Source: an uncultured Candidatus Saccharibacteria bacterium (GTDB lineage Bacteria; Patescibacteriota; Saccharimonadia; Saccharimonadales; UBA7683). Taken from it: 64,000 nucleotides of DNA. The position numbers were made by a program, and so were the translations under genes. Location: positions 14,839 to 78,838 of the forward strand of contig CAYNKQ010000003.1 of assembly GCA_964397855.1 (NCBI GenBank). Reading direction: 5' to 3'. Below, piece by piece: positions 1 through 64,000 of this stretch; positions within the stretch are counted from its first letter, which is position 1, and each line of letters opens with the position of its first letter. Under the pieces are notes generated by a model. The model saw nothing but the letters and a program-made list of their open reading frames with translations, ran no database searches and was not told where the DNA came from.

Positions 1-362
1 CTGCTGTCAAAGCGTTTGTCGATTATGTTGACACTGTCGGTAGCTGTGACTACCTAATAGGACTTGGTTCCTACAGCGGTGTAGATAATAGGCAGATACG
101 CATAGAACTAAAAGCTACAAGTCAATTTAGAAACGATTCAAAAAATTGCGTGAGTGTACGTTTGAGATACTTTTTTAAGGCAAACATTCACTTTAAGATT
201 GCGCGCGGGATGGGTAATTCGTACTGCAATTTGGTTTCGTATCAGCTTGCGCGTTCGAGTAGTCGGCCCTATACATTTTTGCACGTACCGAAGTCATACA
301 ACTCGGCTGATGCGGCTGCAGCGATTAATGATCAGCTTGAATTACTACGATTGAATACATAA
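1..362 (+). CDS. 3' end of an ORF entering from upstream of the window; product unknown
   Basis: Frame 3 is open from base 3 to the TAA at 360-362. The track ORF 150..362 is only its GTG-initiated tail. No motif recognised. Confidence 0.3.
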   Translation, partial: AVKAFVDYVDTVGSCDYLIGLGSYSGVDNRQIRIELKATSQFRNDSKNCVSVRLRYFFKANIHFKIARGMGNSYCNLVSYQLARSSSRPYTFLHVPKSYNSADAAAAINDQLELLRLNT

Positions 363-491
363 ATTTATACCGTGTACACCAAAAGTGTTCGTACTTACCC
401 CTGGGGATAATTTTAAAAATAGCCCCGCATTGATTTTATTGTTCATCCCGTTATACTAAAGGGCAGACAAGACATAAGCGGAGGAGTAAAC

Positions 492-1790
492 GTGCCAGAA
501 GTAAAACCTGCCGATATTCAAGCATTTGCATCTATTAAGGTAATTGGAGTTGGTGGAGCTGGCGGCTCTGCTGTTAACCGTATGGTTGACGCTGGCCTTA
601 AGGGTGTTCAGTTTACTGCAGTCAATACTGACGCGCAGGCGCTTTACCATTCTCGAGCCACTAATAAGATTCACATAGGAAAAGACACAACACGTGGTCT
701 TGGTGCTGGGGCTGATCCAACCATGGGTCAAAAGGCTGCCGAAGAATCGATCGATGAAATCAAAGAGGCGCTGACTGGCGCTGATATGGTGTTTATCACA
801 CTTGGCGCCGGTGGTGGCACTGGCTCTGGTGCAGCTCATGTTGTTGCAAAATTGGCTCGAGAAATGGAAATCCTTACCGTGGGCGTCGCTACGCGCCCAT
901 TTGCCTTTGAAGGTGAAAAGAGACGTAAAAATGCAGAATTTGCTATTGAAAGCCTCTCAAAGCATGTAGACACGCTTATAACTATTCCTAATGACCGCCT
1001 TCTTCAAACAATCGATAGAAACACGCCACTTCTTGAGGCATTCACTGTGGCTGACGATGTACTCCGACAGGGTGTGCAGGGCATCTCTGATCTTATAACT
1101 GAACACGGCTTGATTAACTTGGACTTTGCTGACGTTAAGTCGGTTATGAGTCAAGCTGGATCAGCTCTTATGGGTATTGGCCATGGAAGTGGCGAAAATC
1201 GTGCAGTTATTGCTGCCCAGCAAGCCATCGAGTCGCCTTTACTTGAAGTTTCGATTGATGGTGCTCGAGGCGTAGTTTTCAACATAACTGGTGGCAATGA
1301 TCTTTCTATGCACGAAGTTAACGAAGCTGCTGAGGTAATTACATCCGCAGTTTCTCCAGATGCTAATATTATATTTGGAGCAACTATTAAACCTGAAATG
1401 CAGGATAAAATTGACATCACAGTTATTGCGACCGGTTTCGACGCTGCATACTTTGCAAAGCGTGGTGCAACTACGAGCACAACTGATGACGAAGATGATG
1501 AGGAAGAGAGTTCGCTCTCAAGTTCACTCGGTGAGGTTGAAGGAGAAGTCGAAACAATCAACATGGATGAAGATACAAGCACCTCTACCGGTGCATCTAC
1601 TACAAATAACGACACAGATTCTTCTGAGGCAGAAACGCCATTCCATAAAAGTGACGATGTACCAAGTTCAAACATCTGGGCAAGTGATGACGACGATAAG
1701 TCTGAATCCGAAGAACACGATGTTCCCGCTTTTCTCAGAAGATTCCGCCGTAAAAAAACTACTGATTCAGACCAAAAAGACGAAGAATAG
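492..1790 (+). CDS. ftsZ: Cell division protein FtsZ
   Basis: 432 aa with the tubulin/FtsZ signature [13 protein letters not shown] and [22 protein letters not shown] lies just upstream of the GTG start. Long acidic D/E/S-rich linker and basic C-terminal tail. Confidence 0.95.
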
Positions 1791-1895
1791 TATTGCAAGT
1801 ACACTAGCATTAGCGTTATACTTGGAACGAAGTACGCTACAGGTGGTGTAAAACCAAGTGTTACTTAGAAAATTAACTAATATGTCGGAGAGTTC

Positions 1896-2357
1896 ATGAA
1901 GTGTCCACAGTGTCAAAGTGCAGATTCAAAAGTAGTAGAGTCACGAGATGTTGCTAGCGGTGAAAGTATTCGTAGACGACGCGAGTGCGAAAGCTGTAGT
2001 GCACGGTTTACAACCTACGAGCGTGTTGAACGACCAAATTTGATCGTTGTAAAAAAAGACAACACACGAGAAGTTTTTGATCGTACAAAAGTCCTCTGTG
2101 GAATTGAAAGAGCTTCGGAAAAAACTTCAATTTCAGCGCCCGAACGCGAAGATATGGTTGCACGTATTGAACGCAAGCTGTACGATTTAGGTAAGCCAGA
2201 AGTGAGGGCTGGAGACGTTGGAGAGCTGGTTATGGACGAACTAGCGAAAGCTGATGAAGTAGCTTATGTGCGCTTTGCAAGTGTGTATAGACGCTTCACA
2301 AGCATTAAGAGTTTTGAAGAGGGCTTAAGTGCACTTAAAGCTCGAAAAGACCAATAG
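1896..2357 (+). CDS. nrdR: Transcriptional repressor NrdR
   Basis: 153 aa. N-terminal zinc ribbon (CPQC...CESC) followed by an ATP-cone-like region. Located directly upstream of a ribonucleotide reductase gene. Confidence 0.94.
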   Translation: MKCPQCQSADSKVVESRDVASGESIRRRRECESCSARFTTYERVERPNLIVVKKDNTREVFDRTKVLCGIERASEKTSISAPEREDMVARIERKLYDLGKPEVRAGDVGELVMDELAKADEVAYVRFASVYRRFTSIKSFEEGLSALKARKDQ

Positions 2358-2535
2358 GGCAGTGTTAGTTATTGCCGTGTGCTTTTAACAAAAGACAGAA
2401 TTCTAAGAACTAAGATTTTTCATCTGTCGAAGACACGCGGGAGTGACTAGGTGGAGGGCATTCTTGCTCGCTGACGCTCTAACAAAAACCATATAAAACA
2501 AATTAAAAAAGAGGGAAACTAAGGAGGGGGTTGTT

Positions 2536-5328
2536 ATGGCACAAGCTACAGTGCTGGATATTCGACGTTACTTTACTAAAAAAGGTACAGACGCGTACGA
2601 AGAGTTCGAGTGGGTGAATCGGGATTCAAAAATTGATAATCCGATAACAGGAAAAGTTGCTTTTGAGCAAAAAGCAGTGGAATTTCCAGACACGTGGAGT
2701 CTTAACGCCATTAATATCGTAAGCCAGAAGTATTTTTGTGGTACTCCGGGCACAGCTGAGCGTGAATCAAGTCTTAAAACGCTTATCAACCGCGTTGCCG
2801 ACACTATTACTCGACATGGTGACCAAGAAGGTTACTTTGCCAGCAAAGATGAGGCTATTACATTCAACCAAGAGCTAAAGTATATTCTTGCTTCTCAGCG
2901 AGCAGCTTTTAACTCTCCGGTATGGTTCAACATTGGTGCGGCTTCTCGGTCGCAACAAGCGAGTGCTTGTTTTATTCTTGCAGTAGAAGACACAATGCCT
3001 TCAATTTTAAACTGGTATAAAGAAGAAGGAATGGTGTTTAAAGGTGGATCAGGCTCTGGTCTTAATATCAGCACAATTCGTTCAAGTTACGAAACTCTTG
3101 GCAAGAGTGCCGGTACCGCTTCTGGCCCACTTAGCTTTATGCGCGGTGCAGATAGCTCTGCTGGCGCAATTAAATCTGGTGGCAAAACTCGTCGTGCAGC
3201 CAAGATGGTTATTATGAATGTTAACCACCCTGACATTGAGGAGTTCATTTGGTGTAAGGCGATCGAAGAACGGAAAGCCCGCGTACTGCAAGAAGCTGGC
3301 TTTGATATGAGCCTTGATGGTAAAGATATCTTTAGTGTTCAATACCAAAATGCCAATAACTCTGTACGTGTCGATGACGCCTTTATGCGCGCAGTTGAAA
3401 AGAATGAAGACTACCAGCTAGTTGGTGTGACCGACGGCAAAGTTTACAAAACTATCAAGGCTCGGGATCTTTGGAGACAGATTGCCGAGAGTGCATGGGA
3501 ATGTGCGGATCCAGGATTACAGTTTGATACAACCATCAATCACTGGCACACATCACCTAACGCCGGCCGAATTAACGGTTCTAACCCATGTTCTGAGTAT
3601 ATGCACCTCGATAACTCCGCATGTAATCTTGCTTCAATCAACCTACTGAAATTTTTGAACGAAGACGGTACTTTTGATGTAGAAGCGTACAAGCATTCTA
3701 TTCAAGTTATCTTCACTGCTCAGGAAATTCTCGTTGGTTATTCGGAATATCCAACAGAAAGTATCACTAAGAACGCTAAAGCGTACCGAGAACTCGGTAT
3801 TGGCTACGCAAACCTTGGTGCAATGCTTATGGCTCAAGGTCTTCCGTATGATTCTGACGAAGGTCGCGCACAAGCAGCGGCTATCACTGCTGTACTTACT
3901 GGTCACTCGTACGCAACTTCAGCGCGGCTTGCAAAACAGGTTGGACCATTCGCTGGATTCAATAAAGATCGCGAAGGTATGATGAAGGTGCTTTCTCAGC
4001 ATCGTGATGCGGTTAGGGATATCGACGCTAGGCTTGTTGCTGAAGACCTGCTTTCTGCAGCTGCGGAATGTTGGGACGAAGCAGTTGAGCTGAGTGATCG
4101 CTACGGTGTAAGAAACTCTCAGGCATCAGTTCTTGCTCCAACAGGTACGATCGGCTTTATGATGGACTGTGATACTACCGGTATTGAGCCTGACTTTAGC
4201 CTTACTAAGTACAAAAAACTTGTTGGCGGTGGGAACATGGTGATCGTTAACCAAACGGTACCACGCGCGCTTCGAACTATGGGCTATACCCAAAACCAGA
4301 TCGAAGACATTGTGAAATACATTCACGAAAACAGCGGTGTTGTTGGTGCGCCCCACCTTAAAAACCAAGATTATGCAGTATTTGCTTGTGCGGTAGGTGA
4401 CAACTCAATTCACTACAATGGTCACGTAAAGATGATGGGTGCAGTACAACCGTTTATTTCTGGGGCAATTAGTAAAACGGTTAACATGCCAGTTGAATCT
4501 ACAGTTGAAGATATTGAAGAGCTCCACATGCTTTCATGGAAGCTTGGACTCAAGGCGGTTGCAATTTATCGCGACGGCTCGAAAGTCGCACAGCCACTTT
4601 CTTCTAAGAAAGATGAAGAAAAGAGTGAAGACGCACTTGATGCACACACGCCACAAACCGCAGAGCAGGTGACTGAGCAGCTTGTTGCACTGCAACCGCA
4701 TGCGCGACGAGAACTGCCTCGTAACCGCCAGGCACGTACCTTTGAGTTCAAAGTGGCAGACAGTAAGGGCTTTGTGACAGTTGGTGAGTACGATGACGGC
4801 AAGCCCGGGGAGATGTTCCTGAGAATCGCTAAGCAAGGGTCTACCCTGGCTGGCATTATGGATGCGTTTGCGATATCTGTGAGTCATGGCTTGCAGTACG
4901 GCGTGCCGCTTAAGAGTTACGTGAAAGCGTTTATCAATATGTCATTTGCGCCCGCCGGGATGACAGATGACGTCGAGATTCAGACTGCTTCAAGTTTGGT
5001 AGATTATATCTTCCGACGTCTCGCAAAAGAGTACTTGAGTCTTGATGATCAATTGGAACTTGGACTCACGAGTCTCAAAGAATTTGAAGCGGCGGCTCTA
5101 AACAACCAAACAAGTTTGCTCGAAGCCGAAGAGCAGCCTGTATTAACAGTGCCTGCTAATGTTCGTCAGGAACCTGTAGCTACGCAAGCAAGTAGTGTGC
5201 CTACTTCAAGCGTTTCTGCTGGTGGTGGCGAAACAGCACCACTGTGCTACAGCTGTGGTAATCAAACTCAGCGAGCTGGAAGTTGTTATGTATGCACTTC
5301 TTGCGGTACAACGAGTGGTTGTAGTTAG
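2536..5328 (+). CDS. nrdJ: Ribonucleotide reductase, class II (adenosylcobalamin-dependent) type
   Basis: 930 aa. Contains NPCSEY active-site-like motif, TGIEPDF, and the Cys-rich C-terminal tail CYSCGN..CYVCTSCG typical of monomeric class II RNRs. AAGGAGG RBS upstream. Confidence 0.9.
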   Translation: MAQATVLDIRRYFTKKGTDAYEEFEWVNRDSKIDNPITGKVAFEQKAVEFPDTWSLNAINIVSQKYFCGTPGTAERESSLKTLINRVADTITRHGDQEGYFASKDEAITFNQELKYILASQRAAFNSPVWFNIGAASRSQQASACFILAVEDTMPSILNWYKEEGMVFKGGSGSGLNISTIRSSYETLGKSAGTASGPLSFMRGADSSAGAIKSGGKTRRAAKMVIMNVNHPDIEEFIWCKAIEERKARVLQEAGFDMSLDGKDIFSVQYQNANNSVRVDDAFMRAVEKNEDYQLVGVTDGKVYKTIKARDLWRQIAESAWECADPGLQFDTTINHWHTSPNAGRINGSNPCSEYMHLDNSACNLASINLLKFLNEDGTFDVEAYKHSIQVIFTAQEILVGYSEYPTESITKNAKAYRELGIGYANLGAMLMAQGLPYDSDEGRAQAAAITAVLTGHSYATSARLAKQVGPFAGFNKDREGMMKVLSQHRDAVRDIDARLVAEDLLSAAAECWDEAVELSDRYGVRNSQASVLAPTGTIGFMMDCDTTGIEPDFSLTKYKKLVGGGNMVIVNQTVPRALRTMGYTQNQIEDIVKYIHENSGVVGAPHLKNQDYAVFACAVGDNSIHYNGHVKMMGAVQPFISGAISKTVNMPVESTVEDIEELHMLSWKLGLKAVAIYRDGSKVAQPLSSKKDEEKSEDALDAHTPQTAEQVTEQLVALQPHARRELPRNRQARTFEFKVADSKGFVTVGEYDDGKPGEMFLRIAKQGSTLAGIMDAFAISVSHGLQYGVPLKSYVKAFINMSFAPAGMTDDVEIQTASSLVDYIFRRLAKEYLSLDDQLELGLTSLKEFEAAALNNQTSLLEAEEQPVLTVPANVRQEPVATQASSVPTSSVSAGGGETAPLCYSCGNQTQRAGSCYVCTSCGTTSGCS

Positions 5329-5369
5329 ATCTTAGTTCTTAGAGCTTAGATCTTAGATCTTAGAGAAAA

Positions 5370-5392
5370 CGAGTCGGAAGACTCGTTTTTTT
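5370..5392 (+). terminator. Rho-independent terminator after nrdJ
   Basis: CGAGTC-GGAA-GACTCG stem-loop (5370-5385) followed by a T7 run (5386-5392). Confidence 0.75.
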
Positions 5393-5509
5393 GTTCTCTG
5401 TGGTTTGTCGCTCACGGCTCGGTTGGGAGTTTAGTGATTGTGGTCGCGGGGTGACTTAACTCTTCCAAGAGCTAAGATCTGCGACCTCCTTCTGGTATAC
5501 TAGAATGTA

Positions 5510-5773
5510 ATGAAAGCGGTTATTCTTTACAAACCAAACACTGAGCTTGAAAGCTCTGTTAACGAATATGTTCGAGAATTTCACCGGCAGACGAATAGAG
5601 ATATTGAATTGATTGATGCGGACAGTATTCAGGGTATTGAGACAGCCAAGCTTTACGATATTATGCAATTTCCCGCAGTACTCGTGTTTCGTAACGATGG
5701 TCAATTCATTCAGTCATGGATAGATCGTGAAAAATGGCCAACAATCTCAGAACTTAGTTTTTATAATCAATAA
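5510..5773 (+). CDS. Small hypothetical protein with a possible thioredoxin-like fold and no Cys motif
   Basis: 87-aa ORF with an alternating beta/alpha-like pattern. It has no CxxC, so it is not a canonical NrdH or thioredoxin. Confidence 0.4.
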   Translation: MKAVILYKPNTELESSVNEYVREFHRQTNRDIELIDADSIQGIETAKLYDIMQFPAVLVFRNDGQFIQSWIDREKWPTISELSFYNQ

Positions 5774-6000
5774 AGCATGGTCAGTTCCCTGTCTCCGTCA
5801 TCCTTAACTAGATTCAGGATCCAATCAATAACAATCATCTTCCACACTCCTGCCATCCACCGCCGCGGATCCAGTCATCAAGCATTCAGCTTCCCATCTC
5901 TACGCCCCAAGCTTCTCCAACCCTCCATTTCACCAAACAGAAGACTCCGGTATTCGGGTTTTGGGTGAATGGGTGGGGAAGTTGACTCGTGGGGCGAGGA
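5774..6000. repeat. Dispersed element, copy A (paralogous to 17868-18122)
   Basis: Shares conserved ends with copy B. The 5' end ATGGTCAGTTCCCTGTCTCCGTCATCC matches ATGGTCAATCTCCTGTCTCCATCATCC. The internal CTACGCCCCAAGCTTCTCC matches CCACGCCCCAAGCCTCTTTCC. The 3' end GGGTGAATGGGTGGGGAAGTTGACTCGTGGGGCGAGG matches GGTTGAATGGGTGGGGAAGCTGACTTGCGGGGCGAAGG. Confidence 0.65.
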
Positions 6001-6054
6001 TTACAATAGCTTGCACTTTGATCTGGAATCTACTACTATAAGCACATATCCGTT

Positions 6055-6235
6055 TGAGTGGCTATCACCCACGAGGAAGAGAAAGAACGGCACTTGCTCA
6101 GTAGAATCTCTCGGAATCGGCACGTAAGATCGAACAACTAAGCGCTAGAAGAGTGAGAACCACTTCTTTTGGAAGTCAGATGGTACCATCCTGGAAACGG
6201 GATTCTGACAGACAGAAGAAGTGGTTTTTGTTTAC
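6055..6235 (+). promoter_or_regulatory. T-box-like tRNA-sensing leader upstream of the GNAT-ileS operon
   Basis: The canonical antiterminator architecture is present. Helix A1 is GTCAGA (6175-6180) paired with TCTGAC (6204-6209). The 7-nt bulge is TGGTACC (6181-6187). Helix A2 is ATCC (6188-6191) paired with GGAT (6200-6203). This is enclosed by an 11-bp outer helix (6158-6168 with 6216-6226) followed by a T-run. Upstream lie an AGAGA-rich segment and AGTAGAATC / GGAATC containing AUC (Ile) codons. Confidence 0.65.
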
Positions 6236-6292
6236 TGTTTTTTGTCATCCTGAGCAACGTCGAAGGATCTAGTAACTAAGAGTAAGGTAGCT

Positions 6293-6823
6293 ATGAAAGA
6301 CCAGCCAACACAACAATTCACTATAGAAAAAATGCAACCAGAAGATTTTGTGGCTGCTAACGAAGTGCGTCTTCAATCTTGGCTTGATACGTATGTGAAC
6401 GATCAGTTTGACGTGACCCGCGACTGGGTAGAATCTCGTAACGAAACTCAGCGCAGCTTGAAGGCGGTTGAGCACAGGCGTCAGCTTATGGAGGATGCAG
6501 TATCCGCGCAGTGGGTTGCCAAAGATAGCTCTGGGGTTGTAATTGGCGTCACGGGTCCGTACGTGACAAGTAGCGGCGTACAACGCGTTGGCTCACTGTA
6601 CGTTGATAGAAAGTACCATGGCTGTGGAGTAGGCGCAGCGCTAATACAGAAAGTTATTGACTGGCACGATCCAAGTAAGCCGATTGAAATTTATGTTGTT
6701 AGCTACAACGAAAGAGCAAAAGCCTTTTACAGAAAATGGGGCTTTGAAGAAATTCCAAATTCCGAAAAACTGTTCGCAGATAAGATTCCAGAAATAAGAA
6801 TGATACGAAAGGCACAGATATGA
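6293..6823 (+). CDS. GNAT-family N-acetyltransferase
   Basis: 176 aa with an acetyl-CoA-binding motif A-like segment (VDRKYHGCGVGAALIQ) and a C-terminal AKAFYRKWGFEE. Its stop overlaps the ileS start (ATGA). Confidence 0.8.
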   Translation: MKDQPTQQFTIEKMQPEDFVAANEVRLQSWLDTYVNDQFDVTRDWVESRNETQRSLKAVEHRRQLMEDAVSAQWVAKDSSGVVIGVTGPYVTSSGVQRVGSLYVDRKYHGCGVGAALIQKVIDWHDPSKPIEIYVVSYNERAKAFYRKWGFEEIPNSEKLFADKIPEIRMIRKAQI

Positions 6824-9678
6824 AATTTAAAGCAAATAGCAGAAGAAGAGCACTAGAATACGAAAAGGATCTTGTTAAGAAATGGAAAAAGAATAAGACT
6901 TTTGAAAAGTCAGTACAAATGCGTCCGAAAGAAAATAGTTACGTATTTTACGATGGACCTCCGTTTATTTCAGGTTCACCGCACCACGGAACACTTCTGA
7001 GTTCGATAGTGAAAGATGTTGTTCCTCGTTATCAAACCATGAAAGGTAAAAGAGTAGAGCGCGTTTGGGGCTGGGATTGCCATGGCTTGCCAGCGGAAAG
7101 ATTCACTGAGAAGAAACTCGGTATTCACTCACGCCAAGAAGTTATAGAATACGGCATAGAAAAATATATTAACGCAACTCGCGAAAATATGATCCAAACC
7201 AGTAGCGAGTGGGAAGACGTAGTCGATAGAATTGGTCGCTGGGTTGAATTTAAGGGCGCCTACAAAACCATGGACAAAGACTACATGGAAAGTATCTGGT
7301 GGGCATTCAAAACTTTGTACGAAAAAGGCAAAATCTACGAAGGTGAAAAAGTACTCATGTACTGTATTTTGGACGGCACTCCGCTTTCTAAGGCCGAAGT
7401 CACTATGGATAGCGGTGCATATCAGGACGTTACCGATCCAAGCGTGTATGCAAAGTTTAAACTAGCCGGATCGGACGCAAGCCTGCTAGTTTGGACGACT
7501 GTCCCGTGGACATTGCTAGCAAATACTGGATTAGCAGTTGATAAAAAGGCTACATATGTTGAAGCCAAAGTAGGAAGTGAAACCTATATTACAGCTAAAG
7601 ACCTTCTAGAAGAGAGTCTTAAAAACGAAAAAGGTGAACTACCCAGCTATACGGTTGTCCGAGAATTCAAAGGGAAAGAACTGGTTGGTCAAAAATATGA
7701 ACCTTTCTACAAGGACTGGGGTAAAAAAGCTCACTATATTCATCATGCCGATTTTGTAAGTACTGAAGAAGGTACTGGAGTAGTGTCGCAAGCTCCTGCG
7801 TATGGTGAAGAAGATTTTGAACTTGCCAAGCAAAAAGACTTTCCAGTTATCTCGGTTATCGACAATAACGGTGTATTAACTGAGAGTGACTTTAAGGGTC
7901 GACAAGTGTGGGAGTGCAACAAAGAGTATGCAAAAGCTTTGCTAGAGCGAGATAAAGTGTACAGAATTCATTACTATCGTCACAGCTATCCGCACTGTCA
8001 TCGATGCGGCACTAAGTTAATCTACCGAGCTCATCCAAGCTGGTTTATGGACATAGAGGGCCAGCGGGAAAAGATGCTTGAAAAAAATGGCAATGTTGAA
8101 TGGTTCCCACGTCATGTAAAAAATGGTCGTTTTGCTAAGACTGTTGAAACTGCACCAGATTGGAATATTTCTCGTGATCGATTCTGGGCAACCGCAATGC
8201 CTGTTTGGAAGGGCACTGACAAAGACGGCAATGAGCATGTTAAAGTTATCGGTAGCTATGCTGAGCTTAAAGAGCTCTCGGGCAAAGAGCTCGATGATTA
8301 TCACCGTCCATGGGTGGACGACATTACGTTTGAAATTGACGGTGTAACATACACACGAATCGACAAAGTCATGGATAGCTGGTTTGAGGCTGGAAGCATG
8401 CCGTTTGCGCAGTTCCATTATCCATTTGAGAATAAAGAAAAGTTTGAAGCTAATTTTCCAGGTGACTTCATAGTCGAGTACATCGGTCAGGTTCGTGCCT
8501 GGTTTTACTATATGCACGCAATGAGCGTCGCACTATTTGGCGAAAATTCGTTTAAAAATGTGATCGTAACTGGTAACGTAGCTGGCAATGATGGTCGTAA
8601 GATGAGTAAAAGCTACGGTAATTACACCGATCCAAATGAACTTATGGACAAGTTTTCGGCAGATAGCCTAAGGTTCTTACTGGCCTCAAGTCCGCTTCTC
8701 AACGGCGAAGATTTTACTTTGCAAGACAAAGAGGTCGGTGACATTGCCCGCAAACTGAGTATGGTTTGGAATATGTACGACTTCTTTACAATGTACGCCG
8801 AAGTTGATGGATGGGAGTGGGATGGTAATCACGAAGACCCAACTCAGCTTTGCAAGAACCCGCTTGATACCTGGATCATCAGTCGTGTGCATCAATTAAC
8901 TCAAGAAGTTGAAAAACATATGGATGTATATGATATTCCAAATGCAATGAAACCAGTTCTACCATTCATAGAAGACGCTTCAAACTGGTACGTGCGCCGT
9001 TCTCGACGTCGCTTCTGGAAAAGTGAAGATGATAGTGATAAGAACGAAGCCTATAGGACGCTCCATTACATTCTGGTACAGCTCAGTATGGTCATAGCTC
9101 CGTTTACGCCATTTTTGGCGGAAGAACTCTATCAAAAACTCACTGGTGGTGAATCAGTTCACCTGCTTGATTGGCCAGAGGTTGGCCATGTGAATGAGCT
9201 GTTGATAAGTGATATGACCAAGCTCCGTGAATACGTAAATGAAGGTCTGAGTATACGCGCCCAGAACAAACGTAAGGTTCGCCAGCCACTCGCTTCAGTG
9301 ACAATCCCTGAAAACGGTACGGTATTCGATTTCGATGAAATTTTACAAGAAGAACTGAATGTAAAAGCAGTACAAGTTGGTGAATTTGCCCTAGACCTTG
9401 AACTAACTGATCACCTAAAACGTGAAGGACTTATGCGCGAAGTCATCCGCTTTGTTCAAAATGCCCGCAAAGACGCTGGTCTTAATGTTGATGATCGCAT
9501 ATATCTTTCACTCACAACGAATAATTTGGATCTGAAAAAGGCTATCGAAGAACACATGCAGACTATTGCAAATGAAACCCTCGCTACTAAATCTGGTGAA
9601 GCGACAGACGCCTATAATGTAACCGTTAAAGTTGAGGGCGAGGAGCTGAGCATCTCACTCAAGAAGGCAGAGAGCTAA
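6820..9678 (+). CDS. ileS: Isoleucyl-tRNA synthetase
   Basis: 952 aa class I aaRS with a HIGH-type motif (PHHGT), KMSKS, and a CP1 editing-domain-sized insertion. Confidence 0.95.
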   Translation: MKFKANSRRRALEYEKDLVKKWKKNKTFEKSVQMRPKENSYVFYDGPPFISGSPHHGTLLSSIVKDVVPRYQTMKGKRVERVWGWDCHGLPAERFTEKKLGIHSRQEVIEYGIEKYINATRENMIQTSSEWEDVVDRIGRWVEFKGAYKTMDKDYMESIWWAFKTLYEKGKIYEGEKVLMYCILDGTPLSKAEVTMDSGAYQDVTDPSVYAKFKLAGSDASLLVWTTVPWTLLANTGLAVDKKATYVEAKVGSETYITAKDLLEESLKNEKGELPSYTVVREFKGKELVGQKYEPFYKDWGKKAHYIHHADFVSTEEGTGVVSQAPAYGEEDFELAKQKDFPVISVIDNNGVLTESDFKGRQVWECNKEYAKALLERDKVYRIHYYRHSYPHCHRCGTKLIYRAHPSWFMDIEGQREKMLEKNGNVEWFPRHVKNGRFAKTVETAPDWNISRDRFWATAMPVWKGTDKDGNEHVKVIGSYAELKELSGKELDDYHRPWVDDITFEIDGVTYTRIDKVMDSWFEAGSMPFAQFHYPFENKEKFEANFPGDFIVEYIGQVRAWFYYMHAMSVALFGENSFKNVIVTGNVAGNDGRKMSKSYGNYTDPNELMDKFSADSLRFLLASSPLLNGEDFTLQDKEVGDIARKLSMVWNMYDFFTMYAEVDGWEWDGNHEDPTQLCKNPLDTWIISRVHQLTQEVEKHMDVYDIPNAMKPVLPFIEDASNWYVRRSRRRFWKSEDDSDKNEAYRTLHYILVQLSMVIAPFTPFLAEELYQKLTGGESVHLLDWPEVGHVNELLISDMTKLREYVNEGLSIRAQNKRKVRQPLASVTIPENGTVFDFDEILQEELNVKAVQVGEFALDLELTDHLKREGLMREVIRFVQNARKDAGLNVDDRIYLSLTTNNLDLKKAIEEHMQTIANETLATKSGEATDAYNVTVKVEGEELSISLKKAES

Positions 9679-9682
9679 CACA

Positions 9683-10369
9683 GTGTTTAAGGGTGGTGCA
9701 GTAAGCCCTGATGCGTATCTCCTTTTGATACTTGTCGTGGCTTTACTTACACGACTATTGTTTACGAGGTTCCGTCGGAGAACCAGCCTCAATATAATAA
9801 ACGGCAATAACCAGCCGTTGCTAAACTCGTATTATACAAAAGATCGAGAATTAGTTCCGTTAGATAAGGGTAGTTTTGGCCAACTGAAATACGTACTTTA
9901 TATGACTGGCTTCACGACACATAAGAGCTTCGCAAGAAATGGCAGGGAAGTTGTATCAACTACCGCTGACGAGGAGGTAATTATCTGCTGCGTCGATCTA
10001 CCATTTATAAGCAGCGCCCATCTTATCGGGCTGGCTAAAAATGGCAGTAGTACTACACTGCTGCGTGACTTTCTTGAGCAAAGGAACCTAGAAAAAGTCA
10101 ATCTGGAGGGGGATTTCCCAAGTTATGCTCACATATACACACCACCAGGTAATCAGGTGAATGCACGCTACCTACTTGATCCAGCTGCAATGGTCTTTGT
10201 CGCCGATTTCTGCAAAACACATCACTGGGAAATTGTAGGCAAATATCTGTATTTTGTAAGTAGCGACAAAATACAGGGCAGGATAGTAGATAAAGATCCC
10301 ACGCCAATCATGACGGAAGATGTCGAACGGTTTGTTGCGGAGATTAAACCAGCACTAGGGTCTGAGTAG
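9683..10369 (+). CDS. Hypothetical membrane-anchored protein
   Basis: 228-aa ORF with one N-terminal hydrophobic helix (AYLLLILVVALLTRLLF). No recognised motif. Start codon uncertain. Confidence 0.45.
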   Translation: MFKGGAVSPDAYLLLILVVALLTRLLFTRFRRRTSLNIINGNNQPLLNSYYTKDRELVPLDKGSFGQLKYVLYMTGFTTHKSFARNGREVVSTTADEEVIICCVDLPFISSAHLIGLAKNGSSTTLLRDFLEQRNLEKVNLEGDFPSYAHIYTPPGNQVNARYLLDPAAMVFVADFCKTHHWEIVGKYLYFVSSDKIQGRIVDKDPTPIMTEDVERFVAEIKPALGSE

Positions 10370-10490
10370 AATGCTGAACATATAATCTTTAAGGTCTAGC
10401 CTTGAAGAAAAATCTGAAACCTTGACTGAGAAATTTGATGAAGTGGCTAATGGTTACGAAATAACTGCGAGCACTGAATTGACTTCGCTC

Positions 10491-10521
10491 AAGGATGAAC
10501 CCTGTTGCAGGGTTCATCCTT
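10491..10521. other. Perfect 14-bp-stem hairpin
   Basis: AAGGATGAACCCTG (10491-10504) pairs with CAGGGTTCATCCTT (10508-10521) around a 3-nt loop. No flanking T-run, so it is not a classical terminator. Confidence 0.5.
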
Positions 10522-10582
10522 GAAAGGTGCACTGCATCAATAGTTATGGCCACGCATGAGATTTAAGTGTATACTTAAACAT

Positions 10583-10972
10583 ATGCAAATACCAACAGAT
10601 GCAGAATTTTCAATGCTTGTCGGCGAAGCGCTTGATCAACTACCGGAAAAGTACGTTTCGCGGCTAGAGAATGTGGTGATCACGTATGCCGATGAGCCAG
10701 ACCGGCATCAGCGAACAAAGCTAAAACTCAGAGGTCACCAAAGCCTTTTTGGGTTATACGAGGGAATTCCACTTACCAAAAGAGGAGCCAACTACAACCT
10801 GGTGCTTCCAGACAAAATTACGCTCTTTAAATTCCCGCTTTTCTATCACTCGAAAAATGAAGAAGATTTTAAAGCTCGGATAAAACACACCCTTTGGCAT
10901 GAGATTGCCCACTACTTTGGTCTGGATCATGATCGGATCCATGAACTAGAAAATAACCACTCTTTACAGTAG
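10583..10972 (+). CDS. Metallopeptidase-family protein (HExxH, zincin-like small protein)
   Basis: HEIAHYFG zinc-binding motif near the C-terminus. An N-terminal ...ALDQLPEKY...ENVVITYADEP pattern. The track ORF starts at 10556, but the ATG at 10583 is preferred. Confidence 0.65.
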   Translation: MQIPTDAEFSMLVGEALDQLPEKYVSRLENVVITYADEPDRHQRTKLKLRGHQSLFGLYEGIPLTKRGANYNLVLPDKITLFKFPLFYHSKNEEDFKARIKHTLWHEIAHYFGLDHDRIHELENNHSLQ

Positions 10973-11100
10973 TGGTTATATCTGTTACACTTGTCATCGA
11001 CTTGTTTAATAATTTGATATCAAAATTCTGACTCCGACTGGCGCAAAGTCAACTCGGGCAAGTCAAGCTCAGGGTTTTCGATTAAGGAAGATAATTAGAA

Positions 11101-11406
11101 ATGAAGAAAGCTGTTATTGTATCTGGCGGCCATCAATATATTGTGGCTGAGAATGAAAAGCTTGAAGTTGAGCTTGTTGGTGATGCGAAGACTCTAAAAT
11201 TCGAACCACTTATGATCATCGATGGTAATAAGGTACAGATTGGTCAACCCATTGTTAAGGGTGCTGCTGTCGAGGCAAATGTACTTGAAACTGGGGTTAA
11301 GGGTGAAAAAGTTACGGCTATTCGCTACAAAGCTAAAAAGCGCGTTAATAAGACTCGTGGTCACCGTCAACAACACACACTTATCCAGATCACTAAGATT
11401 TCTTAG
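11101..11406 (+). CDS. rplU: 50S ribosomal protein L21
   Basis: 101 aa. Typical L21 N-terminus (AVIVSGGHQYIV) and C-terminus (KKRVNKTRGHRQQHT). Confidence 0.92.
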   Translation: MKKAVIVSGGHQYIVAENEKLEVELVGDAKTLKFEPLMIIDGNKVQIGQPIVKGAAVEANVLETGVKGEKVTAIRYKAKKRVNKTRGHRQQHTLIQITKIS

Positions 11407-11521
11407 CTGTACGGGATGAGAATAAACTGAGCCTTCGGGCTCTTTTTAATTACTCTTTGAAATGTCATCAAACGGTAAAAACCTGTATAATAAGAACAAC
11501 GTTCGGAGGGAAACAAAACGG

Positions 11522-12271
11522 ATGGCAAACATACTGGCGGTTACAAACCAAAAAGGGGGCGTGGGTAAGACCACAACCACTATTAATGTCGCCTATAACC
11601 TTGCTAAAGAAGGCAAGAAAGTCTTGCTGATTGACCTTGACCCCCAGGGTAACGCCACCAGCGGGCTTGGTCTTTCTAAAGCTGGCCTAACTACTAGAGA
11701 TGTTCTCTCTGGTAAGGCTACGATTGTAGATGCAGCTAAGGAGTCTCCGTACCCAGGACTTTGGGTGCTTCCTACAGATGCCGAACTAGCGACACTAGAG
11801 ACCGAAATCGCACCAGCTAAAGATCGCGCCATCCGACTTAAAAAAGTACTCACAGATACAGATTACGATGTAGTTCTCATCGACTGTCCGCCAAGCCTGG
11901 GACTACTGACGGTTAATGCGCTTACGGCCGCAACCTCTGTAGTTATTCCTGTTCAGACCGAGTACTATGCTCTTGAGGGGCTCGGGCAATTACTCGAGAC
12001 TATGAAGCTTGTCCGTCAGGCACTTAACCCAAGGCTCGCAATTCTTGGGGTGGTTATGACGATGCACAATGCTCGCACAACACTCTCTGTTCAGGTTGAA
12101 GAGCAGCTCAGGAAAAATTTTAAAGAACGGTTGTTTGAAACAGTAATACCACGTAATATCAGAGTTGCGGAAGCGCCAAGTCATGGCAAGCCAATAGGTG
12201 AGTACGACAAATGGAGCAAAGGTGCTCGGGCCTACAAACAGTTAACAAAAGAAGTTATGGAGCGACTATGA
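11522..12271 (+). CDS. parA: Chromosome partitioning ATPase ParA/Soj
   Basis: Deviant Walker A KGGVGKTTTT and a DCPPSLG motif. The ATG at 11522 has GGAGGG upstream. The track ORF starts at 11462. Confidence 0.9.
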   Translation: MANILAVTNQKGGVGKTTTTINVAYNLAKEGKKVLLIDLDPQGNATSGLGLSKAGLTTRDVLSGKATIVDAAKESPYPGLWVLPTDAELATLETEIAPAKDRAIRLKKVLTDTDYDVVLIDCPPSLGLLTVNALTAATSVVIPVQTEYYALEGLGQLLETMKLVRQALNPRLAILGVVMTMHNARTTLSVQVEEQLRKNFKERLFETVIPRNIRVAEAPSHGKPIGEYDKWSKGARAYKQLTKEVMERL

Positions 12272-12365
12272 TGATAGATAACAGATATCAGCAAATAGCA
12301 AACGGTGTAAAGAGCACGCGACTCAGTCTATTTGCTGCTGTCTCTAGTCTCTCGGGAGTAAAGCG

Positions 12366-13232
12366 ATGAATGCAAAGGGGCTTGGCAAAGATTTCTCGGC
12401 ATTAATTCCAGATGATATGCTTTCTGAAGCACTCGCCGTTGGTGCATCAGCCGATCAAATTCAGCAGATCTCACTTAAAAAACTTGCTCCAGACCCTCAG
12501 CAACCTCGCAAACATTTTGATGAAGAAGCGCTTACGGAGCTCGCGGGTTCAATAACACAGCATGGTGTTGTTCAACCGCTTATCGTAGCCAAGAACGGCA
12601 GCAGCTACATCATTATTGCTGGTGAACGTCGCTTTAGAGCAGCTAATCAAGCTGGCTTAGCAGAGGTGCCGGCTATAGTTCGTTCATTCGGCGAGCAGGA
12701 AAAACTCGAAGTTAGTCTGATTGAAAATGTTCAGCGTGAAGATCTCTCAAAGCTAGAACTTGCCGCGGCATACCTGAAGCTTCACGATCAGTTTAATCTT
12801 GAGTATAAAGAAATTGGAGTCCGCGTCGGGAGAAGCGAGTCAGCCGTTGTGAATATCATGAGGCTTTTGAAACTTCCAGGAGATGCAAAGAAGGCTCTTA
12901 ACGAAGGACTTATTACCGAAGGGCACGCCCGTCAAATCGTTGCACTTAAAACAGAAGAAGAACAGCTCAGGCTACTCCAGCTTATAGTCAAAAATGGCTG
13001 GACGGTAAGACAGGCGGAGCAATACGTTGTTGGTCACAAGAAGGCCGCTCAGACCGAAAAAGGGAAAGAAGGTGTTAAGCGGACTCAAAGTGAAACTGCT
13101 GAGACAAAACAGCTTTCTCAGCGACTCAAGACGCCAGTACTAGTTAAGCATATGGCCAAAGGCGGTCAGCTTGTTATCAAATACAAAGATGAGTCACATC
13201 TTGAAACGCTTATAAAAGAGTTGCTAGGCTAG
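12366..13232 (+). CDS. parB: Chromosome partitioning protein ParB/Spo0J
   Basis: ParB box IIAGERRFRAA and an HTH region. Follows parA. Confidence 0.9.
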   Translation: MNAKGLGKDFSALIPDDMLSEALAVGASADQIQQISLKKLAPDPQQPRKHFDEEALTELAGSITQHGVVQPLIVAKNGSSYIIIAGERRFRAANQAGLAEVPAIVRSFGEQEKLEVSLIENVQREDLSKLELAAAYLKLHDQFNLEYKEIGVRVGRSESAVVNIMRLLKLPGDAKKALNEGLITEGHARQIVALKTEEEQLRLLQLIVKNGWTVRQAEQYVVGHKKAAQTEKGKEGVKRTQSETAETKQLSQRLKTPVLVKHMAKGGQLVIKYKDESHLETLIKELLG

Positions 13233-13245
13233 ACACACTAATTCT

Positions 13246-13968
13246 TTAGAAGAACCGTGCATCGTCAAGTGGGAATATTCTAACCTTCAGAGTGCCAATT
13301 ATGAGCCCTTCTGGAACAGTACCAAGTTCATTACGTGAATCAAGAGAGTTGCTGCCTTCACGATTATCGCCGCTGACAAACACGTGGTTCGCCGCTACCG
13401 TTACATCGTTGGAACCACTTGAAGCAGGCAGGTCTTTGCCGTAATCTGCATCATCTGGGTTAAAACCCTGGGGGTGCTCTTTATTGTATACGGTGAGCTT
13501 TCCATCCTTTACGACAACACGTTCTCCAGGGAGACCAATGACACGTTTAATGAGTTGTAGATCTGAACGCTGCGGATCAATAAATACAATAACGTCTCCT
13601 CGTTGTGGCTGGTAGTCTTTTCGCATTAGCTTTGAGCTAGTGCGGCCGACCTTAGAAATAATGAGGCGATCACCGTCGTGCAAGGTGGGGTACATGCTAC
13701 TGCCAAACACTTTGTAGCTTTGAAATAAGAACATATTGATAACTTGCACAAGCACAAAAGCCGCTATGAGTGTCAGTGCGAACGAAAATACACCGCCTCC
13801 TGCAGCTATTTTTTCTGTTTTCATATCATCTTGTGTGTTAGTTATGGGTGACTGGATGGGTATTTCAGTGGCTTTGAGGGGTTCGGTGTTTTGTGGAGAT
13901 ACTGGCACAGGGCCGCTTGTCTGGCTCGTTGTGTCAACTTCGGTAGTCTGTGACTCATTCTCTTGCAT
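13246..13968 (-). CDS. lepB: Signal peptidase I
   Basis: Catalytic Ser box GSSMYPTL, Lys box IKRVIGLPGE, GDNREGSNSLDSR, and one TM helix. Confidence 0.9.
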   Translation of the reverse strand: MQENESQTTEVDTTSQTSGPVPVSPQNTEPLKATEIPIQSPITNTQDDMKTEKIAAGGGVFSFALTLIAAFVLVQVINMFLFQSYKVFGSSMYPTLHDGDRLIISKVGRTSSKLMRKDYQPQRGDVIVFIDPQRSDLQLIKRVIGLPGERVVVKDGKLTVYNKEHPQGFNPDDADYGKDLPASSGSNDVTVAANHVFVSGDNREGSNSLDSRNELGTVPEGLIIGTLKVRIFPLDDARFF

Positions 13969-14052
13969 ATTAGGCTCAGTATATCAGCTGTAATTGTAAA
14001 AAGCACGTCTTTACCAGAAGCCATAAAATGGTTATACTAACGTCAAGTATTT

Positions 14053-15741
14053 ATGCAAAATAAACGACGCAAATCTGGTAGTGCTATGGATGGTTTTGTC
14101 CCGAGAAATCGTGACAACGCTTCTAAGCGTCTAACTTTAGACAATGTAAATCGTAAACCGACCGCCCATACTACAGACGGCTTCGTCCCGCGGGAACCAC
14201 GGTCTACACAGCCACTAGCGTTAAAAGACGATGAATGGGCAGATGAAAATACCCTAAATATTGCAGATACCGGGGCTCTCGATCTTTCAACTGATGGAAC
14301 AGAACCACTAACTAAATCAAAGTGGTGGCAGTTTGGCAAAAAACGCCGTATAGCCAAAGGGAAGTCTGAGCCTTCTCGCCGCAAAAAGATCATAAAACGA
14401 ATTCTTCTGGTTGTGCTTTTGGTGTTTGTACTTGTTGGCGGGTTTGTTGGCTGGAAGGTGCTCAAGAATACAACCAAAGTATTTAACGGTAACATACTTG
14501 GTTTGCTCGACACGACAAAGCTTAAAGGGGAAAACCAGGGTAGGGTAAACATACTACTTGCTGGAACGTCTGAAGATGATCCAGGTCATGATGGCGCCAA
14601 GCTTACCGATTCTATTATGATTGTTAGTGTTGATGTCGTTACCAAGAAGGCCTTCATGATCAGTGTTCCACGTGATCTCTGGGTTGATTACCAGACCCGA
14701 GGCTGCTCGGTTGGTTATCAGGGTAAAATAAACGCCGTCTACACCTGTGGTGAGCAAACTAACTTCAAGGCCGACGGTTATGCAAGCGGCGGAATGGGCT
14801 TGTTGAGCAAGGTGGTAGAAGACAATTTTGGTCTTACTATGCATTACTATGCCAAGATCAACTACACCGCCTTCAGGGAGACCGTCGATACGGTTAACGG
14901 TATTGATATAAATCTTCAAACCAATGATCCAAAAGGAATACTTGATAGAATTTTTGACTGGGAGTGCAAGTATAAATGCTACAAGGTTAAGTATCCAAAT
15001 GGCCCGTTGCATCTCAATGGAGAGCAGGCGCTTGACCTTGCTCGCGCTAGGGGTGATGGCATCGGGTATCCAACGTATGGTACTAATAATGATTTTGGTC
15101 GTACAGAACGTCAGCGTCAGATGCTTGTAGCCCTAAAAGACAAAGCGCTTTCGATTGGTATCTTAAGCAACCCAGCCAAGCTCAGCAGCCTGCTTGATTC
15201 TGCTGGTAATAATGTCGATACAGATATTAAGACCAACGAGCTTCGTCGCATGTATGAAATTGGAAAAGATATAAATAATCAAAATATCAAATCGATCGGC
15301 CTAGCAGACGAGGATGTCTCGCTGGTTGAAACATTCCGCGCCGTCGATGGCTCAAGTGCTATTCGCCCTGTTGCTGGAACTACAAATTACAGTCAGATTA
15401 AGGCTTATATCAAAAAACTCACAAGCTCTGACCCAGTGGTGCACGAAGGCGCCAGCGTCGTTGTTCTTAACGGAAGCGGTGTTGCGGGACTTGCTCAAGG
15501 TAAAGCCGATACGCTATTGGCTAAAGGAATTACTGTCCCTGCGGTTGCCAACGGTACTGCGCGAGATGCAACTGTAATTGTTGATCTCAGTAAAGGCGCC
15601 AAGAGCGGCACTAAGTCGTATCTCGAAAAGCTATACGGAGTAAAGTCGGTCACTACTACGGCTACGGCTCCAGAAGCTAAAAACTATCAATCGGACTTTG
15701 TGATAATACTTGGCAAGAACGCTGCTGCCGTATCTAATTAG
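14053..15741 (+). CDS. LytR-CpsA-Psr (LCP) family cell-envelope phosphotransferase with a C-terminal LytR_C-like domain
   Basis: 562 aa with a basic N-terminus, a TM helix, and LCP motifs (NILLAGTSEDD...LTDSIMIVSVD...ISVPRDLWV, GRTERQRQ). Confidence 0.85.
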   Translation: MQNKRRKSGSAMDGFVPRNRDNASKRLTLDNVNRKPTAHTTDGFVPREPRSTQPLALKDDEWADENTLNIADTGALDLSTDGTEPLTKSKWWQFGKKRRIAKGKSEPSRRKKIIKRILLVVLLVFVLVGGFVGWKVLKNTTKVFNGNILGLLDTTKLKGENQGRVNILLAGTSEDDPGHDGAKLTDSIMIVSVDVVTKKAFMISVPRDLWVDYQTRGCSVGYQGKINAVYTCGEQTNFKADGYASGGMGLLSKVVEDNFGLTMHYYAKINYTAFRETVDTVNGIDINLQTNDPKGILDRIFDWECKYKCYKVKYPNGPLHLNGEQALDLARARGDGIGYPTYGTNNDFGRTERQRQMLVALKDKALSIGILSNPAKLSSLLDSAGNNVDTDIKTNELRRMYEIGKDINNQNIKSIGLADEDVSLVETFRAVDGSSAIRPVAGTTNYSQIKAYIKKLTSSDPVVHEGASVVVLNGSGVAGLAQGKADTLLAKGITVPAVANGTARDATVIVDLSKGAKSGTKSYLEKLYGVKSVTTTATAPEAKNYQSDFVIILGKNAAAVSN

Positions 15742-15818
15742 GATCGCGTTTTTCTATCCGTGTGATTTGAGCGGAATGTGTCTAAAAACACTCTGCGGAT
15801 GGTATACTGATAGGCGAT

Positions 15819-16586
15819 ATGCTACAAGTAAAAAAGAGTTTTTGGGGAAAGAGACCCGGTTTCGATTTAGGTGATTTGCTCCACATTGGTGTAAATCTTG
15901 GATTTGTCGGTGTGATATACGCAATGGTTGTCTACTGGGGCCTCGCCCCGTTAGCGGTCCTGCTAGTTGTGCTTAGCAAGTGGCGTGTTTTGGCGGTGCA
16001 GCCTCGTTTTTGGTTGCCGAATATTAAAGCCAATCTTGTTGATGTGATTGTAGGGGTGAGTACAATTATTCTAGCCAACCAGACATCGGTGAAATGGGTA
16101 TCACTTGTATGGATTGTCCTGTATGTTGGTTGGTTGCTATTCTTGAAACCTCAGTCTCAGGACATATGGGTCGGTCTGCAGTCCTTCTGGGCTCAACTTG
16201 TGGGACTTCTGGCTATTTTTATGGTTGGATCACTCCTTGCTCAGCCGTTTCTTGTTTGTGCACTTGCATGGTTGGTTTCATGGGCATCGGCTCGTCACTA
16301 CTTTAGTAATTATGAAGAGCCGCACTATCGCTCGCTCGGTCTGGTTTGGGGTTTCTTGGTGACTCAGCTTGTATGGGTTAGTTTACATTGGATCCAATAC
16401 TACGAAATTTTTTCCATGAAAATTTCTTTAACTGTAATTATTGTTTCAATAATATCTGCAAGCTTGGGAGGTATTTATCACGCCTACAAGAAAGACACGC
16501 TTCAGCGTGGAGTGCTGATTGAAAATGGATTGTTCGGTGTAGTGCTCATAGCTGTAATTTTAGCTACCGCAAGGTTTGCGACCTAG
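15819..16586 (+). CDS. Polytopic membrane protein, function unknown
   Basis: 255 aa with roughly 7 hydrophobic helices. No recognised motif. Confidence 0.5.
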   Translation: MLQVKKSFWGKRPGFDLGDLLHIGVNLGFVGVIYAMVVYWGLAPLAVLLVVLSKWRVLAVQPRFWLPNIKANLVDVIVGVSTIILANQTSVKWVSLVWIVLYVGWLLFLKPQSQDIWVGLQSFWAQLVGLLAIFMVGSLLAQPFLVCALAWLVSWASARHYFSNYEEPHYRSLGLVWGFLVTQLVWVSLHWIQYYEIFSMKISLTVIIVSIISASLGGIYHAYKKDTLQRGVLIENGLFGVVLIAVILATARFAT

Positions 16587-16643
16587 CCTTAAGCTTTTTC
16601 TCAGTTTTTGGGCGTACAATTAGTACTTGACATAAGGGGGTAT

Positions 16644-17858
16644 ATGGAAAATCAACAAGATTCACTCGAAGAACTAAAAACACCACTTACACCGGAAAAA
16701 CATCCAGTGACCGCTAAGCCTAGCGGACGTTATTCTACCAAGAGGGTTGTATTGGCGTGTCTGGTGACTGCTCTTTTGGCTACAATATTGAGTGCGGGTG
16801 GCCTTGCGGGGGCATTCCTGATTGGCCGGAGCATGAACGACACAGCAAGCATTGAACAGAAGCGACAGACCGTAGTGCAGGAAGGCGAAGTTATTGCTGA
16901 CGTAGCACAGAAGGTTAGCCCAAGTGTCGTGTCTATAGTTACGGAACAGCAATCTACCGTCAACAGTCTGTATTTTGGTCAGCAGACTCGAACAAGTCAG
17001 GCTGCTGGAACAGGATTTGTAATTGATGCAGGTGGGCTGATAATCACTAATAAACATGTTGTACCAGCAGGCACAAGCAAGGTTCAAGTAGTGATGTCTG
17101 ACGGTACTAAATATGACGATGCCGAAGTCATCGGCAGAGATCCACTCAATGATATTGCAGTCATAAAAATTAATGGTGCTAAAAATCTTAAAGTTGCTCA
17201 ACTTGCCGACTCAGACGCCGTTCGAACTGGTCAAAAAGTTATTGCTATAGGCAACGCGCTGGGACAATTTCAGAATACCGTGACATCAGGAATTATCTCT
17301 GGAATGGGTAGGCCAATTGAAGCTGGTGATGAAAGTGGGAATGCTAGCGAACAGCTCAATAATCTGTTTCAGACTGATGCGGCGATAAACTCCGGTAATT
17401 CGGGAGGCCCACTTCTGAACTTTAATGGAGAAGTTATCGGTATAAACACTGCAGTTGCTGCCGGTGCACAGAATATTGGATTCTCAATTCCGATTAATGA
17501 AGCCAAGGGTGTTATTGAAAGTGTGAAGGCTACGGGTAAGATTTCTCGACCATATCTTGGTGTGCAATTTAGCATGCTCACGGCCAGTAGTGCAAAAGAG
17601 CTCAACCTCTCGGTTCAGAAGGGTGCTCTTGTGGGTAGTGACGCTGGGTCAGTTGTGACTGGTAGCCCGGCCGACAAGGCTGGTATCAAAGCCGGTGATG
17701 TTATTACTAAAGTGAATACTGTCGAGCTTTCAGACTCAATCTCGCTTGCTTCTGCTGTCGGAAGGTTTAAGGTTGGTGATACGGTTGAACTGACGGTTAT
17801 TCGTTCCGGTAAAGAACAGAAGATCAAGGTGACCTTAGCCGAAGCCCCTGCTGGTTAG
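16644..17858 (+). CDS. htrA: HtrA/DegP-family serine protease with PDZ domain
   Basis: Trypsin-like catalytic motifs (TNKHVV, DIAVIK, GNSGGPL) and a C-terminal PDZ (GSPADKAGIKAGDVI). AAGGGGG RBS precedes the ATG at 16644. Confidence 0.9.
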   Translation: MENQQDSLEELKTPLTPEKHPVTAKPSGRYSTKRVVLACLVTALLATILSAGGLAGAFLIGRSMNDTASIEQKRQTVVQEGEVIADVAQKVSPSVVSIVTEQQSTVNSLYFGQQTRTSQAAGTGFVIDAGGLIITNKHVVPAGTSKVQVVMSDGTKYDDAEVIGRDPLNDIAVIKINGAKNLKVAQLADSDAVRTGQKVIAIGNALGQFQNTVTSGIISGMGRPIEAGDESGNASEQLNNLFQTDAAINSGNSGGPLLNFNGEVIGINTAVAAGAQNIGFSIPINEAKGVIESVKATGKISRPYLGVQFSMLTASSAKELNLSVQKGALVGSDAGSVVTGSPADKAGIKAGDVITKVNTVELSDSISLASAVGRFKVGDTVELTVIRSGKEQKIKVTLAEAPAG

Positions 17859-17867
17859 TCTAATCAA

Positions 17868-18122
17868 CAATGGTCAATCTCCTGTCTCCATCATCCGCGT
17901 GCAGATAGAGATCAAGCCCACAATAGTTATCTCCCCGTCTCCACGCCCCAAGCCTCTTTCCCGTCCAACCAGCTTCTTTCTGTCGCGCCAGGACGATGTA
18001 AGCATCTCCGATTTGTATATAGCTGTTGGTTCCAGCAAGTCCCTCCTTTACTCGCCAGAAAGAATCTTCTGGCGTTTCGGGCCTTGGTTGAATGGGTGGG
18101 GAAGCTGACTTGCGGGGCGAAG
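17868..18122. repeat. Dispersed element, copy B (paralogous to 5774-6000)
   Basis: See copy A. On the minus strand the region 17860-18123 is an 87-codon stop-to-stop open frame with no ATG or GTG. It is in frame with prmC. Confidence 0.65.
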
Positions 18123-18123
18123 G

Positions 18124-18993
18124 TTAATTATTTTGAACAAAGAGTTGGGCGAGGGTTTCGGTCTTTTCTAGGGTATAGCCAGCTTTTGAAGCTAGTTTTA
18201 TGATGTCCCTATGTTGAGACTCTAGACTTTCGGTGACTACTATTTTTGGTTTGTATGGGAGATTAACAACCTGGCCCCAAAATATTTTGTAGTGGTCTAA
18301 TCCATCGACTCCAGAAAAAAGAGCTTGTGATGGTTCTTTAGTTATCTCTTCAGATGTAATTAAGTTTCGGGGTACATAGGGGAGATTGGCTAGGACAACA
18401 TCTGGCCTAATTGCTTCGGGGACATCAAGTAGGTTTGCTTCGTAGAACTGCACAGGGGCATTCAGGTGATCCGCATTTTGACCTGCGACCTTGAGTGCTC
18501 CTTTGCTGATGTCTGTTGCGACTACCCTTGTCTCGGGTAATTCTAACTGGGCAGTTATTGCCAAGATGCCTGAGCCTGTACCTACATCTAGAACCACCAG
18601 AGTCTTAGTATCGTCGTTGGAGTCTTCCGCGTTGGCGGCAGTAATAGCTTGTTTTAGTAATTCAACCATGGCTTCAGATTCGGGGCGAGGTATCAAAACG
18701 TCCGTATTAACTAAAAAATCTCGGCCGTAAAATTCTTTTGAACCAATAACGTATGCAAGTGGTATGTGTGATCTTCGTTGTTTCAGATTTGTATTCAACT
18801 GCAGAACTTGAGAATCACTAAGCTCGTAATCATTGTGTGCAAGTATCCAACTGCGTGATTTATGTAGTATAGCCTCAATAATTACAAGGCAATCTAGCCG
18901 GGCAGTGGTGATCTCAGCCAGCTGGAGCTGCTCAATAGCCTGTTTAAGCCAAGTTTGTATTTTCATATCGTTGCCGAACCACTTCATACGCAA
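18124..18993 (-). CDS. prmC: Release-factor glutamine methyltransferase PrmC/HemK
   Basis: SAM-binding VLDVGTGSGILAI and a catalytic NLPYV (NPPY-type) motif. Lies in a prfA cluster. The start is ambiguous (18993 or 18966). Confidence 0.85.
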   Translation of the reverse strand: MRMKWFGNDMKIQTWLKQAIEQLQLAEITTARLDCLVIIEAILHKSRSWILAHNDYELSDSQVLQLNTNLKQRRSHIPLAYVIGSKEFYGRDFLVNTDVLIPRPESEAMVELLKQAITAANAEDSNDDTKTLVVLDVGTGSGILAITAQLELPETRVVATDISKGALKVAGQNADHLNAPVQFYEANLLDVPEAIRPDVVLANLPYVPRNLITSEEITKEPSQALFSGVDGLDHYKIFWGQVVNLPYKPKIVVTESLESQHRDIIKLASKAGYTLEKTETLAQLFVQNN

Positions 18994-19747
18994 AAATTGC
19001 AGCAGCGTTACTTACATTAAGCGAGTCGTTTTCACCAAGCATTGGAATAATCAGTGGCTTGCTTCGTTGTTTCCAGAAATCACTTAAGCCTTCGTGCTCT
19101 GTGCCAAGAACTATTGCAATTGGTGAAGTAAAATCAACGCTGCTATATAAGCTTGATTGATCTGAAAGAATGGCGCCATACGCTGTAATTTCGTGTTTTT
19201 CCAAAAAATCATAGACATCCGCATTATTAGCTGCTGCAACTTGTTTTGTAAACACAGTACCCACACTTGATCTTATTACATTCGGGTTGAACACATCGGT
19301 TCGTTCGTCGCAGATAATGACACCGTCAGCTCCTGCGCCATCAGCTGTGCGTAAGATTGCCCCAAGGTTACCAGGTTTCTCAACAGACTCAACAATAATA
19401 AAGAACGGATTTTCACCAAAATTAAGTTCATCTAAGCCTCTATGTTTTGCCTGAAATACCGCAATAATACCATCTGTACTGCCACGATAAGAAATCTTTT
19501 CGTATACTTCTTTGCTGACGGTCATTATCTCTCTTAGATTCAAACTCTCAGTTCTAAGGTCTTTCCCCCCGTAGATTTCTGGGCAAACAAAAAGCGAATG
19601 GGGGAGATAGCCGCCATCAAGTGCATAAGCAATTTCTTTCGCACCTTCAACTAAAAATACCCCTTCTTCTCGCCGAGTACTATTTTTATGTAAACTTTTT
19701 ACCCACTTAATTTTTGGGTTTGATGTACTAGCTATGTAGGGCGTCAT
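18944..19747 (-). CDS. SpoU/TrmH-family RNA 2'-O-methyltransferase
   Basis: SPOUT motifs NLGAILRTADGAGADGVI, IVLGTEHEGLS and LNVSNAAAI. Confidence 0.85.
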   Translation of the reverse strand: MTPYIASTSNPKIKWVKSLHKNSTRREEGVFLVEGAKEIAYALDGGYLPHSLFVCPEIYGGKDLRTESLNLREIMTVSKEVYEKISYRGSTDGIIAVFQAKHRGLDELNFGENPFFIIVESVEKPGNLGAILRTADGAGADGVIICDERTDVFNPNVIRSSVGTVFTKQVAAANNADVYDFLEKHEITAYGAILSDQSSLYSSVDFTSPIAIVLGTEHEGLSDFWKQRSKPLIIPMLGENDSLNVSNAAAIFAYEVVRQRYENTNLA

Positions 19748-20259
19748 TTTGAGGTTTCCATGTCTGTAATTATACTCTCGACAACTTTATCCAAGGATTG
19801 GGTGGAATCAATTGCGATTGCCTGGGGTTGTTTTAGTATGTCTGATTCTCTTGTTGCCCGATAGGCTATTTCTTCTTCAAGTTGCTGGGGGTCTTTGCCG
19901 TAGTCTTTGTCTGTTCTGCTCAAGATTCGGTGTCTCAAAGTCGCGTCGTTGAGTGTAAGAACAAAAATTTTATCAAAATATGAATAGAAGTCAGACTGAT
20001 TGCTTGTAACTCCACCAAGAACCACATTCTCGGCTGAGTTTAATAATTCTAAGATTACACTTTTGGACCAGTTCCACTGATATTGGTCCCAGTCAATCTT
20101 TGCTTCTGGGTACGGCACGTGATTGCCATTATTATCCTCGAGCCTTGTTGCACCAGGCTGGCTATCAGTGTCATAAGCTGTGAAACCTCGTTTCAAGAGT
20201 TCGCGTATGACGGTACTTTTGCCAGCCCCAACAGAACCGGTAACGAAATATTTACCCAT
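19744..20259 (-). CDS. P-loop NTPase / small kinase-like protein
   Basis: Walker A GSVGAGKST at the N-terminus. 171 aa. Substrate unknown. Confidence 0.6.
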   Translation of the reverse strand: MGKYFVTGSVGAGKSTVIRELLKRGFTAYDTDSQPGATRLEDNNGNHVPYPEAKIDWDQYQWNWSKSVILELLNSAENVVLGGVTSNQSDFYSYFDKIFVLTLNDATLRHRILSRTDKDYGKDPQQLEEEIAYRATRESDILKQPQAIAIDSTQSLDKVVESIITDMETSK

Positions 20260-21314
20260 CAGCTGTCTCCACGAGCAAGTTGAGACTCGTACGACTGTAG
20301 TTTTTCAATTAGATCATCAATATCACCGTTCATTGCTCCTGGAATCCCAGAACGAGAATAGTTCACGCGGTGATCTGTAATACGGTCTTGGGGGAAGTTA
20401 TACGTACGAATTTTTTCGGATCTATCACCGGACCCAATAAGAGATTTTCTTTGGGCGGAAAGGTTGGCGCTGGCTTCTTCGATCTGCTTTTGAAGCAAGC
20501 GAGAGCGTAGTACGCTCATAGCTTTTAGTTTGTTCTTAATTTGCGATTTTTCATCCTGATTGGTTACGACGACACCAGTTGGAAGGTGAGTGATGCGCAC
20601 GGCTGAATCTGTAGTGTTAACTGATTGTCCGCCATGACCTGACGCACGGTAAGTGTCTACCTTTAAATCTGCTTCTTTAATTTCGATATCAGTTTCTTCT
20701 GCCTCAGGCATAACGGCAACGGTGACTGTTGAAGTATGAATACGTCCCTGACTTTCAGTGGCAGGAACGCGTTGTACACGGTGTACGCCGCCTTCAAATT
20801 TGAGTTGCTTATAAGCATCTTCTCCGCGTGCCATAAATATCACTTCTTTGTAGCCGCCGTTGTCGTTAGAATTTTCTGACATAATCTCGGTTTTTAGGCT
20901 GTGTGTCTCGCAGAAACGAAGGTACATTCTTAATAGCTCGGCAGCAAATAAACCGGCTTCGTCACCACCTGCACCAGCTCGAATTTCTACAACTGCGTTT
21001 TTATGATCATTAGGGTCTTTGGGCGTGAGGAGTTCAGTCAGTTTTTCTTCTGCTGTAGCAATTTTTTCTTCAAGCTCTGGTATTTCCATCTTGGCAAGCT
21101 CTGAGAGTTCGGCATCATTACCGCGCAGGATCTCATTAGATTCAGCCAACTGTTTTTCAAATAGCTCTTTTTGGTCCAGCGTAGTTATGATCCCCTCAAG
21201 CTCCGATCGTCGTCGATTTTTCTCACCAATTTTGGGATCAGAAAAAGCATCTGGTGCACTAAGCGCCTCAGTTAATTCTGCCAGTTCATCACGTAGTTTT
21301 TGTTGTGCTTCCAT
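20259..21314 (-). CDS. prfA: Peptide chain release factor 1
   Basis: GGQ motif (SGHGGQSVN), RF1-type PAT tripeptide (VPATESQGRIHTS), 351 aa. Confidence 0.95.
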   Translation of the reverse strand: MEAQQKLRDELAELTEALSAPDAFSDPKIGEKNRRRSELEGIITTLDQKELFEKQLAESNEILRGNDAELSELAKMEIPELEEKIATAEEKLTELLTPKDPNDHKNAVVEIRAGAGGDEAGLFAAELLRMYLRFCETHSLKTEIMSENSNDNGGYKEVIFMARGEDAYKQLKFEGGVHRVQRVPATESQGRIHTSTVTVAVMPEAEETDIEIKEADLKVDTYRASGHGGQSVNTTDSAVRITHLPTGVVVTNQDEKSQIKNKLKAMSVLRSRLLQKQIEEASANLSAQRKSLIGSGDRSEKIRTYNFPQDRITDHRVNYSRSGIPGAMNGDIDDLIEKLQSYESQLARGDS

Positions 21315-21437
21315 TACTTATGAATTATAACAGAAACACCAACCTAGCCATAAAATAAACTTTACCTATTGACAAATTTAGGCATAAGAAGTATACTCAA
21401 GTAGTAGTTAAAAAAACAAAAAAGGAAATAAGAAGTC

Positions 21438-21941
21438 ATGGCCGAAGGCGCCCCACAAGATAGTTCCGATCAGATCATTGAACCGAGATTGCTCACTCCC
21501 GAACAAGCACGAGCAGGTTATACGCTGGCTGCCAACGAATCCATTCTCGTCAATGTGGCAGATGTTAATACGGATGGCGTACGTGGAGAAGTCGTAGATA
21601 CGGAGGACGGTCGCAAGGTCTGGACTACTCCAGTTGGTCACTTACATCTTAAGGGTGATCGGGATAGTGTTATTGGATATTTTCTACAAACAGTGGAAGT
21701 CACCAGTGAGGGTGACGCGCATGAGGGCGTTATGTTTGCAGTAAATTCAAGGCAAAGCCTCATGCTACCGTTATCTGCGGCAGAACCATGGGGTATCGGC
21801 AGAAAGTTTGAGGGCCAGTCTGAAATGCGAGGTGGTGTTTCTGGGGATCACTGTGAAGTAGGGCTCGATGAAGACGGAGCAAACCTACTAGTTAAAAACA
21901 AAGATCCCAAGAACGGTACAGCTATAGTTCTATATGCGTAA
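21438..21941 (+). CDS. Hypothetical protein with a possible FHA-like C-terminal region
   Basis: 167-aa ORF behind a TTGACA-17-TATACT promoter. The C-terminal GVSGDHCEV..LLVKNKDPKNGTAIV loosely resembles FHA. Weak call. Confidence 0.4.
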   Translation: MAEGAPQDSSDQIIEPRLLTPEQARAGYTLAANESILVNVADVNTDGVRGEVVDTEDGRKVWTTPVGHLHLKGDRDSVIGYFLQTVEVTSEGDAHEGVMFAVNSRQSLMLPLSAAEPWGIGRKFEGQSEMRGGVSGDHCEVGLDEDGANLLVKNKDPKNGTAIVLYA

Positions 21942-22017
21942 TGTTTTCAGGGTTATCAAAATATCGCTTAGTCAATTAAGCGATATTTTAAGTGTAGCGC
22001 AAGTCTTCAGAGGTGCT

Positions 22018-22380
22018 TTATTCAGCAGCTGTTTCAACTGCGTCAGGTGATTCGGTTTTTTCTGTATATTTTTTACTAGCTGGCTTCTTATCAGCTTTTT
22101 TAATAGTAGCAGCCTTGGCTTCGCGAGCTTTTTTAGCAGCTTCAGCGCGAGCTTTAAACTTATCAACACGACCTTCGATATCCATGATCTTTTCTTCGCC
22201 AGTGAAGAATGGGTGAGAAGCACTTGAAACGTGTACTTTTACAAGTGGGTATTCTTTGCCATCTTCCCATTTAATCGTTTCGCTGGTGGCAACGGTCGAA
22301 CGAGTTAAAAAACTAGTTTTACTTGAAGTGTCCTGAAAGACAACTTGTCGATAATCTGTTGGGTGCAGATCTTTTTTCAT
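22018..22380 (-). CDS. rpmE: 50S ribosomal protein L31 (type B, no Zn-ribbon Cys) with a Lys/Ala-rich C-terminal extension
   Basis: N-terminal MKKDLHP and HPFFTG motifs. About 40 extra basic residues at the C-terminus. Confidence 0.88.
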
Positions 22381-22493
22381 TGTGTGAACTCCTGCCCATT
22401 TAAGACGGTTAGCAGCGGGCCACTGCAGCCGTTTTGGTATTTACCAAATATAACTTGGCTATTATATCTGTTAATCCAATATTTTACAAGCGG

Positions 22494-25232
22494 TTAGCGG
22501 TCGCGAAGATACACGACGTCTTCTTCAGTGACGGGCTGTGCGTGCGCCTTTACGGGAGCATGCGTTGCTGGCTGAGCAGCCGCGGTGGGTTGAACAGGGG
22601 AGGCTTCGGCTTTCTTTTTGCCACCTCGTTTGCCACGGCGTGTCCGTTTCTTTTTGGCTGGCTCAGTTTCACTAGCCACCTCTTCTGGCGTTGGGGCGGC
22701 CTGAGCTTTTGGAGGTGCAACAGAGCCAGGTCGAGTTTTTTCAAGGGTGAGTACTGATTTAGCAGCTTTTTTAACGGCATTTGCTCTATCGAGGGGTTTT
22801 GATGAAGGTGCTGGCGGCGGTACGGCGGCTACTGGTTTTGGCTGTTGGCCTCGCGGCGTACTCTCGGTGTTGATGCCTAGTTCTACTTGTGCTTTTGGTA
22901 TGGCAAGGGTAGCGCGGTTATTGGCAACTATTTGTTCAAGTACGCCCTCAAGGTGGCCGGGTAATTCCATTGTTCGTGCCGAAAAAGGAACTGCCTTTTC
23001 GCCGTCAATTGAAATATTGGCTAAAAAGTCACGGTTATTGAGTTGGATGAGGTCGGTGGCTTCAAACTGTGGTTCAAAGTATTTTTGCAGTACACTAGCA
23101 TCTTCTGGGCTGACACGGAATGAGATGATGCTTCCAACGTTACCAAACACTGCGCCGCTGACCTCTGGAATCATCTGAGAAGTGTATTGATTAGCAATGG
23201 TAAGATTTAGACCATATTTACGGGCCTCAGAAAGAATGGTGGCAAAGGATTCGGTGGCAAAGTTTTGGAACTCATCAACATAGAAGTAGAACGGCTTTCT
23301 GTCTTCAACGCGGGCAATATCGGCACGGCTCATGGCTGCTAGCTGAATTTTTGTTACCAACAAAGAGCCCAAGATCGCTGCATTATCTTCACCAATAAGT
23401 CCGCGAGAAAGATTAATCACCAGTATCTTGCCTTCGTCCATTATCTGGCGCACGTTGAATCCGCTATTTGGCTGGCCAACAACATTACGAATAATTGGGT
23501 TGGCGGTGAAGGCTCCGACCTTGTTCAGGATAGGGGCTACGGCTTCTGTTCGGAACTTCTCGTTCCAACTAGCATATTCTTTAGTCCAAAAGTTCATTAC
23601 TACTGGATCGGTTACGTGACTGACAACATCTTTTTGGAACTTTGAATCTGTCAGTAACCGGGTGATATCAAGCATGGTTGAGCCGGGGTATTCAAGTAAC
23701 GAGAGAATGGTGTAGCGCAAAATATATTCGAGGCGCGGCCCCCAGCTGTCAAACATTTTCTTAAGTGAACCAATAATCTCAGAGGCTACAAGTGTTTTTT
23801 GTGATTCGGTCTGTACTTCGAGTGGATTAAAGCCGATAGGGAACTCAGTGTCTGCTGGGTTAAAGTAAACAACGTCCTTAACCCGTTCCGGTGCAATACG
23901 ACGAAGCGTATTAATTGCAAAGTCACCATGCGGATCTATCAGGGCAAACCCCTGGTTGGTTCCAATATCAGAAGCTGTCATGAGCTCAAGTAGACCACTT
24001 TTACCAACACCAGTCTGACCGATTATGTAAACGTGGCGCCCACGATCACGTCGGGTAAGGCCAAAATATTGGTAATCTCCTCGGAATGTTGTGACGCCGA
24101 TCGGACTGATATCAAGTGAGCCTTCAGTATAGATAGGTAGGTTGGAGGGTGGTTCACCTGTCCTTGAGCGCGCCCAAACAATCCCAGGCGTGGTGACGTT
24201 GCTATGGGGGAGATGGTATAGGCTGGCGAGTTCTTCGATGTTGAGCGTAAAACCTTTACCAAAGAAGCTTCGTGCTTTGTACTTTTCAAAATCCTCGAGC
24301 TTGCTTGAAACTTGTGCGAAACCGTTGAGGTTGGTGGTGTTGAACTGCTTGAATGCACCAAGTAGCGCCTGGATTTTCATACGTGCGCTCAGCTGAACTT
24401 CTGGCGGGCAGCTGTAGAGCACGCGAATTTTCACTTGATATCCCAGTTTACGACTTTTTTCTTCAATGGCACTAATTCGGGTCTTATCACGCTCGGATAT
24501 CTCTGTCTTAACAGTCGTGGCGGTTTCTTCAGGCGGTCGCCAGAGGGCACCGGTAGTTTGGGCCAGCCAACTATTCTTAGAGAGTGAACTTTTTGAATCT
24601 CCGGATTTGATTGAATTTGCCTTTTGGGCTGAGGCCTTGTGCCAAGCGTCGTTGACTGGTCGTGCAAGTATTTGAATGCCAAGAATTTCAGTGTTTGACT
24701 CAAGCTTTGTAAGTGTAGCGGTTATGCCCGCGAGTGGGTCTACCTCAAAACTTGGAAATGTCTGAATCGGTAGCGCTTCGTTTTCAATAAGCCCGATTTC
24801 TATTACCTGTCTGTAGTGGCCTTCGGGAATGTTGTGCACATAGTCATCTTCCGGCTTGATCTGTTTGATCTGGGCTTCAGGATACTGTGCGTACACTTGG
24901 CCCTCAACAAACTGAGTTAGAACAGTTGGTGTCCAGATATAGAATTGAATTTTATTACCAACGCTAATAATCTCAAAACCAATATGTTCTTGGTATTCTT
25001 GGTGGACTTTAAGTTCATTTTTGCTTTTTAGAATTCCGTGCAAACTTGCGAACATGTGTTCGGCGGAAAGTTCTTTCTTGTCATTGGTTCGCGGAATCTC
25101 AATCAGCAAAACAGTAGAATCAAGTGAGCTAAACCAGCTCTGCTTTTTTCTACCGTCTAAAATGGTGCTAAAAATAAAGTAGATTGCTCCGCCACCGAGT
25201 AGGGTAACAAGCAAAAGAATAAGTACTACCAC
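22494..25232 (-). CDS. Membrane-anchored TraD/VirD4/TrwB-like P-loop ATPase (type IV coupling-protein family)
   Basis: 912 aa. N-terminal TM helix, Walker A IIGQTGVGKSG, Walker B FYFYVDEFQNF, DPHGD, and a long Pro/Lys/Ala-rich basic tail. Confidence 0.7.
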   Translation of the reverse strand: MVVLILLLVTLLGGGAIYFIFSTILDGRKKQSWFSSLDSTVLLIEIPRTNDKKELSAEHMFASLHGILKSKNELKVHQEYQEHIGFEIISVGNKIQFYIWTPTVLTQFVEGQVYAQYPEAQIKQIKPEDDYVHNIPEGHYRQVIEIGLIENEALPIQTFPSFEVDPLAGITATLTKLESNTEILGIQILARPVNDAWHKASAQKANSIKSGDSKSSLSKNSWLAQTTGALWRPPEETATTVKTEISERDKTRISAIEEKSRKLGYQVKIRVLYSCPPEVQLSARMKIQALLGAFKQFNTTNLNGFAQVSSKLEDFEKYKARSFFGKGFTLNIEELASLYHLPHSNVTTPGIVWARSRTGEPPSNLPIYTEGSLDISPIGVTTFRGDYQYFGLTRRDRGRHVYIIGQTGVGKSGLLELMTASDIGTNQGFALIDPHGDFAINTLRRIAPERVKDVVYFNPADTEFPIGFNPLEVQTESQKTLVASEIIGSLKKMFDSWGPRLEYILRYTILSLLEYPGSTMLDITRLLTDSKFQKDVVSHVTDPVVMNFWTKEYASWNEKFRTEAVAPILNKVGAFTANPIIRNVVGQPNSGFNVRQIMDEGKILVINLSRGLIGEDNAAILGSLLVTKIQLAAMSRADIARVEDRKPFYFYVDEFQNFATESFATILSEARKYGLNLTIANQYTSQMIPEVSGAVFGNVGSIISFRVSPEDASVLQKYFEPQFEATDLIQLNNRDFLANISIDGEKAVPFSARTMELPGHLEGVLEQIVANNRATLAIPKAQVELGINTESTPRGQQPKPVAAVPPPAPSSKPLDRANAVKKAAKSVLTLEKTRPGSVAPPKAQAAPTPEEVASETEPAKKKRTRRGKRGGKKKAEASPVQPTAAAQPATHAPVKAHAQPVTEEDVVYLRDR

Positions 25233-25563
25233 GCTTCAAGCCACCTTGCGTTAATTGGTTAATGAGAAGGAGAGTTTTAAGTCTTTCGGATCTTCAGAAC
25301 ATGATCAAACGAGTGATTGTTCCGGTGAGGATCTTCGAGCTACTTGCTTCAAATTAGGATAAAAAGAAGCTTGCATGCGAGATCGACTCGCTTTCCTTAT
25401 GACTCTAGTAACAACAGCTACCGAGCTTGACTAAACATTATCATTTTTGCATAATAAAATCAAGTAAAATGTGATGATTTGAGCTCAATAAGATATTTGG
25501 TTGTGCTATACGAAATCACGCGGAATATTTGTATCGAGATAGAGTGACTTTACAGGGGTAAAT

Positions 25564-27387
25564 GTGCCAAGAAGAATGAGTCGAACAAAAGACGATGAAA
25601 AAATGAACACCAGACAATATCTTGGTGCGATCTGGAAGGTCCTAAAGATTTCTTTTTCAATTTCTAAATCTTCAATAATCTTCAAAATTTTTAATGCAAT
25701 TGTTGATTCAATATTCCCATTACTCACCGCGTTTTTTGCAGCGCAGACAACCACGCAAATTGCAGCTGCCTTTACTGGAGAGCCGGGCGCTCAAACAAAA
25801 GCGCTTTGGTATGTTGCGGCAACGGCTGGGTTGGGTTTGGTGACTGCAATTTTAATGAGCCTCGGCAATTACATTGATCAGATCGTTCGTTTTACTGTTC
25901 AATCGCGTATTTCTGATATGCTCTATGAGCGATTTGCTAGTCTTGATTTTTGGCGATATGACGATAAGCAGACTAGTGACCTGTACGATAAGGCTCAGGA
26001 TTTCAGTAGTTTTTTCGCCTATGCGTTTGACCGGGTAACAAGATTATTCCAGCATCTTTTCAGTGTATTTTCGGCTTTGGTGGGTCTGAGCTTTATAACC
26101 CCTTGGCTGTCACTTTTGCTGTTGGGTGCGATTTTGCCGGGTGTGTATGTTCAGTACAGACTTTCTCGCTTTCAAATAAAACATTGGCGGGCAAACGTAG
26201 TAGAACGCCGCAAGCAAAGTTTTATAGAATACAACATGATTCAGCCAAAAACGATTCCTGAGCTGAGACTTTACGACTTAGCAAAGACGTTCCTCGACAT
26301 GCGAATCAAGTTTCGAAATAAAGATGAAGGTGGGCGATTGGAGTTTGAAAAAGGCTTCATAAAATGGCGAATTCTGAGCGATGCTCTTGAGACAGTTGTG
26401 CAACTGGGCAGCCTTGTATGGGTAGTGCTGCAAATTGGCGCCAGGGTGCAGCCGATTGGTCAATTTGTATACGTTCAACAGCTTGTGGGACGAGTGCTTT
26501 CTTCGGCTGGTGGATTTATTACAGAATTTGGTGCTACCGATGAAGACCTGGCCAAACTTAAAGATTACAACGAATTCATGGAGCTCCCAATTACGCAGAT
26601 AGGTGGCAGAAGAATCAAAAAACCAGTTCAAGAAATTCGTTTCGAAAACGTCAGTTTTACGTATCCAAACACAAGTAAAGAAGTTATAAGCGACGTAAAT
26701 TTGACCATATCACTGGGTGCACACATAGCAGTGGTGGGCGAAAACGGCGCAGGAAAATCAACGTTAATCAAATTACTTCTAGGGTTTTATCAGCCAACCT
26801 CGGGAACCATCTATCTAGATGAGATTCCTTTACAAGAATATGATATCGCTTCGTGGCATGCGCAAATAGGCGTCTTGCTTCAGGAATTTGCAGCCTACCA
26901 ATTCACTACAGTCGGAGAAAACGTTATTTTTGGTAACGTTAACGCAAAACCAACAAAAGAACGCATCAGTAGGGCACTAGAGGCCGCCGAAGCACAAGAG
27001 GTGATTGATGATCTACCAAAAGGCTTCGACACCCCAGCTGCGACTTGGTTTGAAGAAGACGAAGGCGTACAGCTTTCAGGTGGTCAGTGGCAGCGTATTG
27101 GTCTGGCGCGAAATTTCTACCGGCAGGCACCGATTACCATTCTTGATGAACCTACATCCGCGATTGATGCTCTAGCCGAAGCAAATATATTCGATCGCCT
27201 CTTTAGCAAGAAGAACAAAAACACCGTTATAACTATTAGCCACAGGCTCACAACAATTGAAAATGCCGATATTATATTTGTTTTCAGTCATGGACGTATT
27301 GTTCAGCAGGGTACACATAAACAGCTCGCTGAGCAGAAAAAAGGTGAGTATGCCCACATGTTCCGACGACAACTGAAGGATTCGTAG
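25564..27387 (+). CDS. ABC exporter, fused permease-ATPase (MsbA/type 1 exporter-like)
   Basis: 607 aa. N-terminal 6-TM-type domain, Walker A GENGAGKST, signature LSGGQWQR, Walker B ILDEPTS. Confidence 0.9.
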   Translation: MPRRMSRTKDDEKMNTRQYLGAIWKVLKISFSISKSSIIFKIFNAIVDSIFPLLTAFFAAQTTTQIAAAFTGEPGAQTKALWYVAATAGLGLVTAILMSLGNYIDQIVRFTVQSRISDMLYERFASLDFWRYDDKQTSDLYDKAQDFSSFFAYAFDRVTRLFQHLFSVFSALVGLSFITPWLSLLLLGAILPGVYVQYRLSRFQIKHWRANVVERRKQSFIEYNMIQPKTIPELRLYDLAKTFLDMRIKFRNKDEGGRLEFEKGFIKWRILSDALETVVQLGSLVWVVLQIGARVQPIGQFVYVQQLVGRVLSSAGGFITEFGATDEDLAKLKDYNEFMELPITQIGGRRIKKPVQEIRFENVSFTYPNTSKEVISDVNLTISLGAHIAVVGENGAGKSTLIKLLLGFYQPTSGTIYLDEIPLQEYDIASWHAQIGVLLQEFAAYQFTTVGENVIFGNVNAKPTKERISRALEAAEAQEVIDDLPKGFDTPAATWFEEDEGVQLSGGQWQRIGLARNFYRQAPITILDEPTSAIDALAEANIFDRLFSKKNKNTVITISHRLTTIENADIIFVFSHGRIVQQGTHKQLAEQKKGEYAHMFRRQLKDS

Positions 27388-27433
27388 TGTTTTTTATGTT
27401 TGGATTCAGTGATTATATTTTAAGTGCCACACC

Positions 27434-27455
27434 GGTCTTAGCTGAGACCTTTTTT
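27434..27455 (+). terminator. Probable terminator after the ABC exporter
   Basis: GGTCT-TAGCTG-AGACC followed by TTTTTT. Confidence 0.55.
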
Positions 27456-27510
27456 GCCCAGCTGAGTAATTTGGAATAATCTCGTTGCAGCTGGATGATG
27501 TCGGTTTCTG

Positions 27511-27789
27511 TCAGATGTAGTAACCTTTTTCAATACTCGTGATTCTATCGAGTATTTCTATAATATCGCTCTGAGAGCCGAGGGCTTTGTTTTCGATTTC
27601 TTTACAGAATGTTTTGATACTATCAAGTTCGTAATCTTGGTGAGAAAGATGATCTTTTGTTTCAATTCGAAATTTTTCTAGTTTTTGCTCAAGCTCATCA
27701 ATTTTGCCGGCTTGTTCTTCAAACATAGGGCTCACAACCTCTGTCATAAGGTTGCGCATATCTGCTAAATCTTTAGTATCAAGTGCCAT
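27511..27789 (-). CDS. Small coiled-coil-like hypothetical protein
   Basis: 92-aa ORF rich in E/K/L heptad-like sequence. No motif. Confidence 0.4.
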   Translation of the reverse strand: MALDTKDLADMRNLMTEVVSPMFEEQAGKIDELEQKLEKFRIETKDHLSHQDYELDSIKTFCKEIENKALGSQSDIIEILDRITSIEKGYYI

Positions 27790-27970
27790 TGAGATCTATT
27801 TTAACAACCAATCATTTTTGCAACTAGACTTGTTTTTCAGTCTTTCTCTATTTTAATAATTAACAAAATATTAAATCATCTAGCCATTTGCTGCGGCTGT
27901 CTTTTAAAACTGGTTATGGTTGCTTCTGTCCCTAAATAGCTATACATTTGGTTTAAGCAAAGGAGGGGGT

Positions 27971-29134
27971 ATGGCTGGTCTCGAAGGTAAAAATCTTGAT
28001 AGAACTGTAAGAAATGTCGAAGGGACCCAAGATCCTTCAGTTACAAAAATTGGCTGGATTGCTGTAAGCTCCAGCATTTTTAATACCACGACACAAAGAG
28101 TAAGAACCTCCCCCGAGCACCCAGTTCTACTTGAGGCGGACGAAGAACTTTTCGGCAATACGGTACAGCTTTCTGTGGGCAGGATTGAAGACCACCCAGT
28201 AACCATTCAGCGCACCGTGTACTCTCGTGACGGCGTGCGGGAAAACACTTTCACGATTGTTGAGGGCATAACTCACGCTAATAACAGCAGCTTGTATTTT
28301 GACACTGAAGCTAAGACAGATCCGAGCGGCTGGACCGGACACGGATACTATTGGGATCTTACGATGGGCGAGTACACTCAAGATTCCTTTGGTCCAGCTG
28401 GCCGGACGGTGACCGACGTGGACAGGGGCGTGTGGGCTATTGATGATGCCGGCATTCTTTTGGCACTACGCGGTGAAATTGAAAGAAGAATTGAAGATCC
28501 TGAGAAGGCCGCTAGGATTTACGCCACTACGTACTTAAGATTCAATCAACTGCAAGGAGATTCTTATTTTAATAGACTTGCTGCCAGTGGCTTGGATCTC
28601 CCTGCCCCAAAGCGACCTGTTTCTGAGGTATTGTTAGTTGATCCAGCGCTTGAGCCAGTTATGCAGGCAGAGTTTGAAAAAGCACTCGCGTACGTTCGAT
28701 TCACGGGATCTCATCTTGAAGTAGATGCTCAACTGAAGCAGGCCATAGAAGCTGGGTTGGCATCTTCTGAGCTACAGGCGTTTACCGATGGATTTGTTGC
28801 TGGTAGAAAAGAGCTTGGCGCACGGCACAAAGAGGTCATGTCAAGTTGCGATTCTATGCTTGATTCAAATTATGTTCCAGCCGGCAATGCTAACTGGAGG
28901 CAGAGAAGCTGGCCGTATATGGATATTGGTGACTACGACAGAGAGGCTCAGGCCTTAAGGGCGGGAAATTTTGGCATAGTATCTCGTGAATTAGACAGAG
29001 AAATCACTGAGCTCCGATACAAGCTGGATAAAATGCTTCTTCCTCGTCTAGCGGTGCTTGGTGCACTGTGCGGAAGTGATTTTGTGGGTCAATCATTGCA
29101 GATTAACGAGTTTTCTGATAAAATAACAGAGTAA
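27971..29134 (+). CDS. Hypothetical protein
   Basis: The ATG at 27971 is preceded by AAAGGAGGGGG. 387 aa. No recognised domain. Confidence 0.55.
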   Translation: MAGLEGKNLDRTVRNVEGTQDPSVTKIGWIAVSSSIFNTTTQRVRTSPEHPVLLEADEELFGNTVQLSVGRIEDHPVTIQRTVYSRDGVRENTFTIVEGITHANNSSLYFDTEAKTDPSGWTGHGYYWDLTMGEYTQDSFGPAGRTVTDVDRGVWAIDDAGILLALRGEIERRIEDPEKAARIYATTYLRFNQLQGDSYFNRLAASGLDLPAPKRPVSEVLLVDPALEPVMQAEFEKALAYVRFTGSHLEVDAQLKQAIEAGLASSELQAFTDGFVAGRKELGARHKEVMSSCDSMLDSNYVPAGNANWRQRSWPYMDIGDYDREAQALRAGNFGIVSRELDREITELRYKLDKMLLPRLAVLGALCGSDFVGQSLQINEFSDKITE

Positions 29135-29228
29135 ACATTAAACAGCGAGAGAGAAAATCCTTCTGTGTGAAAATATCTTTATTTTCATGTCAGTCGCTCA
29201 CTCGTGAAGAACGAAAGGATTTATCATT

Positions 29229-29939
29229 ATGGCGGTAGATGTCGACATTAAAAAACTTCTCGAAAGTGGTGTTCACTTTGGGCACACTACAAGCAGGTGG
29301 CACCCTAAAATGGCGCCATACCTACACAGCAAGCGTGCAGGAAACCACATCATTGACCTTACGAAAACAGTTGAAGCGCTTGAAACGGTTCTTCCTGTTA
29401 TAGAAAAAGCCGTTGCTGGCGGCAAGCAAGTTCTTCTTGTTGGCACAAAGCGACAGGCAAAAGCACTTGTGCTACAGGCTGCTGAAGATACTGGTATGCC
29501 ATTTGTTGTTAACCGTTGGGTTGGCGGCATGCTTACTAATACGACTACTATGAACGGTCGAATCAAGCACCTGCAAGATCTTGAAAACAAGATGGCAAGC
29601 GGCGAACTTGAAAATCGTTTCAATAAGCTAGAAGTACAGCGGTTCCAAGAAGAGATTGATGCCATGAATGTACTCTACGGTGGTATCAAAGATCTTCACG
29701 GCAAGCCTGCTCTTGTGTATGTTACTGACGTTGTAACAGATCACCTTGCGGTGAAAGAAGCTCGACGTCTTGGTGTGCCAGTAATTGGTGTTGTTGATAG
29801 CAACGCTGATCCAAGCCTTATTGATTTTCCAATTCCTGCAAATGACGATGCTGTTAAAGCGGTTCAGGTTCTTCTTGAATACGTTGTTGCAGCAATTGCA
29901 AATGGTAAAGCGAATCAAAAAGTCGCTAAGGCTGAATAA
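29229..29939 (+). CDS. rpsB: 30S ribosomal protein S2
   Basis: 236 aa. LLESGVHFGHTTSRWHPKM and other typical S2 blocks. Confidence 0.95.
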   Translation: MAVDVDIKKLLESGVHFGHTTSRWHPKMAPYLHSKRAGNHIIDLTKTVEALETVLPVIEKAVAGGKQVLLVGTKRQAKALVLQAAEDTGMPFVVNRWVGGMLTNTTTMNGRIKHLQDLENKMASGELENRFNKLEVQRFQEEIDAMNVLYGGIKDLHGKPALVYVTDVVTDHLAVKEARRLGVPVIGVVDSNADPSLIDFPIPANDDAVKAVQVLLEYVVAAIANGKANQKVAKAE

Positions 29940-30032
29940 TAACGGCCTGGTGCTACCCTGAGCCTGATTCAGGGTCCAATAATCTAAAGATTCCTGCCTC
30001 CGCAGGAATGACAAAACAGGAGAATAGAATAT

Positions 30033-30629
30033 ATGGCAGTATCAATCGACGACATTAAACGACTCAAGAGCCTAACAGGCATTGGCCTTACGGACGCTAA
30101 GGCGGCGCTAACTGAAGCTGATGGTGATTTTGACAAAGCGCTTGCTGCACTACGCAAAAAAGGACTTACAAAAGCCGAGAAAAAAGGTGAACGCGAAGCT
30201 CGTGAAGGTATTGTAGATAGCTACGTACACAGTAACCGAATTGGTGTAGTTCTAGAAGTAAACTGTGAAACCGACTTTGTTGCACGAACAGATGGCTTCA
30301 AAAACTTTGTACACGACATTGCAATGCACATTGCAGCCGCAGCGCCAGAATTTGTAAGCTCAGATGACATCCCGGCCGCAGAAGTAGAGGCTAAAACTGC
30401 AGAATTTACCGAAAAAGCCAAAGCTGATGGCAAACCTGAGAACATGATCGAAAACATTGTTGCTGGTATGGTAAAGAAACACTTTGCAGAAAAGTGCCTT
30501 CTTGATCAGCCATATATTAAGAACCCAGACCAAACAGTTGGTACATTCTTGAAGGAAAACATTGGTATTTTCGGTGAAAACACTATTATTCGTCAGTTCA
30601 AGCGCATTGAACTTGGTGAAATTAGTTAG
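30033..30629 (+). CDS. tsf: Elongation factor Ts (short form)
   Basis: N-terminal UBA-like IKRLKSLTGIGLTDAKAAL and a core EVNCETDFVA. Follows rpsB. Confidence 0.92.
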   Translation: MAVSIDDIKRLKSLTGIGLTDAKAALTEADGDFDKALAALRKKGLTKAEKKGEREAREGIVDSYVHSNRIGVVLEVNCETDFVARTDGFKNFVHDIAMHIAAAAPEFVSSDDIPAAEVEAKTAEFTEKAKADGKPENMIENIVAGMVKKHFAEKCLLDQPYIKNPDQTVGTFLKENIGIFGENTIIRQFKRIELGEIS

Positions 30630-30780
30630 GCCTAGGCCTCTCTGAAGTATGCGGTAAGGCCCGGCCAGCTTTTGGACGGGTCTTTTTGTGTTACTGGAGG
30701 CCAGGGGCGGGAGTTGTTCAATTTCCCGATTACCGGATCTCTGTTAAAATAGTAGATAAGATAATCAATAAGGAGATCCA

Positions 30781-31332
30781 GTGGATTTACAAAGTTACCG
30801 TGGAAAAATGCAAGGCGCAGTTGAACATCTTGTTGAAGAGCTTAAAAAGGTTCGGACTGGACGAGCACACCCAAGTATTATTGAAGGCTTGATGGTCGAA
30901 GTGTATGGTTCTAAGATGCCACTGAATCAGGTTTCTAACGTGACCGCTCCTGAGCCGCAGTTGCTCCAAGTGACGCCATTTGATCCAACAAATCTTCAGG
31001 CTATAGCCACAGCTATCCGTACGGACCAAACGATGAGCCTTAACCCGAGCGATGATGGTCGTGTAGTTCGTGTGCCTATGCCGCCACTCACCGAAGAACT
31101 TCGCCGGCAAATCGTTAAAGGCCTTGGTGACACTGTCGAAGAAGCCAAGATAACACTGCGCAACATCCGCCACGACGCAATTAAAGAAGCTAAGCGACTC
31201 AAAGAAGCCAAAGAATATTCAGACGATGATGTTAAGCGTATAGAGGCTCAGGTGACTGAGCTTATAGCCGACTTTAATAATCAAGTTGATGCGGCGCAAC
31301 GTTCTAAAGAACAAGAGATAATGACAGTATAA
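30781..31332 (+). CDS. frr: Ribosome recycling factor
   Basis: 183 aa. ...LKKVRTGRAHPSIIEGLMVEVYG... and NIRHDA blocks. GTG start after AAGGAG. Confidence 0.94.
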   Translation: MDLQSYRGKMQGAVEHLVEELKKVRTGRAHPSIIEGLMVEVYGSKMPLNQVSNVTAPEPQLLQVTPFDPTNLQAIATAIRTDQTMSLNPSDDGRVVRVPMPPLTEELRRQIVKGLGDTVEEAKITLRNIRHDAIKEAKRLKEAKEYSDDDVKRIEAQVTELIADFNNQVDAAQRSKEQEIMTV

Positions 31333-31349
31333 AATAGTGTACGCATGAC

Positions 31350-32447
31350 TTGTTGTGCGAAGCATTTGACAGGAGTATGATAGGTCAGACTATGTTCTCA
31401 GAGTATCGTAAAAAAATTGATGATGAAATTGCTGGTTTTTTTGAATCACTACCGTCACGTATTGACTTTGACCTGTCTGCTGATAGTAAACGCGCAGTTG
31501 AGCTACTGAAAGAATACAGCCTTCGACCAGGCAAGCGAATCCGCGGCTCTCTAGCGGCCTTTGCATATGACTACGTTAAGAAAACTTCGTTTGGGGTTGC
31601 TGGGCTAAAACTCGGGGTCGCACTAGAGCTTGTGCAAAATTATTTACTTATCATCGATGATGTAATGGATAAATCCGAGACACGTCGCGGTGAACCAACT
31701 ATTCATTTACTGTACACTAAAGAACCAGCGGTGTGGGCGAGTGATGATCACACCACAACTATGCTAGCGATTAACGTAGGTCTCATTGCTCAGCACTTGG
31801 CAAGTATCATTGTTTCCGAGCTACCAGAGGAAGGCGCGATTCTTAACCAGATTTCTCGCGTGATGCACAAGAACATTTTGGGTACGGGATTTGGTCAGCT
31901 CGATGATCTTTCCCAACAAATTGGCCAGAAGGTAACAGAAGAAGACATTGTTCGAAAATATCTACTTAAGAGTAGCTACTATACTTATATAAATCCGTTG
32001 CAGACAGGTTTAATTCTGGGTGGTGTTGCTGACCAAGTGGTGCTTGATGAGGTGCGAGAATTTGGCTCTGCTGCCGGCATAGCATTTCAGTTATTCGATG
32101 ACTATCTTGGGATTTATGGAGACGACCAAAAAACTGGTAAATCAAACCTTGATGACATTAAAGAGGGCAAATATACCTTGCAGGTGCAGTATGCGCTGGC
32201 TCACGCATCTGAGCAGGATGTTAAAACACTTCACGAAATTCTTGGGAACGATTCCGCAACCTCATCACAAGGCAATGAGGTAAGGGCTATTCTTACTCAT
32301 TGTGGTGCACAGAAGTACTTGCTTGAACGTACGCAGTCTTATGCCGAGCAAGCTAAGAAGCAGCTTGAAACAAGTATTATTTGGGATAGTGAAGCCCAGG
32401 ATATGTTGAAGAAGTTGGTGGATTTCACAGTGAGTAGAGATAAGTGA
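31350..32447 (+). CDS. Polyprenyl diphosphate synthase (trans-isoprenyl, GGPP/FPP synthase-like)
   Basis: First Asp-rich motif LIIDDVMD and second FQLFDDYLG. Start uncertain (31350 or a downstream ATG). Confidence 0.85.
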   Translation: MLCEAFDRSMIGQTMFSEYRKKIDDEIAGFFESLPSRIDFDLSADSKRAVELLKEYSLRPGKRIRGSLAAFAYDYVKKTSFGVAGLKLGVALELVQNYLLIIDDVMDKSETRRGEPTIHLLYTKEPAVWASDDHTTTMLAINVGLIAQHLASIIVSELPEEGAILNQISRVMHKNILGTGFGQLDDLSQQIGQKVTEEDIVRKYLLKSSYYTYINPLQTGLILGGVADQVVLDEVREFGSAAGIAFQLFDDYLGIYGDDQKTGKSNLDDIKEGKYTLQVQYALAHASEQDVKTLHEILGNDSATSSQGNEVRAILTHCGAQKYLLERTQSYAEQAKKQLETSIIWDSEAQDMLKKLVDFTVSRDK

Positions 32448-33133
32448 GTCACGTACCAAATCATTTAGGCCTTATTCTCGACGGCAACAGACGCTGGGCT
32501 AAAGCCCAAGGCTTGCCTTCGCTTGAAGGGCATAAGCGTGGTTCAGAAACACTTAAAAAAATTGTTCAGCATTCGTTTGAAAAGGGGATTTCGTATGTAA
32601 CGGCGTATGTCTTTTCTACCGAAAATTGGAACCGAACTTCAGAAGAAGTGAGCTACTTAATGAATATGGTGACAACATTCGCCAACAAAGAACTTCGAAC
32701 ACTCATGAAGGAAAATATCAAGGTAGTAATAATAGGTTCGTTTGACGGTCTTGATTCAAAAGTACTCAAAGTGCTGAAAAAGGTTGAGGCCGATTCAATT
32801 AACAACACTGCTGGAACATTAGCCTTTTGCTTTAATTACGGAGGTTATGCAGAAATAACAGATGCTGTTAAAAAGATCGTCGTGTCTGGTGTAGCTGCCG
32901 AGGACGTTTCAGAAGAACTAATCGCTCAAAACCTATATCATCCAGAGGTGCCACCGATTGATCTTATGATACGTACCAGCGGTGAACAGCGCATCAGTAA
33001 CTTCATGCTGTGGCGCATGGCCTACGCTGAATTATATTTTACTAACAAACATTGGCCAGAATTTGATACCATAGAGTTTGACAAAGCTTTAGCAGAATAT
33101 ACAAAACGTAATCGTAGGTTTGGAGGAAATTGA
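32444..33133 (+). CDS. uppS: Undecaprenyl diphosphate synthase (cis-isoprenyl transferase)
   Basis: LILDGNRRWA, RTSGEQRISNFMLWR. 229 aa. Confidence 0.93.
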   Translation: MSHVPNHLGLILDGNRRWAKAQGLPSLEGHKRGSETLKKIVQHSFEKGISYVTAYVFSTENWNRTSEEVSYLMNMVTTFANKELRTLMKENIKVVIIGSFDGLDSKVLKVLKKVEADSINNTAGTLAFCFNYGGYAEITDAVKKIVVSGVAAEDVSEELIAQNLYHPEVPPIDLMIRTSGEQRISNFMLWRMAYAELYFTNKHWPEFDTIEFDKALAEYTKRNRRFGGN

Positions 33134-34206
33134 TGCTGGTATTTTTAGGAGTCGTTCTGTTTGTGCTGCTTGTTGTGGTGCACGAGTTTGGTCACATGGT
33201 GGCTGCAAAAAAGAACGGTGTTGAAGTTGAAGAATTTGGTGTTGGATTCCCTCCTCGGGCCGCAGTGCTCGGTAAAAAGAATGGCACTGAATATACGCTA
33301 AACTGGCTTCCGATTGGTGGGTTTGTGAAACTCAAAGGAGAGCATGATGCTGCTACGGAAAAAGGTAGTTTTGGTGCGGCCAACTTTGCGAAAAAAGCAC
33401 TCATAATAGGTGCTGGTGTTTTAATGAACTGGCTCGCTGCCATCGTGATCTTTACGGTCATCGCCTTTATCGGCATGCCACAGCTGATCGATAACCAATT
33501 TAAAGTTGCGAGCGACGCAACTGTTACCAAGCAAGAGGTGTTTGCAGGTACGGTAGAAAAGGGCTCGCCAGCAGATTCAATCGGTCTGAGGCAACAAGAT
33601 CGGATTGTGCGTATTAATAATGTACAGATCAACACTGCGCAGACACTGCGTGATACTACCAGCAAACTTGCGGGTCAAGAGGTTGAGGTTTCGTATCGTC
33701 AAGACGGTATTACTCAGATAAAATCAGTCACACTTCGTAATGATCCTACAAAAGCAAATTTTGGCGTTGCGCCTGGTGAACAAACACTTGTGCGTTCAAC
33801 CTGGTCTGCTCCTATAGTTGGAGTTGGGACGACTGCTCAGTTTACTGTTGAAACACTTAAGGGTCTCGGTGTTGCTGTCGGTAATCTGTTTGCTGGTAAC
33901 GCATCTGAGGCTGGACAAGCCGTGACGGGCCCAGTAGGTATTGTCGTGGTGCTTAAAGACTTATCTCGCCAGGGCTTAGTTTTCGTACTGTTCTTGATTG
34001 GTGTCATTTCCGTTTCGTTGGCGGTAATGAACGTGTTGCCTATTCCGGCACTTGATGGGGGTAGATTATTTGTGATGGGGTTGTATAGAGTACTAAAAAA
34101 ACCACTGAGTAAAGAGACTGAAGAAAAAATTCACGGTACTGGTATGCTAGTTCTATTGGCACTGGCTGCACTGATAACAGTCGTTGATATTCGTCGATTC
34201 TTTTAA
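33130..34206 (+). CDS. rseP: Site-2 (M50) intramembrane zinc metalloprotease RseP-like
   Basis: HEFGHMVAAK zinc motif, an internal PDZ-like segment, and a C-terminal NVLPIPALDGG motif. Confidence 0.88.
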   Translation: MMLVFLGVVLFVLLVVVHEFGHMVAAKKNGVEVEEFGVGFPPRAAVLGKKNGTEYTLNWLPIGGFVKLKGEHDAATEKGSFGAANFAKKALIIGAGVLMNWLAAIVIFTVIAFIGMPQLIDNQFKVASDATVTKQEVFAGTVEKGSPADSIGLRQQDRIVRINNVQINTAQTLRDTTSKLAGQEVEVSYRQDGITQIKSVTLRNDPTKANFGVAPGEQTLVRSTWSAPIVGVGTTAQFTVETLKGLGVAVGNLFAGNASEAGQAVTGPVGIVVVLKDLSRQGLVFVLFLIGVISVSLAVMNVLPIPALDGGRLFVMGLYRVLKKPLSKETEEKIHGTGMLVLLALAALITVVDIRRFF

Positions 34207-35144
34207 TGAAAGATCTTAAGACACCAGATCTGCAGGCAAACCGAGGGTTTTGGAAAAATTCAGTCACTATAGTGCTATCAGTTCTTGTTCTATTTTTGGT
34301 TGCACAGTTGATTGCAACGGCGATAGTGTCATCGATTGGCTTGTCGCCGGGTAGCCAGAATTATCAGACCATTCTCTATATTGGGATTGATCTTGTAATC
34401 GTACTCTTATTAATGAGTGCCGCAATGACACTACTAAAATTTGACTGGAAACACGTTGGAATAAAGCGCACGGGCCTAATGTCGTATTTAAAAATAGTAC
34501 CACTTGCCATAGCTTACGTTGTTTTTTCAACGCTTTTTACCCATCTTGCTAGTCGTTTTGTGCATGGATTTGATAGCGATCAGGTGCAGAATATTGGACT
34601 TACTGATATGGTTAGTCGTCCGGAGCTGGTGGCCGCGTTTATAGGCTTGGTTATTCTAACTCCAATTGCTGAAGAGTTGATTTTTAGGGGACTGTTATTC
34701 AGAAGTTTGCGCAAGTCTCTAACAGTATCATTCTTGCCGCTCAGTATAGTTGCTATCGGCTTTACTGTGACTGGAGCTACATTGGTGCACAAGTATTTTG
34801 GTAGCTCGATTCCAGCATCGTCATTGCCGATGATATCCATGGCGTTTGGCCTCATTGCTATTACATTTGGCATGATTGCTGCTATGTGGTTCAAGCAGTC
34901 TAAGCGCTACGTCTGGGTAAATGCAGCGTTATACAAAAAAGATCCAACGTTCTGGAGTGCTGCTATCCTCACTAGCATTATGTTTGCAGCTGCACATATG
35001 CAGTGGAATGTAGCAGTTGATACATTCGCGCTTAGTTTAGCGCTGTGTTACTTGGTAGAAAAATCGGACAGCATACTTCCATCGATTGTGCTGCATGCTC
35101 TAAAAAACAGTGTTGCGTTTACGGTACTGTTCTTAGTCAAATGA
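34206..35144 (+). CDS. CPBP-family intramembrane glutamic endopeptidase (CAAX protease-like)
   Basis: EELIFRGLLF, FAAAH and HALKN motifs in a polytopic membrane protein. Confidence 0.8.
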   Translation: MKDLKTPDLQANRGFWKNSVTIVLSVLVLFLVAQLIATAIVSSIGLSPGSQNYQTILYIGIDLVIVLLLMSAAMTLLKFDWKHVGIKRTGLMSYLKIVPLAIAYVVFSTLFTHLASRFVHGFDSDQVQNIGLTDMVSRPELVAAFIGLVILTPIAEELIFRGLLFRSLRKSLTVSFLPLSIVAIGFTVTGATLVHKYFGSSIPASSLPMISMAFGLIAITFGMIAAMWFKQSKRYVWVNAALYKKDPTFWSAAILTSIMFAAAHMQWNVAVDTFALSLALCYLVEKSDSILPSIVLHALKNSVAFTVLFLVK

Positions 35145-35166
35145 GTGCATTCCAAGAGTATGATGT

Positions 35167-35195
35167 TTGACAGAACTTAAATTGATAGTCATAAT
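35167..35195 (+). promoter_or_regulatory. Sigma-70-type promoter
   Basis: TTGACA (35167-35172), 17 nt, then CATAAT (35190-35195). Confidence 0.45.
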
Positions 35196-35363
35196 ACAGT
35201 CGCAATGAAGTACCAAACAGTTTTTTCAATCCTACCGCTACCCACACCTGCATGACAGCTGGGGTTTGAAAGCGTTACCAAGTAATCAAGAAAATATCAG
35301 ATCAGACGCCCCAGCAAAGGGGTATTTTTATACCCAAAATTCTGAGACTGATTAAGGATTGTT

Positions 35364-35810
35364 ATGAATACATTAAGTAAAATTGTTTCCGCTGATCTAC
35401 AATTTGGCGAGGCTGCACAACGTGTGCTTGAAGATGAAAGCACGATCGTTGAAGAATCCCTGATGATTGCCGCTAGTCGTGTTATTCGGGTTGTAGAGGG
35501 TCAGGCAGAAGTTGGTGATCTACGAGAAGACGTAGCTAGAGCGAACATTCTTAGTCGTGAGACTATAGGTCTTGGTGACCAACTTGACGAAGACACAACG
35601 ATTGAGCTGCTTGCAAGAAGAATATTTCATGGCTCGGCTCGCCGCGCGATTAACTGTGTTAAGTCAGAACGTAGGCTTACAATAATGTTTGCGAAACACG
35701 CCGAGTTTAAACGAAAAGCAGAGCGACGTCTTATCGATGAAAGCAGTGAAGTTCTGCGTGCATATCGAACACAAAGTCTAGTACAATATATGATGAAAGA
35801 AGGAAAATAA
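35364..35810 (+). CDS. Hypothetical protein
   Basis: 148-aa ORF that abuts proS (ATAATG junction). No motif. Confidence 0.45.
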   Translation: MNTLSKIVSADLQFGEAAQRVLEDESTIVEESLMIAASRVIRVVEGQAEVGDLREDVARANILSRETIGLGDQLDEDTTIELLARRIFHGSARRAINCVKSERRLTIMFAKHAEFKRKAERRLIDESSEVLRAYRTQSLVQYMMKEGK

Positions 35811-37513
35811 TGCGACTCACAAAACTTTTTACAAAAACACTGAAAAATGCACCTGCAGATGAAGTAGCAAAAAGCGCCCAGCTCTTAATCCGTGCAGGCT
35901 ACGTGCACAAAGAAATGGCAGGGGTGTATGTGTTCTTACCTCTAGGGCTTCGAGTGCTCAATAACATCAAGCAGGTTGTTAGAGAAGAAATGAATGCTAT
36001 CGATGGTCAAGAAGTGCAAATGACTGTTTTGCAGCCCAGCGACATTTTTGAAAAAACTGACAGATGGGATGATGCCAAGGTAGATAACTGGTTCAAAACG
36101 AAGCTTGCTAACGGAACAGAACTTGGCATGGGTCTTACGCACGAAGAACCGGCAGTCGATATGCTATCGAGTTACATAAACTCTTATAAAGATCTACCAG
36201 TTCTTGTGTATCAAATTCAAAACAAATTCAGGAATGAACTGCGCGCTAAAAGTGGCATCCTGCGCGGACGCGAGTTTGTGATGAAAGACATGTACAGTTT
36301 TACGCGTAATCAGCAAGAGCACGAAGATATTTATGAAAAAGTTGCAGCGTCTTACCACCGAGTTTATGAGCGTCTTGGGATCGGCGAAGATACATTCCGC
36401 GTTAAAGCTGATGGTGGTATTTTCACAGAACGATTCAGTGATGAATTTCAGACAATCACAGATATTGGCGAAGATACATTATTCCATGTACCAGGTACGG
36501 ATGATTACTATAATGAAGAAGTCGCCCCTGCTTCTGCCCCTGTAATTGACCAGCAAGAAGAATTGCGAGACATGGAAGAAGTTGTAGGTGAGGGAATGAT
36601 TGGTGTCGCTGAACTTGCTAAATTCTTAGACATTCCAGTAGAGAAGACCACAAAAACCATGCTTTACCAGACTGACGATGGGCGAATTATTGCAGCTGCA
36701 GTTCGTGGTGGTTACGATGTGAATGAAATCAAGCTTCGTAAGGCTGTTGATGCAAAGTCACTAAGACTTGCTGATGAAGAGACGGTGCGACGTGTTACAG
36801 GTGCCGAGGTTGGATATGCTGGACTACTCAACTTAGCTGAAGATGTTGAGGTTTTCGTTGATGAATCATGTGCAAACCGGGTTAACTTTGAAATGGGTGC
36901 TAATAATACAAACTGCCACAGCATTAATGTTAACTGGGGTCGCGATATAAAAGAGCCTTCACAGTACTATGACATCAAAGTGGCAAAACCTGGTGATTTT
37001 CACCCTGAATCTGGTGAAAAATATGAAACAAAGAGAGCTGTTGAAGTAGGTAATATCTTCCCATTAGAATCTAAGTATACGGATGCGCTGGGTGTGTACT
37101 ATACAAATGAAAAAAGCGAAAGAGAATCTCTGATTGGCGGCTGTTACGGTATCGGAGTAAGTAGAGTGATGGGTGTAATTGCTGAGCATTTTGCAGACGA
37201 GAAAGGACTGGTTTGGCCAGAAGCTATTGCTCCTGCGCGCGTCTACTTAGCGACTATCGGCGCGGGTGAGGCCGTTGTGAGCGCTGCAGATGCACTATAT
37301 GAAGATCTTCAGGCGAATGGAATAGAAGTGCTCTACGACGATCGTGATGTGCGCCCTGGTGAAAAATTTAGTGATGCGGACCTTATAGGTGTTCCGCACA
37401 GAGTTGTAGTAAGTACAAAGACTATTGAGTCTGGCAACTTTGAGTACAAGTCTCGTACTGATTCGAACACGTCATTTGTGACCCTAGATCAGCTTTTTGA
37501 AATGCTGAAATAG
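35810..37513 (+). CDS. proS: Prolyl-tRNA synthetase
   Basis: 567 aa class II aaRS. FRNELRAKSGILRGREF motif 2 region, and an insertion/editing-like middle domain with an anticodon-binding C-terminus. Confidence 0.93.
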   Translation: MRLTKLFTKTLKNAPADEVAKSAQLLIRAGYVHKEMAGVYVFLPLGLRVLNNIKQVVREEMNAIDGQEVQMTVLQPSDIFEKTDRWDDAKVDNWFKTKLANGTELGMGLTHEEPAVDMLSSYINSYKDLPVLVYQIQNKFRNELRAKSGILRGREFVMKDMYSFTRNQQEHEDIYEKVAASYHRVYERLGIGEDTFRVKADGGIFTERFSDEFQTITDIGEDTLFHVPGTDDYYNEEVAPASAPVIDQQEELRDMEEVVGEGMIGVAELAKFLDIPVEKTTKTMLYQTDDGRIIAAAVRGGYDVNEIKLRKAVDAKSLRLADEETVRRVTGAEVGYAGLLNLAEDVEVFVDESCANRVNFEMGANNTNCHSINVNWGRDIKEPSQYYDIKVAKPGDFHPESGEKYETKRAVEVGNIFPLESKYTDALGVYYTNEKSERESLIGGCYGIGVSRVMGVIAEHFADEKGLVWPEAIAPARVYLATIGAGEAVVSAADALYEDLQANGIEVLYDDRDVRPGEKFSDADLIGVPHRVVVSTKTIESGNFEYKSRTDSNTSFVTLDQLFEMLK

Positions 37514-37718
37514 TAATCAGGGGCACTTTAGAAAATAACATCCATACGCTATATGTAGCGTATGGATTCGTTCACTAACCCAAAATATAGCGAATTTCTC
37601 CGTTTACAAACAAATCTACGCATGATACAATCTGTGCGTAGTATAAATGTAACTACTGTAGATACGTGGTAATGCGTATTTATTTTTTTACCTGGATTCA
37701 GTCAGAAAAGGAAGTGAT

Positions 37719-38174
37719 ATGAAGAAAGAATTTCAACTTACAAAAGAAGGCGTTTTAGAACTTCAGGCCGAACTTGCTCAACTCAAAAGCAAGCTTGTTG
37801 ATGTAATTGAAGCTATCAAGACCGCTCGTGACCAGGGCGACCTGAGCGAGAACGCTGAATATCACGCTGCTAAAGAAGATCAAGAACGTGTAGATACTCG
37901 TATTGCGGAAATTAAGCACATACTTGCGAACGCAGAAGTTGTCTCACGCCGTACCACAACGAGCGTTGGTATTGGTAATAGCGTGACACTTGCCAGTGGC
38001 AAAAAAGACGTTGTGTACCATATTGTTGATTCAGTTGAAGCAGATCCACTTGAAGCCAAAATTTCAGATGAATCTCCAATTGGCAAAGCACTACTTGGGA
38101 AAAAAGTTGGTGATACCGTCGAGATTAAGTTACCGGCTGGTGTAAAATCTTACGAAATCAAACAAATTAGCTAG
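37719..38174 (+). CDS. greA: Transcription elongation factor GreA
   Basis: 151 aa. Coiled-coil N-terminus with DLSENAEYHAAKE and a C-terminal globular domain. Confidence 0.93.
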   Translation: MKKEFQLTKEGVLELQAELAQLKSKLVDVIEAIKTARDQGDLSENAEYHAAKEDQERVDTRIAEIKHILANAEVVSRRTTTSVGIGNSVTLASGKKDVVYHIVDSVEADPLEAKISDESPIGKALLGKKVGDTVEIKLPAGVKSYEIKQIS

Positions 38175-38731
38175 TTATTATTTTTGATAAGCGGTATAAG
38201 CATCATTGAAGCAATGAATAGCAGGGTGCTGTAAAAGAATACCTCGCCGTATAGTTGTACTCGCAGGCCTTCGCCGTAAAATACATGAAAATATCGAACC
38301 GCCGCAATTGAGTAGGCTGCAACAGAAATTCCAGCCGTTGCAAGTAGGCTCGAACGACTTTTTAGCTGGGCTGCTACGAGTAGGGGAATAGTAAACAGCA
38401 CTACAGCTTTACTAGCCATCCCTCGGTCAATGTAAACATTTAGAGCGGCAAACACTATTCCAGATGCTATTAGCGTATATGCGGCTGCGGTGACGCCTTG
38501 TGTAGAACGAATATAGTGTTTCTGGGCAAACCATAGTAGGCAACATACAATTGCAAAAATCGCACCGTAGGTCCACCGTTTGGCAATAACTTCGTGTGTG
38601 TAGAGGTTCCACGAATCGAATACAATTATGGTGGCCCCATACGCAAGGAGTAAGTAGAAGTGTGATCTGGTGACCCGGAGTATTCTATCTCGTAATCCGT
38701 CTTGCACGGTTTGTTTTTTAGTTTTCGCCAT
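38171..38731 (-). CDS. Polytopic membrane protein, unknown function
   Basis: 186 aa with 5-6 hydrophobic helices. Confidence 0.5.
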   Translation of the reverse strand: MAKTKKQTVQDGLRDRILRVTRSHFYLLLAYGATIIVFDSWNLYTHEVIAKRWTYGAIFAIVCCLLWFAQKHYIRSTQGVTAAAYTLIASGIVFAALNVYIDRGMASKAVVLFTIPLLVAAQLKSRSSLLATAGISVAAYSIAAVRYFHVFYGEGLRVQLYGEVFFYSTLLFIASMMLIPLIKNNN

Positions 38732-38820
38732 TGAGTTCCTTTTGTGCTTACTTTTAAGCTAAGTATAGCAGGCTTTTTATGGGGTGGCCTAATCAACGGA
38801 TATGCAGCTTAGTTTAGAAA

Positions 38821-38829
38821 TGGTATAAT
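38821..38829 (+). promoter_or_regulatory. Extended -10 promoter element
   Basis: TGGTATAAT is a perfect TGnTATAAT. Confidence 0.45.
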
Positions 38830-38913
38830 ACCACCTAATGTATAGTATTGAAAAAGCAGTAATAAAGACCAAGCTCCAGTCGTAACGCCTGAAGCATATT
38901 TTTATTACAAAAT

Positions 38914-38951
38914 TCCCCGGCGCTACGACAAGAAAAGCCCGGGGAGTTTTT
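38914..38951 (+). terminator. Terminator-like hairpin with no upstream plus-strand CDS
   Basis: TCCCCGG (38914-38920) pairs with CCGGGGA (38939-38945), followed by G and TTTTT. Confidence 0.5.
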
Positions 38952-38970
38952 AATTCTAGAGGAACATGGT

Positions 38971-39408
38971 GTGACCGAATTTTATAAACCACAGCCACAA
39001 CCAGTATACCGTGAGCAACTAGATGGGACGGTTCCAGAGCAAATACCGATTTCATTTTGGTGCGACACACAAATCAGAGAGGCCATGCTTTACAGCGTTT
39101 CACTAAGTGAGCTAGATATTTTAGAGTTAACCAAGGCGCTAAATCATAATGGCTACACTAAGCTAAAAAGTATTTCAATAAGCCTTCCATTTGATCTGCC
39201 TACGGCCGAAAAAGGGCTTGATGCAAACAACAAAGCGCTGCGAATCTTTGCGTTCGACGCGTATGATGCATTGCAGAAGCATTTTCAGGGGAAGGAATGG
39301 GGGCCGTGGGTAATCGCACCATTTTTCAGGGCGAGTGATGATACCCGAACTTCGTTTGAACTAGGTGTGTTTGTTGGACAAGAATTTACTGAAACAGTGG
39401 TAGAATAG
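38971..39408 (+). CDS. Hypothetical protein
   Basis: 145-aa ORF with a GTG start. No motif. Confidence 0.4.
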   Translation: MTEFYKPQPQPVYREQLDGTVPEQIPISFWCDTQIREAMLYSVSLSELDILELTKALNHNGYTKLKSISISLPFDLPTAEKGLDANNKALRIFAFDAYDALQKHFQGKEWGPWVIAPFFRASDDTRTSFELGVFVGQEFTETVVE

Positions 39409-39415
39409 GAGGCAT

Positions 39416-41716
39416 ATGGCGAATTTAAAAGAACTCAGAGATGAAAGACTACGGAAACTCGGCGAATTAAGAAATCTTGGGATTAACGCGTATCCCGCAA
39501 AAGCAAATCGTACGCACAAAATGGGTGATATTGTGGTCAACTTTGATTCACTAGAAGGTGACGAAGCCACAGTTGCTGGCCGTATTGTGGGCGTGCGTAA
39601 ATTTGGTAAGTTGGCATTTATTGTACTCAAGGATGCCTCAGGTCAGCTCCAGCTATTTCTTAAAGATGGTATCGTTGCACCAACCGATGCACAGAAGAGC
39701 CAAATTGGGCTCGAGCACCTTAACCTGCTCGACACTGGTGATTTTATCGAAGCAACTGGCCCGATAATAAAGAGTAAAACAGGTGAGATCTCTATAGAAG
39801 TACAGTCACTTCGCCTACTTACTAAATCGCTTCGCCCAATGCCAACCGCTCAAGATGGATTTACTAATAAAGAAGAGCGCATGCGCCGTCGATATGTCGA
39901 CATGAATGTGAATGAAGACGTTCGGCAACGGTTTATTCGGCGTTCAGCTTTTTGGCAAGCAACTCGCGAGTTTTTATTGAACAATAATTTTACGGAAATA
40001 AATGTTCCAGTTTTAGAGCACACAACCGGGGGAGCAGACGCGAACCCATTTGTGACTCACATGGACGCACTAGATCAAGATTTCTACCTTCGAATTTCTC
40101 ACGAACTACCTCTTAAAAGACTGCTTGGCGCGGGTTTTGAAAAAGTATTTGATATTGGTCCACGTTTTAGAAACGAAAACTACTCGGACGAGCATCTTCC
40201 AGAGCACATAGCAATGGAGTGGTATTGGGCCTACGCCGACTGGGAAGACGGCATGAAGTTCATGGAAGACATGTTTAAAAAAGTGTTGGAGTCAGCGTTT
40301 GGCACACTTCAGTTTAGCCTTGATGGTAAAGAGATCGATATGAGTAAACCATGGGAAAAATGGGATTATGCTACGGTTATTCGTGACCATTATGGTTTGG
40401 AAGTATTTGACTGCACAATTGATGAGGTTAAGGCTGCTCTAAAAAAACATGGGTTAGAGGTGGAGAAAACTGAAAATATCTCCAGAGGTATCGATAAGTT
40501 ATGGAAGAAGGTTCGCGCAACCGTGGCTGGTCCAGTTTGGCTTATTAATACACCACTTTTCATATCTCCACTGAGCAAAGCTGATGACAAAGACCCACGC
40601 TATGTTCAGCGTTTTCAGGCCGTTATAGCCGGAAGTGAGCTCTGTAACGGATGGAGTGAGCTGAATGATCCAGTTGATCAGCTGGGTAGATTCCTAGAAC
40701 AGCAAAATATGCGAGACAGTGGTGATGACGAAGCCCAAATGCTTGATATTGATTACGTAGAAATGCTCGAATATGGTATGCCGCCAGCTTGTGGCCTCGG
40801 CTTTTCAGAACGCGTTTTCTGGATTTTTGAAGGCGTAACCGCGCGAGAAGGCGTTCCGTTCCCGCAACTTCGTTCAGAGGTTGATGAAACAACCAAGAGC
40901 CTTTATCCAGATGTTAATTTTGAGGCGCCAAAAACAACTAAGAAAGTTGATATCACAAGTCTACCCGTCTCTGCGGCTCAGCAAGGGACAAAAAAGCTCT
41001 ATCTAAGTGATCCTAGTCTACTTAATTTTAACGCTAAAGTTGAATCTCTCGAAGATTTGGGTGAGGGTGAAATTAGAGTAATACTTGACCAGACCAGTTT
41101 TTATCCCGGTGGTGGCGGCCAAGATTTTGATCTTGGTTCAATACAGTGGGAAGGTGGGTCACTCACGCTGAGCAGCGTTTCCAAAACAAAAGAAGGAATA
41201 GTTTGGCACGATGGAACATTTGAAGGAACTGCGCCAGTTATAGGCACGGCAGTAAGCGGCCAAGTCGACAAAGCAAGGAGGCTACTTAATTCCCGTCTGC
41301 ACTGTGCCGGACACCTTATTGATAGATCACTTGAGCTGATTGGAAAGCCATGGCCGTCCGGCAAAGGCGCGCACTACCCCCATATGAGTTTTGTGGAATA
41401 TAGTGGCGACTTTGATTTCGAAGAAGCTGATCAGCTTTCCAGGCAGATTGAAGAGAAACTTTTGGGATTCTCTAATGATGGTGGTGCAATTACAGTAAAA
41501 GAAGTGCCAAGCACTGAAGCTAGAGAACTCAGCAAGTACATTCCCGAGGTAGTTTTACAGTCATATCAGAACGTACATCTTGCCGTGTACCCAGGAGATT
41601 TCTACATCTGTTGCGGAGGTACACATCTCGGTGACGTTTCTGAACTCGGTGAAGTAAAAATTACCAAGATTAAAAAGAAGAACGGCAACATTCGTATAAG
41701 CTACGAATTGGCTTAA
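39416..41716 (+). CDS. lysS: Lysyl-tRNA synthetase (class II) fused to a C-terminal AlaX-like (tRNA_SAD) editing domain
   Basis: The first ~500 aa show an OB-fold anticodon-binding domain plus class II core (FRNE, GLGFSERV). The last ~250 aa carry TSFYPGGGGQ, HCAGHLI and CCGGTHLG, the AlaX / Ala-Thr-RS second-additional-domain Zn motifs. Confidence 0.88.
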   Translation: MANLKELRDERLRKLGELRNLGINAYPAKANRTHKMGDIVVNFDSLEGDEATVAGRIVGVRKFGKLAFIVLKDASGQLQLFLKDGIVAPTDAQKSQIGLEHLNLLDTGDFIEATGPIIKSKTGEISIEVQSLRLLTKSLRPMPTAQDGFTNKEERMRRRYVDMNVNEDVRQRFIRRSAFWQATREFLLNNNFTEINVPVLEHTTGGADANPFVTHMDALDQDFYLRISHELPLKRLLGAGFEKVFDIGPRFRNENYSDEHLPEHIAMEWYWAYADWEDGMKFMEDMFKKVLESAFGTLQFSLDGKEIDMSKPWEKWDYATVIRDHYGLEVFDCTIDEVKAALKKHGLEVEKTENISRGIDKLWKKVRATVAGPVWLINTPLFISPLSKADDKDPRYVQRFQAVIAGSELCNGWSELNDPVDQLGRFLEQQNMRDSGDDEAQMLDIDYVEMLEYGMPPACGLGFSERVFWIFEGVTAREGVPFPQLRSEVDETTKSLYPDVNFEAPKTTKKVDITSLPVSAAQQGTKKLYLSDPSLLNFNAKVESLEDLGEGEIRVILDQTSFYPGGGGQDFDLGSIQWEGGSLTLSSVSKTKEGIVWHDGTFEGTAPVIGTAVSGQVDKARRLLNSRLHCAGHLIDRSLELIGKPWPSGKGAHYPHMSFVEYSGDFDFEEADQLSRQIEEKLLGFSNDGGAITVKEVPSTEARELSKYIPEVVLQSYQNVHLAVYPGDFYICCGGTHLGDVSELGEVKITKIKKKNGNIRISYELA

Positions 41717-41724
41717 GGGGGCGT

Positions 41725-42885
41725 ATGGAATTTAGTAACGAACAAATAACTTCATTTGCAACTGCAAATGGTACGCCACTTTTTGTATATTCAGATCAGA
41801 AATTACGCAGTCAAGCTCAGCAAATGTTAAGTGTTCCTGCTCCATATGGCCTAACTATCCGCTATGCTATGAAAGCTAATCCGAACAAAGGTGTGCTCCA
41901 TGTATTAAAGAACGAAGGCGTTTGGATTGACGCAAGCAGCGGCTATGAGGCTCAGGCGGCAATCGATTTGGGGTTTAAGCCCAACTCGATACTGCTTACA
42001 AGCCAGGAGTTGGCTCATAATCTAGCTGACCTTACTAGTCGGGGGGTTGAATTTAACGCCACTAGTCTTCGACAGCTAGAAGAATATGGAAAGACTAACC
42101 CTGATTCTGACGTGAGCGTCAGAATAAATCCAGGTATTGGGTCGGGTCATTCGGTCAAAACTAACGTGGGCGGTCATACAAGTAGCTTTGGAATTTGGCA
42201 CGAATACACCGAGCAGGTCCATGAGATTTGTAGCCGATATAACCTTAACGTGAAGCGCTTGCATACACATATTGGCTCAGGAACAGATCCAGCGGTGTGG
42301 CAAGAAGCTATTCGAGTAAGCTTAGAAATAATTAAGAATTTTCCAACCGCTACCATTATAAATCTTGGTGGTGGCTTTAAAGTAGCCCGTATGCCCGAAG
42401 AGGTGGGCGCAGATATGGCTGTAATAGGTGAAGCACTCTCTGGTGAGCTGACAAAATTTGCTAATGAAACTGGGCGAAAACTGCATCTTGAGCTTGAGCC
42501 CGGAACGTTTTTAGTGGCAAACGCAGGTACTTTAGTCGCAGAGATAAACGATATTACCGATACTGGCTCCGACGGCTACAGCTTCATTAAGCTCAACACA
42601 GGTATGAACGATATTTTGCGACCAAGTCTGTACGGTGCTCAGCATCCAATAAGAGTAATAAACGACTGTACGGAGGTTGTTGAATATGTTGTGGTTGGTC
42701 ACAACTGCGAAAGTGGTGATCTGCTCACACCAGCTCCTGGTGATGCCGAAGTACTGCGCCCGCGAACGCTACAAAAAGCGGAAGTGGGCGACCTTCTGGT
42801 GATAGGGGGCGTTGGTGCATATTGTAGCTCTATGGCGGCTCATGGGTACAATAGCTTTCCGAGTGCAACTGAAATACTTGTGTAG
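41725..42885 (+). CDS. lysA: Diaminopimelate decarboxylase-like PLP enzyme (Orn/DAP/Arg decarboxylase family 2)
   Basis: YAMKAN (PLP Lys), HTHIGSG, LGGGF, EPGTFLVA and CESGD motifs. Confidence 0.8.
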   Translation: MEFSNEQITSFATANGTPLFVYSDQKLRSQAQQMLSVPAPYGLTIRYAMKANPNKGVLHVLKNEGVWIDASSGYEAQAAIDLGFKPNSILLTSQELAHNLADLTSRGVEFNATSLRQLEEYGKTNPDSDVSVRINPGIGSGHSVKTNVGGHTSSFGIWHEYTEQVHEICSRYNLNVKRLHTHIGSGTDPAVWQEAIRVSLEIIKNFPTATIINLGGGFKVARMPEEVGADMAVIGEALSGELTKFANETGRKLHLELEPGTFLVANAGTLVAEINDITDTGSDGYSFIKLNTGMNDILRPSLYGAQHPIRVINDCTEVVEYVVVGHNCESGDLLTPAPGDAEVLRPRTLQKAEVGDLLVIGGVGAYCSSMAAHGYNSFPSATEILV

Positions 42886-42945
42886 CAATAAAAGCTAACT
42901 TCTCAAAAAAGTAGTATTCACGTAGGCATCACGTGAAGCCTTGTC

Positions 42946-43956
42946 GTGTTTTTATCGAGTGACGAACCAGATCGTTTATGCTTAAATAGTATTAGTGAAA
43001 TAAAACTGGCGAATATCTTGAAGAAAAAATCTAAAAAGACATCATCGAAGTTCTTGAGGCTCGACTACACAACCGCTTTGGTTGTTGGCGCTGCGTGTTT
43101 ATTCATTTTTTCAGTTGGTTTAATTACGTCTTCTAAAGTGCAGAGTAGGGTTGTGATTGAAAATGACCATAAACGTCCACTTGAAATTACAAATCTTCCT
43201 TACTGTAACGGCGAAAAACTTGATTTATTTGTACCCTCAGTCACTAAGCCGGTGCCCCTCGTTATATATATACACGGAGGAGGATGGCAATACGGATCAA
43301 AGGTAGGGGACTCACTTGACTACGTTAAGCCTATGGTTAAGCAAAATTACGCCGTAGCTTCACTTAATTATCGTTTGAGTGGTTCGGCTAAGTTTCCGGC
43401 ACAGATTCAGGATGTCTACTGCGCAGTTCGATTTCTCAGAGAACGAGCACCGCAATATTCGATTGATGGTTCAAAAATAGGACTCGTAGGGGTAAGCGCT
43501 GGCGCGCATCTTGCGGTATTGGCCGCTAACGCGAGTGATCAGGCTGAATTTACAAAAGGTGATTACCCCGAGATCTCAAGCAGCGTCCAATCTGTTGTAA
43601 GTATAAATGGACTACTTGATTTAGACGCCAAAGATCTCTTGCGCGCTTCGACTACCAATATGGGCCTGTTGCTCAACGGCACGTCCTACTCACCGTTTAC
43701 CGCAAGCCCGCGAACCTACCTTACAAAGTCCGCGCCAGCTCAGTTTATAATTTATAGTGCTAACGACAACAAGGTGCCGTCGTCACAGTCGCTTGATTAT
43801 TATACTGCGGCGACAGAGATGGGTGTAAAGACTCGGCTTTTAAAGGTAGACAGCGCCGATCACACACTTAATCCGTATCGTAGCCTTTCAATCAAGCCAA
43901 GTAAGCAGCAGATCATGCAGCAAATTGAAGCGTTCTTTGACGATACACTCCGCTAA
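42946..43956 (+). CDS. Membrane-anchored alpha/beta hydrolase (esterase/lipase-like)
   Basis: HGGGW oxyanion motif, GVSAG nucleophile elbow, C-terminal DH. GTG start uncertain. Confidence 0.78.
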   Translation: MFLSSDEPDRLCLNSISEIKLANILKKKSKKTSSKFLRLDYTTALVVGAACLFIFSVGLITSSKVQSRVVIENDHKRPLEITNLPYCNGEKLDLFVPSVTKPVPLVIYIHGGGWQYGSKVGDSLDYVKPMVKQNYAVASLNYRLSGSAKFPAQIQDVYCAVRFLRERAPQYSIDGSKIGLVGVSAGAHLAVLAANASDQAEFTKGDYPEISSSVQSVVSINGLLDLDAKDLLRASTTNMGLLLNGTSYSPFTASPRTYLTKSAPAQFIIYSANDNKVPSSQSLDYYTAATEMGVKTRLLKVDSADHTLNPYRSLSIKPSKQQIMQQIEAFFDDTLR

Positions 43957-44024
43957 AATCTCGTTTAGTCTGAGGCGCTTAACTAGTTGATATGTGCTAG
44001 TCTATATAGCATAAGGGAGAACAA

Positions 44025-44756
44025 ATGATTGAAGTAAAAAACATCAGTAAGACCTATGGCAAAAAGAAGACGTTGTTTCATGCCTTAAAAGATGTTAATT
44101 TCACTATTCCAAGTGGTGCTAGTGTTGCGATTGTGGGAAAATCTGGTTCAGGTAAGTCTACATTAATGCACGCTATGAGTGGGCTCGACAAACCTCAGGA
44201 CGGACAGATACTTGTGGACGGCATCAATATACTTGAGCTTAAACAGAAACAAGTGGACGCGTTTCGTTCCAATAAAATCGGGTTTATTTTTCAAAGCTTT
44301 TTTGTCCAAGCAAACGAAAGCTGTTTCGATAATGTCAGTCTTCCGCTTGAAATTGGTGGCATACCGCGCTCTAAACGGAAGAAAATGATAGAAATAGCGT
44401 TGAAAGAAGTTGAATTATTAGAAAAAAAGAAAAGTCGTGCACGTGACCTTTCTGGCGGTCAGAAACAGCGACTCGCTGTTGCTCGCGCAATAGTGGGTGA
44501 GCCAGAAATTTTATTTGCAGATGAGCCAACTGGTAACCTGGACTCTGTTACTGGTGCTAAGATTGAAGACCTACTGTTTGGTTATAACAAGAAGAATGGC
44601 GTGACTTTGATTATCGTAACTCACGATAACGACTTGGCTTCAAGGTGTGATATCAGGGTCTTTGTGAAGGATGGTGTTATTGACCGCATTGAAGGCGGCG
44701 CGGGGCGTCGTTCAGCTAAGTCTACAAAGCAAACTCAGATCAAGGATGTAAAATAA
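44025..44756 (+). CDS. ABC transporter ATP-binding protein (MacB/LolD/FtsE-like)
   Basis: Walker A GKSGSGKST, LSGGQKQR, ADEPTGNLD. Confidence 0.92.
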   Translation: MIEVKNISKTYGKKKTLFHALKDVNFTIPSGASVAIVGKSGSGKSTLMHAMSGLDKPQDGQILVDGINILELKQKQVDAFRSNKIGFIFQSFFVQANESCFDNVSLPLEIGGIPRSKRKKMIEIALKEVELLEKKKSRARDLSGGQKQRLAVARAIVGEPEILFADEPTGNLDSVTGAKIEDLLFGYNKKNGVTLIIVTHDNDLASRCDIRVFVKDGVIDRIEGGAGRRSAKSTKQTQIKDVK

Positions 44757-46123
44757 TGAAAACAATAGATATAGTTAGAAGAGCTGGCCGGAGCTTACGA
44801 CACGCAAAAATTCGCACAATTTTAACTGCACTTGCGATCGGAGTCGGAGCATTTACACTCACACTTACGCTGGCTGCAAGTACTGGGGCTAAAACATTTG
44901 TTGAGCAGATTATTAGTGATAATTTTGATCCAGCTGAGTTAATCGTTACAAAAGATGAACAAGTTTTGGGTGGCAGTGACACAAGCAAACCTCGAGAATA
45001 CGATCCAGATTTTGGAGCTTCTGCCAGTAATGCCGGCGCGCTCACCCAAATTAAACGACTAGACCAGTCGGATATTGAAAAACTACGAGCCACCGAAGGT
45101 GTTGAGCTTGTGAGAGAAGGTGTTGCCGTTAATCTCGCCTATATAACAAGACAAGATCAGAAGAAATTTGTCGGAACAATTCAGGCATTTAGTCCATCGC
45201 AAAATCCTGAAACATTAGCCGGAGAAGTACCAAAGAATCTTGCAGAGAAACAAGTACTTCTACCTGAGGGCTTTTTGCAGTCGCTTGGATTCGAAAACGC
45301 CAAAGATGCAATTGGGCAAAAGGTGACCATTGCGGTCAGAAAGGCTATTGACCCTTCGGAAGTGGCTATTTTGTTGAACCAAGGTGCTACTGCTACAGAT
45401 TTACCACGTTTAACCACAGAATCACTGGTTACGGAAGAATTTTCTGTGGTTGCTGTTTTGAAGAAGGCGGTTACTTCTCAGCCTGGAACCGAGCTCTATA
45501 TGTATACAAGTAACACCGAAGCACTGCGTCTGAGTGAAATTAGTACTCGGGGTACTGCCGATTTTCAGAAGTACCCCTCGGTTTACGTAAAGGTAAAAAA
45601 TGGTGATGACGCGGCTAAGCTTGAGGCTGTTCAAGCTAAACTCAAGAGTATGGGCTATTCAACACTTTCTGTTGAAGAGACTCAGAAGTTCTTGCTGCAG
45701 TTTATTAGTGTACTGCAAGGAATTGTTGCTGGATTTGCATTCTTGGCTGTCATTGCCTCTGTTTTTGGGGTTATTAACACCCAGTATATTAGTGTGCTAG
45801 AACGAACTCAGCAAATTGGACTCATGAAAGCACTCGGGATGCGCCGTCGGGACATCTCTCGATTATTCCGTTTTGAGGCAGCGTGGATAGGACTTCTTGG
45901 CGGCGTACTGGGCTCAGGTTTGGCATTTATGCTTGGAACAATTTTGAATCCTTGGATTACTAAAACTATTGAACTTGGTGAGGGCAATAAGCTTTTAATC
46001 TTCCAGCCTACACCGATTATTCTTCTTATCTTAGGGCTCATGTTAGTCGCAATTTTTGCTGGAATTCTCCCGGCCCGAAAGGCCGGTAAGTTGGATCCGG
46101 TTGAAGCACTTCGTACTGAGTAA
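44756..46123 (+). CDS. ABC transporter permease, FtsX/MacB-type
   Basis: An N-terminal TM, a large periplasmic-type domain, and a C-terminal FtsX-like 3-TM bundle ending KLDPVEALRTE. Start overlaps the ATPase stop. Confidence 0.88.
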   Translation: MKTIDIVRRAGRSLRHAKIRTILTALAIGVGAFTLTLTLAASTGAKTFVEQIISDNFDPAELIVTKDEQVLGGSDTSKPREYDPDFGASASNAGALTQIKRLDQSDIEKLRATEGVELVREGVAVNLAYITRQDQKKFVGTIQAFSPSQNPETLAGEVPKNLAEKQVLLPEGFLQSLGFENAKDAIGQKVTIAVRKAIDPSEVAILLNQGATATDLPRLTTESLVTEEFSVVAVLKKAVTSQPGTELYMYTSNTEALRLSEISTRGTADFQKYPSVYVKVKNGDDAAKLEAVQAKLKSMGYSTLSVEETQKFLLQFISVLQGIVAGFAFLAVIASVFGVINTQYISVLERTQQIGLMKALGMRRRDISRLFRFEAAWIGLLGGVLGSGLAFMLGTILNPWITKTIELGEGNKLLIFQPTPIILLILGLMLVAIFAGILPARKAGKLDPVEALRTE

Positions 46124-46202
46124 TTGCGAATTTCTTCCAGCAATTCACTGATATGATCACGCAGCGTGTATACTTAAAAAGCATAAATGTTAAGGGGTAT
46201 AT

Positions 46203-47387
46203 ATGAACGAAGATCAGAACCAGCAGAGTGCGCCAAATGTAGAACAACAACCAGTTCCTGTTGGACCTTATCCAGCTCCAGAGTCTCCGCCCGTTCAGCC
46301 TCCGAGTTCGGTTGTGTCACAAGTAAATCCTTTACCCAAGCGTAAGAAGATGAAGTTATTTATTATACTAGTTCTCCTGGCCATAGTTGTGGTGTCTGGC
46401 GGGGCTTTGGCGGCTACTTACGTTTATATGAATAATAAGCCAGAAAAGGTTTTGGCAGATGCACTTTCAAACACCATTAATGACACCCTTGAAGGCAAGC
46501 CTACAACTACGCTTGGTTCGGTTGTTTTTGAATCAAAAGGGGCGCAAGCAGCTAAGGTAACGGTCAAATTTGATTCAAAGATTAGTGGCGAAAATAGCAG
46601 CGCCAGTGCAGATGCCACAGTGGCCTACGAAGGCAAGACCTACAGCCTAAAGACTTCAACAGCAGTGTTTGGTGATAGTGAATACTACTTTAAAATAGAA
46701 AACTTGAAAAAGACGGTTGGTAGTATTGTTACGGCACAGCCAGCAATCGGTACTTATGTTGCTCCAATGGATCCAATAATCACAAAACTTGATAACAACT
46801 GGGTTAAGGTGACAAAAGAAGATCTTAAGCAGTTTAGCGGCACAGGCGAACAAGATTTCGACAAATGTACTGAGGCGGTAAAAAATCTTAAAATAAGCAC
46901 ACCTGACCAAAAACAACTTAAAAAGCTATTCAAAGAGAATCAGTTTATTGTGGCAAGCGAAAATCTTAAGATTGAAGCAATTGAAGGTGAAAAAAGCTTC
47001 CATTACAAACTTGATTTTAATAATGCAGCTGCAGAGAAATTTGCAAAGCAGGTGATTGCTATGGAATCATTCAAAACGATAAAGGCTGACTGTGAAATAA
47101 ACGAGAAGCAGATAGAGGAAGGCTTTAAGCAGGCTAAGGATAGTTCAAAATCAAGCAAAATTAAACCTGTAATAGAACTTTGGGTGGGTAAAGCTTCTCG
47201 TCGTCCAACCAAGCTTCGCGTTAGCGCACACGATAAAGATGTTACACTCGACTTTAATACACAGGTTAAACTTGGAGCTAGTGGTGTCGATATTCAAAAA
47301 CCAAGTAGTTTCATTACGGTAAACGAACTTAAAACAGAATTTGAAAAACTACAACAAACAAACACAACCGTTTTACAAAACTTGTAG
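46203..47387 (+). CDS. Membrane-anchored hypothetical protein
   Basis: 394 aa. Pro-rich N-terminus, a single TM helix, and an extracytoplasmic domain with no recognised motif. Confidence 0.5.
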   Translation: MNEDQNQQSAPNVEQQPVPVGPYPAPESPPVQPPSSVVSQVNPLPKRKKMKLFIILVLLAIVVVSGGALAATYVYMNNKPEKVLADALSNTINDTLEGKPTTTLGSVVFESKGAQAAKVTVKFDSKISGENSSASADATVAYEGKTYSLKTSTAVFGDSEYYFKIENLKKTVGSIVTAQPAIGTYVAPMDPIITKLDNNWVKVTKEDLKQFSGTGEQDFDKCTEAVKNLKISTPDQKQLKKLFKENQFIVASENLKIEAIEGEKSFHYKLDFNNAAAEKFAKQVIAMESFKTIKADCEINEKQIEEGFKQAKDSSKSSKIKPVIELWVGKASRRPTKLRVSAHDKDVTLDFNTQVKLGASGVDIQKPSSFITVNELKTEFEKLQQTNTTVLQNL

Positions 47388-47416
47388 TATAATGTATTAA
47401 AACAAACAAGCGGGAA

Positions 47417-47446
47417 GGGCCGGCATAAAGCTGGTCCTTTTTGTTT
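47417..47446 (+). terminator. Rho-independent terminator
   Basis: GGGCCGGC-ATAAA-GCTGGTCC (two G.U pairs) followed by TTTTTGTTT. Confidence 0.65.
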
Positions 47447-47636
47447 CTGTAACGCACTTTTTAGGAACAGCCTCTGAGAGTAAAATTATCGCAATGACGC
47501 GACTTCACATCTGATGTATACTAATGTCTATGAATATAGTACGTTCGTCAGGTTCGACTCGCTAGGGCATCATCGGTGCTTGTAGCTTTGAGTCCAAAAA
47601 CAGATGAACAAACCTAACTAAGAAAGACCCACATCC

Positions 47637-48881
47637 ATGCTAGACATACAGTTTATTAGAGAAAACCATCAAATCGTAAGAGACGCGGCCGCGGCGAAAA
47701 ATGTCTCTGTCGATATCGACAGGCTTCTTACTCTCGATGAAAAAAGAAGAGAGCTTATGCAAGAAGTAGAAAAACTTCGAAAAGCTCGTAACGAAACTGC
47801 CGCCCAGATGAAGAATGGTGTTCCTGCGCCAGAGTTAATAGCTGAAGGTAAGCGAATTAAAGAAGTTCTCTCAGAACTTGAAGCGCAGCTCGACCCCACA
47901 CTTCTTGAATACAAAGCACTGCTTAACGACGTACCTAATTTATTTTCTGAAGATACGCCGCTTGGTGGCGAAGAGGCTAATAAACCAGTTGCTCACTGGG
48001 GAGATATTCAGAGACGAGACATCAAAGACCATCTAACTTGGCTTGAAGAACGAGATCTTGTTGATTTTGAAAGAGGAGCCAAGGTAGCGGGCAGCAAGTT
48101 CTACTATTCTAAAGGCGATCTTGCTCGTCTTGAGTTGGCTCTTACGCAGTTTGCCCTTCAGAAAGGGGTTGAGCACGGTTTCACACCAATGCTTGTCCCA
48201 AACATGGTGAATGGTGAAGTTATAGGCGGAACTGGCTACGCACCTCGTGGTGAGGAAAAACAAATTTACTCAATTGCTGGTGAAGATCTTCATCTTATTG
48301 CCACTGCTGAGATTCCACTGACTGCCTATCATAAAGATGAAATAATTGATCTTGATACGTTGCCACTCTTGTATGTTGGGTGGAGCCCTTGTTACCGTAT
48401 GGAGGCAGGTGCTTATGGTAAACATAGCAAAGGAATCTTCCGCGTACATCAATTTTACAAGGTAGAAATGTATGTTTTTTGCACCCCAGAGCAAAGCGGA
48501 GAGTGGCATGAAAAGCTCATGCAGATAGAAGAAGAAATCTTACAGGAACTTGGAATCCCATACCAAAAACTTGCCATTGCAGCCGGTGACTTGGGCGCTC
48601 CAGCCTTCAAAAAGTTTGATCTAGAATATTTCAGCCCGATTGACGGCGAATATCGTGAACTCACCAGTTGTTCAAATGTTACAGATTACCAAGCTAGAAG
48701 ACTTAACATTAGATATCGAGATGCTGATGGCAATACGCAGTTTGTACACACTCTTAACGGTACAGCTATGGTTTCAAGTCGTGGGCCGATTGCAATTATA
48801 GAAAATCATCAGCAAGAAGATGGTTCAGTTATAGTCCCAGAAGTGCTTCGGCCGTTTATGGGTGGCAAAGAAAAAATTTAA
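47637..48881 (+). CDS. serS: Seryl-tRNA synthetase
   Basis: 414 aa. N-terminal coiled-coil arm and class II core (FRVHQFYKVE, TLNGTA). Confidence 0.95.
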   Translation: MLDIQFIRENHQIVRDAAAAKNVSVDIDRLLTLDEKRRELMQEVEKLRKARNETAAQMKNGVPAPELIAEGKRIKEVLSELEAQLDPTLLEYKALLNDVPNLFSEDTPLGGEEANKPVAHWGDIQRRDIKDHLTWLEERDLVDFERGAKVAGSKFYYSKGDLARLELALTQFALQKGVEHGFTPMLVPNMVNGEVIGGTGYAPRGEEKQIYSIAGEDLHLIATAEIPLTAYHKDEIIDLDTLPLLYVGWSPCYRMEAGAYGKHSKGIFRVHQFYKVEMYVFCTPEQSGEWHEKLMQIEEEILQELGIPYQKLAIAAGDLGAPAFKKFDLEYFSPIDGEYRELTSCSNVTDYQARRLNIRYRDADGNTQFVHTLNGTAMVSSRGPIAIIENHQQEDGSVIVPEVLRPFMGGKEKI

Positions 48882-48964
48882 ACTTCAGTAGAGTCATCTA
48901 AGAACTAAGATCTACAGTCTAACTTAGGGTATAATAATAAGCACAACATAAACAGGAGGTGTAC

Positions 48965-49333
48965 ATGATCACTCAAATCGATATTACCGGAATCCATTAC
49001 GAAGTCAGCGAAGATCTCAAAAAGTACATCAACAAAAAGGCGAGTCGGTTAGATAGATTCGCGCCGCGCCATGCTCGTAAAATGATGCATATAGATGTAA
49101 AACTTACAGAACTTAAGACCAAGAGTGATAGAAATCAGTGCGAATTTATCGTGCACTTGCCAGATCAACAGCTGACCGCCAAAGAATCAACTATCAATAT
49201 GTTTGCCGCGGTTGATATTGTTGAAACTAAGATTAAGAATCAACTTAAAAAGTACAAAGACCTTCACGGCGGCGACAAGCAAGATCACCGGGGTGTGCTA
49301 CGTCGGCTATTTCGTAACCAACGCAATCAATAG
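48965..49333 (+). CDS. hpf: Ribosome hibernation promoting factor / RaiA family (short form)
   Basis: The ATG at 48965 follows AGGAGG. Sigma-54-modulation/S30AE family pattern (ITGIHYEVSEDLKKYINKK...). Confidence 0.88.
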   Translation: MITQIDITGIHYEVSEDLKKYINKKASRLDRFAPRHARKMMHIDVKLTELKTKSDRNQCEFIVHLPDQQLTAKESTINMFAAVDIVETKIKNQLKKYKDLHGGDKQDHRGVLRRLFRNQRNQ

Positions 49334-49522
49334 TATTACTGGTTCAGGCTAGACATGGGTTCGGACTCTTGATCGGCTATGTAGAAAAAAATTCTGGGCG
49401 CGCGCTGCGAAGAGCGTCAATGTTCACCCTATAAAAGTTAAGCACTGCGTTTCTATGTTTATCGTCAAGTTTGGCAACGTTAGTGCCAAGTTACTGAGGG
49501 AATGTGATGCGCAGTAACGCTA

Positions 49523-49551
49523 TTGACTTATTAAAACAAGTGTCCTATAAT
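49523..49551 (+). promoter_or_regulatory. Near-consensus sigma-70 promoter in the hpf-distal non-coding region
   Basis: TTGACT (49523-49528), 17 nt, then TATAAT (49546-49551). No ORF of 60 aa or more follows for ~260 nt. Confidence 0.45.
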
Positions 49552-49715
49552 ACTCACAGATAGCAAATGTAGATTTGTATCCGCACCTTCCAGTAGAACA
49601 AAGCGTAAGACGAAGTTAGAGCGCCATTAGAGTTACCTTTGAAATTAAGAAACTCGTGCCTTAGCTCCGCTTTATAATTTTTTAAAGGTACAGCATTCAA
49701 CAGTAGTTAGTTGTA

Positions 49716-49744
49716 TTGACATTTTTAATTATTTTTGCTATAAT
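49716..49744 (+). promoter_or_regulatory. Perfect consensus sigma-70 promoter upstream of the GC-rich gene
   Basis: TTGACA (49716-49721), 17 nt, then TATAAT (49739-49744). Confidence 0.55.
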
Positions 49745-49810
49745 ATTAAATTATAGATCAACCCATGTTTATCGTTATGAACAGTTCATGAAGATATTTA
49801 TGGGAGGATC

Positions 49811-51634
49811 TTGTATCCTCCGGCTGAGGAGCCAATCACCTCGGTTGAGACCGTCATCTCTCGTACCTTAAACCACGTTCTCATGAAAGGAACACACGTG
49901 GATACCAAGAAGAAGCTCACAATCCTCGCCATCTGGTGGGGCTGGATGCCATTGATCTACGGCATTGTCTGGGGAGTCAACCACTTCGTTCGCGAAGGGT
50001 CGGCTTCTACCCAGGGGTTTGATCAGTTCATGATGTCGAACTTCGGCACCGGAACTGTAACACTCTGGGCCGGTCTCGCCGTCGGGTTCATCGGCTCTGC
50101 CGTGATTCTGTTCGGTGATTTCGGGATGAAGCGAAGCGGCACCTATGGGAGGCGCAGGCCTGCGTCCAGCCTCACCTCTGCCAAGGGCTTCCGCTACGCG
50201 GGTGCCCTGATGGTCTTGGTCGCGCTCGTCGCGGTCATGCAGACCGTGCGTGCGGAGTGGGACAGCGACAAGGACAACGGCCGGTACTACAACCGTGCCA
50301 CCATCTTCTACGTTCCTGACACCACCGATGTGCCCGACTCGCTGAAACTCCTGATGAAGGGGTCTGAGGCGAGTGACGGCAAGCGCTGTGACCTGACCGG
50401 TGGAGCCGACGTCCCCAGCTGCATCAAGCAGGGGGAGCTGGAAACCACTGGCTGGGAGCCGCGCATCGGATCGCTCGACGGTGCCCGCTACGCAATGACG
50501 CGCAGTTCGGGCGACGTCAGCAAGGTCAGCCTCAACACCGACACCATGGCCTATCTCAACGGGTCTGCCGACCAGAAGCCGCGATGGAGTGGCGTGCTGG
50601 ATGGCAGTGGGAAATCCCAGGGCATTGGTGGTGTCGCGGAGTGGACAGGTACCGGCAAGGCAACGCAGTGCCTCTTCACCGACGAGTACGAGACCGATCG
50701 TGCCTTCGGTGGTGAGCGCGGCAATGACCTGAAGAACCTGCTGGCGGAGAAGTACGCCGGTCTGCGATTCAGCATGACCGACGTGTGGGGGTATTGCGAT
50801 GGGCGTGAGCCGATCGTGGTGGTTCCCATGACCCGTCAGGTGTATTTCAAGAACCGCACCGTCGATACCGCTGGTGGTGTGGTGATCATCCGTGGCCGCA
50901 GTGGCCACACGGTGATGGAGCACAAGGAGACCGTCAAGTCTGGCGACCTGCCCGGCCCGGTGTACCCGGCGTCGTTGGTGGAGCGTCAGCGCGACATGTC
51001 TTCGTGGGCTGCTGGCCGCAAGAGCAAGGACAGGAGTGGCTTCGGCTACGATCCTGCCAGTTCGAAGGTCCAGGCCGGAAACGTCTCGGACTACCTGCTC
51101 CGCAACGCGTCCACCGGACGACTGGAGTGGGTGACCCCGCTGACGCTGAGCAGCAGCTCTTCGGAGCTGTTCGTGGCCTACGCCGTGTCGCCGGCCGATG
51201 AGGTCAGCGACGGACAGCTCAACCAGCTGTCGATCTACGTCCTGGGTGAAGATGACCCGCGACGTATCAACCTCGACAACCTCGAGGCCGACGCCCGCAA
51301 CTACCTCTCGGAGAACGCTGGTGCGTTCCTGAGCAGTGGCGGCAAGCTGGTGGAATTCACGCCCGTCAATGGAGACATTTGGCGGGGGTTCGCTGAAATG
51401 AACGGGCGCGTCGCGTACCGTCTGGACATCAGCGCCAACAACACCGTGAGCCCCAAGCTCGTCAGCCTGACGCAGGAGGCGACTCCGGCAGAAGGCGGCG
51501 CGGAGCCCAACGCTGAGTGCGGCAAGCCCATGAGTCAGTTGACCCCGAGTCAGCTGACCAAGTGCATGGTCGCGCTCTCCCAGGAGCTCGACAGTCGCCA
51601 GGGCAAGGCGGATTCGTCGGAAGACGGCAACTAG
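49811..51634 (+). CDS. GC-rich (foreign-looking) membrane protein with a large extracytoplasmic domain; function unknown
   Basis: 607-codon ORF with a strong G/C bias at third positions, unlike every neighbouring gene. Three N-terminal hydrophobic helices precede a ~450-aa soluble domain with paired Cys. Start uncertain (TTG 49811, ATG 49883 or GTG 49898). Confidence 0.7.
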   Translation: MYPPAEEPITSVETVISRTLNHVLMKGTHVDTKKKLTILAIWWGWMPLIYGIVWGVNHFVREGSASTQGFDQFMMSNFGTGTVTLWAGLAVGFIGSAVILFGDFGMKRSGTYGRRRPASSLTSAKGFRYAGALMVLVALVAVMQTVRAEWDSDKDNGRYYNRATIFYVPDTTDVPDSLKLLMKGSEASDGKRCDLTGGADVPSCIKQGELETTGWEPRIGSLDGARYAMTRSSGDVSKVSLNTDTMAYLNGSADQKPRWSGVLDGSGKSQGIGGVAEWTGTGKATQCLFTDEYETDRAFGGERGNDLKNLLAEKYAGLRFSMTDVWGYCDGREPIVVVPMTRQVYFKNRTVDTAGGVVIIRGRSGHTVMEHKETVKSGDLPGPVYPASLVERQRDMSSWAAGRKSKDRSGFGYDPASSKVQAGNVSDYLLRNASTGRLEWVTPLTLSSSSSELFVAYAVSPADEVSDGQLNQLSIYVLGEDDPRRINLDNLEADARNYLSENAGAFLSSGGKLVEFTPVNGDIWRGFAEMNGRVAYRLDISANNTVSPKLVSLTQEATPAEGGAEPNAECGKPMSQLTPSQLTKCMVALSQELDSRQGKADSSEDGN

Positions 51635-51789
51635 CTTTCACGGCTAGCCTTTCATAGAAACGTGAAACCTCTTGATTGAAGAGGACCTACGGTAGTAGTC
51701 GCGCCTTCGGGTGAACGCTAACGTGTCAATCTGGTTGGAGAACACCATTAATTCTTCACTGTGGGGAGCGCCTTCGGGCGCACCTCACA

Positions 51790-51843
51790 GACGATTCTTA
51801 GAGTAATAGCTAAGCTGATGAGCTGTAAGGCAGCGAAATCGTC
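51790..51843 (+). ncRNA. Hammerhead ribozyme motif, type III topology
   Basis: GACGAU-U / CUUAG-AGUAAUAG-CUAAG / CUGAUGA / GCUG-UAAGG-CAGC / GAA / AUCGUC. All core positions are present (C3-A9, G12-A14, A15.1-U16.1, H17=U) and the three helices have 5, 4 and 6 bp. Confidence 0.7.
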
Positions 51844-51916
51844 TCGAAATTGAGCCCAGGGTACTGTATAGTAGTAGGGTTATTTGCTGAGTCTTAAGAG
51901 AGGGAAGTATTCTTAC

Positions 51917-54511
51917 ATGAAGTTAAAACTAACGACAATTTTTGGTGATCCACAGGCTAAAACTGTGAAGCGATTAAAAAAGCGAGTTATTAAAATTAAC
52001 GAGCTTGAATCTGTGTATGAAAAAATGAGCCTAGAAAAGCTTGCCAAGCAAACAGAAGAATTTAAAAAACAGCTGAAAGAAAAGAATAGTCTTGATGAGA
52101 TTTTGCCTCATGCATTTGCCGTAGTTCGTGAAGCATCTAAGCGAGTACTTGGTATGCGCCACTTTGACGTGCAGCTTATTGGTGGCATGTCATTGCACGA
52201 AGGCAACGTTTCAGAAATGAAAACTGGTGAAGGTAAAACATTAGTTGCAACTGCACCGGTTTATCTCAATGCGCTTACAGGTAAGGGTGTACACGTTGTT
52301 ACCGTAAACGATTACCTAGCTCAGCGTGATGCCGGATGGATGGCAAATGTCTATAATGCACTTGGACTCACCACTGGCGTTATTATTGCAGAACAGTCGT
52401 TCATTTTTGATCCTGAGTTTGTAAATAAAGAGCACGTTGATGAACGAATGCAGCATCTCAAGCCGTGTACCCGTAAAGAAGCCTACGCTGCAGACATTAC
52501 GTATGGTACAAATAACGAATTTGGCTTCGATTATCTTCGCGACAACATGGTTAACACTGAAGAAAACCTCCGTCAGCGTGAACTCCACTATGCGATTGTT
52601 GATGAGGTTGATTCAATTTTGATCGACGAAGCTCGAACGCCGCTCATTATTTCTGCTCCTTCAATGGATAGCGGCACTGGCTACAGTATGTTCGCAGAAG
52701 TTGCCCGCAAGCTTGAGCCAAAAGATTACGAACTTGACGAAAAGCGTCGATCTGTGGCTCTAAACGATCACGGTGTTGAAAAGGTGCAAAAGCTGCTTAA
52801 AATTGAAAACTTGTATGATCCTGAGCACATTAAGCTTATCTACCATATGGATCAGGCGCTTAAGGCCCAGACGTTATTCCGACGTGAAAAAGAATATGTG
52901 ATTTCAAAAGACGGCGAGATTGTGATTGTCGATGAGTTCACTGGCCGTTTGATGCATGGTCGTCGTTATAACGAAGGCCTGCACCAAGCAATTGAAGCAA
53001 AAGAGGGCGTAGAAGTGCAGCAAGAAAGTCAAACGCTCGCAACCATTTCGTTCCAAAATTACTTCCGTCTATACGACAAACTTTCCGGTATGACAGGTAC
53101 TGCTTCAACTGAAGCTGAAGAGTTTAATCAAATCTATGGTATTGATGTAATTGAAATTCCGGCCAATCGTCCGGTTGCTCGTGAAGACCGAACCGATAGA
53201 ATCTTTAAAAATGAAGCCGGTAAATTTAAAGCGTTGATTAGTGAGGTTAAAGCACTTCACAAAAAAGGCCAACCAGTACTTATTGGTACTGTTTCGATTG
53301 AAAAGAACGAACTACTTTCTAGCCTGCTCACCGAAGCAAAAGTGGCTCACCAGGTGCTAAATGCTAAGAACAACGAAGGTGAAGCTGCGATTGTAGCTAA
53401 AGCTGGACAAAAGGGTGCCGTAACGCTTGCAACTAACATTGCTGGTCGTGGTACTGACATTGTACTTGGCGAAGGTGTTAAAGAACTTGGTGGTCTTGTG
53501 GTAATCGGTTCAGAACGACACGAATCACGCCGAATCGACAATCAGCTCCGTGGTCGTTGTGGACGTCAGGGCGATCCCGGTATGACACAGTTCTACGTGA
53601 GTTGTGAAGATGACCTGATGCGTATATTTGGTGGTGAGCGAGTCGCTGCGCTCATGGATAAGCTTGGAATTGAAGAAGATCAAGCAATTGAGAACCGCGC
53701 CGTCTCGCGAACACTCGAAAATGCTCAGAAGAAGGTAGAAGGCTACAATTACGATAGTCGTAAAAATGTTGTTCAGTACGACGATGTAATGAACCGCCAT
53801 CGTAAGGCTGTATATACAATTCGTCGTCGCGCACTTATGGCCGAAGATATCAGCAAGCAGATCAAACAAATGGTAGAACAAGAAGCCGCAAGCTGGGCAG
53901 TTGTTGCACCGCTCGACAAAAAAGAATTTTATCGTGAACTTCAGACAGTGTTTCCATTTAGCGAAAAGCAGTTGAAAGATCTCAAAACAACTGAAGATGA
54001 CAAAGAACGGCTCAAGCGATTCAAAGAACACGCCTACGAAGTATATGTAGACCGCGAAGAAGCTCTTGGAACTGACCTGATGCGTCAGGTTGAACGTGAG
54101 GCTATCATGCAAGTGCTTGATCAGCTCTGGATGGAGCATCTTGAGAACATGGAACATCTTCGAAACGGTATTGGTTGGCGTTCCATTGGGCAGAAGGATC
54201 CACTTGTTGAGTACCGTCGTGAAGGTCAGGCTCTATTTGAGCAGATGCAAGCTACACTCCGTTCAGAAGTTGTAAAGGGGCTCAATCACCTGCAGCCACA
54301 CCACATTCAGCATGCGGTTGAAACTGAACTTACCAAGATGGCTCGTCAGTCTACAGATAATGCAAACCAGATTACTACAGGTGTTGCAACTACCGCTGAA
54401 GACTTTGAGGGTACCGTAGTAAAACGAGTCAAAGTACCATCCGCAAAAGCGAAAGATGCCGAACGTAAAAAGAAGAAGGCGCAGCGCCAAAATCGTAAGA
54501 AAAAGCGCTAA
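51917..54511 (+). CDS. secA: Preprotein translocase ATPase SecA
   Basis: DEAD-like motor motifs (MKTGEGKT, VDEVDSILIDEARTPLIIS, TNIAGRGTDI) and a basic C-terminal tail. The ATG at 51917 is preferred over the track start at 51884. Confidence 0.95.
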   Translation: MKLKLTTIFGDPQAKTVKRLKKRVIKINELESVYEKMSLEKLAKQTEEFKKQLKEKNSLDEILPHAFAVVREASKRVLGMRHFDVQLIGGMSLHEGNVSEMKTGEGKTLVATAPVYLNALTGKGVHVVTVNDYLAQRDAGWMANVYNALGLTTGVIIAEQSFIFDPEFVNKEHVDERMQHLKPCTRKEAYAADITYGTNNEFGFDYLRDNMVNTEENLRQRELHYAIVDEVDSILIDEARTPLIISAPSMDSGTGYSMFAEVARKLEPKDYELDEKRRSVALNDHGVEKVQKLLKIENLYDPEHIKLIYHMDQALKAQTLFRREKEYVISKDGEIVIVDEFTGRLMHGRRYNEGLHQAIEAKEGVEVQQESQTLATISFQNYFRLYDKLSGMTGTASTEAEEFNQIYGIDVIEIPANRPVAREDRTDRIFKNEAGKFKALISEVKALHKKGQPVLIGTVSIEKNELLSSLLTEAKVAHQVLNAKNNEGEAAIVAKAGQKGAVTLATNIAGRGTDIVLGEGVKELGGLVVIGSERHESRRIDNQLRGRCGRQGDPGMTQFYVSCEDDLMRIFGGERVAALMDKLGIEEDQAIENRAVSRTLENAQKKVEGYNYDSRKNVVQYDDVMNRHRKAVYTIRRRALMAEDISKQIKQMVEQEAASWAVVAPLDKKEFYRELQTVFPFSEKQLKDLKTTEDDKERLKRFKEHAYEVYVDREEALGTDLMRQVEREAIMQVLDQLWMEHLENMEHLRNGIGWRSIGQKDPLVEYRREGQALFEQMQATLRSEVVKGLNHLQPHHIQHAVETELTKMARQSTDNANQITTGVATTAEDFEGTVVKRVKVPSAKAKDAERKKKKAQRQNRKKKR

Positions 54512-54535
54512 GTTCACCTGATCCACTCGGTCAAA

Positions 54536-54563
54536 GGCACTTATCCCTTGACTACAAGTAATA
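54536..54563 (+). repeat. Left terminal inverted repeat
   Basis: GGCACTTATCCCTTGACTACAAGTAATA. Its exact reverse complement is at 60071-60098. Confidence 0.88.
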
Positions 54564-54582
54564 GTTCCTTCACAATAGATGT

Positions 54583-55443
54583 ATGGAAAACAAATTCTCT
54601 ATAAAACAGTTCAACCAGCGTTTCCCTGATGACGCTGCTTGTCTCGAGGAAATCAAGCAACTCCGCTTTGGTGATGCCATAACTTGCCCCAAGTGTAACA
54701 AAGAGAACAAATTCTATCGGGTAACGGGTCGCTCAGCCTATGCTTGTAGCTTTTGTGGTCATCATATCTACCCTCTAAAAGGTTCGATCTTCGACCACTC
54801 CAGTACAGAACTTCGTCTATGGTTCTACGCCATCTACGTTATGGCTCAAACCCGCGCAGGTATTAGTGCTAAGCAGCTAGAACGCGAACTAGGCGTAACA
54901 TACAAGACTGCCTGGAGAATGTTCAACCAAATTCGCAAGCTTATGAGTGACGATGGAAGTATGCTTAGTGGCGAAGTTGAAGTAGATGAAGTCTATTTTC
55001 ACCCAAACCCCGCTAAACGGACCACAGCCCAAGCCCATAACAGTCAAGTAGTCTTTGGTATGGTAGAGCGAAAAGGCAGAGCGGTCGTAAAGCATGTTAA
55101 GAGCTCTGGTGTAAGGGTATTAACTAAAGAAATACATCACGGCATCGACCCCAAAGCCACTATATATAGCGACACCCATCGTTCCTACAAACATTTAACA
55201 AAGGCTGGCTACCTGCACCTAACCATTAATCACAGTAAGCAAGAGTACGTAAAAGGCGTAAGACATACCCAAAATGTCGAAAATCTTTGGAGTAACATTA
55301 AACGAGGCATTACTGGTGTTTATCGGCACGTTGATCCAAAGTACTTACAAAACTATGTTGATGAGTACGCTTTTCGCTATTCACACCGAGCTACACCAAA
55401 ATACATGTTTGATTTAATACTGAGTAATATAGCGAGGGACTAA
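54583..55443 (+). CDS. IS1595-family (ISXO2-like) DDE transposase
   Basis: N-terminal zinc ribbon CPKC...CSFCGH, then PLKGSIFDHSSTELRLWFYAIYVMAQTRAGISAKQLERELGVTYKTAWRMFNQIRKLM and EVDEVYF, characteristic of this family. Confidence 0.88.
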   Translation: MENKFSIKQFNQRFPDDAACLEEIKQLRFGDAITCPKCNKENKFYRVTGRSAYACSFCGHHIYPLKGSIFDHSSTELRLWFYAIYVMAQTRAGISAKQLERELGVTYKTAWRMFNQIRKLMSDDGSMLSGEVEVDEVYFHPNPAKRTTAQAHNSQVVFGMVERKGRAVVKHVKSSGVRVLTKEIHHGIDPKATIYSDTHRSYKHLTKAGYLHLTINHSKQEYVKGVRHTQNVENLWSNIKRGITGVYRHVDPKYLQNYVDEYAFRYSHRATPKYMFDLILSNIARD

Positions 55444-55596
55444 TTACTTAGATTTCTCAGCGGGCTTACTAGCCCTCTTGGGCTCTACGGCCCGTTTTAG
55501 TATTTTATTAAAGTCAGCTTCAGCACCTTTGCGTCCGCCAGCTTTAACTAAATCCTGTAACGGCTGATCTTTCAGTGGTTTCTTCTTTTTGGGCAT
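55444..55596 (-). CDS. Possible 50-aa Lys-rich small protein
   Basis: Minus-strand ATG at 55596 to TAA at 55444-55446 (MPKKKKPLKDQPLQDLVKAGGRKGAEADFNKILKRAVEPKRASKPAEKSK). Below the track length cutoff and the RBS is weak. Confidence 0.25.
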   Translation of the reverse strand: MPKKKKPLKDQPLQDLVKAGGRKGAEADFNKILKRAVEPKRASKPAEKSK

Positions 55597-55753
55597 AGTT
55601 TTATCTTACCACTTAGACGGTAAAAACCGCCAACTACGCCTTGATATATTGCCCTCATGGGCGAGGGCAATATATCGCTTGTGTCAATCTGTTAAATTTC
55701 GGATATAGTGGTACCTATCTTTATATAACTAGGGAGTAGGAGGGTTTGGCAAA

Positions 55754-56608
55754 ATGAAATTAGCTCAAGTTCATAAAGTAACCTACAAACAAAAAGAAAT
55801 ACTCGACCTTATATATAGCCATAGATTCTTAACCAGAATACAAATACAAGCATTCCTAAAACATAAAGACAAAAAGACGATTAACCTATGGCTTAAAGAC
55901 CTAAGGAGCAAAGACTACCTAAACTGGATCTACAACAAGGATCATTTCGTCGAGAAAACAAAGCCAGCCATCTACTACCTTGGTATTAACGGCATACGGC
56001 ACTTCAGCAACATTGACTTGTACCCAGCTACCGAACTTCGAAAACGTTACCGAGAACATGAACGCAGCCAAACCTTTATTGATCGCAGTTTGCTCTTGGC
56101 AGATTGTTGCCTCGATCTAGCTGACGAACGAAACGGCACCCATTACCTTAAAACCCGCTACTACTATGAAACCGATGCCGACTGTCGTAATGACCGCTAC
56201 TATGGATTTATCAAAGACAGTGAACTCATTAGCCCAGATTTGTGCTTTCACGTTGCACCGGACGAGGAGTACGTCCACCCTGATGAAATAGAGAGTAGCT
56301 TCTTGCTAGAGATCTTTGACGCCAGCCTGCCGCGCTACCGACTGCGCAACCGTCTCAAGGGCTACGTGCAGTACCTGGACGAAGAGCTCGACGACTGGGA
56401 GGCTGGAACTTGCGGTGATCCACCACCAACCATTTTGCTCGTCTGCGCCAACCTAACTGATCTCATATACGCTAAACGGCGAACCAGAGGACTTATCGCT
56501 GACATTTGGGACTACGATGATGAAGACAGGCCACAGATCCAATTCACCACTACCGACAAACTAAAGCAACGTGGAATACTAGCTGCAGAGATATGGGAGC
56601 AGGCCTAA
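55754..56608 (+). CDS. Replication-relaxation family protein (plasmid-type)
   Basis: 284 aa. The N-terminal winged-helix-like LTYKQKEILDLIYSHRFLTRIQIQAFL pattern resembles the replication-relaxation family from memory. Not verified by search. Confidence 0.6.
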   Translation: MKLAQVHKVTYKQKEILDLIYSHRFLTRIQIQAFLKHKDKKTINLWLKDLRSKDYLNWIYNKDHFVEKTKPAIYYLGINGIRHFSNIDLYPATELRKRYREHERSQTFIDRSLLLADCCLDLADERNGTHYLKTRYYYETDADCRNDRYYGFIKDSELISPDLCFHVAPDEEYVHPDEIESSFLLEIFDASLPRYRLRNRLKGYVQYLDEELDDWEAGTCGDPPPTILLVCANLTDLIYAKRRTRGLIADIWDYDDEDRPQIQFTTTDKLKQRGILAAEIWEQA

Positions 56609-56833
56609 AGAGGCTTCAGGCTGCGAACGTAGGTAATAAACCTGTCTATATTTCAATTGCCACGTGCAGATAGCTTTGGTATACTTTATTACATAAGCGT
56701 GTTTCTCGTCTGTGATTACATATTCACAGATTCCTCCACTGAGGCACTACGTGAGAGTACTTTACATAACAAAAGAAAAAAAGCGCCGCACATTATTTGC
56801 GAGCGTGGATAGAAGATATAAAAAGGATAATTA

Positions 56834-58039
56834 ATGCAACAACTTTGTAACCTCGCCAACACCGGCACCAATATCGCCCTTATTATTGCGGCAGCGTTCG
56901 GCATCATAGCCGTGGCTAGCCTCATACTCTACCAACTTAAAACTGGCAAAACTTTCTCTAAAGGCTTCTTTGCGTTACTACTAGTTTTCGGTATTGTAGG
57001 CACATTACTCCTGGCACCAGCTGCTACGCACGCTGGTGGGGCTACAGATTGCCCTGATAGTTCTCAGACTAACGGTGACGGCAGTCAAACCTCTATAACT
57101 TGTCCAACAAACTGGGTAGTGGTACCGGGCAATCCAGCGTACAACACTAGCGACTTCTGTGTTATGAAATACTCCGCAAAAAACGTCGGTGGAACTGTAA
57201 CTGACACCCAGGATATCACTGATGAGGATGACAACGCACTGTTCTCTACAAACGTCTACTCGGGTGGCACCGCCACCTCGCAGGCTAGCGGCATACCATG
57301 GACTAATATTTCTCAAACAGATGCTATTACTGCCGCTGCGGCGGCTGCTCCAGGTGCGCACCTCCTGACTGAGAACGAATGGATGACGTTAGCACACAAT
57401 GTACTCGCTAACCCCGCCAACTGGTGTAATGCTGACGGCTCAGGCTGTGGTAATGCTCCTGGAACATCCGGCAAAGTCTTAGCCTCTGGTCATAACGATG
57501 ACGGTGATGCGTTTAGTAATGACTTTGGTGTCAATGGCCCACTCGATGCATCTACCGACGACTCCCAAGCGTGTTATGGTACGGTTACTCCTGGCGTCAA
57601 CACGCCATGTGGGAGTGAAGCTGGTACGCAAAAGCGGACCCTGGCACTCTCTAACGGTGAGGTACTCTGGGACTTAGTTGGTAATGTTGGGCAGTGGACG
57701 AGTGCAACTGAAACACGCGGTAACTTACCAAGTATTGGCGGCTCAGGTAGTCCATTTGAGTACAACCTCGATACGGGCTTTGGTTTGCCAACACCAGACG
57801 ACTGGGGTACTCTGGCATATATTAATCCGGCCATCCAAAATCCTACTGCTGCTAACTGGGGTGTAGCCCAGGGCCTCGGCATCCTGTACTCGGATTTCGA
57901 CTCTGGGTCTTCGACTCCTGTAGCATTCGCTCGGGGCGGTGCTTGGTTCCTTGGGCCGGTTGCCGGTGCCTTCACGCTGTCTCTCGGTGGTGAGCCGTCT
58001 GACTCCCCTCCGTTTGTTGGCTTCCGCTCTGCCTTGTAA
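56834..58039 (+). CDS. DGR target (variable) protein: membrane/secreted, with a C-terminal FGE-sulfatase / C-type-lectin-fold domain
   Basis: Two N-terminal hydrophobic segments. A C-terminal ...RGGAW...GFRSAL pattern typical of formylglycine-generating-enzyme-like DGR targets. The last 159 nt before the stop form the VR. Confidence 0.88.
   Translation: MQQLCNLANTGTNIALIIAAAFGIIAVASLILYQLKTGKTFSKGFFALLLVFGIVGTLLLAPAATHAGGATDCPDSSQTNGDGSQTSITCPTNWVVVPGNPAYNTSDFCVMKYSAKNVGGTVTDTQDITDEDDNALFSTNVYSGGTATSQASGIPWTNISQTDAITAAAAAAPGAHLLTENEWMTLAHNVLANPANWCNADGSGCGNAPGTSGKVLASGHNDDGDAFSNDFGVNGPLDASTDDSQACYGTVTPGVNTPCGSEAGTQKRTLALSNGEVLWDLVGNVGQWTSATETRGNLPSIGGSGSPFEYNLDTGFGLPTPDDWGTLAYINPAIQNPTAANWGVAQGLGILYSDFDSGSSTPVAFARGGAWFLGPVAGAFTLSLGGEPSDSPPFVGFRSAL
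57878..58036 (+). repeat. DGR variable repeat (VR)
   Basis: 159-nt alignment with 59688-59846. There are 16 mismatches and every one falls where the TR has A. Confidence 0.92.
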
Positions 58040-58170
58040 TGTCGCTTAATACTTTCTACTTGAACACTTAGCGCTTAAATGCTTTCTTCTTTAGCCCGAT
58101 TCCCGCCGTGCGGGACATCGGGGCCTCAGTGCCGTCAGGCACTCGGCTCAAATTTTGTAAAATAGACTAT

Positions 58171-58551
58171 ATGACTACAACATCTTCAGCTAAAACTGCG
58201 CCAGATGAATTGCTTATCTACACCAAGATGGTGGATTTCCTCAGCTGGCTGTTCCCAGTTCTCAATACTTTTCCAAAAAACCAACGCATGGTTATGTGCC
58301 AGCAAATTAGTAGTAGTGCACTGGACTGTCTCCGGCTCATTGTCAGTGCTCGCAACGCTCGTTCACCATCTAAGCGCTCTGGCTTACTGTTTGAGCTGAA
58401 TGTAGAGCTAGAGGTTCTGCGTAAACTACTTTCAGTTGCCCATAGCATCGGTTTCCTCAGCGCTAAACGGACTGAGAATGGCATGAAGCAACTGCTGGAA
58501 CTTGGTAAAATGTGCGGCGGTTGGATTAAACGCTACGATCAGGCGGGGTAA
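58171..58551 (+). CDS. avd: DGR accessory variability determinant (Avd-like four-helix-bundle protein)
   Basis: About 126 aa from the ATG at 58171. Helical and basic, positioned between VR and RT. The track ORF start (58108) lies inside the VR-flanking hairpins and is unlikely. Confidence 0.78.
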   Translation: MTTTSSAKTAPDELLIYTKMVDFLSWLFPVLNTFPKNQRMVMCQQISSSALDCLRLIVSARNARSPSKRSGLLFELNVELEVLRKLLSVAHSIGFLSAKRTENGMKQLLELGKMCGGWIKRYDQAG

Positions 58552-59629
58552 TATCTTTATACTGCTGATAGAGCTTTAGAATCAGTTGATTTGATTGTCG
58601 AGGGCTGGCATGCATGACGTGTGCAACCCATGAATAGAAGACTACTTGCAAGTCTTCTTTTGCAAGGGTACCTTTATGATATTGTCGCAACATCTGTTTC
58701 CAGCGTTTCTTAATATGTTTTACGCTACTACTTCGGACACGAATTTTATGTCGCCATATGACATAACCAACAAACTCCACGCCAAGGTAAGCCGGGAGTA
58801 ACCGAGTTTTACGAGGGTGTACCGTGAGACACAGTTCATCATGCAAAAAAGCAGTAATTTGCCTTTGCCATTCAAGAAGCTGCTGCTTACTATTATGAAC
58901 TAGCATCAGGTCATCCATGTAGCGGATGTAGCGTTTTACTTTGAGGGCACGCTTGATATATGCGTCTATTTCGTGCAGGTAAATGTTGCCGAATATCTGG
59001 CTGGTTAGGTTGCCGATAGGAATGCCTCGAGCACCTCGCGTGTGGTACGGTGCACCAGGATCAAAAAGGTGGTCATGTTCATCACCACTCTGATAGGAAT
59101 CAATAATCGTATCGAGTGTACTCAGAAGCATAGGATCAGAAATCTTCTTTCTTAAAACACGCTTCAGTACCTCATGGTTTATGCTGGCATAGTATTTAGA
59201 GACGTCTACATGGACTATATATAGTGGCTGGTCAGTTTGCCAGCGAATAAAATGCTGCATGCGTTTTTGAGCGGCATGCCCACCCTTTCCCGTGCGGCAG
59301 GCGTAAGAATCATGAATCATGCATGGTTCGTATACATCATTTAGTACCTTGCAAATCGCATGGTGGACGATACGATCACGGAAGTGTGGTGCGTCGATGA
59401 GTCGTTTTTTAGGATCTTCAATTATAAAACGTCGGTGAGGTTTGGGCTGGTAGGTCGTGCTGCGTAACTCTTTTTGGAGTACAAGCAGGTTCTCAATACG
59501 ATTGTAATTAAAAGAGGCCGCATAGGTACGATAGCGTTTACCCTTAGCTGTCCCATAAAAACCTTTTTCTAGTGCCGTAAGTGATGTGAAGTGATCATCT
59601 GGCAAGGTATTTTTCTCTGGTATTTGCAT
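58526..59629 (-). CDS. DGR-type reverse transcriptase
   Basis: 367 aa. RT motifs include YMDD (IRYMDDLMLV) and the DGR-hallmark IGNLTSQ. It lies on the strand opposite to VR, avd and TR, and its 3' end overlaps the avd 3' end by 26 nt. Confidence 0.93.
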   Translation of the reverse strand: MQIPEKNTLPDDHFTSLTALEKGFYGTAKGKRYRTYAASFNYNRIENLLVLQKELRSTTYQPKPHRRFIIEDPKKRLIDAPHFRDRIVHHAICKVLNDVYEPCMIHDSYACRTGKGGHAAQKRMQHFIRWQTDQPLYIVHVDVSKYYASINHEVLKRVLRKKISDPMLLSTLDTIIDSYQSGDEHDHLFDPGAPYHTRGARGIPIGNLTSQIFGNIYLHEIDAYIKRALKVKRYIRYMDDLMLVHNSKQQLLEWQRQITAFLHDELCLTVHPRKTRLLPAYLGVEFVGYVIWRHKIRVRSSSVKHIKKRWKQMLRQYHKGTLAKEDLQVVFYSWVAHVMHASPRQSNQLILKLYQQYKDITPPDRSV

Positions 59630-59687
59630 GTGCAGTATAGAGTATAAGCGTTATACTCTGATATGGTGGGCTAACGGTGCACATAAT

Positions 59688-59846
59688 GGCATCCTGAACT
59701 CGGATTTCGACTCTGGGTCTTCGACTCCTGTAGCATTCAATCGGGGCGGTGCTTGGAACAATGGGCCGAATGCCGGTGCCTTCACGCTGAATCTCGATAA
59801 TGAGCCGTCTGACTCCAATCCGTTTGTTGGCTTCCGCTCTGCCTTG
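59688..59846 (+). repeat. DGR template repeat (TR)
   Basis: Invariant copy of the VR. The variable positions are the adenines of AAC/AAT/GAT codons in the VR reading frame. Confidence 0.92.
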
Positions 59847-60070
59847 GCATACCAGATTACGCGAGATGATAGTTTATGTGTTACGCGTGGCTATCCAGTG
59901 CTCTTGGTATTCGCCTGTTATCCACCAGTCATGCAGCCGTATATTCGGCACATGACAAATATATACAGAGGTATGCGACTGCTTTTACGAGCTTTTGCAT
60001 ACCTCGCATAGATTGATCCCTGAGTTTTTGTTATAGAGTAATCGTCAATTTTTTATTTATACTCACCGAG

Positions 60071-60098
60071 TATTACTTGTAGTCAAGGGATAAGTGCC
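60071..60098 (-). repeat. Right terminal inverted repeat
   Basis: TATTACTTGTAGTCAAGGGATAAGTGCC is the exact reverse complement of 54536-54563. Confidence 0.88.
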
Positions 60099-60109
60099 CG
60101 GTCAAACTA

Positions 60110-60137
60110 TTGACATTTTTACAAATTAATATATAAT
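60110..60137 (+). promoter_or_regulatory. Sigma-70-type promoter of the pentapeptide-repeat gene
   Basis: TTGACA (60110-60115), 16 nt, then TATAAT (60132-60137). Located immediately outside the transposon's right TSD. Confidence 0.5.
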
Positions 60138-60147
60138 AGTTGCCATT

Positions 60148-61503
60148 ATGACCGATAGTGGATCACATACGCACGAGTCAGCAGCTTCTAGCGGCATTGA
60201 CTTGCCCGCTATGGATTTTGCTGCGCCCTTAGAGGGTGTAGCAGAGGACCTGTTCAAGTCCGAGCGCGTTGCGTTCGATTTTGAACGGTTTGAGCAGCGA
60301 CAAGGTGTAGTCTCAGATATTGTCGAAAGGCATGGGGGCAGCAAAGACGCTACCGAGATGGTACGCGCACTGAACGAAAAATTTAAAGAATGGGATGATG
60401 ATTTCGGTATCTCATACTTATATATTTCGGGCGTAGACTTTTCTTCCTCTTCTGAGCCATTAGAATTTCATGGTAAAGCGCAATTTCTGGCATTCTCTGG
60501 TAACGATGCACCAAATTGTGATTTTGAAAATGCTGACTTAACAGGTGCTGTATGGGTTGGTACGTATGCACCTGGCAGTAACTTTAGAGAAGCAACACTG
60601 AGCCATGCCCTCTTCAATTTCTGTGACCTAAGTGGGAGTGATTTTACGCGGGCAACCGCATATGATATTGGACTCAATTTTGCTAGAATCGATGCAATAA
60701 AAAGCAGAGGAGCAACGTTTGCTGGCGCGTACATGATGTTTACTCGTGGCTTGGTTGCCAAGACGCTACTTGAAGGCGGCGACTTTTCGTCAGCTCGAAC
60801 ACACGTAACTGACCTAATTGACGGAACGGGCGTAGCATCGGAAGACTCGGCTGGTATTATGGCGGCACGATTCAATACGGGTAATCAGACTGAAGATGTA
60901 AAACTTCGCCAAATTGTACGACAATTGCGAGCCGCTAAAGTCTTCAACGGTGATGAATACATAGGCCAACTCGTAAGCGGACAGCGCTTACCTGGTAGAC
61001 TGCTCAATAACGTCAACTTGCGCGATGCCCGACTTACGGGTAGCGAATTTGAGGCAGGGGTTTGGAACAAAGTGCATGCACCAGGGGTAGGGCTTAGAAA
61101 TGCAAGAATTGCTGGCTTAACAATTGCAAGTTCAAAACTTGATGATGCCGATACGGAGGGCCTCTGGGCTCCTGCGGTCGCGGTATTTAACACCTCGGTT
61201 AAAAATATCGAGTTTGATAATAATATCGCAGGTGGTTTGTTTGCAAATTGTGACATGACAGGTGTGCAATTTAACGAGCGAGCGAGCCTTGGCGGTGCGC
61301 TTGTTGTGGGTGGTAGACCACCTCGTGGGCTAGACCCTGAGGTTGCATCAATGGTGCGTGTCCTAGAAGTTGGTCAAATGCCACCAAAGGCCATGGAACT
61401 TGTTGCGGGTGCATCTCGGTGGTTCGCTGTTCAGGCTAATCAGAGTGCGGAGCTTAGTAGTGGTGCGTCAGATCTGTCGGGCACAACTAATGAGCTCCAA
61501 TAA
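60148..61503 (+). CDS. Pentapeptide-repeat protein
   Basis: 451 aa with two long runs of A(D/N)LXX-type pentapeptides (ADLTG AVWVG TYAPG SNFRE ATLSH ALFNF CDLSG SDFTR ...). Confidence 0.8.
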   Translation: MTDSGSHTHESAASSGIDLPAMDFAAPLEGVAEDLFKSERVAFDFERFEQRQGVVSDIVERHGGSKDATEMVRALNEKFKEWDDDFGISYLYISGVDFSSSSEPLEFHGKAQFLAFSGNDAPNCDFENADLTGAVWVGTYAPGSNFREATLSHALFNFCDLSGSDFTRATAYDIGLNFARIDAIKSRGATFAGAYMMFTRGLVAKTLLEGGDFSSARTHVTDLIDGTGVASEDSAGIMAARFNTGNQTEDVKLRQIVRQLRAAKVFNGDEYIGQLVSGQRLPGRLLNNVNLRDARLTGSEFEAGVWNKVHAPGVGLRNARIAGLTIASSKLDDADTEGLWAPAVAVFNTSVKNIEFDNNIAGGLFANCDMTGVQFNERASLGGALVVGGRPPRGLDPEVASMVRVLEVGQMPPKAMELVAGASRWFAVQANQSAELSSGASDLSGTTNELQ

Positions 61504-61527
61504 CTGAGACGTCGTGGAGCTATATAT

Positions 61528-61556
61528 TTGACTAAATAACTTTGAAATTGTATAAT
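61528..61556 (+). promoter_or_regulatory. Sigma-70-type promoter
   Basis: TTGACT (61528-61533), 17 nt, then TATAAT (61551-61556). Confidence 0.45.
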
Positions 61557-61566
61557 ACAATCAATT

Positions 61567-64000
61567 ATGAGTGCGTCATCAGAACGTGTTGATTTGGATT
61601 TAGCTGTGCCAGAGACAGGCTTAATCAAGGCTGCTCAAGAACTCATGACAGGTTTGTTTAATCCAGAGGGTGGATTTTTAAATGTGCGGAGTGCCTTAGT
61701 TACTCGATTATACGAAATGGTTCCACCCGAGGAGTTCATGGTCGGTGGGCCATTGGCAAAAATGATTGATAACGAACTATTACCGTTCCAGACTGATGGT
61801 ACACATTGGAATGATCAACCACTGAGTGATGAGATTTTTGCCCAACTGTATGATTCGCGGTTGCCGACTATTGGGCTGAGAGCCGACTTCTTTCCCTCAG
61901 CTTCGTTATATGCACTTGCTGCAGCAAAATTGAAAGAAGAGGGCAGCGCTGTTTCAAATGTTATTCTTTTACCGCCAGGCCCCTACTCAGTAGAGCGCTT
62001 GGATAGACGTAATCTATTTGCTGGTCGTGGTTGGATGGTTGATGCTAACGGTGCTCTTTACGGTGGTGAATTTCCTGGGTGGGTTCCAATAAATCTCGTA
62101 ACTGACCAAGAACGACTGCTTGATCATCGTGTGCGTGGCGGCATGGCTAAGCGGACATATGTGGTTGAAGGCACAGCGCAGGCTACAATACTTGCCGATA
62201 AAACCAAGGCAGACACCTATCTTAATGGTGCGCAACCAAAGTGTTTAGCGGTGACAGGTTTTGGGCCAGACACAAAAGTATTGGTTGAAGAGTTACTGTC
62301 ACAACATGGTTCTCTTGTAGTGAAGCCTATAAAAGGCAAGGCTGGAATTGGTGTAATCGTACTTAACCAAAACACTTCAACTACTGACCACCTCCTAGAG
62401 CAGCTTGAGATGGCATATCTACCTGGTGAGGAGTTGGTTATTGAAGAACGTATACCATGCTTACCCCTTTACGACACACAGTTTGATATACACTACGATT
62501 GGAACATTCGGGTACTTGCAATTGGAGGCTCAGTGGTTGGACACTATGCTCGAGTTGGTAAAAAAGATGTGCCAATAAATATGCACCAAGGGGCTGTTGC
62601 GAAGAGCACGTATGACGCACTGTGCATGGCAGGTATTTCATCTGATGAGATTGACTCCATAATAAACAAACTCGAAGATCAGTCAAACGAGATGGCGAAG
62701 GCAGTAGGTCAGGTGGTCATCGGTGGAGATGTAATTATAACTCCTGATCATGAAATTCGCTGGGTTGAGCTTAACGGCAGTAATTCCGGGGGTTTGAGTA
62801 ATATTATCAACACAGGTTACGATCAAGACAAGCTTGAGCCTGCCAAAAAAGCCTTGAAGCTACTGACCAGTATGGCTTCCCTGCGTATTAGAAAGGGAAG
62901 GTTGAAGCAGGGGGTGCCAAGACCCCAGCAACTAGACGAACTCTTGATCGAATTTGTTCATGCCAGTTTTACTACAGAAAACCCTTCCGCAGAGCTTGAA
63001 TATGCGCACAAGGTATTGAGTAGGCTCGGCTCTACTGCGCTTCGTGGCAATGAAGAGGTGGGCTGGTTTATTCAGTGGTATGAATCTACGCAGCAGTACC
63101 CCAGCGCCGTTGCCACGACAGAAACCAGGGTGCTGACAGTTGAAACTGCCGACCGTCACTTCAAGGAAGGCGCTCGAGAACTCGGCTCGCTTGTACTACA
63201 CAAACTCGCGGCCGCAGAGCCATATAGTCGGAATCATCAAGCAAGAGTATACAGAGCTTACCCCGGTGAGCCAAAAGATATTCTTTTTGAAGATATGGCT
63301 GGCAACAGGGCTATCGCCGCCGCAGCAGCGGCCAAACTATACGATTATCTCACCGAATATGTTGGCGATGCCCGCCATGCAAGCTTTGCTGGCATGGTTT
63401 TGTTTCGTTCTGTCTTAACAGAGGTATTGTTGAAACAACCTCAAGAACGAATACTCTTTGATACTGGCTCTTTTCGTGAGCAACTCAGCAGTTTACCCGA
63501 AGGCGATCTTGCATTACTTGAACCAAGCTTTGTATTTATTGAAGCACTGCGTGCCATACACACCGAAGACATAGAAACGCTTATTCAGACAATTGATCAA
63601 ATGAATGTTGGCGACGAACCAGATGAAGGTGCACTTGACCACTTAGCAACGGTCATAAGTACCTCTAGATTATCACTAACAAAAAAGAGCGTTGCTAACT
63701 GCGCTTTAAATATGAAACTTGAATATTTATCGGGTGCGTTACTGTTTTATATCGGAGGTGTAGAAAGTGGTTTACTTGATTCGATTAAAGATCGACTGGT
63801 TCCTTCACTCGCCGAAGCACTCGGAATCACCGACGAACAATGCACGAAACTCTTGCAGAGACCACGTGATGGTTATCAAGTCCGGTATGAAGGAGCCTCG
63901 ACGCAAGCTCTGCCGATATCTTCTGCTGCAGAACTATTACTGAGCGCCATAGACCTCTACCACCAGGGTAAACACACAGAATCGTTAGGAGCACTTGGTA
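61567..64000 (+). CDS. Large multidomain protein with a central ATP-grasp (RimK-like) domain; 3' end outside the window
   Basis: My own translation shows an open frame from the ATG at 61567 to the window end (more than 810 codons). It is absent from the ORF track because it has no stop. ATP-grasp-like blocks: LVVKPIKGKAGIGVIVL, VIEERIP...YDWNIRVLAIGG, GGDVIITPDHEIRWVELNGSNSGG. Confidence 0.72.
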   Translation, partial: MSASSERVDLDLAVPETGLIKAAQELMTGLFNPEGGFLNVRSALVTRLYEMVPPEEFMVGGPLAKMIDNELLPFQTDGTHWNDQPLSDEIFAQLYDSRLPTIGLRADFFPSASLYALAAAKLKEEGSAVSNVILLPPGPYSVERLDRRNLFAGRGWMVDANGALYGGEFPGWVPINLVTDQERLLDHRVRGGMAKRTYVVEGTAQATILADKTKADTYLNGAQPKCLAVTGFGPDTKVLVEELLSQHGSLVVKPIKGKAGIGVIVLNQNTSTTDHLLEQLEMAYLPGEELVIEERIPCLPLYDTQFDIHYDWNIRVLAIGGSVVGHYARVGKKDVPINMHQGAVAKSTYDALCMAGISSDEIDSIINKLEDQSNEMAKAVGQVVIGGDVIITPDHEIRWVELNGSNSGGLSNIINTGYDQDKLEPAKKALKLLTSMASLRIRKGRLKQGVPRPQQLDELLIEFVHASFTTENPSAELEYAHKVLSRLGSTALRGNEEVGWFIQWYESTQQYPSAVATTETRVLTVETADRHFKEGARELGSLVLHKLAAAEPYSRNHQARVYRAYPGEPKDILFEDMAGNRAIAAAAAAKLYDYLTEYVGDARHASFAGMVLFRSVLTEVLLKQPQERILFDTGSFREQLSSLPEGDLALLEPSFVFIEALRAIHTEDIETLIQTIDQMNVGDEPDEGALDHLATVISTSRLSLTKKSVANCALNMKLEYLSGALLFYIGGVESGLLDSIKDRLVPSLAEALGITDEQCTKLLQRPRDGYQVRYEGASTQALPISSAAELLLSAIDLYHQGKHTESLGALG

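Follow-up and report, generated by a model that had tools for sequence, protein, structure and literature searches.

The window analysed here, a 64,000 nucleotide stretch of a contig from an uncultured Candidatus Saccharibacteria bacterium (GCA_964397855.1, CAYNKQ010000003.1), carries on its forward strand an operon (6293-9678) that begins with a gene for a GNAT acetyltransferase (6293-6823), recognised through Pfam GNAT domains, and includes ileS (6820-9678), the product of which contains the Pfam domains tRNA-synt_1, Anticodon_1 and DUF5915 and scores 787 bits against the NCBIfam ileS model TIGR00392 (cut-off 621). The two genes overlap by the sequence ATGA (6820-6823). Upstream of them, and on the same strand as all features described below, lies a leader of approximately 185 nt (6046-6234) that is retained upstream of ileS in Saccharibacteria and displays compensatory changes in every one of its helices. 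A promoter-like element (6011-6039), consisting of TTGCAC (6011-6016) and TACTAT (6034-6039) separated by a 17-nt spacer, precedes the leader and scored below the threshold of a consensus scan; in most of 64 relatives, a TTGnnn-17-TAnnnT pattern ends either 16-20 or 28-36 nt 5' of the leader's Stem I. The transcript is predicted to start at about position 6046, which is also the onset of conservation.

The element was found upstream of ileS by nhmmer in 74 of 80 related genomes, and by a covariance model in 78 of 81 Saccharibacteria sources, with one copy in each. A pattern scan of metagenomes retrieved 120 stretches, comprising 76 with ileS downstream on the same strand, each representing a contig that carries the leader, 13 in which the downstream sequence was too short to judge, and 31 with no IleS match downstream. 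Seventeen of these last 31 were read, and all proved to be coding or low-complexity sequence lacking the T-box helices; none of the 17 exhibited another codon or another regulated gene. A search for extra T-box copies with a model of the discriminator across the 64-kb window and 80 loci returned one copy per locus. The same model also gave weak reverse-strand echoes of the palindromic hairpin. All confirmed copies of the leader precede ileS or an operon containing it; ileS follows immediately in 37 of 74 relatives, and in the rest one small open reading frame intervenes. The leader is carried across clades of IleS sharing only 40-46% identity. That the loci encoding these divergent proteins might belong to another phylum was considered, and the single one checked, L125, comes from a source named as Candidatus Saccharimonadales. 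Saccharibacteria genomes have a GC content of around 45%, making them more AT-rich than the actinobacterial hosts of T-boxes.

The 3' part of the leader has the organisation of a T-box discriminator (6140-6209). It comprises a purine string of the RRRxG type, AAGCG (6140-6144), directly 5' of Stem III; Stem III itself, the antiterminating helix, formed by CUAGAAGAG (6145-6153) and UUCUUUUGG (6164-6172) around a loop at 6154-6163; an AA linker (6173-6174) joining Stem III to A1; and the antiterminator module (6175-6209), in which the helices A1 (GUCAGA, 6175-6180, with UCUGAC, 6204-6209) and A2 (AUCCUG, 6188-6193, with CGGGAU, 6198-6203, closed by a GAAA loop) are separated by the 7-nt T-box bulge UGGUACC (6181-6187). 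The original prediction had placed A1, the bulge and the AUCC..GGAU pairing of A2 (6188-6203) at precisely these positions, and had further suggested that an upstream segment, GAAGAGUG (6148-6155), could sequester the 5' strand of an outer helix; this pairing essentially holds, with the segment now identified as the 5' arm of Stem III, flanked by RRRxG and AA. Of 75 sequences, 67 contain the full series RRRxG-Stem III-AA-A1-UGGNACC-A2, which agrees with the published discriminator motif, of which the 5'-RRRxG-Stem III-AA-3' portion was defined in a review of T-boxes (PMC7583486). An antiterminator without Stem III shows no appreciable tRNA binding (PMC7583486).

Both helices of the antiterminator are strongly preserved, A1 being paired in 100% of 76 sequences through four covarying and two invariant pairs, and A2 in 90%, with covariation at all six pairs. 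For Stem III, 95% of cells are paired and seven of nine pairs are altered on both sides in a covariance-model alignment of 76 sequences that was fitted to the very structure under test, where Stem III, A1 and A2 together likewise reach 95% pairing; a register-anchored count found 93% pairing, against 47-62% when the partner was slid. The background for this helix is high (84% pairing in shuffles) because it is purine/pyrimidine-rich. Its loop accommodates insertions of up to approximately 45 nt, and a clear Stem III was not found in a few divergent relatives (L075, L076, L015 and L034). The string [AG]AGNG lies 5' of Stem III in 67 of 75 sequences, with A2, G3 and G5 of RRRxG invariant in the alignment labelled A2; the columns G127, A128 and A129, corresponding to 6172-6174, are invariant in an alignment of 63 sequences. 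The bulge conforms to UGGNANC in 75 of 75 sequences (UGGUACC in 62, UGGUAAC in eight, UGGUAUC in two, UGGCACC in two and UGGAACC in one), and 63 aligned sequences show no variation in GAUGG, in the bulge A and C, or in the UC of the 3' strand of A1. The basal pair of A2 is A6188-U6203 in the window, and over 76 sequences is G.U in 36, U-A in 15, A-U in 11, G-C in nine, C-G in one and something other in four; a G.U wobble at the base of A2 in T-boxes is a steric sensor of the aminoacyl group. A73 is usual in bacterial tRNA-Ile, and would be fitted by U6184 of the bulge; tRNA genes were sought for a comparison of base 73, and there were none in the window or in 60 related loci.

The 5' domain (6049-6133) has the features of a decoding module. 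Stem I (6049-6077), which is delineated by pairing, covariation and RNAalifold and has a K-turn-like base, consists of a base helix of UCC (6049-6051) with GGA (6075-6077), a tandem GA (6056-6057 and 6073-6074), and a helix of GUGG (6058-6061) with CCAC (6069-6072) capped by the apical loop CUAUCAC (6062-6068). Pairing occurs in 99% of cells of this upper helix and covariation at all four of its pairs, and it is preceded by GA in 45 of 64 relatives and followed by GA in 53. A universal K-turn base helix was considered and rejected, as the tested pairs (6050-6051 with 6075-6076) formed in only 47% of cells, with relatives split between those having a simple bulge and those in which a hairpin replaces it. 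The base helix is thus present only in a subset, and many relatives have the hairpin instead of the bulge. The apical loop displays the Ile codon AUC, complementary to the anticodon GAU, followed by the purine A6067 (6064-6067). This putative specifier is invariant in 137 sequences, 63 from genomes and 74 of 74 from metagenomes, the latter having been retrieved without use of Stem I. The succeeding base is a purine in 61 of 64 genome sequences and in all 74 metagenome sequences (AUCA in 70 and AUCG in four). The codon in Stem I matches the amino acid of the regulated gene, isoleucine and ileS, as expected of a T-box.

Stem II (6078-6111) comprises a lower helix of AGAGA (6078-6082) with UCUCU (6107-6111), an S-turn internal loop in which AAGAAC (6083-6088) lies opposite CAGUAGAA (6099-6106), and an upper helix of GGC (6089-6091) with GCU (6096-6098). 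The lower helix is paired in 91% of cells, with compensatory changes at all five pairs and 39 distinct combinations of arms, and the upper helix in 86%. Beyond it is the Stem IIA/B pseudoknot (6112-6133), spanning 22 nt where the compact pseudoknot of T-boxes is given as 21 nt in the literature. Its IIA helix, CG (6112-6113) with CG (6123-6124), is near-invariant, at 47 of 48 for each pair, and its IIB helix, UCGG (6117-6120) with UCGA (6130-6133), is paired in 81% of cells, with compensatory changes at four of four pairs. Overall, 86% of cells in the 5' domain are paired, compensatory changes are seen at 18 of its 20 pairs, and RNAalifold agrees with the structure. Two GAAUC pentamers in this region (6104-6108 and 6114-6118), each proposed originally as offering an Ile specifier, exist where they were reported but do not serve that purpose: the former consists of the end of the S-turn loop and the opening bases of the 3' strand in Stem II, a covarying helix, and the latter falls in the IIA loop and a IIB strand. 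An AUC at the former site is also rejected on the grounds that the helix strand following the loop starts with UC in only 12 of 64 relatives.

The discriminator is overlapped by a second, mutually exclusive structure with the form of an intrinsic terminator (6158-6234), in which an outer helix surrounds A1, the bulge and A2. An outer helix of 11 bp, AACCACUUCUU (6158-6168) with AAGAAGUGGUU (6216-6226), had been noted originally; it is present and extends to 14 bp, formed by AACCACUUCUUUUG (6158-6171) and CAGAAGAAGUGGUU (6213-6226). The tail UUUUUGUUU comes after this helix, with the U-run starting at 6225 and, in accordance with the earlier description, occupying 6225-6229 before GUUU. In 75 of 75 sequences the nine nucleotides from the start of the U-run include six to eight U residues and directly abut a helix of 13-14 bp. 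The segment 6140-6229 has a minimum free energy of -39.1 kcal/mol, relative to an average of -19.4 for shuffled sequences (z = -7.15), none of 200 shuffles being as stable. The nested arrangement of terminator, A1 and A2 is recovered by RNAalifold and is paired in 96% of cells, as opposed to 39-55% when the partner is slid by one to three columns, with compensatory changes at 19 of the 27 pairs, including most of those in the outer helix.

The strand at 6213-6226 can pair with the Stem III loop and 3' arm (6158-6171) but lacks complementarity to the 3' halves of A1 and A2; bases 6164-6171 are consequently common to the terminator and the 3' arm of Stem III (6164-6172). Because the 5' strand of the terminator overlaps this arm, A1 and A2 survive within the terminator, leaving Stem III as the helix predicted to switch. 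When RNA ending after A1 is folded, the minimum free energy structure contains Stem III and A1/A2 in the window and in 67 of 67 relatives; at full length, the outer helix takes the place of Stem III with A1 retained in 65 of 67 relatives and 67 of 76 metagenome loci, the terminator fold being the more stable by 12.4 +/- 3.5 kcal/mol. Furthermore, changes in the 5' arm of Stem III go together with changes in the 3' strand of the terminator, both tracking the strand they share, as exemplified by the relative L029 (CUACGGA.. / ..UUCGUAG / CUACGAAGG..). A terminator built from the 3' strands of A1 and A2 was not found, those helices remaining inside the hairpin. Since the expression platform varies among accepted T-boxes, which may be transcriptional or translational, this departure from the usual exclusion of A1/A2 is regarded as marking a variant rather than as excluding the leader from the class.

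The original prediction had proposed that the T-box assignment would fail in the absence of a hit to the Rfam family RF00230. The window yielded no match at the gathering score and none within 5850-6350 at E<=10; Rfam scans of the whole window, and permissive scans of 5850-6350, gave only chance miRNA-like matches to the hairpin, and 16 relatives were likewise devoid of RF00230 matches at the gathering score. The best score, 27.2 bits in L125 (gathering score 93; E = 3e-4 on 401 nt), although sub-threshold, corresponds to a collinear alignment of Stem IIA, RRRxG, Stem III, AA, A1, the bulge and A2 at high posterior probability, with the model assigning its own Stem IIA/F-box to the IIA/B region and its own Stem III to the equivalent helix; the Stem I region was aligned with low posterior probability and many non-pairs. 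Because RF00230 was built on T-boxes with a long Stem I, a match to it is considered too strict a criterion by which to refute the assignment. The class II translational_ILE model of TBDB has been applied only to Actinobacteria and to RF00230 hits.

Sequence, helices, both alternative folds, conservation, covariation and the link to ileS are all observed, and through its conservation, its covariation and its likeness to the solved ileS T-box, the leader bears out the earlier description of a T-box-like element with an antiterminator nested in a terminator-like hairpin. Judged from sequence, the leader is probably a tRNA-Ile-responsive T-box riboswitch exerting transcriptional control over the GNAT-ileS operon through a terminator that competes with Stem III; the binding of tRNA, the direction of the logic and termination of transcription as the output are what we infer. 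The decoding module, with AUC and A in the apical loop of a 4 bp Stem I buttressed by the S-turn and IIA/B, would capture the GAU anticodon of tRNA-Ile, and UGGU in the discriminator would pair with the ACCA 3' end of the uncharged tRNA. During transcription, Stem III and A1/A2 would be the first to fold. Without tRNA, or with charged tRNA, Stem III would not be held on A1, such that 6213-6226 could displace the Stem III 5' arm, and the resulting 14 bp helix, extending A1 and abutting the U-run, would act as an intrinsic terminator that switches ileS off. With uncharged tRNA-Ile bound, by contrast, Stem III would be stacked on A1 and latched by its flanking purines, the terminator would be unable to nucleate, and RNA polymerase would read through into ileS.

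Held with rather less assurance, yet still favoured somewhat over its negation, is the broader interpretation that this represents a wiring in which Stem III is the moving part, an ultrashort Stem I acting on transcription, a conserved regulator of ileS in Saccharibacteria, and the first lineage of T-boxes from the CPR. In such a wiring, charging would be read as the difference between Stem III docked on A1 and Stem III invaded, with A1, A2 and the bulge never unfolding. In the M. tuberculosis ileS T-box, Stem III leaves the antisequestrator when the tRNA is charged, and a GAG linker includes G96, described as a linchpin (PMC12647780).

One alternative is that the output is translational, or dual, the switch making the first gene's Shine-Dalgarno sequence more or less accessible. 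Translation is the level at which every characterised ileS T-box with an ultrashort Stem I acts, and the Shine-Dalgarno sequence is only 4-21 nt (median 12) past the U-run, which pairs with the A/G-rich region around it in some predicted folds; pairing takes up more than 50% of the sequence in 11 of 32 folds of the terminator state, and in 17 of 32 with Stem III enforced. Such pairings are, however, weak hairpins between U-runs and A-runs that vary between loci and are, if anything, commoner in the presumed ON state, while neither conformer contains a conserved anti-Shine-Dalgarno pairing and CUUCUUUU, a potential partner, is base-paired in both. In the window and half of the relatives, moreover, the first gene and its Shine-Dalgarno sequence are unrelated cargo behind an unaltered hairpin and U-run, and this, together with the universal juxtaposition of U-run and long helix, makes a translational output unlikely. 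A different objection concerns how tRNA would act: it might block closure of the outer helix sterically or kinetically from its position on the bulge, leaving Stem III as a mere folding intermediate. The bulge and A1/A2 do persist in both conformers, and the acceptor stem of tRNA stacks on A1 in solved complexes (PMC7583486, PMC12647780), yet the RRRxG and AA motifs on either side of Stem III match the bulge in conservation and function only when Stem III is formed (PMC7583486), and the covariation of Stem III is independent of the terminator strand. Since the outer helix draws on bases of Stem III, the discriminator is incomplete in any state that contains the terminator. A steric block is accordingly thought improbable.

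It is more doubtful still that the leader senses no tRNA, being instead a constitutive attenuator, a stability or processing element, or a tRNA-mimicking operator bound by IleRS, with the T-box motifs as relics. Some aminoacyl-tRNA synthetase genes, such as E. coli thrS, are indeed autoregulated via tRNA-like operators, and the missing Rfam match in the window would accord with such an explanation. Relics would not be expected to leave AUC unchanged across every genome and metagenome sequence, nor UGGNACC, RRRxG, AA and the S-turn near-invariant between such divergent IleS clades; the Stem I loop, in carrying the codon AUC and not the anticodon GAU, complements tRNA-Ile instead of imitating it; and two mutually exclusive, covarying folds point to a switch. 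A tRNA-responsive switch in which the terminator competes with Stem III is the preferred interpretation.

In the literature searched, no paper was found on T-boxes in Saccharibacteria, Patescibacteria, CPR or TM7, nor any description of a terminator competing with Stem III instead of with the tRNA-binding helices. T-box riboswitches are a model system for one structured RNA reading another, and, if the interpretation is correct, their range would reach Saccharibacteria, members of the CPR that are ultra-small, live as epibionts and have hardly any recognisable regulators, in leaders that the standard model RF00230 misses. The combination of an ultrashort Stem I with an intrinsic terminator would bear on kinetics, running against the argument made in reviews for a long Stem I, and the leader would offer a natural experiment on the recent suggestion that it is Stem III and the purine linker which respond to tRNA charging (PMC12647780). 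Docking of Stem III would be directly testable by a simple termination assay, and the alignments could seed a covariance model annotating the leader in hundreds of CPR genomes.

The canonical RF00230 T-boxes, such as those of Bacillus subtilis tyrS and glyQS, recognise tRNA at two sites, through pairing of specifier with anticodon and of UGGN with NCCA, and the same layout is seen in the Saccharibacteria leader. Both also share the series RRRxG-Stem III-AA-A1-7-nt bulge-A2, and in both a more stable intrinsic terminator competes with the fold that tRNA stabilises, or is predicted to stabilise. They differ in how this competition is arranged: the A1/A2 3' strands of canonical leaders become the 5' strand of the terminator, so that antiterminator and terminator are mutually exclusive (PMC7583486). 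The specifier internal loop, AG bulge and distal loop of a canonical Stem I are all missing from that of Saccharibacteria. According to reviews, rapid capture of tRNA by transcriptional T-boxes generally requires a long Stem I. The Saccharibacteria leader has none, contrary to this expectation.

The closest resemblance is to the ultrashort-Stem-I ileS T-boxes of Actinobacteria, for which class II of TBDB, the leaders of Nocardia farcinica, Mycobacterium tuberculosis and M. smegmatis, and the structures 6UFM and 6UFG served as the reference (PMC7583486). The hairpin loop of Stem I serves as the specifier loop in class II ileS T-boxes, and the Saccharibacteria leader likewise presents AUC and A in the loop capping a short Stem I that sits on a K-turn, lacks the distal platform for the tRNA elbow, and precedes the gene for a type 2 IleS with DUF5915. 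Also held in common are a IIA/B pseudoknot beginning with CG, a purine linker of the RAG type before Stem III, and A1, a UGGNACC bulge and A2. The layout of Stem I in the N. farcinica T-box T99 (GGC-GAC-GA-UCCGG-CCAUCA-CCGGG-GA-GCC) is matched, with 4 bp and a 7-nt loop in Saccharibacteria as compared to 5 bp and a 6-nt loop in T99, and the S-turn loops AAGAAC and CAGUAGAA are identical in the two. A sequence HMM of the Saccharibacteria 5' domain matches T99 collinearly (19.9 bits, E = 2e-4 for 1 Mb). In decoding, then, the leader conforms to class II, having an apical-loop specifier, an S-turn in Stem II and IIA/B, collinear with T99. In output it does not: actinobacterial leaders employ a sequestrator that hides the Shine-Dalgarno sequence and unfolds the antisequestrator (PMC7583486, PMC12647780), and in place of this SD-occluding element of class II the leader has a U-run-tailed helix that recruits the 3' arm of Stem III while A1/A2 stay intact. 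The hosts differ too, known class II T-boxes being from Actinobacteria and the leader described here from Saccharibacteria, within the CPR.

The predicted tRNA-Ile T-box leader (window 6046-6234, + strand) is flanked on one side by a gene for class II ribonucleotide reductase, whose end is at 5328 and whose own terminator occupies 5363-5392, and on the other by a gene pair encoding a GNAT acetyltransferase (6293-6823) and IleS (6820-9678), the start of ileS being overlapped by the GNAT gene via an ATGA. A promoter-like TTGCAC-17-TACTAT sequence, identified by its consensus type and consistently spaced in relatives, is found at 6011-6039. Within 5329-6045, approximately 700 nt separate the reductase terminator from the leader; this interval includes ORFs of 87 aa (5510-5773) and 63 aa (5777-5968), neither having a Pfam or NCBIfam match. 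ARAGORN found no tRNA genes in the whole 64 kb window (1-64000), and no Rfam family reached its gathering score over the same length.

The IleS protein retrieved 80 genome loci (68-77% identity), almost all of which carry a Saccharibacteria or Saccharimonadales label. When window 6040-6245 was used as an nhmmer query, 74 of these 80 proved to have a homologous leader upstream of ileS. The 3'-domain covariance model R1, which matches the window at 6140-6228 with 70.7 bits, picked up one copy and no more in each of 78 of 81 sources; for the three misses, the available sequence upstream of ileS was 2, 14 and 547 nt long. The leader is directly 5' of ileS in half of the loci (37/74), and a single small variable ORF intervenes in the other 37. 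These inserted ORFs, which follow the T-box terminator, range from 50 to 265 aa, are of several unrelated kinds, and are presumably placed under tRNA-Ile control. A metagenome scan, using a pattern that included neither Stem I nor the terminator, returned 120 stretches: 76 had ileS downstream, encoding proteins 40-88% identical to that of the window, 13 had too little downstream sequence to judge, and 31 had no IleS match. The T-box helices were absent from the 17 of these 31 that were inspected, all of which were coding or low-complexity sequence.

The anatomy of the 5' half was derived from the alignment and RNAalifold. Stem I is a 4 bp hairpin (6058-6061 with 6069-6072), flanked by GA dinucleotides in a K-turn-like arrangement; 99% of alignment cells pair and all four pairs covary. 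Its 7 nt loop, CUAUCAC, contains an AUC triplet (6064-6066) that never varies among 63 aligned genome sequences and is present in 74/74 metagenome sequences, with a purine following it almost everywhere. The sequence features listed in the original prediction were all located where it had placed them, but neither of the two GAAUC pentamers it had offered as specifier candidates is a conserved codon. The first straddles the end of an S-turn loop and the start of a covarying Stem II strand, while the second occupies the IIA loop. The lower helix of Stem II (6078-6082 with 6107-6111; 5 bp) pairs in 91% of cells through 39 different arm combinations, and is divided from a short upper helix by an internal loop of AAGAAC opposite CAGUAGAA. 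An H-type pseudoknot lies 3' of Stem II, formed by IIA (6112-6113 with 6123-6124) and IIB (6117-6120 with 6130-6133), the latter pairing in 81% of cells with compensatory changes at all four pairs.

These parts occur in the same order in T99, the solved ileS T-box of Nocardia farcinica (GGCGACGAUCCGGCCAUCACCGGGGAGCCUUCGGAAGAACGGCGCC...GGCGGCUCAGUAGAACCGAACGGGUGAGCCCCGUCACAGCUCG). The S-turn loops of the two, AAGAAC and CAGUAGAA, are literally identical, and both pseudoknots start with CG. An HMM built from the sequence alone of the Saccharibacteria 5' domain aligns to T99 over all these parts (19.9 bits, E = 2e-4 for 1 Mb). This shared order, these loops, the CG and the HMM alignment identify the 5' half as a decoding module of class II, also called 'ultrashort Stem I'; in class II T-boxes, the hairpin loop of Stem I is the specifier loop.

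The base of Stem I takes two forms, for which the window (6046-6077) and the region upstream of Stem I in loci L006, L035, L055, L039 and L009 provide examples. In the first, which the window has, there is only a K-turn-like bulge (UCC-GUUU-GA...GA-GGA); in the second, a 4-6 bp hairpin stands in for the bulge between the retained strands of the flanking helix (AUGC with GCA), giving a three-way junction. A script applied to 64 relatives assigned 24 to the base helix alone, 23 to the hairpin alone, 12 to both and 5 to neither. The promoter-like -10 element shifts with the form, from ~18 nt to ~32 nt upstream. Insertions between Stems I and II were also observed, in L025, L021, L016 and L041.

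The 3' half follows the published T-box discriminator signature, 5'-RRRxG-Stem III-AA-3' followed by A1, a 7 nt UGGNACC bulge and A2 (PMC7583486). A purine string, AAGCG (6140-6144), precedes Stem III (CUAGAAGAG...UUCUUUUGG; 6145-6153 with 6164-6172), after which come AA (6173-6174), the A1 5' strand GUCAGA, the bulge UGGUACC (6181-6187), A2 with a GAAA loop, and the A1 3' strand UCUGAC. The same arrangement is present in 67 of 75 relatives, mostly with 7-10 contiguous Stem III pairs, and insertions of up to ~45 nt among these 75 are restricted to the Stem III loop (for instance in L027, L039 and L046). Two metagenome leaders, L101 and L144, carry a ~95 nt insertion in the A2 loop that forms a long hairpin. 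In a covariance-model alignment of 76 sequences, itself fitted to the tested structure, Stem III pairs in 95% of cells with both-sided changes at 7/9 pairs, A1 in 100% with four covarying pairs, and A2 in 90%. An independent register-anchored count gave 93% pairing for Stem III, against 47-62% when the register was slid. Four divergent leaders have no clear Stem III. The basal pair of A2, the G.U 'steric sensor', is G.U in only 36/76 sequences and A-U in the window (6188/6203), the closing pair varying among G.U, U-A, A-U and G-C. At the fourth position of the bulge, U6184 in the window and the putative partner of tRNA base 73, 72 of 75 leaders have U, two have C and one has A (L068, L071 and L080 have the rare UGGC and UGGA forms); were the discriminator base of tRNA-Ile to vary in step, pairing with tRNA would gain direct support from the comparison.

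The original prediction had called for a match to RF00230, the Rfam T-box leader model; the window has none, and the element escapes detection by Rfam 15. When applied to the related locus L125, RF00230 gave an end-to-end alignment scoring 27.2 bits (gathering score, 93), with Stem IIA, AAGNG, Stem III, AA, A1, UGGUACC and A2 in register at high posterior probability. Stem III of the leader therefore corresponds to the T-box Stem III.

A 14 bp outer helix is formed by CAGAAGAAGUGGUU (6213-6226), 3' of A1, and AACCACUUCUUUUG (6158-6171). It prolongs A1, from which a small internal loop separates it, and a U-run comes immediately after it, with 6-8 U in the 9 nt from the start of that run in 75/75 sequences. 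The folding energy of the 3' part (6140-6229) is -39.1 kcal/mol, compared with an average of -19.4 for shuffles (z = -7.15). The proposed nesting of the antiterminator within a terminator-like hairpin was borne out: 96% of cells pair, a share that drops to 39-55% when the register is slid, 19/27 pairs show compensatory changes among the relatives, where covariation had been suggested as a check, and RNAalifold predicts the fold de novo. Bases 6164-6171 are shared by the outer helix and the Stem III 3' arm, which makes these two helices mutually exclusive; A1 and A2 are present in both folds. Energy calculations give the sequence in which the folds arise: RNA ending after A1 adopts Stem III with A1/A2 in 67/67 sequences, and full-length RNA has the outer helix in place of Stem III, with A1 kept, in 65/67. 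The terminator fold gains 12.4 +/- 3.5 kcal/mol on average, the window's two states having energies of -24.4 (Stem III) and -39.1 kcal/mol (outer helix). The same swap is found in 67/76 metagenome loci, including a distant IleS clade in which the sequences of these helices are quite different. Where the shared strand has changed in some lineages, both partners have changed too (e.g. L029, L007 and L036).

The two IleS clades, represented by L141, L119, L125 and L154 and by window 6820-9678, are mutually only 40-46% identical and both possess a DUF5915 C-terminal domain; all four loci have the same T-box leader and nested terminator. Judged from source names, which concern one locus only, L125 (Candidatus Saccharimonadales), the low-identity group is also Saccharimonadales. 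A few second-clade IleS proteins carry a Candidatus Dormibacteraeota label in source records, which may reflect binning errors. A homologous GNAT, recognisable by ...QSWLDTYVN..., occupies the same place in ~9 relatives. P0067 is a 1162 aa Saccharibacteria-type IleS with fused GNAT domains, and NCBIfam holds a family named 'ileS_w_GNAT' (NF040702); the association of GNAT with IleS recurs.

The simplest reading is a two-branch switch at Stem III. Uncharged tRNA-Ile would be held by AUC-GAU and UGGU-ACCA pairing and would lock Stem III onto A1, blocking invasion by the downstream strand and allowing RNA polymerase to pass the U-run. With no tRNA, or with Ile-tRNA, Stem III would be free to be displaced and the terminator could form. 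Two published results support switching at Stem III. An antiterminator that lacks Stem III shows no appreciable tRNA binding (PMC7583486), and in the M. tuberculosis ileS T-box, Stem III stays stacked on the lower antisequestrator helix with uncharged tRNA, whereas a charged-tRNA mimic lets the linker undock and Stem III move away (PMC12647780). Transcription termination is favoured as the predicted output, because no conserved pairing hiding a Shine-Dalgarno sequence was found and the hairpin and U-run are unchanged whether ileS or an unrelated inserted gene comes next.

As the T-box class is already known, the leader is a member of an established mechanistic class and not categorically new. 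In the literature that was searched, no paper mentioned T-boxes together with Saccharibacteria, Patescibacteria, CPR or TM7, and the class II model of the T-box database TBDB has been applied to Actinobacteria only. Two features are new in kind: an ultrashort Stem I that is paired with a predicted intrinsic terminator, contrary to the expectation that reviews state, and a predicted terminator that competes with Stem III yet encloses the antiterminator. Canonical T-boxes use the A1 and A2 3' strands to make their terminator, whereas in this leader the predicted terminator is made from Stem III.

Follow-up and report, generated by a model that had tools for sequence, protein, structure and literature searches.

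A DGR of the Saccharibacteria/Patescibacteria with its RT gene opposite to the template, and a predicted divergent control region between them

DGRs whose RT gene and template lie on opposite strands and are separately transcribed have been known since 2012, when Schillinger et al. (PMC3521204) described RT-inverted elements and drew the conclusion of separate transcription that we also reach here. Elements of this kind were noted again by Wu et al. 2018 (PMC5758913), in MyDGR (PMC6602519) and by Yan et al. 2019 (PMC6642488, cassette G5). The 'inverted' DGRs of Schillinger Group 4 are those of Shewanella baltica OS155, Vibrio sp. RC586 and Photobacterium angustum S14 (PMC3521204). The locus described here resembles Group 4 and G5 in that the RT is on one strand, with TR, VR and the target gene on the other, while the other DGR features are normal, and in that RT mRNA and template RNA need not share a transcription unit. 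One more such finding adds little by itself, and the layout is ordinary rather than a one-off, being catalogued already and the norm for a Saccharibacteria-type group. What is added is context, in that a large DGR clade of Saccharibacteria/Patescibacteria has this layout as a stable, inherited hallmark. The locus is a clear example from nature of RT and Avd having to locate their template RNA in trans, and it defines a compact predicted RNA (about 340 nt) together with a control region of 58 bp, both open to direct testing. This may be of use for the reconstitution of CPR DGRs and for engineering DGR-based mutagenesis with separately expressed parts.

The window, that is the whole stretch of DNA analysed, is 64,000 nt long. 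Its DGR cassette has the following parts.

56834-58039, plus strand: target gene, an ORF of 401 aa; hydrophobic segment at the N-terminus, VR at the C-terminus
57878-58036, plus strand: VR, from gapless alignment to TR, ending 3 nt before the target stop codon
58093-58145, plus strand: GC-rich inverted repeats about 55 nt 3' of VR, read from the sequence
58171-58551, plus strand: avd (Pfam bAvd, 2.8e-21; NCBIfam DivGenRetAVD, 90 bits against a cut-off of 80)
58526-58551, both strands: convergent 3' overlap of RT and avd, 26 nt, from the ORF coordinates
59629 down to 58526, minus strand: DGR RT gene, 367 aa (Pfam RVT_1, 1.1e-20), antisense to TR, VR and avd
59630-59687: spacer of 58 nt from the RT start to the TR start
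59688-59846, plus strand: TR, a 159-nt gapless alignment to VR in which the variable sites are AAY codons

The locus is a real and complete DGR of a Saccharibacteria/Patescibacteria lineage, with the RT gene opposite to its template. Motif, alignment and profile evidence identify a DGR-type RT, an adenine-specific TR/VR pair and Avd, and the strands and coordinates given by an earlier note on this DNA for target/VR, avd, TR and RT, as well as the 58-nt gap, the 26-nt overlap and a palindrome in the gap, are all present as it described them. The RT carries the DGR-type motifs IGNLTSQ (I205-Q211), which fits the [LIV]GxxxSQ of motif 4, and YMDD (Y237-D240), which fits the catalytic YxDD; both are invariant among 37 homologues (alignment A1). 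It has 5633 homologues at E<=1e-20 and matches no NCBIfam family at or above cut-off. All TR/VR mismatches (16 of 16) are at adenines of the plus-strand copy of TR, in line with the A-specific changes of the note. This divergence is indirect evidence of mutagenic retrohoming, and the element may still be active. The Pfam FGE-sulfatase match of the target is weak and below threshold (E=0.0049, 17 bits against a cut-off of 23.3). The avd start has no Shine-Dalgarno sequence; TGTAAAAT lies 7 nt upstream of its ATG. Just upstream of the cassette, at 54583-56608, are an IS1595-type transposase gene and a Replic_Relax gene.

Orientation was scored at 160 related loci from two collections by A-bias analysis and by strand-specific matches of an RNA model, R1. 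At 67 of these loci TR lies directly upstream of RT and antisense to it. In a rough NJ tree of the RTs the inverted loci make up one clade of 77 leaves, none of them co-oriented, the remaining 10 leaves being on contigs too short for scoring; outside the clade, 50 loci were co-oriented and 1 was inverted. The hosts within the clade are mostly Saccharibacteria/Patescibacteria, to which all near relatives found belong, and in most members avd is convergent with RT, with a 3' overlap of 4-71 nt. Because the 67 inverted loci form a single RT clade without a co-oriented member, the layout is old and inherited and is the rule in this RT lineage, not a local inversion. The gene order handed down in the lineage is target(VR) > avd > < RT, then TR-RNA >.

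Hence the earlier note's description of the architecture as atypical holds relative to BPP-1 only and fails within the RT lineage, and its suggestion that the architecture may reflect an inversion survives only if the event is placed in the distant past, at the base of the clade. There are no scars of a local event: the inverted-repeat search around the RT gene gave only short imperfect pairs of chance quality. The note had also expected its point to lose interest should catalogues show the orientation to be common, and this has largely come about, as the inverted orientation is already catalogued. It is very improbable that the RT was inverted recently and locally, or misassembled, in this genome alone and that the cassette is perhaps crippled. 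The arrangement is indeed unlike that of BPP-1 and most catalogued DGRs (PMC5758913), and the transposase and Replic_Relax genes (54583-56608) are close by, but 67 independent loci, drawn from various assemblies and samples, share the layout and all fall in one RT clade, and RT identities of 36-83% among related loci exclude copies of a single contig. Moreover, no inverted repeats flank the RT, its ORF is intact with all catalytic motifs, and VR differs from TR at adenines only.

The Group 4 elements of Schillinger et al. differ from ours in their hosts, which are Gammaproteobacteria. Since the near relatives found here are all Saccharibacteria/Patescibacteria, the inverted layout of our lineage is probably of independent origin. 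The CPR-associated B3 of Wu et al., TR-(avd)-RT (PMC5758913), likewise has a single component turned to the other strand and needs at least two transcription units. There avd is reversed and sits between a TR and an RT that are co-oriented, as at locus L055, whereas here avd lies beyond the 3' end of RT and is co-oriented with TR, and the reversed part is the RT; identity with B3 was rejected on these grounds.

The 58-nt spacer between the RT and TR starts contains the following elements.

59639-59659, both strands: perfect palindrome with a 9-bp stem, AGAGTATAA-GCG-TTATACTCT, whose arms are read as two outward-facing -10 boxes
59641-59646, minus strand: left arm TATACT, predicted RT -10 box, 11 nt upstream of the RT ATG
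59652-59657, plus strand: right arm TATACT, predicted -10 box of the template RNA, 6 nt upstream of that RNA

In the whole window, distinct perfect palindromes with a stem of 9 bp or more number seven, where first-order Markov simulations predict 2.2, so that the prior chance of such a palindrome in a given 58-nt spacer is about 0.002. Relatives either keep the arms as AGTATA...TATACT, around loops of 5-20 nt, or have them merged into a single AGTATACT or AGTATAAT box. A second TATACT lies 4 nt upstream of the RT ATG, and among unique spacers 37 of 54 have a TATACT-type box 4-16 nt (mode 6-7) upstream of the RT start. TATACT at 4-11 nt before the ATG implies that the RT mRNA would be leaderless or nearly so. 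On the other side, a TATA(C/A)T box 4-6 nt upstream of a conserved (A)UGGU leader is kept across the clade. The same spacing of box and ATG is seen at other genes of the window that lack a Shine-Dalgarno sequence, one of which has a TTGACA-16-TATAAT promoter 10 nt upstream of its ATG at 60148. The most fitting reading of the palindrome is a pair of -10 boxes (TATACT) placed back to back, which would form a shared divergent promoter core, with promoter use and transcript ends predicted from sequence. A good -35 hexamer is absent from both predicted promoters in the spacer, and there the consensus promoter scan called only a weak 9/12 site at 59658-59687 on the plus strand and did not call the TATACT boxes.

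The predicted template RNA starts 6 nt beyond the right arm and comprises, in addition to TR, the elements listed here.

59664-59677, plus strand: 5' leader, UGGUGGGCUAACGG, which in the MFE fold pairs with 59912-59927 in a duplex bridging TR
59847-60005, plus strand: structured 3' domain of about 160 nt, from the R1 match, covariation and the MFE fold
59846-59854/59905-59915, plus strand: P1
59868-59895, plus strand: P2 hairpin
59912-59927, plus strand: strand of the duplex that pairs with the leader
59928-59956, plus strand: P3 hairpin, followed by GACAAAUA (59954-59961)
59968-60005, plus strand: P4 hairpin

R1 was built from 22 loci with the subclade of the window left out, and its E-values are approximate. 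In the whole window it has a single match, directly 3' of TR at 59840-59987 on the plus strand (32.3 bits, E=3e-7). The 3' domain covaries at 19 of 27 pairs in alignment A2. In alignment A3, which was fitted to the model and so favours the structure, 24 of 27 pairs change on both sides, including all 10 pairs of P2, and 95.1% of cells pair as compared to 72.6% in shuffles. Pairing of the leader with its cognate 3' strand reaches -16.2 kcal/mol versus -12.3 kcal/mol for non-cognate strands, and none of 2000 permutations attained the observed value. Since the folding energy of the whole template RNA is no better than that of shuffles (z = -1.1), it is covariation that supports the structure. Unlike in the wider clade, P4 has no U-run after it in the window, and the 3' end of the RNA is therefore uncertain. 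A scan of the whole window with Rfam at gathering thresholds gave no matches, so the RNA flanking TR is not a curated family; the tRNA/tmRNA scan likewise found none. Among the loci, plus-strand matches of R1 came only from three co-oriented DGRs (L045, L047 and L040), where the match is positioned between TR and RT, and the 3' domain is the predicted equivalent of the canonical TR-RT spacer. With its promoter box, leader, TR and covarying 3' domain, and with ends predicted at about 59664 and 60005, the template RNA has the appearance of a self-contained gene.

The A-specific changes put the TR RNA on the plus strand, and the template RNA and the RT mRNA are therefore separate. The one covarying domain detected by R1 is also on the plus strand, which bears out the view that a plus-sense TR RNA and a minus-sense RT mRNA are divergently transcribed. 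We consider it probable that the locus as a whole is a complete DGR of two back-to-back units on a shared 58-bp control region, served by RT and Avd acting in trans. The RT gene and the template-RNA gene would be back-to-back transcription units on this common region. From the left arm of the palindrome a leaderless RT mRNA would run leftward, and from the right arm a non-coding RNA of about 340 nt (~59664-60005) would run rightward, made up of a short leader, TR and the structured 3' domain, with the leader pairing with the 3' domain across TR. RT and Avd would be translated from their own separate messages, would bind the template RNA in trans and would copy TR with errors at adenines, and the mutagenised cDNA would then replace VR. 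The RNA elements are of the kinds that position Avd and RT on the RNA of the Bordetella phage DGR, and we would expect similar protein-RNA contacts here; these and leaderless translation are the predicted steps.

Two other readings of the spacer compete with this one. In the first, TR lacks its own promoter and the template RNA forms the end of a long plus-strand read-through transcript from the target or avd promoter, antisense across the whole of RT; the palindrome is then an RNA hairpin or processing site. The promoter/terminator scan found no terminator at the avd/RT overlap, nor is an intrinsic terminator predicted after avd or within the antisense strand of RT near the overlap; this, the poor -35 regions of both TATACT boxes and the capacity of a 9-bp palindrome to fold as RNA all fit read-through. 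However, most relatives have a single 8-bp AGTATACT or AGTATAAT box, from which no hairpin can form, while the distances to the RNA leader and the RT start are kept. The covarying duplex begins 6 nt past the box, so that no RNA element needs sequence further upstream, and an antisense RNA of 1.1 kb would pair with the RT mRNA. We regard read-through as unlikely. It is still a little less likely that the palindrome serves chiefly as the operator of a dimeric regulator acting on both divergent units and resembles -10 boxes by accident. A perfect dyad with 9-bp arms is more than two -10 hexamers need, and the flanking AG/CT bases are kept as well (AGTATA...TATACT), as an operator would have it, but in relatives the arms range from fully overlapping, as in the single 8-bp box, to separated by loops of some 20 bp, a poor fit to one dimeric geometry. 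The cassette has no conserved regulator gene, and TATACT occurs at the same distance from the start codons of unrelated genes in the window.

BPP-1 (mtd-avd-TR-brt), the prototype, shares with our element a target with a C-terminal VR, Avd, TR, a DGR-type RT and adenine-specific mutagenesis. In its RNA, too, a segment 5' of TR pairs with a segment 3' of TR (bioRxiv 10.1101/2023.10.23.563531). A stem-loop just after TR contains about 9 bp bound by Avd (Handa et al., bioRxiv 10.1101/2023.10.23.563531), a place taken here by P2, for which contact with Avd is predicted, and a further stem-loop followed by adenosines has its counterpart in P3 and GACAAAUA. The parts of BPP-1, by contrast, are all on one strand with a structured spacer between TR and brt, whereas here the RT is inverted and upstream of TR, so that the domain equivalent to the spacer faces away from the RT; the duplex's upstream strand belongs to an intergenic leader here and to the 3' end of avd in BPP-1. 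With filters off, R1 gave no match better than E=1.6 in BPP-1 positions 1500-5000, and the correspondence is therefore one of architecture and not of detectable sequence homology. The note's other idea, that RT might be coupled to its template in some other manner, finds no support, given that the RNA elements flanking TR match those of canonical DGRs (bioRxiv 10.1101/2023.10.23.563531). Coupling looks conventional, in trans. Neither PMC3521204 nor PMC6642488 describes a palindromic -10 region shared by both units, an overlap with a convergent avd or the flanking RNA elements seen here.

In symmetric bidirectional promoters, divergent primary starts flank a symmetric -10 element at a distance of 7-25 bp from each other (Warman et al. 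2021, summarised in PMC10268837). Going by that summary, most relatives of our locus would resemble such promoters, having a single AGTATACT box and predicted starts about 21 bp apart. In the window the boxes are 5 bp apart and the predicted starts about 30 bp apart, which implies back-to-back promoters and not a single shared -10. More tentatively, and with some doubt, the shared box may be a device that sets a ratio or switches: RNA polymerase would bind in one orientation at a time, and the palindrome would thereby set DGR activity. Each initiation would then give a template RNA or else a leaderless RT message, the single AGTATACT box of most members would have been split here into the two arms of the palindrome, and retention of the inversion would be owed to this switching. 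The DGR catalogue papers cited here describe no such promoter switching device.

The motif at the 3' end of TR has no occurrence in the window beyond one in VR and one in TR. The inverted repeats 3' of VR (58093-58145) consist of CCCGAT..CCCGCCGTGCGGG..ATCGGGG followed by AGTGCC-GTCA-GGCACT, and are possibly a hairpin/cruciform of the sort that follows the IMH in other DGRs, or a terminator.

Within the window, ORF calls, Pfam and NCBIfam matches and alignment of the template repeat (TR) with the variable repeat (VR) of the target gene revealed a complete diversity-generating retroelement (DGR) with the following components:

56834..58039, + strand: target ORF (ORF call)
57878-58036: VR, aligned without gaps to TR
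58171..58551, + strand: avd (Pfam bAvd, 2.8e-21; NCBIfam DivGenRetAVD, 90 bits, with the cut-off at 80)
58526..59629, - strand: reverse transcriptase (RT), 367 aa (RVT_1, 1.1e-20)
59688-59846, + strand: TR, aligned without gaps to VR

The DGR-type motifs of the RT, IGNLTSQ and YMDD, were invariant in an alignment of 37 homologues. A single VR and a single TR were present in the window, and in all 16 differences between them the + strand of TR carries A, for the most part within AAY codons. Given how DGRs are known to work, this makes the template RNA + sense and opposite to the RT. ORF strands and A-specific differences thus confirmed the earlier note's observation that the RT runs opposite to TR, VR and avd, and the RT-TR gap of 58 nt, the convergent RT/avd overlap of 26 nt and the palindrome at 59639-59659 were likewise verified from sequence and ORF coordinates. 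A 127-aa ORF (59628-60011, +) covers TR and the TR 3' domain; most likely, it is a by-product of TR holding the reading frame of the target gene and no real gene.

The earlier note had regarded this layout as atypical, possibly reflecting either an inversion or a different way of coupling RT to template. A check of catalogues did not sustain the first point. RT-inverted DGRs, in which RT and TR lie on opposite strands, form a minority class already known in the literature: they are termed rare in MyDGR (PMC6602519), the RT-inversed cassette G5 is >20-fold rarer than the canonical cassette (Yan et al., 2019; PMC6642488), Wu et al. also note them (PMC5758913), and Schillinger et al. concluded that a single transcription unit for RT mRNA and template RNA is not required (PMC3521204). 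The layout differs from the TR-(avd)-RT architecture that Wu et al. call B3, since the reversed part there is avd. The element is one more RT-inverted DGR of a kind already described and typical for its RT lineage. What stands of the original interpretation is the separate template RNA of opposite sense, while novelty of layout and coupling does not; the analysis adds the definition of an autonomous template-RNA gene and a promoter reading of the palindrome.

With the RT alignment as query, species-representative genomes and metagenomes supplied 80 related loci each, and TR orientation was scored by the A- versus T-bias of repeat mismatches and by the strand matched by a structured-RNA model. 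At RT identities of at least ~44%, every scorable locus had TR antisense to RT and placed 8-90 bp upstream of the longest ORF called for RT, a call that extends into TR at three of these loci; the named loci in this range were nearly all Candidatus Saccharibacteria or other Patescibacteria. In a neighbor-joining tree of the RTs, 67 inverted loci fell into one clade of 77 leaves without any co-oriented member, the remaining 10 leaves being contigs too short for scoring. The sister group (L031, L038, L055, L058) was co-oriented, and outside the clade 50 co-oriented loci stood against one inverted locus. Within the clade avd is convergent with RT, and most members have 3' ends overlapping by 4-71 nt. 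A search around the window's RT found no flanking inverted repeats. The proposed inversion therefore fails as a recent local event: the arrangement is ancient and inherited. Most simply, the RT would have been inverted in an avd-RT-TR ancestor.

The one inverted locus outside the clade, L079 from a Planctomycetota MAG, is an independent case, its RT grouping with co-oriented DGRs and its TR (7512-7638) being antisense to RT. This TR lies downstream of RT, and the locus has two VRs. In a subclade of the inverted clade (L003, L005, L006, L087), TR is antisense to RT and VR is on the RT strand, so that TR and VR are on opposite strands, which is a second rearrangement; L085 and L086 join this pattern by RNA-model match, and in L003, L005 and L006, where avd was scored too, avd is on the RT strand. 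L028 (RT 53% identical) has kept RT, its avd match is truncated and its upstream region, which lacks TR and RNA domain alike, resembles unrelated coding sequence; it may be a decayed cassette.

The TR-sense strand was conserved over 160 nt downstream of TR. An alignment of 22 wider-clade loci, leaving out the window's own subclade, gave a consensus fold of 27 pairs, 19 of them with compensatory changes. The resulting model, R1, matched the 64-kb window once (59840-59987, +; 32.3 bits, E=3e-7). Among the related loci, 62 matches in 61 loci were all on the strand antisense to RT, and RT-sense matches were limited to three co-oriented DGRs (L045, L047, L040), where they occupy the classical spacer position that separates TR from RT. 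In the model-fitted alignment of 50 matches, 95.1% of cells pair, compared with 72.6% when shuffled and 31-46% when partners are slid, and both sides change in 24 of the 27 pairs. The locus matched twice, L017, carries a weaker match (1277-1451, -; 27.8 bits) ~1 kb from the main one, which may be a second or degenerate 3' domain. In L105 (~2956-3280), an insertion of ~140 nt separates TR, ending near 3280, from the 3' domain match (2956-3142).

A second duplex joins a short leader 5' of TR to the 3' domain (59664-59677 with 59912-59927 in the window). Cognate pairings averaged -16.2 kcal/mol against -12.3 for non-cognate ones, a value reached in none of 2000 permutations, and the 13-bp duplexes are clearly unlike in sequence from locus to locus. 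Both MFE and centroid folds of the window RNA recovered the leader duplex and the hairpins P2, P3 and P4. These elements match those described for the ribonucleoprotein of the Bordetella phage prototype BPP-1 and predicted, with CPR members among them, for 207 other DGRs (bioRxiv 10.1101/2023.10.23.563531). By architecture, P2 is equivalent to BPP-1's Avd-binding stem-loop just after TR, the TR-bridging duplex to the 'cPRT Stop' duplex, and P3 plus GACAAAUA to a stem-loop with adenosines after it; R1 had no sequence-level match in BPP-1 itself. Given these correspondences there is no sign of a different RT-template coupling. The template RNA has a self-contained gene of its own, and the RT must simply locate this RNA in trans.

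The palindrome belongs to a spacer motif kept throughout the clade, AGTATA...TATA(C/A)T. At most loci it takes the form of one 8-bp box, AGTATACT or AGTATAAT; at some loci, the window's among them, a loop of 5-20 nt splits the box into halves that are still inverted. Since the single-box form is unable to fold as a hairpin, the conserved feature is a DNA motif and no RNA stem, and we therefore read it as two putative back-to-back -10 elements, for which the promoter scan found poor -35 regions. On the TR strand, TATA(C/A)T lies 4-6 nt ahead of the conserved (A)UGGU that starts the leader duplex. On the RT strand, 37 of 54 unique spacers carry TATACT 4-16 nt (mode 6-7) ahead of the RT start codon, and they have no Shine-Dalgarno sequence before this start. 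The same box-to-ATG spacing occurs at other window genes lacking a Shine-Dalgarno sequence (10583, 13968(-), 15819, 21314(-), avd at 58171, and 60148); most window genes have clear AGGAGG-type sites. Upstream of avd (58145-58173), TGTAAAAT is followed by 7 nt and ATG, and the downstream pentapeptide-repeat gene at 60148 has a perfect TTGACA-16-TATAAT promoter, 10 nt and then ATG (60110-60150). Judged by these spacings, avd, the pentapeptide-repeat gene and several of the others look leaderless. One -10 element would thus yield a leaderless RT mRNA and the other the template RNA, with a predicted start at ~59664. The predicted divergent pair resembles symmetric bidirectional bacterial promoters as outlined in PMC10268837. 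Tentatively, such a shared symmetric -10 region could make initiation of the two RNAs mutually exclusive and so tune DGR activity, a possibility we hold to be rather unlikely.

The stretch separating avd from the stop codon of the target gene contains two GC-rich hairpins (58093-58145), ~55 nt past VR. These could be a post-IMH cruciform-type element as in other DGRs or a terminator; no T-run follows them and the promoter/terminator scan made no call there. Directly upstream of the target gene, 54583-56608 encodes an IS1595-family transposase (DDE_Tnp_IS1595, 1.2e-35) together with a protein of the Replic_Relax type (8.5e-14), and the cassette may lie inside or adjoin mobile DNA.
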